Part shown: piece by piece, positions 1-64,000 of the stretch
How positions within the stretch are numbered: position 1 is the stretch's first letter
Layout of the letters: each line of letters begins with the position of its first letter
Source of the DNA: Treponemataceae bacterium
GTDB lineage: Bacteria; Spirochaetota; Spirochaetia; Treponematales; Rectinemataceae
DNA length: 64,000 bases
Assembly: GCA_963677895.2 (NCBI GenBank)
Contig: CAXXGJ010000002.1
Span: 341,083 to 405,082, forward strand
Direction: 5' to 3'
Notes under the pieces: generated by a model
Told to the model about the DNA's origin: nothing
The model's database searches: none
Seen by the model: only the letters and a program-made list of their open reading frames with translations
Position numbers and translations under genes: made by a program

Positions 1-1033
1 AAGCGGCTTTGCCGAGAGCGCCCTTGTTGAAGCCCACGGCCGAGGTGTCGGGATTGTTGATGTTTTTCCAGTCAGGGCTGTTCCATTCGAAGTGGGCCTT
101 CCAGGTTCCTGCCATGGCTTCTTTCACGGTCTTGGCATAGGCGGGACCCCAGTTGAAATAGGGAACGCCGAGGGAAACGCCCTTGCCCTCGTCCATGGCC
201 TTGGAATAGTCGTAGGGGATGGCCCAGACCTGCTTGCCCTGAGCGGTGAACTTGGCGGCTTCGGCCACGGCTTCCGTGGTGTCGATGCCTGAGATGACGA
301 CGTCGCAGCCTGAGTTGAAGAACTCGTCGGCCACCTGGGTGGGGTCGGCGGTGACGCCGGGGATATTGAACCAGAAGCCGATCCAGGTGACGCGGAACTT
401 GAGCTGGGCGGGATCCTTCTTGAGGTAGTTGACCCAGGCGTATTTCGCGCCGAGGTAGGCCGAGGCGGCCAGGCGCCTGGTCTCGTCGTTGATGAGGGGG
501 CCGAGGAAGCCGATCTGGCCGGTCTTGGTGGTGAGGGCGGCGGCGACGCCGGCCGCCATCTTCATGTATTCCATCTTGCCCATGATGTTGATCATGTTGG
601 CCATGGGCTTGTAGGCCTTGCCTTCCTTCCACTGCTGGTCGCCCGTGGTCATGATGACGAAGATATCGGGATGGGCGGATGCGAATTTGACCGCTTCGTC
701 CATCATGTCGTCCGAGGAGAAGCAGATGAGCTTGGCGCCCTGCGCCACGAGGCTTTCTCCAAGCTGGGATACCGTGGTGCCCGGCCTGTCGGCGGAGTTG
801 GCTTTGTCAATGTAGACGAGCTTGGTGCCCGGTACCTTGGCGAGGACATACTGCATGCCGTCGTAATTGGCCTGGCTCCAGCCGCGATCGTTGTAGGGAC
901 CGACCATGACGAGGCCTATGGTGAGATTCGCGCCGGCCGCCTTGGGGGCCGCCGAAGATACGGCCTGGGCAAAGGCCGGCATGCTTAGGACGGCGATCAG
1001 CGCCGCCAGGATGAGGATGCGGAAGCTTTTCAT
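1..1033 (-). CDS. BMP family (PnrA-like) ABC transporter substrate-binding protein, 3' end outside the window
   Basis: Read by hand because it is missing from the ORF track: ATG at 1033 after AAGGAG, MKSFRILILAALIAVLSMPAFA signal, then VMVGPYNDRGWSQANYDG ... TKTGQIGFLGP ... VTWIGFWFN ... YFNWGPAY, typical BMP motifs; no stop before the window edge. Confidence 0.85.
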   Translation of the reverse strand, partial: MKSFRILILAALIAVLSMPAFAQAVSSAAPKAAGANLTIGLVMVGPYNDRGWSQANYDGMQYVLAKVPGTKLVYIDKANSADRPGTTVSQLGESLVAQGAKLICFSSDDMMDEAVKFASAHPDIFVIMTTGDQQWKEGKAYKPMANMINIMGKMEYMKMAAGVAAALTTKTGQIGFLGPLINDETRRLAASAYLGAKYAWVNYLKKDPAQLKFRVTWIGFWFNIPGVTADPTQVADEFFNSGCDVVISGIDTTEAVAEAAKFTAQGKQVWAIPYDYSKAMDEGKGVSLGVPYFNWGPAYAKTVKEAMAGTWKAHFEWNSPDWKNINNPDTSAVGFNKGALGKAA

Positions 1034-1138
1034 CTGTGTCTCCTTGGCCGCGTGCGGTTTTGTCGTGCGGAACCGGCGGCCTCGCTCTTCTTCTGGATTA
1101 TAGGGCGTCGCCGCGCTTTGCGGAAGCGGAAAACCGCG

Positions 1139-1453
1139 TCAATCCATATGAAATACGGGAGAGAGCGGTTTCGATGCCGGAGAATGGTCGGGATTCGTCT
1201 CCATTATGTCCCCCATGTAGTCCCACCACTTCCGAACGATAGCCTTGCGGGGGAGATCGTCAGCGGTGGAATTGTCGGCGCGGGTCTGGACGGCGAAGAG
1301 GAAATGGCTTTCCGGGTCGAGATAGATCGAATAATCGGATATGCCCGCGGCCTTGAGTTCGGCGAGCATCTCCGGCCAGATGGCGTCGTGGCGGCGTTTA
1401 TATTCGGCTTCGTATCCCGGTTTCAGTTTCATGACGAATGCTTTGCGTTCCAT
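1139..1453 (-). CDS. rhaM: L-rhamnose mutarotase
   Basis: 104 aa; RKAFVMKLKPG..EYKRRHDAIWPEM...GISDYSIYLD and KWWDYMGDIMETNPD..P motifs; rhamnose gene context. Confidence 0.95.
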   Translation of the reverse strand: MERKAFVMKLKPGYEAEYKRRHDAIWPEMLAELKAAGISDYSIYLDPESHFLFAVQTRADNSTADDLPRKAIVRKWWDYMGDIMETNPDHSPASKPLSPVFHMD

Positions 1454-1494
1454 GCTTTTCTCCTGTACAACATAAATCTTGAAATCGACTCCAG

Positions 1495-1522
1495 ATTATA
1501 TACTCAGGAAGTCCCGCGACAA
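1495..1522 (-). promoter_or_regulatory. sigma70-like promoter for rhaM
   Basis: Minus strand TTGTCG-16 nt-TATAAT, followed by AGGAG RBS and the rhaM ATG. Confidence 0.55.
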
Positions 1523-1627
1523 GCCGGGCCAAGGCAATCCGGCACCCCATCATCATTCGCGTGCGACTTTCTTGCTAATTAATTAAATAATTATGATATT
1601 AGCATAATCCTATACAAGGAGGATCCC

Positions 1628-2017
1628 ATGAAGAAGATAGCTTTTCTCGCTTTGCTGATTCTATCGGTAATGCTTCCGATTTCCGTTTTCGCCGAAACCT
1701 ATGACAAGGATGCGGTCGTTTCCGCCATGCGCGCCAACCAGGCGAGGATAGGCGTCGTCAAGACAGCGGTCGCCAACAACGACTTCTTCAAGGCCGGCCA
1801 GGCGTTTTTTGATTACGCCAGCCTGGCCGCCAGGATGCAGGCCATGGATCCGCCCAAGGGTTCCAAGGATGACTGGGTGAGGCTATGGAATCTGTTCCAG
1901 GACAAAGCGTTTCTGGGGATAGGAGCCTGCGGGGAGCGGGACGCGGCCAAGGTCCTGAAGGCGCTGGACGAGCTGGTAGCCGTGAATAAAATCGGTCATC
2001 CCGAGTTCAGGTTCTGA
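1628..2017 (+). CDS. Secreted helical protein, cytochrome c'/b562-like four-helix-bundle candidate
   Basis: AAGGAGG RBS, Sec signal ending VFA, amphipathic helices, N-terminal Met (SAMRAN) and C-terminal GHPEFR. Confidence 0.6.
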   Translation: MKKIAFLALLILSVMLPISVFAETYDKDAVVSAMRANQARIGVVKTAVANNDFFKAGQAFFDYASLAARMQAMDPPKGSKDDWVRLWNLFQDKAFLGIGACGERDAAKVLKALDELVAVNKIGHPEFRF

Positions 2018-2036
2018 ATTCGCCTCGATAGAAGGG

Positions 2037-2078
2037 AAAAAAAGGAGGGCGATGCGGTTGCATCGCTCTCCTTTTTTT
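2037..2078. terminator. Bidirectional intrinsic terminator between convergent genes
   Basis: A-tract, GGAGGGCGATGC-ggtt-GCATCGCTCTCC stem, T-tract. Confidence 0.85.
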
Positions 2079-3288
2079 AGCGGGCCGGGAGGGATGCCCG
2101 ATACTGTTCCACTTCCCAATTTCGTATGAATGCCACCGACTCGGGGCTCATGGGGCGGGGGCCGCCGAAAGCCAGGCTGTAGACCGCCACCTTGCAGGAA
2201 TCCACGAAGAGTTCGAGTGCGCGCGACGCGGCCGGGACGGCTGCTTCGCGCGAGCCTTGGCCTATCGCGAACGCTCCGATGTTCTTGGCGAGGACGATGC
2301 GCGGAGCCTTGCCGTTCCGTTTCAGATAGTCGGCCCAGGCGTCGATGAGGCCTTCGACCTCGTCGACGCGCAGGTATTCGTGGCCTGCGTAGACGATATG
2401 GTCGGGGCTGAAGGGCCTTGAGAGCGGCGCGAAGGCCGCGGCCGAGGCGGCGAATCCAAAGATCATCCTGTCGGCTCGATGCAGTATGGCGGCGTCGGCG
2501 CCCGCAAGTGCGCGCAGCGCGGCCTGGAATCCGGCGATGGCGCCCGCGTCGGCGGCCACGGCTCTTTCGTCGGGCTCTGCGATTGCGGCGCCGGCGCCGG
2601 CTTTGGTTCCAGGGCTAGCGATTTCGGCCTTGAGTTTCGCGATGATCGAATTCGATATGGCAACCACCTCTTCCGGGCTTCCGCCCGCGACCAGAAGGCC
2701 GTGGTTCTGCATGAACATGAAGGCCGGCGCCCTGCCTTTCAGCTTCCTGAATTCGGCGAAAATGCCGCTCACGGTTTTCGCGAGGATATAGCCGGGATCG
2801 ACCAGGGGCACCCAGATGCCCTCGTCGCCGAAGAGGCGGCGAAAGGCGGCCTCGCCGCCCTGGCCGCAGGTGAGGCCGTTGACGATGGCCGGATGCGTAT
2901 GCACGACGAAGGCCTGCGGAAAAAATCCGTGGAGGAGGGTTTCCACAGAGGGGCGTTTCGTCTCGCCGGGAACCCTGGCGGCCATCAGGTCGGCGAGGGC
3001 TTCCTTTTCGCGGGCGGCGCTGTCGGCCGGGTAGGTCTTTTCCCATATGGCGTCGAGGCGGGCGCGGTCCATTTCGCAGAAGCCTGATTCGTCGATGGAA
3101 CCGAGGGCGAAACCCGAGGCCTTCACGTAGAGCCTGTCGGCCGTCTTCCAGGAAGTGTTGCCGCCGCCGGCGAGGACCCATGCCGGGTCGCCGCCGAAAC
3201 GGCGTGAGATGAGGACGAGGCGAGCGAGCGCCGCCGCTCGCTCGGCGTCCTTGTTTTCATTTGGGGAATTGTTGTGGGTGTCGGCCAT
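2077..3288 (-). CDS. Class II aldolase/adducin family protein, probable rhamnulose-1-phosphate aldolase (RhaEW aldolase-type, no SDR domain)
   Basis: GGGNTSWK, VKASG, RPSVETLLH, HTH, QNHGL, PDHIVY and NWEVEQYR motifs; directly downstream of rhaA. Confidence 0.8.
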   Translation of the reverse strand: MADTHNNSPNENKDAERAAALARLVLISRRFGGDPAWVLAGGGNTSWKTADRLYVKASGFALGSIDESGFCEMDRARLDAIWEKTYPADSAAREKEALADLMAARVPGETKRPSVETLLHGFFPQAFVVHTHPAIVNGLTCGQGGEAAFRRLFGDEGIWVPLVDPGYILAKTVSGIFAEFRKLKGRAPAFMFMQNHGLLVAGGSPEEVVAISNSIIAKLKAEIASPGTKAGAGAAIAEPDERAVAADAGAIAGFQAALRALAGADAAILHRADRMIFGFAASAAAFAPLSRPFSPDHIVYAGHEYLRVDEVEGLIDAWADYLKRNGKAPRIVLAKNIGAFAIGQGSREAAVPAASRALELFVDSCKVAVYSLAFGGPRPMSPESVAFIRNWEVEQYRASLPAR

Positions 3289-3293
3289 GACGC

Positions 3294-4562
3294 TCAGCTC
3301 CTCGACGCGAGAACAGTTTTCGAATATGAAGCCACTTCGCCGATGAATTCGCGGTCGGCGGGCTTGTCCGCGCGCCGGCAGAATTCGTCCCAGACGGCTC
3401 CCCAGGGCAGGCCGCGTTCCTCCTCGAAGAGGGCGAGGCGCGCGAATCCGTCGCCGCGGGCCTCGGCGGCGGCCAGAACTTCGCGCGGTTCGAGGAAAGC
3501 CTTGAGGAAGGCTTTGCGAGCCGCCCGCGCCCCTATAGCCCAGGCGCCGATGCGGTTGATGGACGCGTCGAAGTAATCGAGACCGAGCCTGATCTTGTCG
3601 AGGCGGCCTGAGCGGACCACTTCCTCGGCCACTTCGGCCAGTTCGTCCCCGTTGACGAGGACGTGGTCCGAGTCCCAGCGCACGGGACGGGAAAGGTGGA
3701 TGAGGAGGCCGGGAACGAAGGGCAGGACGGCCGAGACCTTGTCCGCGACGCTTTCCGTCGGATGGAAATGCCCCATGTCCATGGTGAGGAATATTCGGCG
3801 CGTGGCGGCGTAGCCGAGGTAGAAGTCGTGGGAGCCCGGGGTGAAATATTCGGCCCCGATGCCGAAAAGCTTGCCTTCGACGGCATCCTCCACGAGGTTG
3901 GCGGAGAGCTTTTCCTCATAGACGCGGTCGAGCGACTCGACGAGCCTTGCCCTATAGTCCCCGCGCGAGGCCGTCTTGTCCTTCGAGCCGTCGGGAATCC
4001 AGGTGTTGTTGACGCAAGGGGAACCCTGGGCGGCTCCCATGGCCGCGGCGACGCGCCGGGAGCGCTTCGCGTGCTCGACCCAGAAATCGCGCACGGAGGT
4101 CTCGGGGCTGCAAAGGGTCCATCCCGAAGCCGCCAGTGGATGGGAAAAGAGGGTGGGATTGAAGTCGAGGGGGAGCTTCCGGGCCTTGGCCCAGTCCATC
4201 CAGCCCGCGAAATGGGCCGGTTCGAGGGCGTCGCGGTCGACGGCCTTGCCGCCGAATTCCCCGTAGATCGCGTGGAGCGAGAGCCGCAGGGCGCCGGGCA
4301 CCAGGGCGCGCACCTCGTCGATGTCGGCCCGCAGTTCGCCTATGGTCCGCGCCTTGCCCGGAAAGTTGCCCGTCACCTGTATGCCGCCGCCGTCGAGGGA
4401 GGCGCCGGCGCGCTCGAAGCCGCCCACGTCGTCGCCCTGCCAGCAGTGGAGGGAGAGGGGCAGGGAGGCGGCGGCGGCCAGAGCCGCTTCGATGTCGACA
4501 CCCAGTTCCCCGTATCGCTCGACGGCGTTTTCAAAGGCCGCTTTGTCATTTTTCCTGTTCAT
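3294..4562 (-). CDS. rhaA: L-rhamnose isomerase
   Basis: SLHCWQGDDVGGFE, GGIQVTGNFPGKART, DFNPTLFSHP, WIPDGSKD, GHFHPTE, SRPVRWDSDHV, GLDYFDASINRI. Confidence 0.97.
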   Translation of the reverse strand: MNRKNDKAAFENAVERYGELGVDIEAALAAAASLPLSLHCWQGDDVGGFERAGASLDGGGIQVTGNFPGKARTIGELRADIDEVRALVPGALRLSLHAIYGEFGGKAVDRDALEPAHFAGWMDWAKARKLPLDFNPTLFSHPLAASGWTLCSPETSVRDFWVEHAKRSRRVAAAMGAAQGSPCVNNTWIPDGSKDKTASRGDYRARLVESLDRVYEEKLSANLVEDAVEGKLFGIGAEYFTPGSHDFYLGYAATRRIFLTMDMGHFHPTESVADKVSAVLPFVPGLLIHLSRPVRWDSDHVLVNGDELAEVAEEVVRSGRLDKIRLGLDYFDASINRIGAWAIGARAARKAFLKAFLEPREVLAAAEARGDGFARLALFEEERGLPWGAVWDEFCRRADKPADREFIGEVASYSKTVLASRS

Positions 4563-5617
4563 CGTTTTACTCCGCTTCGCGCCCCGGATTTCGCCCGTCC
4601 CGCCCTCAGCCTGGCCCTTAGTCCGTCGGTGAACTTGGGCAGGAGGATGGCGACGACCAGGAGGACGCCCGTGATTATATTCATCACTTTTCCGGGCACA
4701 TTCAAGACGCCCATGCCGAATTTCATGTAACCGAGGAGGAAATTCGAGATTATGACGCCGGCTATGTTGCCCTTGCCGCCCGTAATGGCAATGCCGCCGA
4801 GGACGACGATGGTGATGACGTCCGTGTCCCAGCCCGAGGCTATGTTGGGCCGCGTCGAGCCGATGCGCGAGGTGAGCATGACGGCGGCGATGCCGGCGGC
4901 GAGCCCGCTCGCGGCGAAGGCTATCATCCGGACCTTGTCGACGGGGACGCCCGAGAAGCGCGCCGCCGTCTTGTTGTTCCCGACAGCGTAGACGTGGCGG
5001 CCGTACACCGTCTTGTTGAGGACGACGCCGCAGAAGACGGCCGCCACGAGGAAGACGAGGAGTTCGAAGGGCACGAGGCTTTTGCCCAGGTAACCCTGGC
5101 CGAAATAGGCGAAGCTCGCGGGGTACTTCGTGTACGCCTGGTCGCCCAGCACAGCGTTCGCTATCCCCCTGAAGAGGGAGGAAGAGCCGAGGGTCACGGC
5201 GATGGAGGGAATGGCGAGCTTCGTGATGAGAAGGCCGTTGAAGAGGCCGGCGATAAGGCCGACGCCCAGGCCTATGGCCACGATGGTGAGTGTGTCGGCG
5301 CCGCCCGCGCTCGCCATGCCCATGAAGAGGCTCGAAAGGGAAATGATGGACGATACGGATATGTCTATGTCGCCGAGGAGGATGACGAACATCATCGGCA
5401 GCGACATCACGGCCTTTTCCATGAAGTTGAAGGTCGTGTCGAAGAGATTCACCGGATCGAGGAAATAAGGAGAGAGAAGGGAGTTGCCCGCGAATACGAA
5501 AATGAAAATGAGGAAGAGCATCGATTCCCAGCGGAGAAGGAAATCGGCCAACTTTCTGGGGCCGCTCAACTTTGTGAGCCTCGTCGTCTCGACGAATCCC
5601 GTGCCTGAGTCGCTCAT
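4559..5617 (-). CDS. rhaQ: Rhamnose ABC transporter permease (RhaQ-like)
   Basis: RbsC-family permease (IDISV, YGRHVYAVGNN..AARFSGV, VVLGG...GGKG); overlaps both neighbours by 4 nt. Confidence 0.85.
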   Translation of the reverse strand: MSDSGTGFVETTRLTKLSGPRKLADFLLRWESMLFLIFIFVFAGNSLLSPYFLDPVNLFDTTFNFMEKAVMSLPMMFVILLGDIDISVSSIISLSSLFMGMASAGGADTLTIVAIGLGVGLIAGLFNGLLITKLAIPSIAVTLGSSSLFRGIANAVLGDQAYTKYPASFAYFGQGYLGKSLVPFELLVFLVAAVFCGVVLNKTVYGRHVYAVGNNKTAARFSGVPVDKVRMIAFAASGLAAGIAAVMLTSRIGSTRPNIASGWDTDVITIVVLGGIAITGGKGNIAGVIISNFLLGYMKFGMGVLNVPGKVMNIITGVLLVVAILLPKFTDGLRARLRAGRAKSGARSGVKR

Positions 5618-6587
5618 CGTGCCCTCCCCGCCGCGAAGGCCTTCTTGTTGCGCCGGTCGATGATCGTGTTGGCGACCACCGCCGTCAGGATGATGAAGCC
5701 CTGGATGGCCATCTGGAGGAAGGGAGAGAGCCGCAGGACCGGGAGGGCGTTGTTGACGACGCCGAGGAAGAGGGAGCCCAGGACGACGCCGAGAATGGTT
5801 CCGGAGCCGCCCGCGATGTTGACGCCACCCAGGACGGCGGCAGCCACCGTCTGCATCTCGAATCCGGAAGCCGTCTCGTTCTGGGCTATGCCGTAGCGTG
5901 AGACGTAGAGTAGGCCGGCGAGGCCGGCGAGGGCTCCCGAAATGACGAAGACGATGATCTCGACCTTTTTCTGGCTCACCCCGGCGAATCGGGCCGCCGT
6001 CGGGTTGCCGCCTATGGCGTAGATGTCCCTGCCCGACCGCGTGTAGCGCATGAAGAGGTGCGCCAGCAGGGCGACGGCGAGAGCCGCCCAGAACATGTGG
6101 GGCAGGCCGAGGCTCAATCCTTCGGGGATTTTACGGAAGCCTTCGTCATCTCGTTGGCCGTCACCCACTGCCCCTTGGAGAGGAGGAATACGAGGCCTCT
6201 ATAGGCGCTCATCATGCCGAGACTGGCGATGAGGGGGGGCAGTTTTCCGAAGGCGACGAGGATGCCGCCGAGGCCTCCGAGCGCCGCGCCCGCCGCGATG
6301 CTGAAGGGCATGAAGAAGGCCGTGGGCAGTACCGGCTGGAACTGGTTGAGCATGGCCGCCGCCATGCCCGCCAGGGCCATCGTCGAGCCCACCGAGATGT
6401 CGATGCCGCCGATGAGGATGACGCCGAACTGCCCGATGGCCACGATGATGAGGATGCAGGAGTCGACGACGATGTTGAGGAGGCTCTTGGGCGCCACGAA
6501 TCCGGGGGCCCGCAGGGATACCGCCAGCGTGAGGATGACGATGAGGAGACAGAGCGTCGTCTCCTTGCGCTTCAACAGTTTTTTCAT
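5614..6587 (-). CDS. rhaP: Rhamnose ABC transporter permease (RhaP-like), split by a 1-nt frameshift near 6145
   Basis: ATG at 6587 overlaps the ATPase stop; N-half MKKLLKRKETT...GIDISVGS...QWVTANEMT continues in another frame as EGFRKIPEG...GRDIYAIGGN..AARFAGV. Confidence 0.8.
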
Positions 6588-8101
6588 GCCGCTTCCCCCG
6601 TCGCGCCCTTGGCGGCGCCAGTCGCGGCCTTGAGGATTTTCTCCTCCGAGGCCTCCGCACGGTCCATCACGGCGACAAGCTCGCCTTCGTGCATCACCGC
6701 AACGCGATCGGACATGCCCAGGATCTCGGGCAGTTCGGAGGAGATCATGATGATGGCCATGCCCTCGGCCGCCATGCTCGACATGAATTCGTGGACCGCA
6801 GCCTTCGTCCCCACGTCGATGCCCTTGGTGGGCTCGTCGAGGATGAGGATGCGCGGCTGGGTGGCCAGCCACTTGGCCAGGACCACTTTCTGCTGGTTGC
6901 CGCCCGAAAGCGTTAGCGCCTCGACATCCCAGCCCGCCGCCCTGATCTCCATCTTGGCGCCGTATTCGCGGGCGAGGGCGGCTTCCCGCTTCATCGCGAC
7001 GAAACCGGCCTTGGAGAGGCTCGCCGTCTGTGGCAGGCAGATATTGTTCGCTATGGAGAGAGGCAGGACGAGGCCCTGGCCCTGCCTGTCCTCGGGCACG
7101 TAGGCGAGTCCATGGGCGAGCGCGGCGCAGGGATCGGCGAAACGGACTTTCTTGCCTTCGAGGAAGATTTCGCCCGAATCGAGGGGGTCGAGGCCGAGGA
7201 GGGACTTCATGATCTCGCTCCTCCCCGCGCCCACGAGGCCGAAAAAGCCGAGGATTTCGCCTTTCCTGAGCGAAAAACTCACATCTTTGAAGGATCGCCC
7301 GGAACTGAATCCCTCTATCCTGAGGATTTCCTCGCCTATCTCGGCCTCGCGCTTGGGGAACATCTGGCTCAGTTCGCGGCCGGCCATGAGGCGGACGAGG
7401 GAATCGATCGTGGCGTCTTTCATGAGGCCGGCGCCGATCAGCTTGCCGTCGCGGAGCACGGTGTAGGAGTCCGCGATGGCGAAAAGTTCGTCGAACTTGT
7501 GGGAGATGAAGAGAATGGCCGTCCCGCTGTCGCGGAGCTGGCGGACGATCTTGAAAAGATCCTCCGTCTCGCGTATCGAAAGCGCGCTCGTCGGCTCGTC
7601 CATGATGAGAAGACGGGCGTTCATCGAAAGGGCGCGCGCTATGCCCACCATGTGGCGCTGCGCGACCGAGAGTTCCGAAACCATGGCGTCTGGATCTACG
7701 TCCAGCTCGATGCGCGCGCATAACTCCCTGGTTTTGGCCCGCATGCCGGGCCAATCGAGGAGGCCGATGCCGCGCTTCCTCAGCATGTGGCCCGAGAAGA
7801 CATTCTCGGCGACCGACAGATCGGGGAACATGATGGGTTCCTGATGGATGGCGACGATGCCCGTCAGCTGGGCTTCGACCGTGGAGGAGAATTTCCGCTC
7901 GGTTCCCTCGAAGTCGATGCGCCCGGCCGTCGGCCTGTAGAGACCGGTGAGGACTTTCACGAGGGTAGACTTCCCCGCTCCGTTCTCGCCGATCAGGGCG
8001 TGCACTTCACCCGGCCGGACCGAGAGGTCCACATCGTCGAGGGCTTTGATGCCGGGGAAATACATCGAGATGCCCCGCATCTCGAGAATGTTCGAGTCCA
8101 C
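6584..8101 (-). CDS. rhaT: Sugar (rhamnose) ABC transporter ATP-binding protein, two-domain CUT2 type
   Basis: GENGAGKST, MDEPT, LSGGNQQK, LDEPTKGIDVG, ISSELPE. Confidence 0.9.
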   Translation of the reverse strand: MDSNILEMRGISMYFPGIKALDDVDLSVRPGEVHALIGENGAGKSTLVKVLTGLYRPTAGRIDFEGTERKFSSTVEAQLTGIVAIHQEPIMFPDLSVAENVFSGHMLRKRGIGLLDWPGMRAKTRELCARIELDVDPDAMVSELSVAQRHMVGIARALSMNARLLIMDEPTSALSIRETEDLFKIVRQLRDSGTAILFISHKFDELFAIADSYTVLRDGKLIGAGLMKDATIDSLVRLMAGRELSQMFPKREAEIGEEILRIEGFSSGRSFKDVSFSLRKGEILGFFGLVGAGRSEIMKSLLGLDPLDSGEIFLEGKKVRFADPCAALAHGLAYVPEDRQGQGLVLPLSIANNICLPQTASLSKAGFVAMKREAALAREYGAKMEIRAAGWDVEALTLSGGNQQKVVLAKWLATQPRILILDEPTKGIDVGTKAAVHEFMSSMAAEGMAIIMISSELPEILGMSDRVAVMHEGELVAVMDRAEASEEKILKAATGAAKGATGEAA

Positions 8102-8218
8102 TGGAGATCCTCCTTGAAAAGTTGAACCGCTGAAATGAAGAGTGCCTCGTCGCGCGGCGCGTCGGGAGGCCCGGCGCGCCGCGGCAAAGGCAGTAAAAAA
8201 TCGAAGTTGTTGCGAAAC

Positions 8219-9220
8219 TCAGAACATCTTGGCGAACTTGGCGACGTTTTCCTTCGTGAAGACGAAGGGAACGCCCATGACCGCGTTGCCGTCCTTGCCG
8301 ATCGCGATGTTGCCCATGCGTCCGGCTTTTACCACGTCGCCGTCATTGCCTTTCACCTGTCCTTTCACGAGGGCGTAGGCGATGTAGGTGGCGGAGTAGC
8401 CGAGGTCGATGGGATTCCACAGGGCGAATTTCCTGGAGATGTCCTTTTCGGTGTAGTACTTCATCTCGGAGGGGAGTCCGAGGCCGGTGAGTTCGACCTT
8501 GCCCTTCAGTCCCTTGTCCTCGATGGCTTTTCCCGCGGCGGCGACGCCGACCGTGGTCGGGGAGATGATGCCGCGGAGGTTGGGATAGGATTCGAAGAGG
8601 CCCAGGGCTTCGCGATAGGACTTGTCGGAGAGGTCGTCGCCGTAGACGGTCGCGACCAGTTTCATCTGGCTGTATTCGGGTTTCTTCAGCTCTTCCTTCA
8701 TCCAGCCGATCCAGGCGTTCTGGTTCGTGGCCTGGCTGGTGGCGGAGAGGATGGCGATCTCGCCTTTCTTGCCGATGAGTTCGGCGATCAGCTGCACCTG
8801 CTGGCGGCCGATGAGGTCTTCCTTGGAGGGAACGAGATCGACGAGGCGGCCGTCCTTGGCCACGCCGGAGTCGAAGGAGATGACTTTGATGCCGGCTTTC
8901 ATCGCTTTCTTGGCGATGGGAACGAGGGCGTCGCGGTCGTTGGCGGAGATCGCGATGGCGTCCACGCGCTGGGCGATCAGGGAATCGATGATTTCGATCT
9001 GTCCCTCGGCGGTCGGCGTCGCGGGACCCTGGTAGATGAGCTCGACGTTGCCGAGTTCCTTGGCCGCTTCCTGGCCGCCGTCGCGGCAGGCTTCGAAGAA
9101 ACCGTTGCCGAGGCCTTTGACGACCATGGCGATGCGGATTTTCTGCTGGGCGAACGCGGCGCCCGAGGCGAACAGGGCGAAGACGAGCAGCAACGCTACA
9201 AAACGAAACGCTTTTTTCAT
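8219..9220 (-). CDS. rhaS: Rhamnose ABC transporter substrate-binding protein
   Basis: Signal peptide; VKGLGNGFF, PTAEGQIEII, ATNQNAWI, YGDDLSDKSY, TGLGLPSEM, LWNPIDLGY are characteristic of RhaS binding proteins. Confidence 0.9.
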   Translation of the reverse strand: MKKAFRFVALLLVFALFASGAAFAQQKIRIAMVVKGLGNGFFEACRDGGQEAAKELGNVELIYQGPATPTAEGQIEIIDSLIAQRVDAIAISANDRDALVPIAKKAMKAGIKVISFDSGVAKDGRLVDLVPSKEDLIGRQQVQLIAELIGKKGEIAILSATSQATNQNAWIGWMKEELKKPEYSQMKLVATVYGDDLSDKSYREALGLFESYPNLRGIISPTTVGVAAAGKAIEDKGLKGKVELTGLGLPSEMKYYTEKDISRKFALWNPIDLGYSATYIAYALVKGQVKGNDGDVVKAGRMGNIAIGKDGNAVMGVPFVFTKENVAKFAKMF

Positions 9221-9328
9221 GAAAAGCCTCCTGGGAGATTTTGAGTACTATCACATGATGAGGGCGTTTCCAGAAACGCGAAATAGCATGGGTCTACGAT
9301 TCGGGTGTGCTGGTTCTACGATCCCGGA

Positions 9329-10030
9329 CTATTGCCTGCCCTCAGGCTTGCTCTCCGAGGGGTAGGCGCCCAGGAGTTCGCGGTAGCGCCTCGAAAAATG
9401 GCGGACATCCGAATAGCCCACGGCGCGGGCGGCCTCGGCCACGGAGAGTCCGCCTTCCAGGAGGAGCCGCCTGGCCTCGTTCACCCGGAATCGTGTGAGG
9501 TAAGACATGAAGGTTTCGCCCATTTTCTTGTGGAAGAAGGCCGAAAGATAGTTGGGCGTGAATCCCGTCATCTCCGCGAGATCGGCGATGCTCACGTCGG
9601 CGTTGAAATTGCGCGCCACATGTTCCAGGACGCGCGCGATCACCGGATCCTGTTCCGGACTGGAAGGCAGCATCCTGAAACGTTCGAGACAGGCGTGAAA
9701 ATCGCCGGGATCGACGGGCTTGACGAGGTATTCGGTGACCCCCAGTCTCAGCGCCGCGCGCGCGTATTCGAACTCGCTGTAGCTTGAAACGATTGCCCAG
9801 GAAGTTCCGGTCGCCGCGGGAACGCAGCGGCGCAGCGCCTCCAGCCCGTCCATTCCCGGCATGCGGATATCGACGAAGCAGAGCCGCGGCTTTTCCGCCA
9901 TGACCATGTCGACGAGTTCCAAGCCGTCGCCCGCTTCCCCGATGTCCTCGGGCGAAAAACCCTCGTCCAGCAGAAAAGATTTCAGCAGGAACCTGGCCGG
10001 AGCCTCGTCGTCGGCAACGATTACCTTCAT
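9329..10030 (-). CDS. Two-component response regulator, REC plus AraC HTH (YesN-like)
   Basis: VADDE, DIRMPGMDG, YLVKP; C-terminal NYLSAFFHK...VGYSD..HFSR. Confidence 0.9.
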   Translation of the reverse strand: MKVIVADDEAPARFLLKSFLLDEGFSPEDIGEAGDGLELVDMVMAEKPRLCFVDIRMPGMDGLEALRRCVPAATGTSWAIVSSYSEFEYARAALRLGVTEYLVKPVDPGDFHACLERFRMLPSSPEQDPVIARVLEHVARNFNADVSIADLAEMTGFTPNYLSAFFHKKMGETFMSYLTRFRVNEARRLLLEGGLSVAEAARAVGYSDVRHFSRRYRELLGAYPSESKPEGRQ

Positions 10031-11988
10031 TTTCTTTCGCGTTCCTCCAGAGGCATCGAGACGATGGCGGTGAAACCTTGACCTTCGGCGCCCGCGAGAT
10101 CCAGCCTCGCGTCCTTGTACAGCAGTTCCAGCCGTTTCCTCACGTTGCCCAGCCCCACTCTTTCATGGAGGAGGCTCCCGTTCCCGACAGCCTCGAGCGA
10201 TGCCGGATCGCATCCTACGCCGTCATCCTGCACCTTCATGACGAGCGTGTCTTTTTCGATCCGAGCCCCGATAAAGAGCCTGCCCGGACCCATCTTGGGC
10301 TCCAGCCCATGGATGAAGGCGTTCTCGACGAGGGGTTGCACGATGAGCTTGGGAATATGGATGTCGTCGGTGCTTTCGTCGCTTTCGAACACGAAATCGA
10401 AGCGGTTTCCGTGTCTGAGTTTCTGCAGCTCGCAGTACTTTTCAAGGAAAGCGAATTCTTCGAAGACGGTGGTCCATTGGTCGTGGCCCAGCGCGTATCT
10501 CAACATATCCTTGAGCGCGATGATGGCAGTCTCCAGCTTTTCGGACTCGCCCATGCGGTTCAGGGCCATCAGCGAGGTGAGCACGTTGTATATGAAATGC
10601 GGCTGGATCTGGGCCTGCAGCGCCTCCAGTCCCGCGTCGTGCCGGGCGGCGAGGGCGGCGTGGACTTCCACGCTGTCCAGAACCTGGGCGGCGTAGTCGG
10701 CTATGGCGGTGAGCCGCGAGAATTCGAGGTCGGTAAAGCCTCGGTCGTCGCGCGCGAAGAGGAAATAGCCCGCGTTTTTTCTGCGCACCGTCATCGGCAC
10801 CACGAGAAGGGAGGCAATGGAGGTCGCGAATCCCAAGGTTCCGAGGCTGAAATTCTCGGCTGACAGTTCCTTGACGAAGAAGGTGGCGTTGGGCGTCGGC
10901 AGGATTCTATGGAACTCATCCAGCGTTCTCGCCTCTCCCTTGGGCCAGGCGGGCAGGGAATCGAAGCCGGATTTCGCGGCGAGCTGCAGGTCGCCGCCCT
11001 TGCGCGAGAAAACGCATACGCTGCGCGCGCCGCCTTCCCTCAGCAGGGCGTCGGAGAGTATCGAGAGGATGGTTTCGGAATCGGGCGCCTCGGGCAGCGC
11101 TTCGTTGACGTCCTTCAGGATGCTCGGAATCGATTCGACGTTCTTCTTGAGGTCGTCGGCCAGACGCTGGAAGGCCGAGCCGAGGGCTCCCAGCTCATCC
11201 TTGCTGCTTATGGGGACATGGACGGAGAAATCGCCCTCGGCTACTTTCCCGATCGCGCTTTGCAGGTTGCGTATGGAGACGAGTATTCCCGAGCTCAGGA
11301 GGTAGACGACGATGACGGTCAGGCTTCCGAGGAGGAGAACGGCGATGGCGAAGGTGAGGGTGGCGGCGCGCTCGAGGCTCTCCGCCTGGAGCCTTATGCC
11401 CCTGACGAAGCGATTGAGGAAGCTTTCGAAGATATTGTTGAGATAGAAAGAGGAATCGCGTATTTCGCCGAAAATCCCATAGAGGGACTCGTCCTTGCTC
11501 TCCTGTACCATCATGTAGAGGTCTTTTCCCTCAACGGGACTAAGGTCGCGGACTCTCTCGAAAAGGCCGGAGAGCCGCTCGAACTTGGCGAAGGCCTGGC
11601 CGGCGAGGGGAGCGGCCGTCTCGTAAGCCGACGAAAGTTCGGGATTTCGCTTAAGTATGTAGGTGATCATGTTGTCCTGCATGAAAATCCCGTACTCGTC
11701 GCGGAACAGCCCGGTTTCGTGGGCGAATTCCTTGCCCGTGACCAGGGACCTCGGAGCCAGGACCACCGATCTGAGCGCCTGGTAGGAATCGGGGGTGAAA
11801 AGGTCGAAAACGACATCCTTGAGGAGGCTGTATACCCTGCGGGAACGGGCTATCAGCGACATTCCGTTCTCCACCACCGTCTTCATTTCCCTCACGCGGG
11901 CGAAGGTGGTGACCGACAATGCCGAGAGTCCGACGAAGCCTATCAGTTCAACGAGGAGTACGGCGAGAAATTTCGTTCGGATGCGCAC
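10027..11988 (-). CDS. Sensor histidine kinase, YesM/LytS type with HAMP and GAF-like insert
   Basis: Two TM segments, HAMP (GDFSV..SKDELGALG), LQAQIQPHFIYNVL, QPLVENAFIHG, DDGVG, GLGNV. Confidence 0.9.
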   Translation of the reverse strand: MRIRTKFLAVLLVELIGFVGLSALSVTTFARVREMKTVVENGMSLIARSRRVYSLLKDVVFDLFTPDSYQALRSVVLAPRSLVTGKEFAHETGLFRDEYGIFMQDNMITYILKRNPELSSAYETAAPLAGQAFAKFERLSGLFERVRDLSPVEGKDLYMMVQESKDESLYGIFGEIRDSSFYLNNIFESFLNRFVRGIRLQAESLERAATLTFAIAVLLLGSLTVIVVYLLSSGILVSIRNLQSAIGKVAEGDFSVHVPISSKDELGALGSAFQRLADDLKKNVESIPSILKDVNEALPEAPDSETILSILSDALLREGGARSVCVFSRKGGDLQLAAKSGFDSLPAWPKGEARTLDEFHRILPTPNATFFVKELSAENFSLGTLGFATSIASLLVVPMTVRRKNAGYFLFARDDRGFTDLEFSRLTAIADYAAQVLDSVEVHAALAARHDAGLEALQAQIQPHFIYNVLTSLMALNRMGESEKLETAIIALKDMLRYALGHDQWTTVFEEFAFLEKYCELQKLRHGNRFDFVFESDESTDDIHIPKLIVQPLVENAFIHGLEPKMGPGRLFIGARIEKDTLVMKVQDDGVGCDPASLEAVGNGSLLHERVGLGNVRKRLELLYKDARLDLAGAEGQGFTAIVSMPLEERERK

Positions 11989-12028
11989 CGCGAAACAATA
12001 TCATGGCGCGACGAATACCGCAAATTCT

Positions 12029-13477
12029 TTATGGCCGGGAGGAATCGCGGGAAGAATCGCGCAGGCGAAGAATCTCCTGCCTGAGAAACTTTTCCATATA
12101 CTGCAGTTCGCGTTCGCTCAGGCCGGAACCCAGGATAAGGTGTTTCGTGCCCGCCTCTATCTTGAGTTCCTTGGCCGCGATGTTGTTGACCTGCGTGCGC
12201 GAAGTAACCACCTGAATCGAGCCAATATCCTTGAGGGGCCAGGATGCGAGGCGTTCGCGGCCGAAGATTTCGGTGCGGAAATGGAAGTCGTCGCGCGTCA
12301 GGAGAATGCCGTATTTCGTGAATCGGGGCGCCAGGATGGTTTTCCCCATGAAGATGCCGACGCCCCAGAAGGGGAGGCTGAACATGGGGAACATCATGGG
12401 AGCCCGCATTCTCAAGGTCATGAGCGTCCAGAAAGCGATGAAGCCGATCCAGGCCGCCGCGAATATCACGCCGGGGCCTGACGATGCCCTGATGCCCGCG
12501 CGGGGTATCGTCAGGCTGGTGCTATCCTCCGTCCGCTCGATGACGACTTTGCTTTCTTCGGGCAGGCTTTCTGGGTAGGCCGTGCCAGCGTACTTTCTCG
12601 CCCCGGTTTCGGGTGCCGCGGAGGAATGCCGCGCTTGGCTTTGCGGCGGTATCCGCGATGTTTCCGGCACCTCGATCTCTCCGCGAAGTATAGCGGCGGC
12701 CTTGGCCGCGGGAAGGCTCCGGCGGCTGACGTCGGGATCGAGCCAGGAGGAAAGGACGCTGTCCAGCCTGGGCGAAATGTCGACGATGCCGCTCAGGTCT
12801 ATTTTTAGGCCGCTCGTGGGCAGTTCGGCCGGATTTCTGCCTGTCAGGAGAAAGACGGCCGTCGCGGCCGCGCCGTAGAGATCGGAGCGATGCGTCGCCC
12901 TGCCGGCTACCTGTTCCAGGGGGATGTAGCCCGCCGTTCCCACCAGGGTGGCCCCGGGGAAAAGCGCCGTCCGTACGGCGTCCTGGACGCCGGAAAAATC
13001 GACGAGAGCGATCGTGTCGTCCTTTCTGAGGATGATGTTGCGCGGGTTCACGTCCCTGTGGACGATGGGAGGACGCAGGGAGCCAAGGTAGGCAAGGATT
13101 TCGGAGAGCTCAGCCAGAATCCTCTCGACATCGGCTTCGGTGAATTTTCTGCCCGACCTGACGATCTTTTCGAGATCCTGTCCTTCTATATATTCCATGG
13201 CGAGCACGAGGCGCAGGCGGCCTTCCGACTCTGCCTCGAAGCTGTCGAAATACCCCGGAATTCCGGGATGGGCGAGGCTTTTCAGCGCCTCGGCCTCGCG
13301 TCTGAATATGTCCACCATATTCCAGGAGGATGTTTCGGTGAGGTCCAGTACCTTGAGCACGGCCTGGGGCTTGCCCGACTCCGGATTCTCCGGGCTGGCG
13401 AGCCATGTCGAGGCGGAGATTCCCCTCCCCAGCTGCCGTATGAGTCTATATTCCCCTATTTTTTCCGATTCTTTCAA
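12029..13477 (-). CDS. Hanks-type Ser/Thr protein kinase with two C-terminal TM helices
   Basis: LGRG, AVLK, HRDVNPRN, VDFSG, GTAGY..EQ, SDLYG; hydrophobic hairpin after the kinase domain. Confidence 0.85.
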   Translation of the reverse strand: MKESEKIGEYRLIRQLGRGISASTWLASPENPESGKPQAVLKVLDLTETSSWNMVDIFRREAEALKSLAHPGIPGYFDSFEAESEGRLRLVLAMEYIEGQDLEKIVRSGRKFTEADVERILAELSEILAYLGSLRPPIVHRDVNPRNIILRKDDTIALVDFSGVQDAVRTALFPGATLVGTAGYIPLEQVAGRATHRSDLYGAAATAVFLLTGRNPAELPTSGLKIDLSGIVDISPRLDSVLSSWLDPDVSRRSLPAAKAAAILRGEIEVPETSRIPPQSQARHSSAAPETGARKYAGTAYPESLPEESKVVIERTEDSTSLTIPRAGIRASSGPGVIFAAAWIGFIAFWTLMTLRMRAPMMFPMFSLPFWGVGIFMGKTILAPRFTKYGILLTRDDFHFRTEIFGRERLASWPLKDIGSIQVVTSRTQVNNIAAKELKIEAGTKHLILGSGLSERELQYMEKFLRQEILRLRDSSRDSSRP

Positions 13478-13504
13478 CGAGCGTATTCCTTACGGACCGA
13501 GCGT

Positions 13505-14071
13505 TTATTCTCTGGACTCATCCCGGTAATCGTTTATCATGTTCGCTTTCTTGAGCGCTTCGAGCGCCTTGGCTCTCTCCATTCTGAGCCCCAGTTCCTC
13601 GTAGGTGTCGGCCAGGTTGAACCAGGCTTCGGCCATATCGGGATCGATGGCTACCGCTTTCTCGAAACATTTTCGCGCTTCGGCATATTCGGATTTCCTG
13701 AAGCGAATGACGCCCAAGTCGTTCCAGGCCTGCGCGAAATCGGGACGCTGTTCGATGGCGTTCCCGTATAGATCGGCGGCGCTCGCGAAATCATCTTCCT
13801 CGTAGGAGAGGAGGCCGAGGGCGTGGATGAAGTCAGGCTCTCCGGGGTTGAGACGCAGCGCTTCCAGCAGATCCTGCCTCGCTCCCGAAAAATCCCCCGT
13901 CAGCCTTCTGGCCTCGGCCCGGTTGAAGAGAATGCCCGGCAGGTCCGGATTCAGGGAGAGCGCCTCGGTAAAAACGGCTATCGCTTCGGGATATCTTCCC
14001 GAGTCGGTCATCCTGATCCCCTTGGTATTCAGCGACGAGATCTCGGGATTTTGATCGGACTGCGCCTGCAT
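13505..14071 (-). CDS. Tetratricopeptide repeat protein
   Basis: Repeated TPR motifs (AWNDLG, AWFNLA, A+.+.P); start set at ATG 14071 after AGGAGG. Confidence 0.85.
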   Translation of the reverse strand: MQAQSDQNPEISSLNTKGIRMTDSGRYPEAIAVFTEALSLNPDLPGILFNRAEARRLTGDFSGARQDLLEALRLNPGEPDFIHALGLLSYEEDDFASAADLYGNAIEQRPDFAQAWNDLGVIRFRKSEYAEARKCFEKAVAIDPDMAEAWFNLADTYEELGLRMERAKALEALKKANMINDYRDESRE

Positions 14072-14268
14072 ATGCGTCCTCCTTGGATCTGGCATACTTC
14101 CGGTTCCTGGTGACCGGTACAATGCCCTATGCCTACGAATGATAATGGATTTTTCGACAAAGGTCATTATAATTACCATGAATGGGCAAATTTGTTTGCC
14201 GCAACGCTTTATTTCTTAAACGATATATTTTTATCTATAATAAAATGCTGTCGATGCCCAATCGGGGC

Positions 14269-14297
14269 TTGTCTAAAATATGAAGGACTTGTATAAT
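14269..14297 (+). promoter_or_regulatory. sigma70-like promoter of the hydrogenase operon
   Basis: TTGTCT-17 nt-TATAAT in an AT-rich intergenic region, upstream of GGAGG RBS and ATG 14356. Confidence 0.7.
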
Positions 14298-14355
14298 GTC
14301 AATATATTATTATCGATATAGTTGTACTTATATATAGCAATGTGGAGGTAGTGGC

Positions 14356-14832
14356 ATGCCGGCTGCGAACATCGAATTTTCGGGCGAACTGAACGGCTTT
14401 ATCGAGGAATGGGGCAAGAAACCCGGTGGGCTCGTCATGATGCTTCACCGTATCCAGAACGAATTCGGCTATATCCCGCGCGAAGCGGCCGAAAAACTGT
14501 CCAGAATGGTCGGGCTTCCCCTGGCCAAGATATACGGCGTCATCACCTTCTATCATTTCTTCAAGACCAAGATGCCCGGAAAGCACAGAATCGCCATGTG
14601 CATGGGCACCGCATGCTATCTCAAGGGAGCTCAGGACATCGTCGAAGAGGCGAGATCCATTCTGGGAATCTCCGGGGACGATGTCACCGACGACGCCCTT
14701 TTCAGCATCGACGAAGTGCGCTGCCTCGGCTGCTGCGGCCTCGCTCCCGTCATCCAGGTGGACGACGAAGTATACGGCAAGGTCACCAAGGATCAGCTTC
14801 CGGATATCATCGTAAAATACAGGAATCTTTGA
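14356..14832 (+). CDS. hndA: [FeFe]-hydrogenase NuoE-like [2Fe-2S] subunit (HndA/HydC-like)
   Basis: GVITFYHFF, CMGTACYLKGA, CLGCCGLAPV. Confidence 0.88.
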   Translation: MPAANIEFSGELNGFIEEWGKKPGGLVMMLHRIQNEFGYIPREAAEKLSRMVGLPLAKIYGVITFYHFFKTKMPGKHRIAMCMGTACYLKGAQDIVEEARSILGISGDDVTDDALFSIDEVRCLGCCGLAPVIQVDDEVYGKVTKDQLPDIIVKYRNL

Positions 14833-14866
14833 CGAAGGCCCTCGCGACCGTCGGGCAGGTTTTTTA

Positions 14867-15418
14867 ATGCACTACGAAATCGTCGATTTCCTGATCGACA
14901 TCGTGCAGAACTCCTGCGAGGCGGGCGCCAGGTCCATAGACGTCGCTTTGGATGAAGACGAAGCGAAGGTCAGCGTCCGGGTGAGCGATGACGGGAAAGG
15001 GATGGATGCCGATCAGCTTCGGCGCGCCCTCGATCCCTTCGTCACCGATGGGCGCAAACATCCCGGCCGGAAGGTGGGGCTTGGGCTGCCTTTTTTAAAG
15101 CAGGCCACCGACCAGGACGGCGGGGAATTCTTCATCGAATCGGAGAAGGGGCGGGGAACCGAAGTGGCTTTCCGTTTCGACAGGAAAAACGTGGATTGCC
15201 CCCCCTCGGGCGACGTGCCGGGAATGCTGCTCACGATTTTATGCCTGCCCGGAGCGCATGAGATGACCATCTCCAGGAAGCGGGGCGGGTCTTCGTACGA
15301 ACTTAAGAAGAGCGAGTTGACAGAGGCGCTTGGGAATCTCGAAGAGGTTTCCTCGCTCGCTCTGCTGAAGCAATATTTGCGATCGCAGGAAGAAGGAGTA
15401 GACCTATGGCAAGGATGA
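14867..15418 (+). CDS. Stand-alone HATPase_c (histidine kinase/anti-sigma-like ATPase) inside the hydrogenase operon
   Basis: DIVQNSCEAGA (N box), DDGKGM (G1), DPFVT, GLGLP (G2), IESEKGRGT; no His-phosphoacceptor domain. Confidence 0.85.
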   Translation: MHYEIVDFLIDIVQNSCEAGARSIDVALDEDEAKVSVRVSDDGKGMDADQLRRALDPFVTDGRKHPGRKVGLGLPFLKQATDQDGGEFFIESEKGRGTEVAFRFDRKNVDCPPSGDVPGMLLTILCLPGAHEMTISRKRGGSSYELKKSELTEALGNLEEVSSLALLKQYLRSQEEGVDLWQG

Positions 15419-15843
15419 CCCTCGACGAGCTTCGGGCGCTTCGTGATTCGAAACGTCAGGACTTGGCGCGGCGGGATGTGGAAGGCAAGGACATCCAGAT
15501 TATTGTCGGAATGGGAACGTGCGGGATCGCCGCCGGCGCGAAGCTTACCTTCGATGCTCTCGTCGATTCGATCCAGAAACACGGCCTTGAAAACAAGGTT
15601 CTCATCAGACAGACCGGATGCATGGGACTCTGCTATGTGGAACCGACCGTCGAAGTGCTGTTCCCCGGGATGCCCACCGTCATCTACGGAAAGATGACCA
15701 AGGACACGGCCGAGGAATTCGTGCAGAAGCATTTGATCGAGCATACTTTGCTCGACAATCATATTTTCGACCGCCCGGCGGCCGACATAGTCGCTAAGAC
15801 CGATGGCGCCGCCTTCCGCGATGCTCCTAAGGGAGGCAGATGA
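15406..15843 (+). CDS. hndB: Thioredoxin-like [2Fe-2S] ferredoxin subunit (HndB-like)
   Basis: VGMGTCGIAAGA and TGCMGLCYVEP. Confidence 0.85.
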   Translation: MARMTLDELRALRDSKRQDLARRDVEGKDIQIIVGMGTCGIAAGAKLTFDALVDSIQKHGLENKVLIRQTGCMGLCYVEPTVEVLFPGMPTVIYGKMTKDTAEEFVQKHLIEHTLLDNHIFDRPAADIVAKTDGAAFRDAPKGGR

Positions 15844-17633
15844 TGGCGAAGAAGAACTTCATACTCGTCTGCGGAGGCACCGGCTGCGAATCCTCGAAGA
15901 GCGACGAGATCTATCGCACTTTAATAAAGGAAGCCGAGCTCCAGGGCGTCAAGGACGACGTGCAGATCGTCAAGACCGGCTGTTTCGGCTTCTGCGAAAA
16001 AGGTCCCATCGTCAAAGTGCTTCCCTCCGAATCCTTCTATGTCGAAGTAAAACCCGAGGACGCGAAGGAAATCATCGCCGAACAGGTGATCAAGGGACGC
16101 GAGGTCAAGAGGCTCCTCTACAAGAAGGACCAGAAGACCGCCGATAACGTGAAAGTCCAGGACATCGAATTCTACCAGAAACAGTTCCGCATCGTTTTGC
16201 GCAACTGCGGCGTCATCAACCCCGAGAACATCGAGGAGTATATCGCCCGCGATGGCTATGTCGCCCTCGAGAAAGCTCTCTTCGAGATGAGTCCCCAGCA
16301 GATCATCGATACGGTCAAGGCTTCGGGCCTGCGCGGCCGAGGCGGCGCGGGATTCCCCACCGGCATCAAGTGGGAGACCGCCAGCAAGGTCAAGAGCGAC
16401 GTGAAATACGTCGTCTGCAACGCCGACGAGGGCGACCCTGGCGCTTACATGGACAGATCCACGATCGAAGGCGATCCGCATTCGATCCTGGAAGCGATGA
16501 TGATCGCCGGAAAGGCCATCGGTTCCAACAGCGGTTACGTGTACATCCGCGCCGAATATCCGCTCGCCATCGAAAGGCTTAAAGTAGCCATCCAGCAGGC
16601 CAAGGAAATGGGCCTCATGGGCAAGAACATCCTGGGATCCGGCTTCGACTTCGACGTCGAAATCCGCCTGGGCGCCGGCGCCTTCGTCTGCGGCGAAGAG
16701 ACGGCCCTGCTCAAATCCATCGAAGGCGACCGCGGCATGCCCATTCCCAAGCCGCCATTCCCCGCCATCAAGGGCCTCTGGGGCAAGCCGACCATCATCA
16801 ACAACGTCGAAACCCTGGCCAACGTCCCCGTCATCATGACGAAGGGACCCGAATGGTTCGCTTCCATCGGCACCGACAAGTCCAAGGGAACCAAGGTTTT
16901 CGCCCTCACCGGCAAGATCAACAACTCGGGCCTCATCGAAGTCCCTATGGGCACCACGCTGCGCGAGATCATCTTCGATATCGGCGGCGGCATCAGGAAC
17001 GGCAAGAAGTTTAAGGGTGTCCAGACCGGCGGACCCTCCGGCGGCATCATCGTCGAGAAAGACCTCGATGTCCCGATTTCCTATGAGAGTCTCGTGGCCC
17101 TCGGCTCCATGATGGGCTCGGGCGGCATGATCGTCATGGACGAAGACGACTGCGTCGTCGATGTCTCCAAGTTCTACATGGCCTTCTGCGTCGACGAATC
17201 CTGCGGAAAATGCGCCCCCTGCCGCATCGGCACCAACCAGATGCACGCCCTCCTCGACAAGATCACCAAGGGCAAGGGCGAGGAAAAAGACCTGGAGAGC
17301 CTGGAGAGGATCGGAAAGGCGATGACGAAGGCCTCCCTCTGCATGCTGGGCGGTTCGGCGGCCAATCCGACGATGGCGACCATCCGTCACTTCAGGGACG
17401 AATATCTCGAACACATCCAAGAACACAAGTGCCGGGCTGGAAAATGCAAGGATCTCATCGTCTACTCGATCGATCCGGCGAAATGCATAGGCTGCGGGCT
17501 CTGCGCGCGCAAATGCCCAGTGCCTTGCATCGCGGGCGAGAAGAAACAGCCTCATGTGATCGACGCCTTGCGCTGTCTGAAATGCGGCGAGTGTTTCAAG
17601 GCCTGCAAATTCGGCGCAGTGGTCAAGAGCTAA
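15840..17633 (+). CDS. hndC: [FeFe]-hydrogenase NuoF-like flavin/NAD-binding subunit (HndC/HydB-like)
   Basis: GLRGRGGAGFPTG, CNADEGDPGAYMDR, GAGAFVCGEETAL, ESCGKCAPCRIG, C-terminal 2[4Fe-4S] domain. Confidence 0.92.
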   Translation: MMAKKNFILVCGGTGCESSKSDEIYRTLIKEAELQGVKDDVQIVKTGCFGFCEKGPIVKVLPSESFYVEVKPEDAKEIIAEQVIKGREVKRLLYKKDQKTADNVKVQDIEFYQKQFRIVLRNCGVINPENIEEYIARDGYVALEKALFEMSPQQIIDTVKASGLRGRGGAGFPTGIKWETASKVKSDVKYVVCNADEGDPGAYMDRSTIEGDPHSILEAMMIAGKAIGSNSGYVYIRAEYPLAIERLKVAIQQAKEMGLMGKNILGSGFDFDVEIRLGAGAFVCGEETALLKSIEGDRGMPIPKPPFPAIKGLWGKPTIINNVETLANVPVIMTKGPEWFASIGTDKSKGTKVFALTGKINNSGLIEVPMGTTLREIIFDIGGGIRNGKKFKGVQTGGPSGGIIVEKDLDVPISYESLVALGSMMGSGGMIVMDEDDCVVDVSKFYMAFCVDESCGKCAPCRIGTNQMHALLDKITKGKGEEKDLESLERIGKAMTKASLCMLGGSAANPTMATIRHFRDEYLEHIQEHKCRAGKCKDLIVYSIDPAKCIGCGLCARKCPVPCIAGEKKQPHVIDALRCLKCGECFKACKFGAVVKS

Positions 17634-17651
17634 GGACGGGGAGAAACTACC

Positions 17652-19436
17652 ATGATCAATTGCAAGGTTAACGGAATAGCGGTACAGGTCGCCGAAGGCT
17701 CCACGGTCCTCGACGCGGCCAAGAAAGCCAACGTCAAGATACCCACGCTCTGCTACAATCCCGATCTCGCCCCCTGGGCGGCATGCGGCATCTGCGTCGT
17801 GAGGGTGGAAGGCAGCAACAAGATGCTCAGGTCCTGCTGCACCCCGGTTTCGGAAAACATGAGCGTCATCACCAACGATGCCGAACTCGTGCAGATCCGC
17901 AAGACGGTAATAGAACTCATTCTCTCCACGCATCCCGACGACTGCCTCGCCTGCCCCCGCAACCAGGACTGCGAACTGCAGACCCTGGCCCAGGAGTTCG
18001 GCATCCGCCAGCAGTCCTTCCCGAAGCGTCTGCGCGATCTTCCGATCGACGACACCACGGGATCGATCATCCTCAATCCCGAAAAATGCATCCGCTGCGG
18101 CCGCTGCGTGACCGTGTGCCAGCAGATGCAGAACGTGTGGGCCATCGAGTTCCTCGGACGCGGCGAATCCACGCGCATCGCCCCGGCCGCCGACGTCAAG
18201 CTGGGCGAAAGCCCCTGCATCAGGTGCGGCCAGTGCTCGGCGCACTGCCCCGTCGGCGCCATCTACGAGAACGACCAGACGCAGCTTGTCTGGGACGCCC
18301 TCATGAAGACTGGTCCCGAAGCCAAGACCTGCGTCGTCCAGATAGCCCCGGCCGTCCGCGTCGCCCTCGGCGAAGCCTTCGGTCTGCCGGCCGGAACCGA
18401 CGTCACCAAGAAAATCTATACGGCATTCAGGCGGATGGGTTTCGACGCCATCTTCGACACGAATTTCTCGGCCGACCTCACCATACTCGAGGAAGGCACC
18501 GAGTTCGTGAAAAGGCTGACCTCGGCCCTCCAGAACGGCCTCGGCGCCGCGACGAAGGAAAGGTCCATGCCTCTCATCACTTCCTGCTGTCCTGCCTGGG
18601 TCGACTACATGGAGAAATACTATCCGGACATGGTCCCGAACTTCTCCACCGCGAAGAGTCCGCAGCAGATGATGGGCGCCATGATCAAGACCTACTGGGC
18701 TCAGAAAGCCGGCGTGGATCCCTCCAAGATCTTCTCCGTGTCGATCATGCCCTGCACGGCCAAGAAATATGAGACGCACCGCGACGAAACCATGTATTCC
18801 TCGGGATACCAGGATGTCGATGTCGCCATCACCACGCGCGAACTGGCGAGGATGATCAAGCAGGCCGGCATCGATCTCCTCAATCTCCCCGAATCCGAGG
18901 CCGACAGCCCGCTGGGACCCTATACCGGCGCCGGCGCCATCTTCGGCGCGACGGGCGGCGTCATGGAAGCCGCTCTGCGTTCGGCCTATTTCCTCGTCAC
19001 CGGCGAAGATCTGAAGGACGTCAACTTCACCGCCGTCCGCGGCATTTCCGGAATCAAGGAAGCCAGCGTCCACATCGCCGGCATCGAAATCCGCGTGGCC
19101 GTCGCTCACCAGATGGGCAACATCCAGCAGGTTTTGGATCAGGTCAGAAAGGCTCGCGAGGAAGGCAAGGACACGCCCTGGCATTTCATCGAAGTCATGG
19201 CCTGCCGCGGCGGCTGCATCGGCGGCGGCGGACAGCCCTATGGAGCCACCGACGAGATCCGCACGAAGCGCATGCGCGCTCTCTACGACCACGACGAGAA
19301 CCAGGAATACCGCTGCTCGCACAACAATCCCTATATCAAGCAGGTATATGCCGAGTTCCTCGAGGCGCCGGGAAGCCCGAAGGCTCATCACCTCCTCCAT
19401 ACCCACTATGAAGGAAAGCCTCTGTTCCTGAAATAA
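17652..19436 (+). CDS. hndD: [FeFe]-hydrogenase catalytic subunit, group A (HndD/HydA-like)
   Basis: H-cluster motifs TSCCPAW, MPCTAKKYE and EVMACRGGCIGGGGQP; N-terminal [2Fe-2S], His-ligated and 2[4Fe-4S] motifs; C-terminal HHLLHTHY. Confidence 0.95.
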   Translation: MINCKVNGIAVQVAEGSTVLDAAKKANVKIPTLCYNPDLAPWAACGICVVRVEGSNKMLRSCCTPVSENMSVITNDAELVQIRKTVIELILSTHPDDCLACPRNQDCELQTLAQEFGIRQQSFPKRLRDLPIDDTTGSIILNPEKCIRCGRCVTVCQQMQNVWAIEFLGRGESTRIAPAADVKLGESPCIRCGQCSAHCPVGAIYENDQTQLVWDALMKTGPEAKTCVVQIAPAVRVALGEAFGLPAGTDVTKKIYTAFRRMGFDAIFDTNFSADLTILEEGTEFVKRLTSALQNGLGAATKERSMPLITSCCPAWVDYMEKYYPDMVPNFSTAKSPQQMMGAMIKTYWAQKAGVDPSKIFSVSIMPCTAKKYETHRDETMYSSGYQDVDVAITTRELARMIKQAGIDLLNLPESEADSPLGPYTGAGAIFGATGGVMEAALRSAYFLVTGEDLKDVNFTAVRGISGIKEASVHIAGIEIRVAVAHQMGNIQQVLDQVRKAREEGKDTPWHFIEVMACRGGCIGGGGQPYGATDEIRTKRMRALYDHDENQEYRCSHNNPYIKQVYAEFLEAPGSPKAHHLLHTHYEGKPLFLK

Positions 19437-19441
19437 ACGTT

Positions 19442-19512
19442 AGGCGCTGAACTTTCAGCGCCTGAAAACGAAAGGCAGGCGGAATCCCTAAAGGATTCCG
19501 CCTGCCTTTTTT
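19442..19512 (+). terminator. Tandem hairpins and intrinsic terminator after the hydrogenase operon
   Basis: AGGCGCTGA..TCAGCGCCT, then AAAGGCAGGCGGAATCC-ctaaa-GGATTCCGCCTGCCTTT plus T-tract. Confidence 0.85.
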
Positions 19513-19541
19513 AATTCCTGACGGCCCTGTGCCGACGCGGC

Positions 19542-19718
19542 TTATGCCTGTTTGGAAGGCTTTGTGATGGTGATCGTCACCGTGGAAGCGTTTTCCGCGC
19601 CTTTCAGCGCGCCCGTCATGGCCGCGATCGTGTCGAAGAAGAGCTTCGAGACAAAGGGCACCAGGGGCAGTTCCTGGCCGTCGCAGTAAATGTGGATTTC
19701 CTTTCCGTCTTCGGTCAT
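19542..19718 (-). CDS. Small protein resembling the C-terminal extension found on some MobB proteins
   Basis: AGGAGG 6 nt before ATG 19718; MTEDGKEIHIYCDGQELPLVPFVSKLFFDTIAAMTGALKG; directly after mobB. Confidence 0.6.
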   Translation of the reverse strand: MTEDGKEIHIYCDGQELPLVPFVSKLFFDTIAAMTGALKGAENASTVTITITKPSKQA

Positions 19719-19729
19719 CGCCATCCTCC

Positions 19730-20245
19730 TCAAGAAATGATGTAATCGATAAAAAGCTCGACATCTTCGGGTCTGAAAGCCTTGATATTCCTGGCTTCGG
19801 CCAGTTCCAGCATAACCTTCTCGCGCGCCACGAGGATGTCGATGTCGGAGAGAGGGCGCTTTATGGCCTTCTCCTCGGTTTCGGCGCCGGCGACGAGAAC
19901 GCGGAGAGCTCCCTCCGCGGCGAGGCCTTCGCAGAAAATGATCGACGCCAGGGGGCACAGCGCGGCAATCGCGCCCGCGTCCATCGGGGCGGGAGGCGCG
20001 GTGAGCACTACCATCTCCGATTCGCTCAGATAAATGGAAGGATTCGCTCCCGCGGCATGAAATCGCGCCGAATCCTTGGTGTCGGGGGGAAGATCGGCCT
20101 CATGCCTCGATTTCTTGATTGCCGCGGCGCTTATGCCGCGTTTCGAACACTCCTGGAGCGCCGATTCGATGAAGGTGGTCTTGCCCGTGCCCGACCAGCC
20201 GATAATGGATACGATTCTTGATGGACTCTTCACTGTATTCCTCAT
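19730..20245 (-). CDS. mobB: Molybdopterin-guanine dinucleotide biosynthesis protein B-like P-loop protein
   Basis: IVSIIGWSGTGKTT, AIKK..H, KDSARFHAAGA, IFCEG. Confidence 0.8.
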   Translation of the reverse strand: MRNTVKSPSRIVSIIGWSGTGKTTFIESALQECSKRGISAAAIKKSRHEADLPPDTKDSARFHAAGANPSIYLSESEMVVLTAPPAPMDAGAIAALCPLASIIFCEGLAAEGALRVLVAGAETEEKAIKRPLSDIDILVAREKVMLELAEARNIKAFRPEDVELFIDYIIS

Positions 20246-20258
20246 GTCATCGCGTTCT

Positions 20259-21485
20259 TCATGCTACGGGGGCTTTCAGCGTGATTTTTAGCCTCGTTCC
20301 GGCGGCAAAGCCGAAACTGTTTTCGCCCAACCGTTTTTCCAGCGCCTCCGCTTCGATGCAGTCCCCACGGCAAAGCGAGAAGAAGCCGGCGCTATCGGCG
20401 CCTGAATCGCCCCTTTTGGCCGATACCGTGGCGAGTCCCGAAGCCGTGCATACAATATACCGTACCCTGCCGGCTTTGTTGAGCATGGATTCGGAGACGA
20501 TCCTGCCCGCCAGTCGATCGCTGACGATTGGCTTGGCTTCGGAGAGCAAGACTTTTTTCATGGCGAACCATGTCGCTTTCGCCGAGTCGCGGTCGAGCCC
20601 GGCGGCCCTGGCTAAGGCGGCCACGGGGCCAGTGGGTTCCCAGGGCCAGGAGGAGTGGCAGCTTCTCCCCTCGCCGGCGCTCGCTATCGGGCAATCCATA
20701 GATCCCGGACAAGGCGCCACACAGCTCATCCCTCGTTCCCGGCCCCGTTCCAGCAGTCTGTCTCGCAGGGCGAGCGCCGGCCTGCCCGTCACGTTGGCCG
20801 CCGGCTCAATCACGAGAAGGATCCCCCCGTCGGCCAACTGCCCGAAGGCGCTTTCGAAAAGCCCCGCACGACGCTCGACCGCGTCGTCCTTCTCCTTCCA
20901 CAACTCATTCGCGCTGTGGCAGGCAATTATAAGATCGTAGGGACCTGCCGGGATGTCGCCGTCCTTTTCGAAATTCCTCTGAACCGCGACGAACTCGGCA
21001 CGCAGGCCGGCGACATTCTCCTTCAGCCTCAGCGCCGCTTCCAGCGCCTCCGCGTTGGCGTCTACAAGCGTCACGCTCTCCGCGCCCAGCTCCGCGGCGG
21101 CGAATGAAGCCGGCCCCGGTCCCGCGCCCAAATCGAGGACGCGGCATATTTTCGGCAAGGCTCCTCTCAGGTCGATCTCCCGCAGCGCGAGCGATGCCTG
21201 GACGAAGGAAACGGGCCAGTAATACAGGAGATACGCGCCCAGCAAGTCGGCCCGGGAAAAATACGAAGCTCCCGCCAGGCGTCTGTCGCCCGTAAGGCCG
21301 CGCTGCAGGCTCAGGAGCGCGGCGCCGAAACGATCGAGGGCTGAGGGAGACAGCGCGGAGGAGGAAAGGCCGGATTCCGTCGCTTTCGCGCCGGATCCGG
21401 AATCCCTGCCTGCGGCATGCTTGCCTGCGGCAAGCCGCCCCAACGCCGGATAATACTTCGCGACCTTGTCGCCGATGCCTGTCAT
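20259..21485 (-). CDS. Rsm22/METTL17-family SAM-dependent methyltransferase
   Basis: AYLLYYWP, VLDLGAGPGPAS, LVIEPA, VAPCP...CP...CH; start set at MTGIGDK after AGGAGG. Confidence 0.75.
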   Translation of the reverse strand: MTGIGDKVAKYYPALGRLAAGKHAAGRDSGSGAKATESGLSSSALSPSALDRFGAALLSLQRGLTGDRRLAGASYFSRADLLGAYLLYYWPVSFVQASLALREIDLRGALPKICRVLDLGAGPGPASFAAAELGAESVTLVDANAEALEAALRLKENVAGLRAEFVAVQRNFEKDGDIPAGPYDLIIACHSANELWKEKDDAVERRAGLFESAFGQLADGGILLVIEPAANVTGRPALALRDRLLERGRERGMSCVAPCPGSMDCPIASAGEGRSCHSSWPWEPTGPVAALARAAGLDRDSAKATWFAMKKVLLSEAKPIVSDRLAGRIVSESMLNKAGRVRYIVCTASGLATVSAKRGDSGADSAGFFSLCRGDCIEAEALEKRLGENSFGFAAGTRLKITLKAPVA

Positions 21486-21553
21486 TCTCCCTCCTTCCTT
21501 GCTCAAGATCCCTGCCCTTGTATGCGGGGGATCTCTGGCTTATATTACAATAC

Positions 21554-22990
21554 ATGCACGAACCGCCACCATTACTCATGCAAGCCCTTTTGGCGAATCC
21601 AGACATCGACAAAATGATAACAGGAAGCGGCTTCACCGTCATCGATTTCGTCAACAGGAATATGCTGCTCAGCGATACATGGGAGCAGCTGGGAATCGTG
21701 CGCGATACGCTGCTGGATTTTTTTCCGAGGGGGAAAATCTTCCCCGCCGATCTTCAGGCTTTTGAATCGCTGATAAAAAAGCTGAAATCGGGCGAAATCG
21801 ACATAGGGAAGGGCGAGTTCCGGCTGATAGGGATGGAAGGCGCGATCAACTGGTTTTCCCTGGATTTCTTCGTCCTGGCGAGAGGCGAGAAGGGCAATAT
21901 CACCATGCTCGCCATTCATGATATGGACATCTCCAAGCTGATCGCCGCCCAGGAGGAAATCCGTGAACGCCTTGTGGAGATCGAATCCCTCAAGGATCTT
22001 CTCACCGCGATCAACAAGAGCCTCGATTTCAATGAGACACTCAGCAAGATCATCGAACACTTGCACCGGATAATCCCCTTCGACCGCGCTTCCGTGCAGA
22101 CGCTCCAAGGCAATTTCCTATCGGTTATCGGCAGCTACGGCTATACCGAAACCCTCACCCAAGACCTGAGGTTTCCGATCACCGGCATCGACAACCCATC
22201 GGCGAGAGCGATAGCCTCGCGCAGACCCATAATATGCAACGACGTGGAACACGATTTCGATGGTTTTGTTCAAGTGGAAGGCAGCATCCAGGTGAAATCC
22301 TGGCTCGGCATTCCTCTCGTCTACGAAGGAAGATCGATGGGCCTGCTTGCCCTCGACAGCGCCGAGCGCGGCTTCTACACCAATCAGCACGTGAGAATCG
22401 CTTCCAACGTGGCGGAACACATTGCCATGGCCCTCGAGCATGCCAAACAGCATACGATAATCAAGGAAGAAGCCAGAACCGACAAACTGACCGGCGTCGC
22501 CAACCGCTACGGTCTGGAGACGATGGGGCAGGACCTCTTCGGGAAGGCTTATAAAGAAGATCAGCCTATGGGCATCCTCATGCTCGATATTGATCATTTC
22601 AAGATCGTCAACGATACCTTCGGCCATTCCTTTGGCGACCAGGTGCTCAGATCCATGGCCACGGGCATTTCCCAATGCCTGAGGATAAAGGACTATCTGG
22701 TTCGCTATGGCGGCGAAGAGTTCGTCATTCTCCTTCCCGACACCACGACCCGAGAAGCCCTCGTCGTAGCCGAGCGTCTCAGGAAGAAGATTCCCCTCAT
22801 CGACGTCGACGGCAGCCATACATGCCCGACGGTGAGCATTGGCGTGTTTTCCGGCGTGCCCGGACCTCAGGACATATTGCACGAGTTCATCCGGCGAGCC
22901 GATCTGGCCCTCTACGATGCCAAGGAAGCGGGGCGCAACCGTTGCCGCGTATGGAATCCCAAGCCCGAATATTTCGACAAGAAAATCTGA
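21554..22990 (+). CDS. GAF domain-containing diguanylate cyclase
   Basis: GAF (SWLGIPLVY..GLLALD), TDKLTGVANR, DIDHFKIVNDTFGH, RYGGEEF, ADLALYDAK..GRN. Confidence 0.9.
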   Translation: MHEPPPLLMQALLANPDIDKMITGSGFTVIDFVNRNMLLSDTWEQLGIVRDTLLDFFPRGKIFPADLQAFESLIKKLKSGEIDIGKGEFRLIGMEGAINWFSLDFFVLARGEKGNITMLAIHDMDISKLIAAQEEIRERLVEIESLKDLLTAINKSLDFNETLSKIIEHLHRIIPFDRASVQTLQGNFLSVIGSYGYTETLTQDLRFPITGIDNPSARAIASRRPIICNDVEHDFDGFVQVEGSIQVKSWLGIPLVYEGRSMGLLALDSAERGFYTNQHVRIASNVAEHIAMALEHAKQHTIIKEEARTDKLTGVANRYGLETMGQDLFGKAYKEDQPMGILMLDIDHFKIVNDTFGHSFGDQVLRSMATGISQCLRIKDYLVRYGGEEFVILLPDTTTREALVVAERLRKKIPLIDVDGSHTCPTVSIGVFSGVPGPQDILHEFIRRADLALYDAKEAGRNRCRVWNPKPEYFDKKI

Positions 22991-23058
22991 GCCGCGGAAG
23001 CCGCAATCTACGCACTACTCGCGCACCCCACGTTGCCCGCGCCGCCTCGCGCCGCAAA

Positions 23059-23811
23059 CTATTTTTTCAGCAGATCGAGATAGGCTCCGTAGCCGCGATC
23101 CGCCATTTCCTCGGCGGGTATAAAATCCAGCGAAGCGGAATTTATGCAGTAGCGAAGCCCGCTGGGTTTGGGACCGTCGTTGAACAGATGGCCGAGATGG
23201 CCGCCCGATTTCTTCGCCCTTACCTCGATCCGATTCATGCCATATGACAAATCCTCGACGAGGAGGACGGCGTCCTTGTCGATGGGCGTCCAGAAGCTCG
23301 GCCAGCCCGTGCCGGACTCAAACTTGGTCGAGGAGAGGAAAAGCGCGCTGCCGTCGATCTTGTCCACATAGATTCCAGCCCTGTGGTTGTCCCAGAACGC
23401 GTTCTGGAAGGGCGGCTCCGTAGCCGCCTGCACGAGCACGTCGTATTCCTCCGGGCTCAGTTTTTTCTTGAGTTCCTCGGTGGGCTCTATATAGCAGACG
23501 GTGGCCGCCTGTTCTTCGGTGTAGATCATGAGTTCGCCTCCTGGCGCGCCGACGGTCGCCCGCAAAGGCGCCGGTTCGGTTGATGTCTTCGAGGGCGCCG
23601 GCTCGGTGGCTGCTTCTAACGAAACCGGCTTGGTGGCTGCTTCTAATGAAACCGGCTCGGTGGCCGCCGCCCTCTGTCCCATGCAGGAAACCGAGATCAG
23701 CGAGACTCCGAGGATCGCGAGAACCGCGAAGAAAGCGGCGCGGAAATGTCCGCCCAGCCATCGTTCCGAAGCCTTTCGTCCTTCATTCGCTTCGTTTAGC
23801 TTCTCTAACAT
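23059..23811 (-). CDS. msrB: Peptide-methionine (R)-S-oxide reductase with N-terminal lipoprotein-like signal and repeat linker
   Basis: TEPPF, KFESGTGWPSF, HLGHLFNDGP..GLRYCINSASL; hydrophobic segment ending ISVSC. Confidence 0.9.
   Translation of the reverse strand: MLEKLNEANEGRKASERWLGGHFRAAFFAVLAILGVSLISVSCMGQRAAATEPVSLEAATKPVSLEAATEPAPSKTSTEPAPLRATVGAPGGELMIYTEEQAATVCYIEPTEELKKKLSPEEYDVLVQAATEPPFQNAFWDNHRAGIYVDKIDGSALFLSSTKFESGTGWPSFWTPIDKDAVLLVEDLSYGMNRIEVRAKKSGGHLGHLFNDGPKPSGLRYCINSASLDFIPAEEMADRGYGAYLDLLKK
23571..23668 (-). repeat. About 3.5 copies of a 27-bp in-frame tandem repeat in the msrB linker
   Basis: ccggctcggtggctgcttctaacgaaa / ccggcttggtggctgcttctaatgaaa units encoding ATEPVSLEA, ATKPVSLEA, ATEPAPSKT. 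Confidence 0.85.
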
Positions 23812-24004
23812 AGTGGAAATAATATACTGCTAAATATTAATATAGTGCGCCCGCATCACAGAATAAATGCGCGGCCGCTCCATCGTAATTGCGCGCCCGC
23901 TTTATCCGAAAACCGCTAAGATGCCGACCGCTCCCATTTTCCCCCAGGCCCGCTTTCATGGTATACTTTAGGCGATCGCCGAAGACTCAACGAGGAGTAG
24001 TCCC

Positions 24005-24415
24005 ATGGAACCGCAACCGGGCATCGTTCACGAAAAAACGATCACCGTGGAACCGAGGCATATCGCTTCCCACCTGGGATCAGGGGGAGTGCCCGTCTAT
24101 GCCACGCCCTCGATGGTCCTCCACATGGAAGAAACCTCGCGCGAAGCCGTCGACCACCTGCTGGGCCCTGGCCGCGCCACGGTGGGCGCCTTCATGGGCG
24201 TGAGGCATCTCGCGCCGACGCCGCTCGGGTTTAAGGTCAGGATCCGTTCCGAACTGGTGAAGGTGGAAGGAAGGATACTCACCTTCAAGGTCGAAGCCTG
24301 GGACGAGGTCGAAAAGATCGGCGAAGCCGAACATGTCCGGGCCGTCATCGACCTCGCGCGTTTCGGCGAAAAAATCGAGAAAAAAAGACTGCTCGCCATC
24401 AAGGCCGGCGGTTGA
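24005..24415 (+). CDS. Hotdog-fold thioesterase, fluoroacetyl-CoA thioesterase (FlK) family
   Basis: GSGGVPVYATPSMVLHMEE, TVG..VRHLAPTPLG, IGEAEHVRAVID. Confidence 0.88.
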   Translation: MEPQPGIVHEKTITVEPRHIASHLGSGGVPVYATPSMVLHMEETSREAVDHLLGPGRATVGAFMGVRHLAPTPLGFKVRIRSELVKVEGRILTFKVEAWDEVEKIGEAEHVRAVIDLARFGEKIEKKRLLAIKAGG

Positions 24416-24425
24416 GGAGCCGCGA

Positions 24426-24926
24426 ATGACGCTGGAAGAATTGTCCCGCCTCGACTACGAAGGAGCCAGGGAACTGCTTTTCGCCTATACGACCGATATC
24501 AAGCGTCACGACAAGGATATCGAAGCCCTCAAGAAGGATGTCGCCCTCTGGACCTCGAGGGTGAGCCTGGCCGAAAGCAAAGGAATGGCCGAACTTGCGG
24601 CGGGCGCCCGCGAACAGCTGGGCCAGCTGGAAGGCCGATTGTCGGAAATAGCGGCGTCGAGGGCTGAGCTGGAACGCGACGCCGCGAGGATCAAGGAAGC
24701 GATGCCCGGGATGAAGGCCAAGCAGAGGAGCATCGATCCTGACCAGCTTCAGGCCGAGCTGTCCATGATGACGGGCGAGGCTCTCGAACCCGAAAAAGCC
24801 AAGCTGGAGCGCGAACTGGACGCTTTGGCCAAGGCCGGCTCCTCCGAGGATCCGCTCGAGGCGCTTAAACGCAGGATGGGCCTTGTCCCCGAAGGCGGCC
24901 AGGAAAAGCCCGGGCAGGGCGCTTAA
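24426..24926 (+). CDS. Coiled-coil protein, short PspA/IM30-like
   Basis: GAGGAG RBS; W..RV.LA..KG..ELA..A segment and C-terminal LERELDAL...LEALKRRMG resemble PspA. Confidence 0.6.
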   Translation: MTLEELSRLDYEGARELLFAYTTDIKRHDKDIEALKKDVALWTSRVSLAESKGMAELAAGAREQLGQLEGRLSEIAASRAELERDAARIKEAMPGMKAKQRSIDPDQLQAELSMMTGEALEPEKAKLERELDALAKAGSSEDPLEALKRRMGLVPEGGQEKPGQGA

Positions 24927-24940
24927 GCCCAATGCCGCAT

Positions 24941-25729
24941 ATGCGTCCGCCATTATTGCCCGATTTTCCCCGTCCCCTCGTTTTCGCCCACAGGGGGCTT
25001 TCGACTATCTATCCCGAAAACACGATGGCCGCTTACAGAGGCGCCAGGGATGCCGGCATTCCCGGCATAGAACTCGACGTGCACCTGACGAAGGACGGAA
25101 AGCTCGTCGTGTTCCACGACGACACGACGAAGCGCATCGTCGCGCGGCCCGACGATCCAAGCGGCGCGCTGGCCTTTTCGCTCGAAGGATCCGATTACGC
25201 CTTCCTGGCTTCCCTCGATATCGGCTCCTGGAAGGATCCCGCTTTTTCAGGCGAGAGAATGCCTCTTCTGGACGACGTTTTCGAGGAATTCGGCAAGACC
25301 CAGTATGTCGATGTGGAAATCAAGAGCAGGACGACGGGGGACGCCGGCCTCGAGCGGCTACTTTCCGAAACCATCGCCCGCCACGGCATGGAGAGGCGCT
25401 GCGTCGTCTCTTCCTTCAATCCTTTCGCCTTGCGCAGGTTCAAGACGATCGCGAGGGAAATACCCACCGCCATAATCTGGTCCAGGTCAAAGGAGCTCTA
25501 CGCCTTCCTGCGCCGAGGCGAGGGGCGGTGGATCGGCAACGTCGACGTCCTCAAGCCCGAACATGTCCTTCTTAAGCACAAGAGGCTCTTTGCCGAGCTC
25601 AGGCGTCCCGTCCTTCCCTGGACGGTCGACACGGAGGCCGATGCCGAACGCGTTCTGGCCTCAGGGGCCGCCGGCATCATCTCCAACTGTCCCCAGAAGA
25701 TCCGAGCCTGGCGCCGAAGCGGCGGCTGA
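24941..25729 (+). CDS. Glycerophosphodiester phosphodiesterase
   Basis: FAHRG, PENTMAAY, IELDVHLTKDG..VVFHD, VEIK, SSF, WTVD, GIISN. Confidence 0.92.
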   Translation: MRPPLLPDFPRPLVFAHRGLSTIYPENTMAAYRGARDAGIPGIELDVHLTKDGKLVVFHDDTTKRIVARPDDPSGALAFSLEGSDYAFLASLDIGSWKDPAFSGERMPLLDDVFEEFGKTQYVDVEIKSRTTGDAGLERLLSETIARHGMERRCVVSSFNPFALRRFKTIAREIPTAIIWSRSKELYAFLRRGEGRWIGNVDVLKPEHVLLKHKRLFAELRRPVLPWTVDTEADAERVLASGAAGIISNCPQKIRAWRRSGG

Positions 25730-25769
25730 CGCGCTTTCCAGGCCTCTGCCTCAGGTTCAAGCCCCCGGC

Positions 25770-27491
25770 TTAGCTCTCTATCTCGTGGATATGGCGGGCG
25801 AGGGGCAGACGTCTGCCGATGCCGAAAGCGCGCTTCGAAACCTTGATCGTCGGCGCGGCTTGGCGCCGTTTGTATTCCGCCTTCGCCGTCAGCCCGAGCA
25901 CCTTCAAGACCAATGACCTTTCGAAACCCTTGGCCACGATATCCTCGAACGAAGCGTCCTCTTCGATATAAAGGCGCAGAATGCCGTCCAGCAGATCGTA
26001 TTCGGGCAGGCTGTCCTGATCCTTCTGGTTGGGCCTGAGCTCGGCGCTCGGGGCTTTCTCGATGATGGGCAGCGGAATGGGTTCGGGTTTTCCGGCCGCC
26101 GCGGCCAGCTTGTTCAGATGCCTGGCGAGCGCGAAGACCTCCGTCTTGTAGAGGTCGCCGATGGGAGCCAGGGCGCCGCACATGTCGCCGTAAAGCGTGC
26201 AGTAGCCGGCCGCTATTTCGCTCTTGTTGCCCGTGGTGAGCAAAAGGGCGTTGAACTTGTTCGACCAGGCCATGAGAAGAGCTCCCCTTATCCTCGCCTG
26301 GAGGTTTTCCTCGGCGAGATCGAAGGGGCGTCCGGCGAAGGGAATGGCGAGGAGGTCGAGGTAGGCCTTGAAGGGAGCCTCGATCGAAAGTCTCTCGAGT
26401 CTTATGCCGCCGCGATGGCAGAGCTCGACGGAATCATCGACGGAACCATCGCTCGAGAACCTGCTTGGCATGGTGATGCAGGTGATGTTCTCGGCGCCGA
26501 GGGCTTCGGCGCCCAGGACGGCCACCATGGCCGAATCGATGCCGCCCGACAGACCCAGGCAGGCCTTGGAGAATCCCGATTTTTTCATGTAGTCGCGGAT
26601 GCCGACGACAAGGGCTCGATGGATTTCCTCGATCGCTTCGTCGGAATCCTGCGCGGCGCCGAGGCCGTCCAACAAACCCTCCGACTCCACATCGCTGACG
26701 CGCGCGGTCATCGTGGCGGTGTCGATGGTGAGGAAGGATTCCTCCCATCCGCACATGGCGACCGTCTCGCCCTCGGGCGACACCGCGAAGGAGCGTCCGT
26801 CGAAGACGAGCGAATCGTTGGCGCCGACCGCGTTGCAATAGAGGACGGGGATGTGGCCTTCCTTCGCCCTGCCCCTGGCGAGGGCGAGCCGCGTCTTCAG
26901 TTTGCCCGCGACGAAGGGAGAGGCCGAGGGAACGATGAGAAGGTCGATGTTCGCGTCGAGAAGATCTTTCACCGGATCGACCGCGTACTTGAAGGAGGGG
27001 GAGGGAGGCGCTTCCCACCAAAGATCCTCGCAGATGGCGAAGCCTATCCTGCCCGAGGGAGGCGTGAAGACTTTTCTCGTCCTGGCCGGCTCGAAATAGC
27101 GGGCTTCGTCGAAGACATCATAGGTGGGCAGGAGGGTCTTTTCCTGGGTGAAGACGATTTTGCCGTCGGCGATGACGGAAAAAGCGTTGACCAGGGCGCG
27201 GCCCGACCCGGTCCTGTTCCTGTCGACGTAGCCCAGGGCGACGGCCGCCGATTTCGGGAGATCCCGCTGAAGGAGCCGCAGCGCGGAAAGACTGCCTTCG
27301 ACGAAGGCTTCCTGATCGAGAAGATCCATCGGAGGGTAGCCGCAGAGCGCCAATTCCGGAAATATGAGGAGTTCGGGCTTGCCCGAGGAAGCCGAATCGG
27401 CTATGGCTTTTTTCGAGAGTTCGACGATCCTGCGCGCGTTTCCGGCAAAATCGCCGATGACCGAATTCATCTGAACCAGGGTAACGATCAT
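25770..27491 (-). CDS. nadE: Glutamine-dependent NAD+ synthetase
   Basis: Nitrilase domain (FPEL..GYPP.D, K..LPTYDVFDE.RYF, ICEDLW) plus GLSGGIDS, ENLQARIRG, TTGNKSE, PSAELRPNQKDQDSLP. Confidence 0.95.
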   Translation of the reverse strand: MIVTLVQMNSVIGDFAGNARRIVELSKKAIADSASSGKPELLIFPELALCGYPPMDLLDQEAFVEGSLSALRLLQRDLPKSAAVALGYVDRNRTGSGRALVNAFSVIADGKIVFTQEKTLLPTYDVFDEARYFEPARTRKVFTPPSGRIGFAICEDLWWEAPPSPSFKYAVDPVKDLLDANIDLLIVPSASPFVAGKLKTRLALARGRAKEGHIPVLYCNAVGANDSLVFDGRSFAVSPEGETVAMCGWEESFLTIDTATMTARVSDVESEGLLDGLGAAQDSDEAIEEIHRALVVGIRDYMKKSGFSKACLGLSGGIDSAMVAVLGAEALGAENITCITMPSRFSSDGSVDDSVELCHRGGIRLERLSIEAPFKAYLDLLAIPFAGRPFDLAEENLQARIRGALLMAWSNKFNALLLTTGNKSEIAAGYCTLYGDMCGALAPIGDLYKTEVFALARHLNKLAAAAGKPEPIPLPIIEKAPSAELRPNQKDQDSLPEYDLLDGILRLYIEEDASFEDIVAKGFERSLVLKVLGLTAKAEYKRRQAAPTIKVSKRAFGIGRRLPLARHIHEIES

Positions 27492-27507
27492 GACAGCTCC
27501 CCTTGTC

Positions 27508-28521
27508 TCATTTGATTTTCTTCCTCAACTTTCTGGCTGACATTTTGCTGGCGCTGCGCTGGGCTACCTCAAGGTCTCTCAGGCTGCGTCGTTTCTGCGC
27601 GTTCAGGAAGAGCAGCCCTCCGGCGATCATGAAGAAACAGAGAATCTGCCCCATGGAAAAATTGAGAAGGGTCGTGAAGGTATAGGTAGGGGCATCGGGA
27701 TTCCCGAGCTTGATGATGTAGCCGAGGCCGGAATCGGGCTCGCGGAAATACTCGATCACGAATCGCACGAGGCCATAACCGACAATGTAGACGCCGGAGG
27801 CGAAACCTTCGAAGGGGCGCCGCTTGCGGACGACGAGCCACAGGAGGACCCATAGCGCCAACCCTTCGAATATGGCTTCGTAGAGCTGGGAAGGATGCCT
27901 CGGCAGGTTTACGACGTCGTTCATGGAGTTGAGCGTTATGCCCGCCTTAGCCGCTATCTCCTGAACCCAGGTTTCGCGCGCCGAAAATCTCTCGGCGTAG
28001 GGGAAAACCATTCCCCAGGGGGCGCTGGTCACTTTGCCCCAAAGCTCGCCGTTTATGAAGTTTCCGAGCCGGCCGAAGGTGTAGCCCAGGGGCGCCGCCA
28101 TGGCGATGATGTCGGCCCAGGCCAGCCACTTTTCCTTCTTTACCTTACACCAGATTAGGGTCGCGGCAATGACGCCCACGAGCCCTCCATGGAAGGACAT
28201 CCCCTGATAGCCCACGAAACGTCCCGTCTCGTCGAAGGGCCAAAGGATGAACCAGGGGCGGCGCCAGTAGTAATCGGTCGGTTCGTAGATGAGCGTGCCC
28301 GCGAGCCTTCCGCCGATGAGGACGCCCACGATGGCCCAGAGGAAGAAATTAGCCGCCAACTCTTCGGACCAGGGCTTGCCCAATCGCTTCGACTCGAAGC
28401 GGAAGAGAAACCAGGCCGTGCCGAAAGCGAGAACATACATGAGGCCATACCACCGGAAAGGCAGGCCGGGGATGATCTCTGGCTTAAGCCAGGCAGGGAA
28501 TTCAAGCATTGCCGCCATCAT
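27508..28521 (-). CDS. lgt: Prolipoprotein diacylglyceryl transferase
   Basis: RWYGLMY, GMSFHGG, GRLGNFINGELWG, RHPSQLYE, EYFREPD, SMGQIL. Confidence 0.96.
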   Translation of the reverse strand: MMAAMLEFPAWLKPEIIPGLPFRWYGLMYVLAFGTAWFLFRFESKRLGKPWSEELAANFFLWAIVGVLIGGRLAGTLIYEPTDYYWRRPWFILWPFDETGRFVGYQGMSFHGGLVGVIAATLIWCKVKKEKWLAWADIIAMAAPLGYTFGRLGNFINGELWGKVTSAPWGMVFPYAERFSARETWVQEIAAKAGITLNSMNDVVNLPRHPSQLYEAIFEGLALWVLLWLVVRKRRPFEGFASGVYIVGYGLVRFVIEYFREPDSGLGYIIKLGNPDAPTYTFTTLLNFSMGQILCFFMIAGGLLFLNAQKRRSLRDLEVAQRSASKMSARKLRKKIK

Positions 28522-28985
28522 TGTTCCTTGTTGGGAAGTGTTGTCCCGCCGCCGTCTTTTGCTGGCGCGGATTTCCGGTCATTGCGTGGGAGCGCGCCGG
28601 GTATGATGATGAATCCGCAAAAAACATCGATCAGGAGGGAAGCGAAATACGCCACCGCGCTTTTCGAAAACCCTTGGGCGTCTTTGGTGGCCACCATGAG
28701 CTTGGACAGATCCTTCGCCGCCGGCATCATTATGGCGGCGAGAAAAGCCAGGGATCCCAGCTCGAAAAGCGCAACCAAAGGCCTGAACGATCGGTATCTG
28801 TCTTCATCGAGATAGAGGAAGAAAAAGCAGACTGCCGGTATGATATGGGGAAATATCAGGAAACGCAGGTATGACGAAGAAACGCCGCCGGAATCGGAAA
28901 GCCCTATGCCCACCGCTATGGTGCCGAGGAAAAAGGGCTTGCAGAGCGACAAGACGGCGGCGGCCAGATATTTCAGCTTTCTCAT
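28518..28985 (-). CDS. Hypothetical membrane protein
   Basis: About four hydrophobic segments; stop overlaps the lgt start; upstream TTGACC-18-TAGACT promoter-like motif. Confidence 0.65.
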   Translation of the reverse strand: MRKLKYLAAAVLSLCKPFFLGTIAVGIGLSDSGGVSSSYLRFLIFPHIIPAVCFFFLYLDEDRYRSFRPLVALFELGSLAFLAAIMMPAAKDLSKLMVATKDAQGFSKSAVAYFASLLIDVFCGFIIIPGALPRNDRKSAPAKDGGGTTLPNKEQ

Positions 28986-29132
28986 ACGGACATCAGTCTA
29001 GTGGGCTGTGCGCCGTCGGGTCAATAGACATGGGATGTTCACTTAAGCGCTCGCCATACTATAATCAGGAATCGGCTCGGCGCCGCGGTATGAGGATTGA
29101 CGAGCAAGTCGCCGAACAAGGATAGTTCAACC

Positions 29133-30611
29133 ATGAGAATTTTTAGAAACGGACCAGGGCGTTCCACTATCGCATGGAGTCTTGCGGGTCTGATAGCTTT
29201 GTCCGTATGTTTTTTTGCCGTTTCGGTGCCCGAAGCGACCGCGCAGACGACAAAGAACTCGAACGACGACGCCAAACGCTATTCCCAACTTATCCAGACT
29301 ATTTACCAGTTCATAATCCAGAATTATGTCGATGAAGTCGATCCGGCCAAACTCTACCAGGGAGCGATGAAGGGCATGTTCGACGCCGTCGGCGACCCTC
29401 ATTCGACCTTTCTCGATGAAGCCATGCTTTCCGATTTGATGCGCGAAACCGATGGCGAATACGCCGGCGTAGGTTTGTATATATCGAAGCTGCCCGGGAC
29501 CTCTCCCGAAGGGGAACCGAATTACGTGGAGGTAGTGTCGCCTATCGAGGATACGCCCGGCTGGAAGCAAGGCATACTTCCCGGGGACCTTATCGTGAAG
29601 ATAGACGGCGAGAGCACCGCCGACATGACCGTCGACCAGGCATCGGCCAAGATCAGGGGACCGGCGGGCACGCAGGTCCGCCTCAGCTTCATGCGGGGCG
29701 CTTCCTATGAGTTCGAAGTCGAATTCACCCGCGCCACCATCGAGATACCCGCCATCAAGACGGGAATCATCAGAAAAGACGGGGCCGTCATCGGCTATCT
29801 CCGCATCATCGAATGGATTCCCCAGACGGTCGAGCGCATGCAGAATGCCCTGAGCCAGATGACCAAGGACGGCATGACGCATCTCGTCGTCGATGTCCGC
29901 TCCAATCCGGGTGGGCTGCTCAGCTCGGTCGTGGACGTGAGCGATCTCTTCCTGACTTCCGGGATGATCGTTTCGACGAAGGGCCGGAACAACCAGGAGA
30001 ATTTCGAGTACAAGGCGAATGTATCCGTCGCGATACCCGACTCGATACATATGATCGTCCTCGTGAACCGGGGATCGGCTTCGGCTTCCGAAATTTTCTC
30101 TGGGGCGATGAAGGACCAGCGGCGCGCGCTCCTCCTCGGCGAAAAAACCTATGGCAAGGGTTCGGTCCAGCAGATATTCCCTCTCGACACCACGGGCTTC
30201 AAGCTTACGATGGCCCGCTACTATACGCCTTCAGGCGTCAATATCGACAAGTCGGGCATCGAGCCCGATGTCCTCGTTCCCGATTGGGATTTTACCGAGG
30301 CTCAGTTCAACGACCTTGAAAAGCTTTACGCCGCGGGACTCATTCAGGGCTACGCGAAAGCGCATCCCGACGCGAGCCCCGAAGCGCGGAAGGCGAGGGC
30401 CAGGGAGATTGTCGAATCGGGATACTCGCTCCCTCAGGACTATATAGACAGGCTTCTGCGCGACGAGCTGGAGAGGGCCAAACCCTCAAGGGTCTACGAT
30501 CTGGAATTCGACACTCAGCTGAACAAAGCCATCGAAGTCCTGTTGAGCCCCGAGTTTCCGCTGCTTCTGGAAAACAGCAAATCGGTCAGCCAAGTCCTTT
30601 CGGCCAAGTAA
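29133..30611 (+). CDS. ctpA: C-terminal processing peptidase, S41A family
   Basis: Signal peptide, PDZ domain, DVRSNPGGLL, NRGSASASEIF, TYGKGSVQ, ARYYTPSG. Confidence 0.93.
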   Translation: MRIFRNGPGRSTIAWSLAGLIALSVCFFAVSVPEATAQTTKNSNDDAKRYSQLIQTIYQFIIQNYVDEVDPAKLYQGAMKGMFDAVGDPHSTFLDEAMLSDLMRETDGEYAGVGLYISKLPGTSPEGEPNYVEVVSPIEDTPGWKQGILPGDLIVKIDGESTADMTVDQASAKIRGPAGTQVRLSFMRGASYEFEVEFTRATIEIPAIKTGIIRKDGAVIGYLRIIEWIPQTVERMQNALSQMTKDGMTHLVVDVRSNPGGLLSSVVDVSDLFLTSGMIVSTKGRNNQENFEYKANVSVAIPDSIHMIVLVNRGSASASEIFSGAMKDQRRALLLGEKTYGKGSVQQIFPLDTTGFKLTMARYYTPSGVNIDKSGIEPDVLVPDWDFTEAQFNDLEKLYAAGLIQGYAKAHPDASPEARKARAREIVESGYSLPQDYIDRLLRDELERAKPSRVYDLEFDTQLNKAIEVLLSPEFPLLLENSKSVSQVLSAK

Positions 30612-30620
30612 GGCGTCCCA

Positions 30621-31403
30621 ATGCGGCAACTAGTGCTTCCCGGCGATAGGGCTGGCGATAGACGCTTCGTCCTCGACGAAAAAACCTCCCGCTACCTTCT
30701 CCGCGTTCTGCGCATGGGGCGGGGCGATTCATTTTCCGCCCTCGACGAAGCGGGAAACCGCTTCCTCTGCACGATCGAGGACGCTTCCGCGGCGGCGGCT
30801 ATCGTCGCGCTCGCGCCTGAGAAGGACGGCGCCGCTGATGTACCGAGCGTGGCTCGCATCGCCCTGGTCCAAGGGCTGCCCAAGGGCCCCAAGATGGATC
30901 TCATCCTGAGACAGGCCGTCGAGGCCGGAGCCGCCGCGGTTTTTCCCCTGCAGACGCGCAACTGCGTCGTCCGCGAAAGGAACGAGAAGGACATCGCCGA
31001 GAAATTGGAACGGAGGCGCAAGATAGTCAGGGAAGCCCTCCAGCAGTCGGGCTCCACGGTCCGGACGAAGATTCTTCCGACCGCCTCGATCGACACCCTC
31101 GCCAAGGCTCTGGGCGACGAGGGATTCCCGCCGGAAAGCTCTCTCCTTCTCATGTTCCACGAACTCCCCATCGCGGAGAAGAGTCTCCATGAGTGCTGCG
31201 CGGGAGATCCCTTGCCGACGGTCGTCCTCATAGGGCCCGAAGGCGGATTCGCGCCCGAAGAAACCGAGGCTTTCAGGGTCATGGGCTTCCAGCCGGTACA
31301 CTTCGAAGGCACGATTCTCAGGACGGAAACGGCGGCGCTCTTCGCGCTGGCGGCCGTAAAAACCATAATGACGGAACGGACTTCATGGACACTATCGAAA
31401 TAA
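30621..31403 (+). CDS. rsmE: 16S rRNA m3U1498 methyltransferase
   Basis: RVLRM, QGLPKG.KMD.ILRQAVEAG, EALQQSG, IGPEGGF, ILRTETAA. Confidence 0.93.
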   Translation: MRQLVLPGDRAGDRRFVLDEKTSRYLLRVLRMGRGDSFSALDEAGNRFLCTIEDASAAAAIVALAPEKDGAADVPSVARIALVQGLPKGPKMDLILRQAVEAGAAAVFPLQTRNCVVRERNEKDIAEKLERRRKIVREALQQSGSTVRTKILPTASIDTLAKALGDEGFPPESSLLLMFHELPIAEKSLHECCAGDPLPTVVLIGPEGGFAPEETEAFRVMGFQPVHFEGTILRTETAALFALAAVKTIMTERTSWTLSK

Positions 31404-32119
31404 CTAGCATCGCGCTCGGCCGGCTGCGCCTGGATTTTCCCTCCGAAAAGCAGATAGCGGCGCTGGCTTCGGCCTGGGACGACGCGTCCAATCACCAGAT
31501 ATGCTTTCTGCAAACCTCGAATTTTCATGCCGCCGGCAGGGTGAGCGAATACGCTTCGATGGTGGAAAGCGCCGATCTGATTCTGGCCGCGTCGCCGGCG
31601 CTCCCGAACATGGCGGTAGAGAAATCTGGCGCCGGAAAAGCCGGTAAGGCTGCTGAAGCCGGCAAAGCCGCCGAGGCCGCAGTCCGGAAACGTTCGATCG
31701 CGATCGGGGACAAACACAGGGACTATCTCTCCTATTTTGGTCCCCCGGAAGAGGAAGAGAACCCTTTCCACCACTACCAGCCGCTCAAGACCCTTTCTCT
31801 TTTCCTCTCGGCTCTGGAACAGCGTCGCGGTTCAGTTTTTCTCGTCGGAGGATCCCTTCCGACGCTTCAGAAAGCCGAGGCGAATATCCGATCGACCTTT
31901 CCCGAACTTCGGGTGGTGGGACGAGCGGTGGGCGATTATCACGAAAGGGACGAAGCGGCGATAATGAGGGCATTGCAGAAGTCCTCGCCGGACATGATCA
32001 TCGTGGGTTCCCTGGTCAAGGACAACGAACTCTGGATTCCGCGCCATATGCGTTATACGAAATCAGGCATCTTTTTCTATGAAAGCGCCATCATGGAGAT
32101 TCTGGCCGGAAAACGATAA
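31385..32119 (+). CDS. Divergent WecB/TagA/CpsF family glycosyltransferase-like protein
   Basis: ADLILA, VFLVGG, FPELRVVG, SPDMIIVG, ELWI motifs; canonical C-terminal motifs not evident. Confidence 0.6.
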   Translation: MDTIEITSIALGRLRLDFPSEKQIAALASAWDDASNHQICFLQTSNFHAAGRVSEYASMVESADLILAASPALPNMAVEKSGAGKAGKAAEAGKAAEAAVRKRSIAIGDKHRDYLSYFGPPEEEENPFHHYQPLKTLSLFLSALEQRRGSVFLVGGSLPTLQKAEANIRSTFPELRVVGRAVGDYHERDEAAIMRALQKSSPDMIIVGSLVKDNELWIPRHMRYTKSGIFFYESAIMEILAGKR

Positions 32120-32265
32120 TAAGCGGCCGACGAGCCGTTTTTATGGGTATTTATGTCAAAATCCCGGGTTTTACTTAAGCAAATCGCTCAGCAATAGATG
32201 ATTGTCTACTGCCTGGATCAAAATTATATCTTCCACATCGTTTAATAATCTTTAATAATGAAGGT

Positions 32266-33435
32266 ATGAAAGCAATCGCCTATTGGGATGTGGACAGCCA
32301 GCGAATCCGGAAAGTGCTTGGCGAACTGCGCGCCGGATTCGATGTGAGACTGGCGGCGACCTTGGGCGAACTGCATAAAATAAGTCTGGGCGATCGTGAT
32401 GTCTGCGCCTTGATCATAGGCGTCCCGTCGGCGGATCAGAAAAGCATAGTGAACTTGCTTGGCATATTTTCGGATGTGTCAGGAATTCCGATCTTCGTTC
32501 TGGCCGGAAAGCGGATTCCCACCGTCTTCGACGCAGGCATCGGTGCCGTTGCCAACGCCAGTTCTAGCGCGGCCTTTATTTTCATCTATTCGGGAGATCT
32601 ATCCTCCCTGTGCTTTAAAATCGTCGCGGCTACCGAAAAAAGCGCCGAGGAAGCGGAAGGCGCGGTCCGCATGTTCATCGGAAGAAGCAAGGCCATACAG
32701 GGCATATCGGCCCTCGTCCGAAAATACGCCGAATCGCGCCACCCCGTCCTCATCCTGGGCGAAACCGGCAGCGGCAAGGAACTCGTGGCCAGAGCCCTCC
32801 ATTCGTATTCCTCCAGAAAGGAAGAGCCATTCATAGCGCTCAACTGTTCGGCATTGCCCGAACACCTCGTCGAGAGCGAACTTTTCGGGGCGGAAAGGGG
32901 GGCTTTTACCGATGCAGTGAAACATAGGGGCGCGCTCGCGAACGCGGCGAAGGGCACCTTGTTCCTCGACGAGATCGGCAGCATGTCGCGTTCCGCCCAG
33001 CCCAAGCTGCTGCGGGCGCTCGAAACGGGGGAATTCTGGAAGCTCGGCGCCGAAAAACCAGAAAAATCCGATTTCAGGCTTGTGAGCGCCACCTGCGTCA
33101 ACATCGAGACGGAGATCCAACACGGATCTTTCAGGGCTGACTTATTTTACAGAATCTCCGACCTCCCCATCAAGATTCCTCCTTTGAGGGAGCATATGGA
33201 AGATGTGGCCGATCTGGCGCGGCACTTTTGCCTCCAGGCGGGGAAGGGGTATTGCGAACTCGGTTCCGGCGCCCTTTCCAGGCTCATGGATTATCAGTGG
33301 CCGGGAAACGTGCGGGAACTCAAATCGGTGATAAATCGGGCATGCGTGAACGTTCAGAAAGGGGCTATTCAGCCTGAGGATATCGTGTTCATGTCGGGTC
33401 TGAAGGATGTCGCGCGGCGAGGGCGCAGGCCTTGA
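32266..33435 (+). CDS. sigma54-interacting AAA+ transcriptional activator lacking a C-terminal HTH
   Basis: GETGSGKE, ESELFG, GAFTDA, FLDEIG, FRADLFYR, WPGNVREL; ends shortly after the AAA+ lid. Confidence 0.85.
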   Translation: MKAIAYWDVDSQRIRKVLGELRAGFDVRLAATLGELHKISLGDRDVCALIIGVPSADQKSIVNLLGIFSDVSGIPIFVLAGKRIPTVFDAGIGAVANASSSAAFIFIYSGDLSSLCFKIVAATEKSAEEAEGAVRMFIGRSKAIQGISALVRKYAESRHPVLILGETGSGKELVARALHSYSSRKEEPFIALNCSALPEHLVESELFGAERGAFTDAVKHRGALANAAKGTLFLDEIGSMSRSAQPKLLRALETGEFWKLGAEKPEKSDFRLVSATCVNIETEIQHGSFRADLFYRISDLPIKIPPLREHMEDVADLARHFCLQAGKGYCELGSGALSRLMDYQWPGNVRELKSVINRACVNVQKGAIQPEDIVFMSGLKDVARRGRRP

Positions 33436-34120
33436 GGAAGAGGCGCTGGAGATAGTCGACTTCCTTCACGCTGGCCCCGGCCCTTTCGCAAAGATCTCTC
33501 AGGAAATGCCGAGCGTACATGTCATCGCTTTTTCTGAAGAAACCTTGTCTCGAAAGCGCTTCGACAATCCGCGCGACGCCGGAATCGACGACCAGCCTTG
33601 TGGCCGGAACCGCGGAGCGCTCCCGAGCCGATGATTTTTCGGCCGCGTTCGACGCGAAAAACTCCCAGCAGGCGATCTGCGCCGCCTGCGCGACGTTGAG
33701 CGACGGGCAGGATTCCGATGTGGGGATGCGAACGGCGAGGCTGCAGAGGTTCAGCTCGGCGTCCGAGAGCCCGTCCTTCTCGTTGCCGAAAACGAGGGCC
33801 AGGGCACAAGGACCGCGCTTATTCGCGCTCTGGACGAAATCCCTCAACGCTTCCGAGCCTTCCTTCCGCTTTTCGCCCCCGCGGCGAGAGAAGCCGGCGA
33901 CGAGAGAAAATTCCCCGAGCGCCGTCTCCAGCGTCGCGAAGCGCCTGGCCTTTTCGAAAATGTCGTAGGCATGAACCGCCATCATGCGCACTTTTTCCTC
34001 TTCGTATTCCGGACAACCGGCCAGCAGGAGTTTTTCGACGCCCATGGCCTTCATCGCCCTGCATATCGAGCCGACGTTGTCCGATCCCGTCACCCGGCTG
34101 AGTACTATGGAAAGGTCCAT
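33389..34120 (-). CDS. trmJ: TrmJ/LasT-family SPOUT RNA methyltransferase
   Basis: NVGSICRAMKAMG, MAVHA, ALVFGNEKDGLS..EL, PSLNVAQA. Confidence 0.8.
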   Translation of the reverse strand: MDLSIVLSRVTGSDNVGSICRAMKAMGVEKLLLAGCPEYEEEKVRMMAVHAYDIFEKARRFATLETALGEFSLVAGFSRRGGEKRKEGSEALRDFVQSANKRGPCALALVFGNEKDGLSDAELNLCSLAVRIPTSESCPSLNVAQAAQIACWEFFASNAAEKSSARERSAVPATRLVVDSGVARIVEALSRQGFFRKSDDMYARHFLRDLCERAGASVKEVDYLQRLFLKACALAARHPSDPT

Positions 34121-34199
34121 GCCCTGTCCGCCCGCAGGATTCATTCCGTCCTCCATCGATTGGCTTGCTAGTCCCCGAGAGGCGTCATATAGTATCGCC

Positions 34200-34985
34200 A
34201 TGGAACCGAGGAAACAAGCCGATATCGAAAAGGGAAAGACAGTGGAGGCTCGGCGGGATTCAGTCCTGCGCGGCCGGCGCGCGCTCGTCGTGGGCGGCTC
34301 GGGCGGCATAGGACGGGCGGTTTCGCTGGAGCTCGCCGCCCGGGGAGCTTCCCTCTTCATCCACGGCAGAACCTCGAGCAAGGTAGGCGATCTCGTCGCC
34401 GCGATCAGGCGAGGCGGCGGCGAAGCCGAGGGACTGGCCCTGGATCTGGATTCGCCCGAGCCTCTTCTCGCCGTCATCGGCGCCGACAACGTTTTCGACA
34501 TTCTCGTCGTCGCCTTCGGACCTTTCGTCAGGAAACCCTTCGCCGCCTACAGTCCTTCCGACTGGGAAAAAATGGCGCTTCTCAATCTGGCCTTGCCTGG
34601 AGCGCTCGCCAGCAGGCTTTTCCCCGCGATGTGCGATCGCGGTTTCGGCCGCATGCTTTTTTTCGGCGGGACGCGCACCGACACCATCCGCGGCTTCACT
34701 TCCAACGCGGCCTACGCGGCGGCGAAAACCGGTCTCGGCGTCCTCGCCAAGTCGATAGCCATCGAAGGCGCGGCGCACAATGTCGCCGCGATAACCGTAT
34801 GCCCTGGAATTGTCCGCACCGAGTACATCGACACGGCCGAGGCATCGACGCTCGCCCTGATGGCTCCCGGCGGCAAGCTTTCCGATCCGGCCGAAGTGGC
34901 CGCCATAGCCCTGGATCTGATGGACAGGGATCCCTGCATCGCCTCGGGAGCCATCGTTTCGCTGGACTCCGGTTTTTCGCCCTAA
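34200..34985 (+). CDS. SDR family oxidoreductase
   Basis: VVGGSGGIGRA, AYAAAKTG (YxxxK), VCPG.V.T. Confidence 0.88.
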   Translation: MEPRKQADIEKGKTVEARRDSVLRGRRALVVGGSGGIGRAVSLELAARGASLFIHGRTSSKVGDLVAAIRRGGGEAEGLALDLDSPEPLLAVIGADNVFDILVVAFGPFVRKPFAAYSPSDWEKMALLNLALPGALASRLFPAMCDRGFGRMLFFGGTRTDTIRGFTSNAAYAAAKTGLGVLAKSIAIEGAAHNVAAITVCPGIVRTEYIDTAEASTLALMAPGGKLSDPAEVAAIALDLMDRDPCIASGAIVSLDSGFSP

Positions 34986-35101
34986 AAAGCCCCTGACATG
35001 TTCCTGAAATATCGCGAGGCTGGCCAAATATAATTTTCCGCGGCTTCCGTCGCCTGTGCGGGCGGTTTGACAAGAAAAGCCCGGGGCGCTACGATGCTTT
35101 C

Positions 35102-35653
35102 ATGCCCTCGAGACTGCTTGCCCGCGCCCAACTCTCGGCCTCCGCGGATTCTTCGCGGCGGGAAACCGATCCCCTCTGCGAACTCCTGCCCGAGATGCCC
35201 GAGGGCCTTTGCTGCCATCCCGCGGGAAGACTCGACGCCGGACGCGTGGAAGCGCTCAACGAAGACATAGTGGATGCCTTGGGCCGAAACAAGAAAATTC
35301 TCTTTCTCGATTTTTCCCGCATCGACGACATCTCCTCGGCAGGAGCGGGGTTTCTCGTGGCGCTCCAGAAGCGGATGAGAGGCAGGGGCGGCGACCTTGT
35401 ACTGTACAGCCTGCGTCCGAAGCAGCAGCGCTTTCTGGAAACCCTGGGTTTTAAGAATTTTTTCTCCACGGCCTTGGACCTGCGATATGCGCTGGAGTAT
35501 ATTCAGGGGATGAAGCGCGACATCTTCCCCATGACAGCTATATGTCCCGCATGTTCGTCGCCCCTCGGCGTCGATGGACCGGGCAGGAGCCGTTGCCATA
35601 TATGCGAGGCCGTTCTCACGGTCATGCCCGATGGCGCGATGGAATTGGGCTGA
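35102..35653 (+). CDS. STAS-domain anti-sigma factor antagonist with C-terminal zinc ribbon
   Basis: GRLD, LDFSRIDDISSAG, L.TLGF..FF; CPAC...CHIC. Confidence 0.8.
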   Translation: MPSRLLARAQLSASADSSRRETDPLCELLPEMPEGLCCHPAGRLDAGRVEALNEDIVDALGRNKKILFLDFSRIDDISSAGAGFLVALQKRMRGRGGDLVLYSLRPKQQRFLETLGFKNFFSTALDLRYALEYIQGMKRDIFPMTAICPACSSPLGVDGPGRSRCHICEAVLTVMPDGAMELG

Positions 35654-35718
35654 ATGTCGGCTGCCGGTAGCCGCGCGACCGATACGGACGGGCTCCGGAA
35701 CCCAAGGGAGGGAAAAGC

Positions 35719-36114
35719 ATGTTAGGTTTGTCCAAAGTCGAGCAATATCTAATTGACCTCGACATTTCCTATCAGGAATTGTCCAAAGGAGCCTGGCTCA
35801 TCGAAGATGAGGCCAAAGGTCTGCCTAAAATGGTGGTGAGCCATTCCGACCCCATCGTCGTCATTCGCGCCGATGTCATGCCGGTGCCGGAAAAAGACCG
35901 TGAAAAACTGTTTTCCACCCTGCTCCGCCTTAATGGGACCGATTTCCTCCATGGCGCCTATGCCCTCGACGGCAATGAAGTCGTGGCACTCGACACCATC
36001 GAGTATGAGACTATGGACAAGAACGAGTTCAGAGCTTCCATCGAAGCGATGGCCTTCGCCTTGAGCCAGCATTATCCCTTGCTTTCGCAGTTCGCAGCCA
36101 AGAAGGAGGAATAA
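35719..36114 (+). CDS. CesT/YbjN-like chaperone-fold protein
   Basis: 131 aa, acidic; REKLFSTLLRLNGTDFLHGAYALD pattern; stop is 3 nt before pspA. Confidence 0.65.
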   Translation: MLGLSKVEQYLIDLDISYQELSKGAWLIEDEAKGLPKMVVSHSDPIVVIRADVMPVPEKDREKLFSTLLRLNGTDFLHGAYALDGNEVVALDTIEYETMDKNEFRASIEAMAFALSQHYPLLSQFAAKKEE

Positions 36115-36117
36115 CAT

Positions 36118-36837
36118 ATGGGTATCTTTGACAGGTTGAAGACAGTCATCTCTTCGAATATGAACGATCTCATCGCCAAGGCCGAGAATCCCGAGAAAAT
36201 GCTCAATCAGATGATCATCGACATGAACGAGCAGCTCATCGAGTCCAAGAAGGCCGTGGCCATGGCCATCGCCGACGAAAAGCGGCTCGAGCGCGAGGTG
36301 ATCGAGAACAAGGCCAAGGCCGAGGATTGGGAGAAAAAGGCTATGCTCGCCGTCCGCGCGGGCAGAGACGATCTCGCCAAGGAAGCCCTCCTTCGGCAGC
36401 AGGAACACGCGTCCTACGTTGGCCAGCTGGGAACGCAGTGGCAGGCCCAGAAGGAATCCGTCGAGAAGCTCAAGGTTTCCCTGCGCGATGTGCAGACGAA
36501 GATCGAGGAAGCTTCCCGCAAGAAGAATATCCTGATAGCCAGGGCCAAACGCGCCGAAGCCCAGGACAAGATCAACAAGACGATGTCGTCCCTCCAGGGG
36601 AACAAAAGCGCCTTCGATACCTTCGACCGCATGGCGAAGAAAATCGACGAGCTCGAGGCCAGGACGGAAGCGCAGAAAGAGCTTGAGGACGCTTCCAGCG
36701 GGGCGACCTTGGAGAAGCAGTTCGCGGCGCTCGAATCCTCGCCCATGGCCGCCGATTCCCTCCTCGAGGACCTGAAGCGCAAGATGCTCACTTCGGACGC
36801 CGGAGCCGGGAATGGGTCACAGAATCCGACACCCTGA
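36118..36837 (+). CDS. pspA: PspA/IM30 family protein
   Basis: MGIFDRLKTVISSNMNDLIAKAENPEKML, WEKKAMLAV..GRDDLAKEAL, LIARAKRAEAQ, FDRM..KI. Confidence 0.92.
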   Translation: MGIFDRLKTVISSNMNDLIAKAENPEKMLNQMIIDMNEQLIESKKAVAMAIADEKRLEREVIENKAKAEDWEKKAMLAVRAGRDDLAKEALLRQQEHASYVGQLGTQWQAQKESVEKLKVSLRDVQTKIEEASRKKNILIARAKRAEAQDKINKTMSSLQGNKSAFDTFDRMAKKIDELEARTEAQKELEDASSGATLEKQFAALESSPMAADSLLEDLKRKMLTSDAGAGNGSQNPTP

Positions 36838-36861
36838 CGACATGAATCGGCCGAGGCCGAT

Positions 36862-37617
36862 ATGGCTGGCATGAAATTTTTGCCTATAAAGGTTCTTCGC
36901 GTCGAACGGGAAGAACCTTTTTCTATTTTTAGCGCCGAGGCGGCAGCCGAAAGCGGGACGGCCACTGAAGGTGGGGTGGTAGCCGAAGGCGCGGCGGCAC
37001 CCGAAAGTGCGGCAGTACCCGAAAACGTGGCGGCCTTTTCTTCTCCGCTCCTTTCCATCGAAAAAGCGAAAAGCCTTCCCGAAAAATCCGAGCGGTTTGC
37101 GGTCTATGATGTCTGCGTAATCCCGGGATCCCTTCTGCTCGAGCGGGAAACATCGACCATTCCGATACCTGTGATAGCCTATGGAAGCAGCGATCTGGCA
37201 TTGCCCTGCTATGAGGCCGGCGCGTCGGATTTCATGCGCGAAGGCTGGACGAGGCTCGAGCTGGAGGCCCGCCTATACCGCTTGCTGCAGCCGGCGATCC
37301 AGTGTGGGGAAGGCTTGCTTGCCCTGCGCGGGCTCGCTCTGGTCTGGAAGGATTTTGCCGCGAAGGGAGCCGAAACCACGGAACTCCTCTCGGCGGCGGA
37401 AGCGGAAATGTTTCGCTTTTTCCTGGCGGCGCCCGGAAGGATTGTCGCGCCTGATTCACGCTACACGGAAGCCGCGACCCTGCCTCGCGGCCGGAAAACG
37501 CGAGCTTTCTCCATGAGGGTGTCGCGGCTTAAAGCCAAGCTTTCGAGGCTTCACCCCGGCCTCGGCGAATGCATCCAGTCATCGCGAGGCTTGGGCTACC
37601 TGTGGATAACCCGCTGA
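36862..37617 (+). CDS. Degenerate response-regulator-like protein with OmpR-type winged helix
   Basis: IPVIAY..CYEAGASDFM..ELEARL (REC C-half), then LSAAEAEMF...VSRLKAKL...IQSSRGLGY. Confidence 0.65.
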   Translation: MAGMKFLPIKVLRVEREEPFSIFSAEAAAESGTATEGGVVAEGAAAPESAAVPENVAAFSSPLLSIEKAKSLPEKSERFAVYDVCVIPGSLLLERETSTIPIPVIAYGSSDLALPCYEAGASDFMREGWTRLELEARLYRLLQPAIQCGEGLLALRGLALVWKDFAAKGAETTELLSAAEAEMFRFFLAAPGRIVAPDSRYTEAATLPRGRKTRAFSMRVSRLKAKLSRLHPGLGECIQSSRGLGYLWITR

Positions 37618-37675
37618 CAAGATGTGGATAACTCCTGTAAAAGCGGTGGAATCCATGTGCGTATTCTGTGCGTAA
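37601..37675. promoter_or_regulatory. DnaA-box cluster
   Basis: Perfect TGTGGATAA (reverse complement of TTATCCACA) at 37601 and 37623; degenerate copies at 37645, 37656 and 37667. Confidence 0.6.
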
Positions 37676-37683
37676 CCGTAAAT

Positions 37684-38967
37684 TCAGCAGTCCTCGCTTC
37701 GCTCGATGTGGGCTCCCAGCATCTTGAGCCTTTCGGTGATGCGCTCGTAGCCTCTTTCGATCTGGTAGACATTCTGGATCGTGCTCACGCCGTCGGCGCA
37801 GAGAGCGGCGATGACCATCGCCATGCCCGCGCGCACGTCGGGTGAGACCAGGAGGGCGCCGGAGAGGCGCGCGGGCCCCGAAACGACAGCCCTGTGGGGA
37901 TCGCAGAGGACAATCCGCGCTCCCATGCCGATCAGTTTATCGACGAAGAACATGCGCGATTCGAACATTTTTTCGTGGATGAGGGCTGTGCCTTCGGTCT
38001 GGGTAGCGACGACCGTCATTATGGACGTGAGATCGGGCGGGAAACCAGGCCAGGGCGAGTCGTCGATCTTGGGAATCTGGCCGCCGAGATCGGCCGTCAC
38101 TTTCATGAGCTGGTTGCTCGGCACGAAGAGACTGTCTCCCTTCACTTCCCAGGATATGCCGAGCCTGCCGAAACCGACCCTGAGCGGGGGAAGGTCGTCC
38201 TGGTCTATGCCGTCGATCGTGATCTCGCCGTGAGTCACCGCGGCCAGCCCTATGAAGGAGCCGATCTCCATATAGTCGGGTCCTATCCTGTAGTCGGTTC
38301 CCTTGAGGCTGGCAACGCCGTGTATGGTGAGCATGTTGGAGCCGACGCCATCGATCAGGGCTCCCATGGAGTTGAGCATGAGGCAGAGGTCCTGGACGTG
38401 AGGCTCCGATGCCGCGTTGCGCAGCACCGTCGTGCCTTCGGCGAGCACGGCCGCCATGATGGCGTTCTCTGTGCCGGTAACCGAGGCTTCGTCGAGGAAG
38501 ATGGGCGCTCCCTTCAGCTTGGCCGCCGAAAAACGCAGGACGCCGTCCATCGTGATGCGGGCGCCCAGTTCCTGGAGCGCCAGAAGATGCGTATCGATGC
38601 GTCTTCGGCCGATGGTGTCGCCCCCGGGAGGAGGGAGGATGGCCTGGCCGAAACGGGCCAGGAGCGGGCCGGCGAAGAGTATGGAAGCCCTCACCTTGCG
38701 CGATTGTTCGGCGGGCACGTCCTGTCGTGTTATCGTGCTCGAATCTATGAGCCAGTCATGGGGACCGACGCGGCTAACCTTCGCTCCGAGATGCTTGAGC
38801 ACCTCGATCATGACAGCCACGTCCTCTATTTCGGGAATATTTCTGAGTGTAACGGGGCCTCCGGCGAGAACCGCCGCGGCGAGACAGGGAAGGGCCGCAT
38901 TCTTGTTGCCGGACGCTACGACCCTGCCTTTTACGGGGTGGCCGCCTTCGACGATATACTTGTACAT
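37684..38967 (-). CDS. murA: UDP-N-acetylglucosamine 1-carboxyvinyltransferase, Asp variant
   Basis: [64 protein letters not shown]. Confidence 0.95.
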
Positions 38968-39054
38968 AGCGCTACTGTAGGGTCTGTTTTTCGTTTGGTC
39001 AACCGATATCGGCAGGACTTACTTGATGCCGTCATAATCGTTATATTGAATCCA

Positions 39055-40755
39055 ATGATTGCCAAGGAAGGACAGTCTTCGTCCGATTTCGAAGCGGGAA
39101 CGCTCATACACGATATCTCCGATCATTTGACGGCCCTGTCGGGCATCGCTCATTCCGGCGCGGTTTCTTCTTCGTTCGAGAACGCCGAAAAGGCGGGACT
39201 CCTCGCCTCGGCCTTGTCCGAAGGCCTGCGAAGCGGACAGAACCTCGCCCTCTATCCTGTTTTCAGGATAATTTCCCTTCTGAACCGCTCTCTCAAGGCC
39301 TTTGACGAGGAAGAACTCGCGGCGGCCGGAATATTGACGGCGCGCGCTGTCGAAGCCGCCAGGACTCTCGCTTCGCGAATGGGCATAAGGCAGATGGACC
39401 CGATCTCCACCAACTTGCAGGATGGCGAAATCCTGCCGCCGGAGAAGGTGGCGCAGGCGAAGCCGGGCAGGGTGCTGCTCGCCCTGGAGCCGTCCCTCGC
39501 CGAAAATGTGGCTGGGCTATTGAGACGTTTCGGGCATGAGGTCCTCGTCGCCCGCTCCCCCGCCGATCTTTTTTCGGCCTTCGGGTTTTCGGACGAAACG
39601 CCGACCGTTGGCGAAACGCCGGCCGCTGGCGAAACGCCGGCCGCTGTCATGCGCCACATCTCCTGCGGAACGATAGGCACCTATACCCTTTCCAGGAAAC
39701 GTGCCGCCGACGAATCGAGGTGGGCATCCCTGCCTGATGTTCTGGTCGGCGATATGTTCTCGGCCGGTTTCGCCGGTTTCGAGCTTCAGGAATTCCTGAA
39801 ATCCTGCGGAGAATTCATCGATACCAGGATGATCGTCCTCTCGCCTTTCTCCGAATCGAAATGCACGGCCCGCGTGATACAGCTCGGGGCCGATGGATAT
39901 TTCAGGCTGGATGTGGAACCTTCCGTCCTGCTCGCGCGCATCGAATCGAGCATCGAGCGGAAGCGGCTGCGGGAGAGGCGGCAGCTTTACGTCGCGGCGC
40001 TGGCGCGCACGAGGGCCTCGCTGGAGGAAGAACTGCGCAAGGGCGCCGAATACGTGCGCTGTCTTTTGCCCGGAAAGATCTCGGGCGCCACGATGTCGAC
40101 GGACTGGACCTTCATCCCATCGGCCAGCCTCGGCGGCGACCTTTTCGGCTACCACAGGCTCGACGACGGCCGGATGGTCTTCTTCATGATCGACGTGGGC
40201 GGTCATGGCCTGCAGTCGGCCCTCTACTCGGTGACCCTCTTTGACGTCCTGCGCACCGAGGGCTTGAAGAATGTGGATTTCAGCGATCCGGTGGCGGTGA
40301 TGCGGGGCCTGAACCACGCGTTTCGGATGGAAGAGCGCAACAATATGCTCTTCACGCTCTGGTACGGGGTTTGGGACGAAAAGACGCGAATCCTCACCCA
40401 CGCGTCGGCGGGCAGCCCTCCGGCTGTGCTCATCGTCCAGGGAGGCGGAGCCGTGGAGCTGAAGGCTGAAGGCATGGTGGCCGGCGCCGATCCCGACGCC
40501 GTCTACAAAAAAATGGAAATTCAGGTGCCGAGGGAATCGCGCCTTTTCCTCTTTTCCGACGGCATCTACGAGTTTTTCACCAAGGAAGGGGAAATTTTGG
40601 GACTGGAAGCCTTCATCCAATTGCTGGAACGGGTCGCGTCGGGCACATCCCATGAAAAAACGAGCATAGAAGAGCTTCAAAAAAAACTCTCGGCGCTTTC
40701 CGCCGTCGATCATTTCCAGGACGACGTATCCCTTCTGGAGGTTCGCTTTGATTGA
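39055..40755 (+). CDS. SpoIIE/RsbU-type PP2C phosphatase with degenerate REC domain
   Basis: LGGDLFGY, IDVGGHG, FTLWYGV, ASAGSPP, LFSDGIYE, DDVSLL; upstream GADGYF..VLLARI; true start set at ATG 39055. Confidence 0.85.
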   Translation: MIAKEGQSSSDFEAGTLIHDISDHLTALSGIAHSGAVSSSFENAEKAGLLASALSEGLRSGQNLALYPVFRIISLLNRSLKAFDEEELAAAGILTARAVEAARTLASRMGIRQMDPISTNLQDGEILPPEKVAQAKPGRVLLALEPSLAENVAGLLRRFGHEVLVARSPADLFSAFGFSDETPTVGETPAAGETPAAVMRHISCGTIGTYTLSRKRAADESRWASLPDVLVGDMFSAGFAGFELQEFLKSCGEFIDTRMIVLSPFSESKCTARVIQLGADGYFRLDVEPSVLLARIESSIERKRLRERRQLYVAALARTRASLEEELRKGAEYVRCLLPGKISGATMSTDWTFIPSASLGGDLFGYHRLDDGRMVFFMIDVGGHGLQSALYSVTLFDVLRTEGLKNVDFSDPVAVMRGLNHAFRMEERNNMLFTLWYGVWDEKTRILTHASAGSPPAVLIVQGGGAVELKAEGMVAGADPDAVYKKMEIQVPRESRLFLFSDGIYEFFTKEGEILGLEAFIQLLERVASGTSHEKTSIEELQKKLSALSAVDHFQDDVSLLEVRFD

Positions 40756-41809
40756 CCCATCGCCCCTGAACGCGAGTTCCGGCGAAGCCGCCGGATCGGT
40801 CTTCAAGGAAATTGTCCTGGCAAGGCCGGATGACTTTCATGCCCACTTCAGGCAGGGCGATGCGTTGGCGCTTTACGTCAGGCGCCACAGCGCCTGTTTT
40901 GGAAGGGCTATCGTCATGCCCAACACGCTTCCGCCCATTGCCGGCGCCGCGTCGCTCGTCGCCTACAGGGAAAAAATTATCGGCTGTCTGCCGGAAGGTT
41001 CGGATTTTGCTCCCCTCATGACCTTCAAGCTTCTTCCCGGAATGGGCGCGAAGACGGTCGAGGCATGCATAGCGGCCGGGGCGATGGCGGGAAAATACTA
41101 TCCGGCGGGCGCGACGACCAACGCGGCCGATGGTCCCTCGAATCCCGACAGCGTAGCCGAGGCTCTTTCCGCCATGGAATCCGCCGGGATCATTCTTTCC
41201 ATCCACGGCGAAGATCCCGACGCCCCCTCGCTGGAGCGCGAGACCGCCTTTCTCGCCACGCTGGAGAATATCCTGTTTCGTTGGCCCCGGCTTCGCGTCG
41301 TGCTCGAGCACCTGTCCACGAAAGAAGCGGCGGATTTCGTCGCCGCCGGACCCGAAAGATTGGCGGCCACCATCACAGCCCATCATCTGCTTTTCACGAT
41401 CGACGACATGCTGGGCGGCAGCCTCGATCCTCACCTTTTCTGCAAGCCGATCATAAAATCAGTCGTCGACAGGGAAGCGCTCCGGAAGGCCGCGTTCTCG
41501 GCTTCACCCAAGTTTTTCTTCGGAAGCGACTCGGCGCCGCACGCGCGCGCGGCCAAAGAACGCGGACATGCGCCGGGAGGCATCTATTCGTCTCCCGCCG
41601 CCATCCCCGCGCTTGTCGGTCTCTTCGAATCGGCGGGGGCTCTGGAAGCGCTCGGGCCCTTCCTGGCCGGCAACGGCGCCCGCTTCTACCGGCTTCCGGC
41701 CCCCACAGGCACGATAAGACTCCGCCGCGAAGCCTGGAAAGTGCCCGACGAAATAGACGGCGTCGTCCCGATGTGCGCGGGCGCCGAACTGGCGTGGCGC
41801 CTCGCCTAA
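40748..41809 (+). CDS. pyrC: Dihydroorotase, homodimeric type
   Basis: PDDFHAHFRQG, VMPN, KYYPAGATTN, HGE, VLEH, HLFCKP, FGSDSAPH. Confidence 0.93.
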   Translation: MIDPSPLNASSGEAAGSVFKEIVLARPDDFHAHFRQGDALALYVRRHSACFGRAIVMPNTLPPIAGAASLVAYREKIIGCLPEGSDFAPLMTFKLLPGMGAKTVEACIAAGAMAGKYYPAGATTNAADGPSNPDSVAEALSAMESAGIILSIHGEDPDAPSLERETAFLATLENILFRWPRLRVVLEHLSTKEAADFVAAGPERLAATITAHHLLFTIDDMLGGSLDPHLFCKPIIKSVVDREALRKAAFSASPKFFFGSDSAPHARAAKERGHAPGGIYSSPAAIPALVGLFESAGALEALGPFLAGNGARFYRLPAPTGTIRLRREAWKVPDEIDGVVPMCAGAELAWRLA

Positions 41810-41870
41810 GCCGGTCCCGATCCGCCCGCGCCGCGAAATTTCAGACTTATCCGAGCTGATTTAGCTTGAC

Positions 41871-42578
41871 TCAAGCCAATGCGGCGTATCTTTCCAGCGA
41901 CGATTCAATGAGCCTGTGCCCTGCCCTGTTGGGGTGGATTCCGTCGTCGCACATATACTCCCTGTAATCTCTTTGCGCCAGAAAGTCCTTCCTGATATCC
42001 AGGAGCGGACAACCCTTGGCCGCGGCCACCGCCCTGACGGCTTTATCGTAGCCTTCGTGCCAGCGGAAAATCTGCTCCACGCCGCCCAGCCAGCGCAGAA
42101 TGGCCTCGCGGTCCAGACCGTTGCGCGTGATCCATGCCAGATAGCGTTCGGCGACGAGCGGGGGGAGGCTCATGATGGCGGGCTGGAGTCCGTTCCCGCG
42201 CAGGGCGTCTATCATCTCGCCGTATATGCGCGAAAAAACATCGAGGGGCGTCAGGGGGATATGGTCGGTTTCGGGGCTCGCGGCCACTTCGTCCCAGAGG
42301 AAGTCGCAGTCGTTGCCGCCGAACTCGAGAATGGCGATTCCCTTGCTTTTATCCGGACCGGGCTCCGGCGCTCTTTCCCCCGAAACGAAGCGGCGGAGGA
42401 TGTCGAGTCCTTTCGTGACGGTACAGCCGAATCTGGCCTTGTTGACGAGGTGGACGCCGAGCTTCTCGGCGGCGAGCGTGGCGAAACTTTCCTTTATGGG
42501 CGTATAGCTTCCATCTTCATCGAGGATTATGCCTCGCGCCACCGAATCCCCGAAAAGATAGACATTCCCTGGAACCAT
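41871..42578 (-). CDS. SGNH/GDSL hydrolase
   Basis: FGDS (block I), EFGGNDCD (block III), DGIHPN..GH (block V); GGAGG RBS. Confidence 0.88.
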   Translation of the reverse strand: MVPGNVYLFGDSVARGIILDEDGSYTPIKESFATLAAEKLGVHLVNKARFGCTVTKGLDILRRFVSGERAPEPGPDKSKGIAILEFGGNDCDFLWDEVAASPETDHIPLTPLDVFSRIYGEMIDALRGNGLQPAIMSLPPLVAERYLAWITRNGLDREAILRWLGGVEQIFRWHEGYDKAVRAVAAAKGCPLLDIRKDFLAQRDYREYMCDDGIHPNRAGHRLIESSLERYAALA

Positions 42579-42720
42579 ACCAAAGCCTCCAATATCGTGT
42601 AATATAATATTTATTATCACATAACACAGTAATAATAATAATATAACATGATATTGAAGTCGTCAACGTCCGGGAAGCCATATATTGTAGTATTGATAAC
42701 CATATGCTATCGTTCCCCGC

Positions 42721-43383
42721 ATGGATGAAATGAACGTCGAGGCTATAGGTCAATATTTCAGCACGCTTTCGCGAAAGGCTCCGGCCGAATGGGAATCGCT
42801 TCCCGACATCGGGCTTTACATGGACCAGGTAGTCACGTATCTGGAACGCCAGCTTGGCGTTTTCGTGAAGACGAATGAAGACGGGGTAATAACTCCATCG
42901 ATGATAAATAATTACGCCAAGGCCAAGATCGTGCCGCGCACCGAGGGCAAGAAATACGGACAGGAGCATATCGCCTTGCTCTTGACGGTTTTTACGCTGA
43001 AAAGGGTGCTGTCGGTCCAGGATATGGGCGCCCTCATAGGGAAGATCGGCGATGCCGTCGAAATTGAGGAGTTCTATGGACGCTTCAGGAGCGGCATGGA
43101 GCATTCGGTCGGGGAGACAGCCGCGCAGGTGAGTTCGGCGCTCCAGGCCGCGACCGACGCCGATAAGAGCGTAGACGCGAAGACCTTGCGCGCTTTGGCT
43201 CTGGAGCTTGCGGTCGACGCCAGCGTCAGAAGCTACGCGGCCGAAACGCTTCTGGCTTTCGCGAGCCCGGAAAAGGGCGGGACGGAAAAGGAAGACAAAG
43301 CGAAGGCGAAAAGAGAAAAGGCCGCGCTTAAAAAGGAAAAAAAGGAGAAAAAAGCCTCGGGCTCAGCCTCTGGCTCGGCCTGA
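42721..43383 (+). CDS. DUF1836 family protein
   Basis: WESLPDIGLYMDQVV.Y, ITPSMINNYAK, KKY...HIA.L. Confidence 0.85.
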   Translation: MDEMNVEAIGQYFSTLSRKAPAEWESLPDIGLYMDQVVTYLERQLGVFVKTNEDGVITPSMINNYAKAKIVPRTEGKKYGQEHIALLLTVFTLKRVLSVQDMGALIGKIGDAVEIEEFYGRFRSGMEHSVGETAAQVSSALQAATDADKSVDAKTLRALALELAVDASVRSYAAETLLAFASPEKGGTEKEDKAKAKREKAALKKEKKEKKASGSASGSA

Positions 43384-43420
43384 GCGCTGGCCGAGGCCTT
43401 TGCGCCGCCGAAAGCCTTGG

Positions 43421-44542
43421 TTACAGTTCCACGATCCTCGAAGACGTGAGCACCTTGTGACCGGTTTCCGTTATGAGGATATCGTTCTCCAGCCTGACGC
43501 CGCCAAAATCGGGGTGGTAGAGGCCGGGTTCTATGGTGACGATGTTGCCAGGCTTCAAGATAGCCGTATTTTCTTTCCTTAAGTTGATGCCGGGTGTTTC
43601 GTGGGCTTCCAGTCCAATGCTGTGGCCAAGGGCGTGCGGCATGGAAAATCCGGCCGCGGAGAAATATTCGTCGACGGCGAGGGCTATGCCGCGGGCCGAG
43701 GCGCCGGGCGCGCAGCCGGCGACGCCTTTTTCGTAGGCTCCTTTGACCAGCTGGATCATCAGGTCCTGTTCCTTGGAGAAGGGGCCGCGCACAAAACTCA
43801 TTGTGACGTCGGTCGTGTAGCCGTCGATGACGATGCCGAAATCGAGAATCGAGAAGCCCTTCGTCCCGAAGGGACCGGCGCCGTAATTGGGGAAGGCGTG
43901 GATGCCGAAACTGCGTCCGGGGCCTGCCGCGAGCGTGTCGAAGCCCGTTCCCTCGGCCCCGGCGCCTCTGGCTTCCCTTTCGATAAAGAGGGCGACGTCG
44001 AGTTCGGTGGCGAGTTTCCCCTTTTTCATGCCTTCCTCAATCATGTCGATGAGATGGTCAGTGAGGGCCGATGCCCTTTCGTAGATGGCGAGTTCGCCCT
44101 CGTCCTTGACTGAGCGCATCTCGGACAGGGTCGAATCTATTCCGCCTTCTTCGCAGAGGAGGTCCCACTCGTCCAGGGCGCCGACATGGTCGACGAAGGA
44201 CGGGTAAGGCGTCGCCGCTGGCAGTTCGACCTTCTGGCCTGCGGGTACGCCCAGCTCGGCGAGCACGAAGCGCATGGCCGAGGCCGATCGTCGTCCGAAA
44301 TCCGTATAGGCGAAGATCTTGTCGACATGGGCCATCTTTTCGGCCATATTGCGGTCCCATGCCACGAGAGCCGAGGCGCCGTCCGCCCCGATCACGAGAA
44401 AAGCGTCGCCGGGCTGTCCGCAGAGATAGCGTACCGCCGGGCTCCGCATATGTTCGAAATCCTCGAAGCGGGCGGCGGCGATGCCGCGGCTTTTCAAGGC
44501 TTGGGCGACTTTTTCGCGTCGCTGGCGGTAAATATCGTTCAT
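43421..44542 (-). CDS. Xaa-Pro aminopeptidase/dipeptidase, M24B family
   Basis: RSVKD..E, DFG...GYTTDVT, HALGHSIGLEAHE.P, TIEPGLY..GGVRLENDI. Confidence 0.9.
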   Translation of the reverse strand: MNDIYRQRREKVAQALKSRGIAAARFEDFEHMRSPAVRYLCGQPGDAFLVIGADGASALVAWDRNMAEKMAHVDKIFAYTDFGRRSASAMRFVLAELGVPAGQKVELPAATPYPSFVDHVGALDEWDLLCEEGGIDSTLSEMRSVKDEGELAIYERASALTDHLIDMIEEGMKKGKLATELDVALFIEREARGAGAEGTGFDTLAAGPGRSFGIHAFPNYGAGPFGTKGFSILDFGIVIDGYTTDVTMSFVRGPFSKEQDLMIQLVKGAYEKGVAGCAPGASARGIALAVDEYFSAAGFSMPHALGHSIGLEAHETPGINLRKENTAILKPGNIVTIEPGLYHPDFGGVRLENDILITETGHKVLTSSRIVEL

Positions 44543-45708
44543 GCTTTTGCCTTCGCAATCCCGTCGAGGGTCGCCTTGAGAATTTCGAGACCGCGATCGA
44601 TTTCGGCATCGCTGATAACGAGGGGAGGCAGGAGCCTGAGCGTGTCGTCGCCGGCGGTGAGAATGAGGAGTCTGTCGGCGCGGCAGGCGGCGACGACGTC
44701 CCCCGGAGGAACCGAAACGCCGATGCCTATCATGAGACCCATGCCGCGCACTTCCTTGACGAGGGGATTCTTCCAGGAGCGCACCGTCGTCCGGATCTTT
44801 TCGCCCTTTCTTTCCACCTCGGCCATGAATCCCGGCGAAGAAAGCTCGTCGAGAACGACATTGGCGGCGGCTGCGGCCAGGGGATTTCCCCCGAAGGTGG
44901 TGCCGTGATCGCCGGGCTGGAGCACGTCGGCGCTGGGCCCTTTGGCCAGCACGGCTCCCACGGGAACGCCGCCCGCGAGCCCTTTCGCGACGCCGACCAT
45001 GTCGGGGTGAATTCCCATTTTCTGGTAGGCGAGGAAGGCGCCAGACCTGCCGATGCCCGTCTGCACTTCATCGGCGACGAAAAGGATGTCCCTTTTCCTG
45101 CAGAGCGCCTCGGCGGCCTTCAGATAGTCGGTATCGAGGGGATTGACGCCGCCTTCGCCCTGGATGGGCTCGAAAAGAAAGGCGCAGACGTTTTCGGTCA
45201 GCGCGGCGTCGAGCGCGGCGATGTTGTTCGCTTCGACATAGATGAAACCGGGCGTGAAGGGACCGAAGAACTGATGGAACTTGTCCTGGCCTGTGGCCGT
45301 GACGGTGGTGACCGTCCTGCCGTGGAAAGAACCCTTGAGCGTGACGATGAGATTCTTGTCGGGATTTTTTGCCGATCCGTATTTGCGAGCGATCTTGATG
45401 AGGCCTTCGTTGGCCTCGGCGCCCGAGTTGCAGAAGAAGACTTTGTCCATGCCAGCCATGTCGGCCAGTCTTTCGGACAGGCGCGTGGAAGCGTCGGTCA
45501 CGAAATAGTTCGAGACGTGGATGAGGCGGGCCGCCTGGTCGGCGATGGCCTTCACGAGCTTCGGATGCCCGTGCCCGAGCGAATTGACGCCTATTCCCGC
45601 CGTGAAATCGATGTATTCAGCGCCGTCCTTCGTGTAAAGGGTGGCGCCTTTCCCATGGTCCAGGACCAGTCCGGTCCTCTTGTACGTGTTCATCGTCTTG
45701 TCGTTCAT
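44539..45708 (-). CDS. argD: Acetylornithine aminotransferase
   Basis: DFTAGIGVNSLGH, FCNSGAEANE, SFHGRT, EPIQGEGG, DEVQTG.GR, AKGLAGG, HGTTFGGNP; start overlaps the argB stop. Confidence 0.92.
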   Translation of the reverse strand: MNDKTMNTYKRTGLVLDHGKGATLYTKDGAEYIDFTAGIGVNSLGHGHPKLVKAIADQAARLIHVSNYFVTDASTRLSERLADMAGMDKVFFCNSGAEANEGLIKIARKYGSAKNPDKNLIVTLKGSFHGRTVTTVTATGQDKFHQFFGPFTPGFIYVEANNIAALDAALTENVCAFLFEPIQGEGGVNPLDTDYLKAAEALCRKRDILFVADEVQTGIGRSGAFLAYQKMGIHPDMVGVAKGLAGGVPVGAVLAKGPSADVLQPGDHGTTFGGNPLAAAAANVVLDELSSPGFMAEVERKGEKIRTTVRSWKNPLVKEVRGMGLMIGIGVSVPPGDVVAACRADRLLILTAGDDTLRLLPPLVISDAEIDRGLEILKATLDGIAKAKA

Positions 45709-46568
45709 ACGATCATCGTCCCCATGCCTCTGTCGCTGAATAGCTCGATGAGGAGCGAGTGCGGCGACCGGCCGTCCAGAATATGTGTCGTTTTGACACC
45801 CAGCGAAAGAGCCTGCACGCAGCATTCCACCTTGGGAATCATGCCGCCGGATACTATCTTCTGCGCGATGAGGGCGGGAACGTCCTCGCGCTTGAGCACG
45901 GAGATGAGGGTGGCCATGTCGGCCACGTCCTTCAGGAGGCCGGGCACGTCGGTGAGAAGGATGAGCTTTTCGGCGCCGAGGGCGCCGGCGAGTTCGGCGG
46001 CGGCTGTATCGGCGTTGATGTTGTAGTAGCCGGTTTCGTCGTTCGGCCTGAGCGCGATGGTGGATACGACGGGGATGTACCCTGCGTCTAGCGCGTGGCG
46101 CACGATGTCAGGCCCCACCGAGGAGATTTCGCCGACCATGCCGAGGTCGACGCCGTTCTTCTGCAGGCGATTGGCGCGGAAAAGCCCTCCGTCGCCGCCG
46201 CAGATGCCTATCGCGGAGCCGCCCTGACGCTCGATGTGGGCGACGAGGTCCTTGTTCACCTTGCCGGCCAGAACCATCTGGACGATCTCCATGGTTTCAT
46301 CGTCCGTATAGCGGATTCCGTCGATGAAGACTCTTTCCTTGCCTAGTTTTTTAAGCATGCGGTCGATCTCCGGTCCGCCCCCGTGGACGAGCACCGGCTT
46401 TATGCCGACCTGCTGCATGAGGATGAGATCCTGGAGGACCGCCGCGCGGACGCCCTCGTTGATCATCGCGGCGCCGCCGTACTTCACGACGACGATCTTC
46501 CCCGTGAAGGATTTGAAATAGGGCATCGCCTGGATCAGAATGTCGACCCTGACATTATCGTTGATCAT
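45705..46568 (-). CDS. argB: Acetylglutamate kinase
   Basis: VVKYGGAAM, VHGGGPEI, NINADTAA, LTDVPG, GGMIPKV, HILDGR.PHS. Confidence 0.96.
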   Translation of the reverse strand: MINDNVRVDILIQAMPYFKSFTGKIVVVKYGGAAMINEGVRAAVLQDLILMQQVGIKPVLVHGGGPEIDRMLKKLGKERVFIDGIRYTDDETMEIVQMVLAGKVNKDLVAHIERQGGSAIGICGGDGGLFRANRLQKNGVDLGMVGEISSVGPDIVRHALDAGYIPVVSTIALRPNDETGYYNINADTAAAELAGALGAEKLILLTDVPGLLKDVADMATLISVLKREDVPALIAQKIVSGGMIPKVECCVQALSLGVKTTHILDGRSPHSLLIELFSDRGMGTMIV

Positions 46569-46658
46569 ATTCGCACTCCCCCTTTCCTGGGTGTTTATTC
46601 GCTGACCGTTAATTGCTGACTTCTGACTGCCGGCCGCCGGTTGCCTGCCGCCTCCGGA

Positions 46659-47876
46659 TCAGGTCCGATAGTCGCCGTTTATCCTCACATATTCGTAGGT
46701 GAGGTCGCAACCCCAGGCGGTGGCCTGCGCGTCGCCCTCATTCATCGTGACATAGATAGTCACTTCCTGGTAGCTGAGGATTTTCTTGGCTTTTTCCTCG
46801 TTGAAGGGAAGGGGAGCGCCGTTCTTGCACACCTCGATGTAGCCCGAAGCGCTCTCGAAGGCGATGTCCACTTTGTTAGGGTCGAAATCCTTGCGCGTAT
46901 AGCCCAGCGCGCAGAGAATCCTTCCCCAGTTCGCGTCAGCGCCGAAAATGGCCGTCTTGACGAGGCTGGAGCAGATGACGCCCTTCGCGAGCTCCTCGGC
47001 CTTGGCTTCGTCCGCGGCGCTCTCGACGGTGCACTCGATGAGCTTCGTGGCTCCCTCGCCGTCGCGGGCTATCATGCGCGCGAGCTGGGTGTTGAGCCAG
47101 TTGAGGCCTTCGTAGAAGGACCTGTAATCGGCGCCCTCCGTTTCAATGAAGGCATTGCCGGCCATTCCGTTGGCCAGGATGACGACCATGTCGTTGGTCG
47201 AGGTGTCGCCGTCGACGCTTACGCGGTTGTAGGTCTTCGTGACGGAAGCGGAGATCGCTTTCTGGAGCATGGCCGGACTGATGGCGCAGTCCGTCGTTAT
47301 GAAAGAAAGCATCGTCGCCATGTTGGGATGGATCATCCCCGAACCCTTGGCCATGGCGCCTATCGTCACCGTCTGCTCGCCTATTTCGAACTGGACGGCC
47401 AATTCCTTTTTTACCGTATCGGTGGTCATGATGGCTTCGCGCGCGTCGATGTTGCCCGTCTTGGAAAGCCCGGCCACCAGCTGTTCCATTCCGGCTTCGA
47501 TAATGCCCACGTCCAGCTGCTGGCCGATCACGCCCGTGGAGGCCACGACCACGTCGCTGGCAGAAACAGGAAGGCGTTCGGCCACGAGCGCCGCCATCCG
47601 CTTCGCCGCGGCGATGCCCGCCTCGCCGGTGCAGGTGTTCGCGTTGCCGGAATTGACGATGATGGCCTGGGCCTTGCCGTCCGCGAGATGTTCCATCGTG
47701 ACGAGAAGGGGCTGGCCCTTTACCTGGTTCGTCGTGTACGCCGCAGCGGCGCTGCAGGGCTTTTCCGACCATACCAAAGCCAGATCTTTCTTTTCCTTGT
47801 TCTTCCTGATGCCCACATGGACGCCGGATGCCGTAAAACCCTTGGCCGCGGTAACACCGCCGCGAATTTGTATCAT
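46659..47876 (-). CDS. argJ: Ornithine acetyltransferase
   Basis: NSGNANTCTG, STGVIG, AIMTTDT, KGSGMIHPNMATML, DGDTSTND, DGEGATK, WGCDLTYEYVRING. Confidence 0.96.
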   Translation of the reverse strand: MIQIRGGVTAAKGFTASGVHVGIRKNKEKKDLALVWSEKPCSAAAAYTTNQVKGQPLLVTMEHLADGKAQAIIVNSGNANTCTGEAGIAAAKRMAALVAERLPVSASDVVVASTGVIGQQLDVGIIEAGMEQLVAGLSKTGNIDAREAIMTTDTVKKELAVQFEIGEQTVTIGAMAKGSGMIHPNMATMLSFITTDCAISPAMLQKAISASVTKTYNRVSVDGDTSTNDMVVILANGMAGNAFIETEGADYRSFYEGLNWLNTQLARMIARDGEGATKLIECTVESAADEAKAEELAKGVICSSLVKTAIFGADANWGRILCALGYTRKDFDPNKVDIAFESASGYIEVCKNGAPLPFNEEKAKKILSYQEVTIYVTMNEGDAQATAWGCDLTYEYVRINGDYRT

Positions 47877-47938
47877 GCTCAACCTCGCTTTTATGCCGCG
47901 CGCAGGCGCGGCAGAACCAGCATTTTAATTCCGCCGCC

Positions 47939-48997
47939 CTAGAAAGCCGGAGGAACCATTCTGAGCCCGGCGGTTTCATCGAAACCGAGGGCGAGATTCA
48001 TGTTCTGCACGGCTTGGCCAGCCGCGCCCTTCACCATATTGTCGATCGTCGAAACGACGATTCCCGTCCTGCCGTTCGAGGAAAGATGGACGGAGATGTC
48101 GCAATAGTTCGAGAACTTCACGTTCCTGTTGCTGGCGGTCGCGCCGAGGGCGAGCACCCGCACGAAAGGTTCCTTCGAGTAGAACGACGCGTAGAGATCG
48201 CGCAGGCTTTTCGCGTCCATGGCTTTCTTCAGGCTGAAATAGATCGTGCTGACGATGCCCCTGTTCATGGGCGCCAGATGGGGGGTGAAGACGGAGGAAA
48301 CCGCCTCGCCGGCCATAATCGAAAGATAGCGGTCAATCTCGGGCTGATGCCGATGGGCGCCCACCTTATAGGGAGAAATCGCGTCCACGCAATCGACATA
48401 ATGCGTCGTCTGGCTCGGTTCGCGACCGGCGCCGGTGAGGCCCGACGCCGAATCGATGATGATGCTGCCGGAGTCCGCGATCCCGGCCGAGAGCGCCGGA
48501 TAGAGGCCGAGTTCGGCCGTGGTGGGATAGCAGCCGGGATTGCCTATGAGGCGCGCCTTGCGGATTTTTTCCCTATTGAGTTCGGGCAGCCCGTAGACGG
48601 CCTTGGCATGGAGCTCGGGCCGCGTATAGCTCTTTCCGTACCATGCGGTATAGGTAGCTTCGTCATCGCCAAAACGAAAGTCGGCCGAAATGTCGATGAA
48701 AAGTCCGCCTTTAGCCAGGCATCGTTCGGCCGCGGATTCGGCGAAGCCGTGGGGCAGGCAGGAAAAGAGAATGTCGGAGGCTTCGATCACCGCCTCGGCG
48801 CTTTCGAGCATCATTGGGGGATTGCCATAGCCCGTTTGATCCGGACTGCCGAAAGAGGGATACACTGAACCGAGCGCCTTGCCTTCGAAACTGACGGAGG
48901 AAAGGTGGAGCTGCTTGGGTTCCGGGTGGGCGAGCAGTATCCTGGCCAGTTCCGCTCCGGCATAGCCGGAAGCGCCAAGAATGCCTATCTGAATCAT
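47939..48997 (-). CDS. argC: N-acetyl-gamma-glutamyl-phosphate reductase
   Basis: GASGYAGAEL, DISADFR, YGLPE, NPGCYPT, SG.TGAG, HRHQPEI, DNMVKGAAGQA.QNMN; AGGAGG before ATG 48997. Confidence 0.96.
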   Translation of the reverse strand: MIQIGILGASGYAGAELARILLAHPEPKQLHLSSVSFEGKALGSVYPSFGSPDQTGYGNPPMMLESAEAVIEASDILFSCLPHGFAESAAERCLAKGGLFIDISADFRFGDDEATYTAWYGKSYTRPELHAKAVYGLPELNREKIRKARLIGNPGCYPTTAELGLYPALSAGIADSGSIIIDSASGLTGAGREPSQTTHYVDCVDAISPYKVGAHRHQPEIDRYLSIMAGEAVSSVFTPHLAPMNRGIVSTIYFSLKKAMDAKSLRDLYASFYSKEPFVRVLALGATASNRNVKFSNYCDISVHLSSNGRTGIVVSTIDNMVKGAAGQAVQNMNLALGFDETAGLRMVPPAF

Positions 48998-49129
48998 CCA
49001 AATCCTCCTGGACGGGGCTGAACTCCCGAGGGAACAATACCCCCAGGCTTTCACTATGGATAATAACCCTCAAAAAAATGAAGGTCGAGCTATTAATGTC
49101 TGTGGTTGTGGCAGGTGGCGGTCGACGCC

Positions 49130-49219
49130 TTACCTACGAACGGAGTAGAGTCGCGGTGTGCGCGGCTCGAACCCGAAAGTGAGAAGTGTTGGAAGGTAGA
49201 CAGGATAAGAGCGTTTCAT
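49130..49219 (-). CDS. Putative 29-aa leader peptide of the arg operon (MKRSYPVYLPTLLTFGFEPRTPRLYSVRR)
   Basis: GGGAGGAG RBS, ATG at 49219, five Arg codons ending CGT AGG TAA; lies between a TTGACA promoter motif and argC. Confidence 0.55.
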   Translation of the reverse strand: MKRSYPVYLPTLLTFGFEPRTPRLYSVRR

Positions 49220-49246
49220 ATGCTCCTCCCAGAATGGAATAGAAGT

Positions 49247-49319
49247 AATAAAATATAAATGAGAAAGTATGTCAACTGGGTAGTGAATAATTATACGTAT
49301 TATGCAATGATTATGCGGC
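49247..49319 (-). promoter_or_regulatory. arg operon promoter with tandem ARG-box-like sites
   Basis: Minus-strand TTGACA (49275-49270) followed by an AT-rich -10 zone; AGTGAATAATTATACGTA (49282-49299) and a weaker copy 20 bp further on. Confidence 0.5.
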
Positions 49320-49386
49320 AATTTCTGGAAATATTTCCCGGAAAGCTCCGACGGCGATCTTTTCGGCACGCAATCTGGAGGTAAAC

Positions 49387-50173
49387 ATGTCCGACGACAA
49401 GCATCTATACCTTATCCTGCATCCCAACCACTCCCTCATCGCTTCGCAGATGGACCCCGAGCATTTCATACGGCACTATGTCCAGGGTTCGACGCGCTAT
49501 TTCGAGGGAAGGCTCATTTTCGTCGAAGTCGATCCCGGTTTCAGGAACGCTTATTTCGATATCGATGGAGCCTACGCCGAGCTTGTCCCCCACGAGGACG
49601 GAAGACCCAAGGCCACGAAGTTCATCAAAAGCTACCGTGTCCTCGAACACCTGGATTTCGATGCCTTGGGCAGCCTCTATCTCTGCAATTCGATGGGGGA
49701 TTACGTCGAGCTGAAAAGCGCCGAATTCAACCCCGAAAACGATCCCGAAGAGTTCCGCATCATGCTGGAGATCAATCCCGTCAAATTCATCGTGCTGACC
49801 AAGTACGATTTTCGCGAATACGGACGTTTCATCACCGATCCCCACAATTCCAAGGGGGCGCCCAAGATGTTCTTCGCCCAGCTGGAATTCAACACGGACG
49901 AATTCATGAGGGATTATGAGGAAAACCCGCTTATCCGAGGCTTTGTTCCGGGGATTCATCCGGCCAGGCTCCATAGCGCCGTGCAGGAAGTGCGAACCAC
50001 GCCGGGAAAATTCGTGAAGGGGCTTATCCCTCGACTGTCCGATCGACAGAATCTCATACAAAGTGCTCAAGGACGGCTTCATGTTCGCCGGCGAAGGTAA
50101 ATACAGATACTATCCCCTGCTCAACCTGGATGAGGTGGAGCGCAAGTTCTACCGCTACTGGAAATCGATGTAG
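49387..50173 (+). CDS. Conserved hypothetical protein, frameshifted at the G-run 50019-50022
   Basis: GGAGG RBS; HLYLILHPNHSLIASQ..HYVQGS...; removing one G gives KGLSLDCPIDRISYKVLKDGFMFAG...YRYWKSM, ending at TAG 50173. Confidence 0.7.
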
Positions 50174-50242
50174 TATTATGGATGGGGAGGCGCGCGCGGG
50201 CTTGATGCGGCCTCCCATTCTCGCTATCGTTCTTTTTCTCAT

Positions 50243-51662
50243 ATGGCAAGAACATACCTTGATACGGGGCGCCCGATAGTCGCCCTCGCAACGCCGCCGG
50301 GGCGCTCGGCTCTGGCTGTCATCCGCGCTTCCGGAGCGAAGGCGATCGAACTTTGCGCCCGGTGCTTTTCCGCGGGTCAGGATCTCGAAACGGCGCCTGG
50401 CTACACAATGCGCCATGGTTTCCTGATCGACCCCGACAGCGGCGAGCGCGTCGACGAAGTCGTGGCCGCCGTCTTCCGGGCTCCCCGGTCCTTCACGGGC
50501 GAAGACTCCGTGGAAATTTCCTGCCACGGGTCGGCGGCGGTAACGAGCCGCGCGCTCGCCGCGCTGGAGAAGGCAGGCTTCGCTCCCGCCCTGCCCGGGG
50601 AATTCAGTTTCCGGGCCTTCATCAACGGCAAGACCGACCTCGTCAAGGCCGAGGCCATCAACGAGCTGGCGGGAGCGCAATGCGAATCCGCCAGGGAAGA
50701 TGCCCTCCTGCGCCTGAGCGGGGTCCTTTCCAAAGAATTTTCGGCGCTGCGCGACGAAATGCTGGACCTCCTGGCCGTCGTCGAGGCCCACCTCGACTAC
50801 CCCGCCGAAGAGGGCGCCGACGAGGACAGCGAAGCCCCCGAAGGCTTCGAGGACCGCGAGGAAAACCCTCCCCTGGATGGCAAGGCTCTCGGCCTGCGAG
50901 CGGCGCCTCGCCGCGCTGTCGCGAAGCTATATAGGAGGAAGACTGAGACAGGAGGGCGCCCTCGTGGTGGTCGCCGGCCGGCCCAACGCCGGCAAATCCA
51001 GTCTTTTTAACCTGGTGGTGAGGGAAGAACGCGCCATCGTCAGCCCGGAACCCGGAACGACACGCGACTGGCTGGAAGCCTGGATAGAAGTGGGCGGCTA
51101 TGCCGTCCGCCTCGTGGATACGGCCGGCCTCCGCCGCGCCGAGGAAGGCATCGAGGCCGAAGGCGTCCGCCGCAGCCTCGATTTGAGCGGGAAGGCCGAC
51201 ATAATTGTCTATCTCGTGGACGGGAGAGCCGGTCTCGCGCCGGAGGACGAGGATTTCATCGCCCTCCATCCCGCCGCCCTTAAATTGTGGAATAAGCTGG
51301 ACGCTTCCGATTGCCTGCCGGTTCCTCCGGGATGGTTGGGCCTGAGCGCCCAAAAAGGCGATCACCTGGATCGGCTGGAGGCGGCCATCGAAAGCCTTCT
51401 TGCCGCTTCATCGCGGACGGGGGGAGCCTCAGGTTCCCGGGAGTCGTCGATTCGCGTCGCCAGCGCCCGGCAGAAAGGCCTCATAGACCGCTGCCTTGAG
51501 TCGATCGGCAGGGCCGAAGAGGGCGCCAAGGCCGGCGCGCCGCTCGACGGCACGGCTCTCGAGATCAGGGAAGCGGCGGATTTTCTGGGCGAAATCACGG
51601 GCGAAATCGCCGGCGAGGAAGTGTTCGACCGGATTTTCGGCTCTTTCTGTCTTGGCAAGTAA
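50243..51662 (+). CDS. mnmE: tRNA modification GTPase MnmE, split by a 1-nt frameshift near 50860-50875
   Basis: IVALATPPG, APRSFTGED.VEISCHG, PGEFSFRAFINGK in the first frame; GRPNAGKSS, GTTRD, DTAG, NKLD, FCLGK in the next frame. Confidence 0.92.
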
Positions 51663-51696
51663 TTAAATCGTGCGGCAAGGTTCGAGAGGGGAGAAT

Positions 51697-53589
51697 GTGA
51701 GCGATTTCGAAGCGATAGTGATTGGAGGCGGGCATGCCGGAATCGAGGCGGCGCTCGCGCTCGCCCGGATGGGCACGCGGACGGTTCTCGTCACGCAGAA
51801 TCCCGACACCATCGGGAAAATGTCATGCAATCCGGCCATAGGCGGCCTCGCGAAGGGGAATCTCGTCCGCGAGATCGACGCCCTGGGCGGCCAGATGGGC
51901 ATCCTCGCCGACCAGACGGCCATACAGATGCGGATGCTGAATCAGTCCCGGGGCCAGGCCGTGCAGGCGCCGCGCGCCCAGTCCGACAAGGCCCTCTATT
52001 CTGCCCTCGCCCGCAAGGCTCTGGAAAACCAACCCCGGCTCTCCATCTTCATGGACAGCGTCGTGGATATCCTCACCGATTCGACAGGGAAGAAAATCGA
52101 AGGCGTACTCACCGAACGCGGCAGAAAAATCGGCGCGAAAACCGTGGTCATGACCACGGGAACCTTCATGGAAGCCAGGCTTTTCATAGGCGAGTGGACA
52201 GGACCCGGCGGCAGGCTCGGCGAACCTGCGGCCGTAGGTTTGGGCGACGCTCTCCGCGTCAGGGGCTTCCCCGTCGGGAGGATGAAGACGGGCACGCCGG
52301 CGCGCATCAAGGCCTCCAGCGTCGATATGTCCCGGCTGGAAGCGCAGTATGGCGAAGGCAAGCCTCTCTATTTTTCATTTCTGGAAAAGGACTATGGCCG
52401 ACCGGATCTGCCCTGCCATATTGTCTGGACCAGCGCGGCGACCCACGAAATCATACGCGGCGGACTGGACCGCTCCCCGCTTTATTCGGGCGCGATCGTC
52501 GGCAAAGGGCCGCGATATTGCCCTTCCATCGAGGATAAGGTCGTGCGCTTTCCCGACCGCGAGCGCCACCAGGTATTCGTCGAGCCCGAGGGGGAATACA
52601 CCGACGAAGTCTACCTCAATGGACTATCCAGCTCCTTGCCCGAGGATGTGCAGGCGGCTTTCTACCGCAGCCTTCCCGGTTTCGAGAAGGCAGAGATCGT
52701 AAGGCCCGCCTATGCCGTCGAATATGATTACCTCGCTCCCTCGGCGCTCTACGCTTCCCTCGAATCCAGGCTGGTCGCTGGGCTTTTCATAGCCGGCCAG
52801 ACGAACGGCACCTCGGGGTACGAGGAGGCAGCCGCCCAGGGGCTCATCGCCGGCATCAACGCCCGCCGATACCTGGATGGGGCCGATGCCCTCATCCTCG
52901 GCCGCGACAAGGCCTACATCGGCGTCCTGATCGACGATATCGTCACCCTCTCGCCCAAGGAGCCTTACCGAATGTTCACAAGTAGGGCCGAGCGAAGGCT
53001 GGCCCTGCGGCAGGACTCCGCCGACTTGCGGCTGACGCCGATGGCGATGGAAATGGGGTTGGTCGATGAAGAACGACGGGAAATATTCGAAAAAAGGCGC
53101 CAAGGCATCGATGAGCTTTCGGCTCTTTTAGCCGGAAGGAAGATCGCGCCCGCCGACGCGCGCGACAATCGGGATTTTTTGCCCCATGTCGGGGAATCGC
53201 TCGCCACCGCCCTCAGGGATCCGCGCATCGGCGCGCTTGTGGACACGCAATCGGACAACAAGTCCTTTCTCGCTCCGCTCATCCCGGAGAGCGCCGCCTA
53301 CCCCGAATCCTGGGTTCAGACGGCCACCCTCGATGTGCGCTATAAGGGCTACCTGGAGAAGGAGGAACGTCTGGCGGCCAGGGTGGACCGCTCCGATCGT
53401 CTAAGAATCCCGCAGGGCTTCAGCTATCGGAAGGTGCTTGGATTGTCCAGCGAGTCGATCGAAAAATTGGAAGCCGTTCAGCCCCTCACTCTCGGTCAGG
53501 CTTCGCGGGTGCCGGGCGTCCGCAAATCCGATTCGGCGCTTCTCTATGTCGCGCTGCTGCGCGGAGCCGCGCCGGGCGATGAACGCTAG
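51697..53589 (+). CDS. mnmG: tRNA uridine 5-carboxymethylaminomethyl modification enzyme
   Basis: GGGHAGIEAA, MSCNPAIGG, KTGTPAR, GPRYCPSIEDK, AGQTNGTSGYEEAAAQG, EPYRMFTSRAE. Confidence 0.96.
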   Translation: MSDFEAIVIGGGHAGIEAALALARMGTRTVLVTQNPDTIGKMSCNPAIGGLAKGNLVREIDALGGQMGILADQTAIQMRMLNQSRGQAVQAPRAQSDKALYSALARKALENQPRLSIFMDSVVDILTDSTGKKIEGVLTERGRKIGAKTVVMTTGTFMEARLFIGEWTGPGGRLGEPAAVGLGDALRVRGFPVGRMKTGTPARIKASSVDMSRLEAQYGEGKPLYFSFLEKDYGRPDLPCHIVWTSAATHEIIRGGLDRSPLYSGAIVGKGPRYCPSIEDKVVRFPDRERHQVFVEPEGEYTDEVYLNGLSSSLPEDVQAAFYRSLPGFEKAEIVRPAYAVEYDYLAPSALYASLESRLVAGLFIAGQTNGTSGYEEAAAQGLIAGINARRYLDGADALILGRDKAYIGVLIDDIVTLSPKEPYRMFTSRAERRLALRQDSADLRLTPMAMEMGLVDEERREIFEKRRQGIDELSALLAGRKIAPADARDNRDFLPHVGESLATALRDPRIGALVDTQSDNKSFLAPLIPESAAYPESWVQTATLDVRYKGYLEKEERLAARVDRSDRLRIPQGFSYRKVLGLSSESIEKLEAVQPLTLGQASRVPGVRKSDSALLYVALLRGAAPGDER

Positions 53590-53631
53590 CCACCCGGCAC
53601 CCGATAAAGAACGCTAGCCGTCCGGCACCCG
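53581..53631 (+). repeat. 23-bp imperfect direct repeat duplicating the mnmG stop region
   Basis: gaacgctagccacccggcacccg (53581-53603) and gaacgctagccgtccggcacccg (53609-53631). Confidence 0.8.
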
Positions 53632-53663
53632 GCGCGACGCAATAAAAAGCCCCTCGAGACTAT

Positions 53664-54311
53664 CTACGGGTTGCTTTCCGGCTCTTCCATGCCGCTGAGC
53701 GCCGCCAGCTCGCCCTTGGCCCTCTCCAGCGCGTCGCTATAATTAGCCTTGAGGTTTTCGACATTCTGCTTGTAGAAGGCCGCGAATTCGGGATCGGCCA
53801 TGGGGTCGAGGCGAATATCCTGACCCATTCGCGCGGCCATCTGCCTTTCCTTCTCCTTCAGCTTCGGCGCCCATTGGCTGCGTATCGCCTGCTCCACGCG
53901 CTTCACTTCCTCCTGGTACTTGACGATGAAGGAAGCGATCTGCTGAACCATAGATATGATCTTCTTATCCGCTCCCGCGCCGGCGACGCCTCCCTTGACC
54001 GGGGCGGCGGCCGCGAGCGCGGCGAGTCCCGCGCCGATGGTGGTGAGTTTCTCGGCGTCGAAATAGGAGCCGGGCAGCTGGATCTGCGCGATCAAAACGT
54101 CGAAGATCGATCTTCTGAACGCTTCGCGGTTTCGGTTGTCTATTCCCTGGATGGCTTTCCGCAGGTCAGTATTCTCGGGATCGTCGAGGAATTTCCCCGC
54201 CGCCCTCCTGCCTTCCATCTTTATCCTATGCGCCTCTATGGCGACTTCGTCCACTTCCAGGTTTTTCGTACGCTCGAGCGCGAGCTCAAGGGCGCTCTTT
54301 ATCATTGCCAT
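53664..54311 (-). CDS. Conserved hypothetical helical protein
   Basis: MAMIKSALELALERT N-terminus and APKLKEKE..MA.RMG....DP..DPEF C-terminal motif; overlaps the upstream gene. Confidence 0.7.
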   Translation of the reverse strand: MAMIKSALELALERTKNLEVDEVAIEAHRIKMEGRRAAGKFLDDPENTDLRKAIQGIDNRNREAFRRSIFDVLIAQIQLPGSYFDAEKLTTIGAGLAALAAAAPVKGGVAGAGADKKIISMVQQIASFIVKYQEEVKRVEQAIRSQWAPKLKEKERQMAARMGQDIRLDPMADPEFAAFYKQNVENLKANYSDALERAKGELAALSGMEEPESNP

Positions 54312-55113
54312 CGGGAATCCTCCGTTCAAGCCTCGCTTCCTTCAATGTAGAAACGAAGCTGATTATCTTGTCGCCGATACTCACCACGACCAGCGCTGCC
54401 ACGATCCACTCGATGGTATTCTTGAGAGCCAGAGGAAGCTCGCCGGCTATCAGGCCGAGAACCTCGAAGCTATAGACGACCATGATGGAAGCGACCGCGA
54501 CCTTGCCCATGAAGGTCGTCTTCGGCTCGATTTTCTGCCTGATGATGATCAGTATCGTCACCAGCAGCACCTGAACGCCGAGTCTCGCCAGCACGAGTAT
54601 CAGGAACCATATTGGTATCAATCTATAATAGCGAAAAATGAGGGTAAGGACAATTAAAAGGCAGTAGTCGCTGGCCGAATCCATCATCCGTCCGGCCTTT
54701 GTCACCTCGTTCGCCTTGCGTGAAACATATCCGTCGAGGAAGTCGGTTATGAAGATGAAGACGACGAGGATGAGGAGAGGATATCGGATTCGGTAATGCT
54801 TCGCGGCGATGACCAGGTAAAGGAGGGTGGGCAGAGTGCTCACGCGGATCAGCGTTATCCTGTTGGCCAGGTTTATGGATGAGAGTTTTTCCCGCGAGGC
54901 TTCTTTGCGGAAGTCGTCCCTGAATCTGTTGAGGAGGAAATACAGGAAAATATGGAATCCTCCGCTCGTGACGAGGAATTGGCGCCAGAATTCCGTGAAA
55001 AATCCGCCGGGAAGGGCGAAAGCGCAGAAGACCGCGCACTGGGTGACGAAGTAAGCGACGATAGTTTTCGTTATGCTCTGCCGGAGGCTTTTCACTCGTG
55101 TCTGTTCGTCCAT
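54286..55113 (-). CDS. CDP-alcohol phosphatidyltransferase family protein
   Basis: NLANRITLIR, TDFLDGYVSR...T..GRMMDSASD. Confidence 0.88.
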   Translation of the reverse strand: MDEQTRVKSLRQSITKTIVAYFVTQCAVFCAFALPGGFFTEFWRQFLVTSGGFHIFLYFLLNRFRDDFRKEASREKLSSINLANRITLIRVSTLPTLLYLVIAAKHYRIRYPLLILVVFIFITDFLDGYVSRKANEVTKAGRMMDSASDYCLLIVLTLIFRYYRLIPIWFLILVLARLGVQVLLVTILIIIRQKIEPKTTFMGKVAVASIMVVYSFEVLGLIAGELPLALKNTIEWIVAALVVVSIGDKIISFVSTLKEARLERRIPDGNDKERP

Positions 55114-55229
55114 GCGCTGTTTCTCCGTTCGGTCGCCGTTTCATCGCTACTTTTTTCTATATCGTGTATGCAGGATCGTCCAATACTACAACCTTGACAT
55201 GCGGGCTGTCAAATCCGTATTCTGGCTAC

Positions 55230-55796
55230 ATGACCATGGCAGATAAAGTTACGTTGAGCCGTATCATCCTGGCTCCGCTATTCTTCATATTATATCGATA
55301 TCCCCTGTTGCCGGCCCTCCCGACGATCATCCTGCTCTGGATCCTTTTCTGGATCATAGAGATCAGCGATCTGGTGGACGGCAAGGTCGCCCGCTCCTCG
55401 AAGCAAGTCAGCGATTTCGGCAAGCTTTTCGATCCTTTCGCCGATGTCCTCGCGCGGATCACCTATTTTACCTGTTTCGCCTTCAGCGGCATAATGCCTC
55501 TATGGGTATTCCTCATCATCCTCTATAGGGAGTTCAGCATTTCCTTCCTCCGGATGATTCTGAGCTCCAAGGGTATAGCCATGGGCGCCAGACCGGGGGG
55601 CAAGCTCAAGGCCGGCCTCTACATGACTTCTGGGATGCTCGCCCTTCTCCTCGTGAGCCTGGAACGCCTTTCGATCCTGGCCGAGCTTATCCCCGCGTTG
55701 AAAGTCATCGTCCTCGCGGCCTTCATCGTCGCCGGTCTCCTGTCGATTCTTTCCTTCATCGACTATCTTGTGCAGTACAGGAAACTGACGGCGTAG
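55230..55796 (+). CDS. pgsA: CDP-diacylglycerol--glycerol-3-phosphate 3-phosphatidyltransferase
   Basis: ADKVTLSRI, SDLVDGKVAR...SDFGKLFDPFAD, ILYREF, GKLKA. Confidence 0.85.
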   Translation: MTMADKVTLSRIILAPLFFILYRYPLLPALPTIILLWILFWIIEISDLVDGKVARSSKQVSDFGKLFDPFADVLARITYFTCFAFSGIMPLWVFLIILYREFSISFLRMILSSKGIAMGARPGGKLKAGLYMTSGMLALLLVSLERLSILAELIPALKVIVLAAFIVAGLLSILSFIDYLVQYRKLTA

Positions 55797-55837
55797 AGCC
55801 ATTGAACGAATTTTCCTAAATTTTTCCGCCTTTTCTC

Positions 55838-55991
55838 TTGACGAACTTTGTCCAAACCGTTAATGTCCTCCTCGCGACGTGCAGCGATGTACGAAACGAA
55901 AAAGCAAGGATTGCTACAAAACAGCAAAATTTGCAAAAGAGCGGAAAAAGAAAAATCGCTCTTGACAAAGGGTAGCGAAGTTTGCTACCTT
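55838..55991 (+). promoter_or_regulatory. Tandem rRNA promoters (P1/P2-like)
   Basis: TTGACG-17-TAATGT (55838-55866) and TTGACA-18-TACCTT with extended -10 TG (55962-55991); A-rich UP-like tract before the second. Confidence 0.65.
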
Positions 55992-56323
55992 CATCGAGCG
56001 CTCTAAGGGAAGGCCAAGGGAAACCGAGACTGACCGAAAGAGCGGGAGGCGAAAACCGGAGGCCGCAAAGCGGCTTGAGGCGAATAGCCGAGGGATCTAC
56101 CACAGTAAATAGGGAAGGGATAGAAAGAGGTAAGGCGCAAGTATCCTTCGGGATAATTGCGATGTTGATTTTACGCAAGTGAAGTCAGCGAGTCGAAGGC
56201 GTAGGCGAGGGAACTTGCTTATGGCGGAGACGAAGTATCGAATGCCGGTTGTCGGAGCTTGTTAGCTTTGGCAACGAAGATAAATTCTTTATGATATCCT
56301 GCAGGCGCAAGCCTGTTGGAATA

Positions 56324-57864
<1,541 letters not shown>

Positions 57865-58014
57865 TGAGAAGGGTACCGACCGTGAGGCGCAAGCTTCACA
57901 CTACGGTACACGATCATATACAAGGCAGTAATACTTTGAGCGTCTCGTGACAGGACGCTCTCCCAAACCTCTTTCTATCCTATTCCTTTTTTTATACCAG
58001 TTCGTGAAACCAAC

Positions 58015-58088
58015 GGGGATATAGCTCAGTTGGCTAGAGCGGCGGCTTTGCAAGCCGTAGGTCGGGGGTTCGAGTCCCCCTATCTCCA
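58015..58088 (+). tRNA. tRNA-Ala(TGC), CCA not encoded
   Basis: Cloverleaf GGGGATA/TATCTCC with G3:U70, anticodon loop TTTGCAA, T-loop TTCGAGT. Confidence 0.96.
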
Positions 58089-58262
58089 CGAGGCGGCCCG
58101 CGTGGCCACACGTGGAACGCTCGAATGTTCTTTTACATAATGAGGGAAGGGAAGCAGGCACATTTCCTGAAGTGACTGATCTAGGAATAGGTTAGTTTAT
58201 AGCTTTGGGGAATGAGCAAATGAAAACGATATCAAGAAGCGATAAAGAGTGAAGCATAATAT

Positions 58263-61240
<2,978 letters not shown>

Positions 61241-61413
61241 TATTATCCTTCACTTTTTTAACAAAGAGAGATCTTGTCGCTTTTCTTTTGATACGAGGGC
61301 GCGCTGCATGCAATACGGCAGCCGATCGATGATGAATTCAAGATACGCACTGCTTCCCTAGGTGAAGAAAAGCTTCTTTAGCTTTCCTTCTTCCCTTTCT
61401 TTCAGGTAATTAT

Positions 61414-61525
<112 letters not shown>

Positions 61526-61533
61526 TTTTTTTT

Positions 61534-61569
61534 ATTCAAAGGGCTCTCCTTCGGGAGGGCCTTTTGAAT
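61534..61569 (+). terminator. rRNA operon terminator hairpin
   Basis: ATTCAAAGGGCTCTCC-ttcg-GGAGGGCCTTTTGAAT. Confidence 0.75.
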
Positions 61570-61659
61570 ATATGAGAGCCTTGGCCACTAGGCCTTCATT
61601 GATTGCCAGGCTTTTTTTATTCTTGTACCTCTCGTCATTCCGATGATACAATCCACGCA

Positions 61660-62672
61660 ATGATACCGCTTTATTGTTCGTTCATACGAAGAAAAGACAT
61701 GGATACGGTCCTCGGATGCCTTGTTACCGATTCGATCGGACCTGGCGAATATACGGAGAAATTTCTCAAAAACGCCAAAGAAGCCTTTGGATACGATGTT
61801 GCGGTAGCCTTGAGGAGCCCCTATTCGGCCCTCGGCATCGCCCTGAAGAAACTGGGTCTTTCCGAAGGCTCAAAGGTGGCGCTTAGCCCCCTCGCTCCTC
61901 TCTATCACCTGCAGGCGGTTGAGGAACTCGGTTTTAAGCCAATTTACATGGACCCTGACCCGCTGACATGCCTGCCCAACCTTGCGGTCGCCAAGGAACA
62001 GGGTTGCTCTGCCATAATCCTTTATGAGGCGTTTGGAATGCTTCCCGATAAGGCTGCCGTCCTGGAGACGCAGCTGCCGGTCATCGAGGATATGTCCCAG
62101 GCTTTGGGAGCGTACCGAGGCGACACGAAAGCCGGATCCATAGGCAATTTCGCGATATACGGGCTTGAGCAGGGCTCTCCGGTCACTTCCGGAGGAGGGG
62201 CTCTTCTGTTCGCGTCGGCGAGACGCGACGCTCCGGTGATAAGGAATATCGGGGAGACGTTGTCTAAGGAAATATCCCTGACCGACTATAACGCTGCCCT
62301 GGGCTTGGCCCAATTGAGGGACCTGGCCAATTCGTTTCGCAGGCGCAGGGAATTGGAAGCGAGCTTCCAGATGGAGCTTTCCCGCACGCGGCACAAGACT
62401 TTCAAGCAGGGCAATGAAGGACTTGGGGGCTGCTACGCTTTTCCCGTCGTCCTAGAATCCGGCATGAAGGATGTCGTGATCCATGCCAAGAGGAACGGAA
62501 TTGAAGCGGCCGCCGCATTCGAGCAGAGTATTGTTTCTATGGAAGATTTTCCGGAAAATGAATGTCCTGGAGCCCGATCGCTTGCAATGCGCTGCATCCT
62601 ATTCCCGCTTCACGAAAAATCAGCGCCAAAGACGCCGGCGTCATAGCGAAGGTGCTCGCGACGCTTCCCTGA
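61660..62672 (+). CDS. DegT/DnrJ/EryC1/StrS-fold protein (degenerate), 1-nt frameshift at the A-run near 62615
   Basis: PVIEDMSQALGA...AGSIG, GGGA, DYNAALGLAQL, CPGA..L..RCILFPL; adding one A gives HEKISAKDAGVIAKVLATLP, ending at TGA 62672. Confidence 0.75.
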
Positions 62673-62681
62673 GGAGGAATC

Positions 62682-63550
62682 ATGGCCATTCTCGGCGGCA
62701 TGAAAGGCGGTAAAGCCTTGATTGTCGCGAATCTTCTGAAAGACGATTCGGCCGGCGAATCCGTGAAAGTGTCCAAAGCGCTGGAGAGCAGGGGCTGGAC
62801 AACAACGAGTTTTGCCTTTGCGGGCGATCCATCCGGCGCTCCGAGCTTTACCGGCTATGATCTTATACTCTGCCTCGGAGGAGACGGTACTCTCCTATAT
62901 GTCGCCCGTCTCGCCGCCCCCTTGGGCATCCCCGTGCTTCCCGTGAATCTTGGCACATTGGGCTTCATAGCGGCCAATCGCAAGGATTCCTGGCTGGCTA
63001 CCTTCGAGGAATGGGCAGCGGGAATCTTAAGCCATCATCTCGCGTGATGCTGGATGTATCAGTCATAAGGGCAGGGCAGCGTGTTGGAACCTTCTGTGCC
63101 TTAAACGATGGAGCCTTGTCATCTCAGGGCATAGCCAAGATGATACGACTTTGCCTTAACGTGAACGAAGAAAGATTCGGATTCTATAGGGCCGACGGAC
63201 TTATCGTGGCCACGCCCACGGGATCCACCGCCTACAACCTCGCCGCTGGAGGACCCGCGCTTCACCCTGAAATGCTCGCCATGGTGATCAATCCCATTTG
63301 TCCTTTTACGCTCGCTTCCCGACCGCTCGTCCTGCCATCAACCGCCAGGGTCGATGTCATCGTGGATGAAACGAGAAGATCGGGAGCTATGCTGACGGTC
63401 GATGGTCAGGAGACTTTCGCGCTTGAAATAGGCGACATTGTCCAGTTCCGCAGGGCGCTGCGCGATGCTGTCCTCATCGTTCCCCAAGAGAGCATTTTTT
63501 TCAGCGCCTTGCGCACGAAGCTGGGATGGTCGGGAGACGCCAATGCTTGA
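62682..63550 (+). CDS. nadK: NAD+ kinase, split by a 1-nt frameshift near 63020-63030
   Basis: LGGDGTLL and VNLGTLGF in the first frame; ALND, ADGLIVATPTGSTAYNLAAGGP, PICPF, VDGQ, LRTKLGW in the second. Confidence 0.92.
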
Positions 63551-64000
63551 GCATCTTTCCGTCCGGGACTTTGCGCTCATCGACGCGGCGGAAGTTGAAT
63601 TCTCGGATGGCCTCGTTCTTTTCACCGGAGAAACCGGTGCCGGAAAATCGCTCATCGTGGGAGCGATAGGATTCCTTTTCGGGGGCAGGGCGGATTCGGG
63701 AGTGATACGCGAAGGCTCCGACGAGTGCACGGTCTCCGCCATTCTCGATATCGCGCGGAACAAATCGGCTCTGGCCTGGCTCAGGGAGCATGATATTCCC
63801 GAGGAAGAAGGAACCCTCAACCTGAGACGGGGATTGCGCAACAACGGCAGATCCTACGCCTATATTCAGAACCGGGCGGTAAGCAGGGCCGATCTGGCGG
63901 ACTTCACTTCCTTGATCGCCGACATCCATGGGCAGCACGAGCATCAGACGCTTCTGGACAAGGAAAGCCATTTGGTCTTCCTGGACAGTTTCGCGGGATT
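63543..64000 (+). CDS. recN: DNA repair protein RecN, 3' end outside the window
   Basis: Read by hand: MLEHLSVRDFALID...FTGETGAGKSLIVGA...DIHGQHEHQTLL; follows nadK. Confidence 0.93.
   Translation, partial: MLEHLSVRDFALIDAAEVEFSDGLVLFTGETGAGKSLIVGAIGFLFGGRADSGVIREGSDECTVSAILDIARNKSALAWLREHDIPEEEGTLNLRRGLRNNGRSYAYIQNRAVSRADLADFTSLIADIHGQHEHQTLLDKESHLVFLDSFAG

Follow-up and report, generated by a model that had tools for sequence, protein, structure and literature searches.

The argC-argJ-argB-argD operon in the window (the whole 64,000-nucleotide stretch of DNA analysed here) is preceded on the minus strand by a Shine-Dalgarno (SD)-led open reading frame (ORF) of 29 codons that ends in CGT AGG TAA, and Arg-terminated ORFs stand ahead of argC, and often ahead of argG, in the genomes of related environmental spirochaetes. 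The ORF is almost certainly a real regulatory leader, and it very probably senses the supply of charged Arg-tRNA. Whether it works as a terminator-less, ribosome-mediated attenuator, which would read that supply and act through Rho-dependent termination, we regard as an even question. With a little less assurance, we propose that arginine attenuation forms a regulon across the lineage: leaders of argC, argG and argJ that are unrelated in sequence would place CGT, a codon read by wobble only, at the stop, so that the dwell time of the ribosome there would gate Rho. Such a regulon, held with the same reserve, would need neither an RNA switch nor a special peptide, and would operate beside ArgR, or alone where ArgR has been lost. 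Among amino-acid pathways, arginine biosynthesis is the one usually cited for control by a repressor instead of leader peptides, and attenuation would enter it through a conserved leader with Arg codons on two operons. The system would also provide a minimal test of Rho gating by a starvation-stalled ribosome where neither a terminator nor an arrest peptide is involved.

The leader region ahead of argC

All four genes of the operon score above the NCBIfam cut-offs for argC, argJ, argB and argD, and the two best named relatives of ArgC are spirochaete records. The elements listed in the preliminary description, i.e., the ORF with its peptide and its CGT AGG TAA end, the SD, the TTGACA with ARG-box-like sites upstream of it, the C-rich tract, the hairpin and the stem, are all present where that description had placed them. 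Together with the smaller elements found here, they are as follows.

49284-49317, minus strand: ARG-box-like operators, 5' of the -35 hexamer; putative, by sequence
49270-49275, minus strand: -35 hexamer TTGACA, of which TTGAC is kept in relatives
49223-49230, minus strand: SD of the leader ORF, GGGAGGAG
49130-49219, minus strand: leader ORF of 29 codons, C-rich and G-poor (31 C, 16 G)
49133-49138, minus strand: putative control codons CGT AGG, immediately 5' of the TAA stop
49117-49129, minus strand: 4-bp GGCG/CGCC hairpin abutting the stop, close clade only
49098-49124, minus strand: C-rich, G-poor tract (14 C, 4 G), candidate Rho loading site
49065-49086, minus strand: core stem of a hairpin (-10.1 kcal/mol) about 43 nt past the stop, without U-tract; candidate pause hairpin
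49007-49047, minus strand: stem reaching the argC SD (-14.7 kcal/mol), not conserved
44539-48997, minus strand: argC-argJ-argB-argD operon, the regulated unit

One of the ARG-box-like 14-mers at 49317-49284 matches 13 of 14 positions of a consensus that was derived from these same loci, and the argG and argR promoters of this genome also carry ARG-box-like sites. The argC promoter is absent from the promoter-scan output for the window. Across the genome a -10 element 17 nt from the -35 is favoured (68 of 203 TAnnnT matches), and the hexamer at that distance from the argC TTGACA is TTTATT, without the conserved A. We note that the sole TAnnnT conserved among close-clade argC promoters (L003-L016) lies at 49255-49250, 14 nt past TTGACA, as against the 16-18 nt preferred genome-wide. 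The GGAGGAGC of the leader SD is invariant in all 22 aligned close-clade leaders. One contig of RNA run X5 is confined to the leader (49016-49224) at a depth of 2.7, too weak to define a transcript end. At gathering thresholds, Rfam yields rRNA and tRNA only in the window, with no T-box, riboswitch or other leader, and an NCBIfam search with the 29-residue peptide returns zero matches.

Arg-terminated leaders of argC and argG

A strong argC match is present in 57 of 69 family genomes, and 54 loci with upstream DNA plus one fragmentary locus give 55 for comparison. At 51 of these 55 loci, and in 17 of 18 genera, argC is separated from its promoter by an SD-led ORF that runs to 29-47 codons and has Arg within its last three residues; the genomes being kin, these counts measure conservation rather than independent events. 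The conserved upstream ORF anticipated for relatives is therefore borne out, and so are its terminal Arg codons: Arg is second-last in 50 of 53 argC leaders, 38 argC leaders end exactly in Arg-Arg-stop, and the others end in RK, LR, RRL, RRP or VRT. By comparison, the 941 free upstream regions of this genome hold 94 SD-ATG upstream ORFs of 12-55 residues, two of which end in RR; besides the argC leader itself, the background is thus 1 in 93. The dN/dS of the leader ORF over 20 related pairs (Nei-Gojobori, uncorrected for transitions) is 0.38, below 1 as had been expected of a translated leader, with 0.23 in the last four codons and 0.39 in the middle, and substitutions at codon positions 1, 2 and 3 number 114, 103 and 188. 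The constraint in the middle exceeds what control-codon sensing alone would require, and to that extent counts against the attenuator. Length is constant in the close clade (29-30 residues).

In other families of the order, such a leader precedes argC at two of five loci (L145 and L147). In a wider set of 80 fetched argC loci, of which two had no upstream DNA and one spirochaete locus with a leader was excluded from the counts, none of the 77 others shows a convincing leader, although many of these genes may be operon-internal. At L149 (G051:C1) a 10-codon ORF with two Arg codons, possibly leaderless, follows the promoter ahead of argC and was not counted as a leader. Among 204 candidates in this genome, no leader with a terminal run for another amino acid is convincing.

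The second arginine operon of the same genome carries a leader of its own, which differs in sequence from that of argC:

G000:C14:9443-9526: argGH leader (L112), 27 codons, ending RLRRR-stop, with ARG-box-like sites nearby

Its ATG directly follows a promoter-like pair, and the argGH leader is thus probably leaderless. An in-frame leader is present at 36 of the 51 argG loci of the family and absent from 14, and at one locus the motif is out of frame; L160, L161 and a second batch of 20 were scored by eye. All four genomes without an argC leader carry an argG leader, and 13 of the 14 without an argG leader carry one before argC, the remaining genome having no argC match. The out-of-frame case (L179, G079:C30) keeps the RLR-stop DNA motif upstream of argG, but a 7-nt deletion relative to L174 leaves it out of frame with the leader ATG; this may reflect decay, an assembly error or an RNA-level role, and the last of these would speak against the attenuator. 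At eight loci (L159, L175, L177, L178, L261, L266, L270 and L277) argG itself appears leaderless, starting right after a promoter overlapped by ARG boxes, and the Arg leader is absent.

The DNA pattern for Leu-Arg-Arg-Arg-stop was matched by 33 genomes among 151 from the order. Thirty of these loci were fetched, of which 17 lie before argG, one before argJ and 12 at unrelated places; nine of those before argG come from a second family and the argJ leader from a third. In other spirochaete families, none of 40 argG upstream regions, many of which may be operon-internal, has a convincing leader. The statistics below refer to 75 curated leaders (53 argC and 22 argG), from which four hits of a looser rule (L023, L138, L139 and L149) were dropped as not being promoter-proximal Arg-run leaders and into which L160 and L161 were entered by hand; 14 later argG leaders and the finds of the pattern search stand outside this set.

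RNA around the stop codon and the output of the leader

From the features seen directly (a conserved ORF, the preference for CGT, the set of tRNAs, the base composition, the rho and argR genes and the argG leader) we infer that the leader is translated, that ribosomes stall on it, which way control runs and that Rho is the effector, in the following course. Once ArgR has left the promoter, a ribosome would translate the C-rich leader ORF. With arginine short, it would stall on CGT, one to three codons 5' of the stop, where it would cover the start of the C-rich tail and block Rho loaded upstream; the RNA between the stalled ribosome and the polymerase would be too short or too folded for Rho loading (a median of 114 nt to argC, partly hairpin), and argCJBD would be transcribed. 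With arginine ample, the ribosome would finish and depart, exposing the C-rich ORF and tail, and Rho would terminate the transcript near the downstream hairpin.

The base composition suits such an output. C makes up about 37% and G about 19% of the leader ORF with its tail. Over the first 35 nt past the stop, the median C/G of 53 argC leaders is 2.2, against 1.0 for 789 control windows, and around the stop the median is about 2, a value that only 2.7% of control windows exceed. The Rho-type features proposed in the preliminary description are thus present as far as C-richness and a rho gene in this genome are concerned, while Rho as the output stays at the level of prediction. It is reached by elimination, as the likeliest output given few terminators, C-rich and G-poor RNA and no ribosome-switched SD. 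Against it, the leader of this genome is mildly rut-like at best (30 C and 20 G in the 80 nt around the stop, where 12 YC dimers compare with a median of 11 in the background), and the tail is partly paired, not clearly unpaired, in the folding models (medians 0.55 and 0.43). Moreover, with the whole ORF covered, the main ribosome-binding site (RBS) becomes easier to open by over 1 kcal/mol in 24 of 51 argC and 12 of 22 argG leaders. Taken together, these three points make SD pairing or mRNA decay a serious rival.

In this rival, which we consider unlikely on balance, the same Arg-tRNA sensor would act on translation initiation or mRNA stability, the pyrimidine-rich leader pairing with the main SD or exposing nuclease sites once the ribosome departs. 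The near-invariant CGC CTC CGT of the argG leaders contains an anti-SD (CCUCC within the RLR codons), and precedents are the mycobacterial polycysteine small ORFs (10.1101/834739) and Salmonella orf34 (PMC6386406). However, the consensus fold of 22 close-clade leaders, in which a 4-bp hairpin follows the stop, a helix covers the leader SD and four base pairs join the 5' end to the argC SD, lacks a helix between the Arg region and the main SD, and a control-codon region that pairs with the downstream SD and is released by the stalled ribosome, as in a translational attenuator, is not evident in the equilibrium models. When only the stalled ribosome is masked, the RBS opening energy changes by a median of 0.1 kcal/mol in 51 argC and 0.35 kcal/mol in 22 argG leaders and falls by over 1 kcal/mol in 12 of the 51 and in 3 of the 22; in the leader of this genome opening even becomes harder, from 13.3 to 14.4 kcal/mol. 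These energies come from equilibrium folding models, by which cotranscriptional states may be missed.

Occlusion of the argC RBS by the 49047-49007 stem, which had been put forward earlier, is not supported: the stem is not conserved, its region is absent from L011 and L012, and the stalled ribosome barely shifts RBS opening, so that the stem is probably incidental. An RBS-occlusion switch is not supported more generally either, there being no conserved SD helix and a median opening change near zero. One-shot initiation through a hairpin over the leader SD was also set aside: the energy for opening the leader SD is 11-15 kcal/mol in the close clade, a high value next to the genome median of 6.9 kcal/mol (524 genes), but it does not exceed that of composition shuffles (median z 0.1), and other clades lack the feature. 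The covarying stems that had been looked for did not appear, as no helix of the 22-leader consensus fold shows compensatory changes, including the 4-bp post-stop hairpin, which is retained in 20 of the 22.

It is improbable that the hairpin about 43 nt past the stop serves as a U-less, non-canonical intrinsic terminator switched by ribosome position. This hairpin keeps its position, though not its sequence, in 16 of the 22 leaders of the close clade (z < -1.5), and a terminator-like hairpin with a U-run occurs in 7 of the 75 leaders. The other 68 have no such U-tract, a terminator-like site was not found in the argC leader of this genome, and the intrinsic terminator expected of a trpL-type leader is missing, as is a conserved antiterminator over the control codons in the 22-leader consensus fold. 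In addition, the hairpin lies outside the footprint of a stop-bound ribosome, and argG spacers are no more folded than shuffles (z < -1.5 in 3 of 21). The seven leaders with a hairpin and U-run after the stop are L013, L016, L019, L021, L160, L168 and L171; to judge from this, some lineages may use intrinsic termination.

Arginine codons, ArgR and related systems

The feature that best defines what the leader senses is a synonymous choice. CGT occurs within the last three codons of 52 of 53 argC and 21 of 22 argG leaders, and supplies 79 of 110 Arg codons (72%) in these positions of argC leaders and 33 of 55 in those of argG leaders, compared with 25 of 162 Arg codons in the preceding part of argC leaders and 7.2% of Arg codons genome-wide (2610 called genes). 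The tRNA-Arg anticodons of this genome are GCG, TCG, CCG, TCT and CCT. No ACG anticodon is found among the 150 listed of 157 tRNA-Arg-like matches, which cover 67 of 69 family genomes and from which a divergent copy could be missed; since tRNA-Arg(ACG) was not found, CGT appears to have no Watson-Crick reader. The single-gene tRNA-Arg with anticodon GCG reads 43% of the Arg codons in this genome, and under the selective-charging model a tRNA of such kind is expected to lose its charge first. The choice of CGT thus makes a sharp prediction of the first tRNA-Arg isoacceptor to be discharged in bacteria without tRNA-Arg(ICG). One point runs the other way: close-clade leaders mostly have AGG or AGA as their final codon.

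The CGT bias and the missing ACG tRNA favour charged Arg-tRNA over a ligand-binding arrest peptide. TnaC and SpeFL are ligand-induced arrest peptides and had been the leading analogy for this leader; a nascent-peptide sensor of that type would stall at the stop codon in response to free arginine, ornithine or citrulline. The stop-adjacent Arg, the C-rich tract and the downstream hairpin do resemble the tnaC geometry, and the constant length and low dN/dS of the close clade would suit such a peptide. Across the 75 leaders, however, lengths range from 10 to 47 residues, the stop is TAA in 45, TGA in 24 and TAG in 6, up to two non-Arg codons may come between the Arg run and the stop, and no residue beyond the terminal Arg run, in the tunnel or elsewhere, is common to the clades, while the synonymous codon is what stays conserved. 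Stalling by the end product would also be predicted to turn biosynthesis on when it is unneeded. A peptide of this type is accordingly quite improbable, and sensing of ornithine in particular is left without support by the same length, stop-codon and CGT evidence. What the leaders do present is two features of a control-codon attenuator, i.e., an SD-led ORF before a biosynthetic operon and conserved cognate codons with little other conservation of the peptide.

ArgR is encoded in this genome and in 64 of 69 family genomes, and the presence of argR and ARG-box-like sites beside the leader is in keeping with the layering on ArgR control that had been suggested. Three genomes, two of them 94-97% complete, show no match to ArgR; they keep the argG leader but have none before argC. 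The leader can therefore persist without the repressor, and co-loss of leader and ArgR was rejected on that ground. That the ORF is incidental and ArgR alone controls the operon is highly improbable, for although most genomes have ArgR and ARG boxes and some loci have no leader, Arg-terminated ORFs stand on two independent arg operons, far above the 1 in 93 background, and the argG leader outlasts ArgR in those three genomes. Other ARG-box-like sites of this genome lie at G000:C2:318343-318469, C18:154029-154050, C38:44137 and C38:452751; the genes that follow, which from their sequences we take to encode a secreted protein and hydrolase-like, carbamate-kinase-like, glutamate-dehydrogenase-like and aminotransferase proteins, are possible members of the ArgR regulon.

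In the leaders of trpL, hisL, leuL, thrL and ilvB, cognate codons sense charged tRNA and the response is set by terminator and antiterminator hairpins with a U-tract. The spirochaete leaders share with them an ORF with cognate codons ahead of a biosynthetic operon, but mostly have no U-tract terminator, and their control codons adjoin the stop. A classical control-codon attenuator is described for ilvB1 of Mycobacterium tuberculosis in PMC13236596. The nearest relatives in design are the mycobacterial polycysteine leaderless small ORFs, predicted first in PMC1262725, for which, according to 10.1101/834739, the stalled ribosome is the ON state and the tested case works through SD pairing. Both systems place a run of cognate codons close to the stop, extend to more than one operon of a single pathway, include leaderless members and have no intrinsic terminator; unlike the cysteine system, the present one uses arginine, shows no evident SD pairing, conserves one rare synonymous codon and is layered with a repressor. 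In PMC1262725, arg leaders were not found in Actinobacteria, and T-boxes are cited for other taxa.

In tnaC and speFL/orf34, leader translation shields a C-rich Rho site, as is proposed here, but these serve catabolic or polyamine genes through a conserved peptide and ligand-induced arrest. The Salmonella orf34, whose tandem Arg codons report arginine, has its Arg pair internally and acts through RNase G (PMC6386406). Staphylococcus aureus rbfL is a short leader with terminal Arg codons that senses arginine limitation by ribosome pausing; it differs in having 8 codons, in using AGA/AGG, in overlapping the downstream SD and in that stalling represses its target, a biofilm regulator (PMC13009471). 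The Escherichia coli argL is a small ORF that precedes and overlaps the start of argF and whose removal raises expression; like the spirochaete leader it stands before an arginine biosynthesis gene, but the consulted sections of 10.1101/511675 report no arginine sensing. An attenuator of arginine biosynthesis was not found in the literature searched, which covered few subscription papers.

Two neighbouring genes of the window appear interrupted. A divergent conserved hypothetical gene (49387-50100, plus strand) has 591 homologs, the named ones being spirochaetal, and matches neither Pfam nor NCBIfam; its homologs are about 261 residues long and identity ends at residue 213 of 237, which suggests a frameshift or an assembly indel. 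Further along, at 50243-51662 (plus strand), one gene, from its sequence presumably mnmE/trmE-like, seems split into two overlapping ORFs, possibly by an assembly indel.
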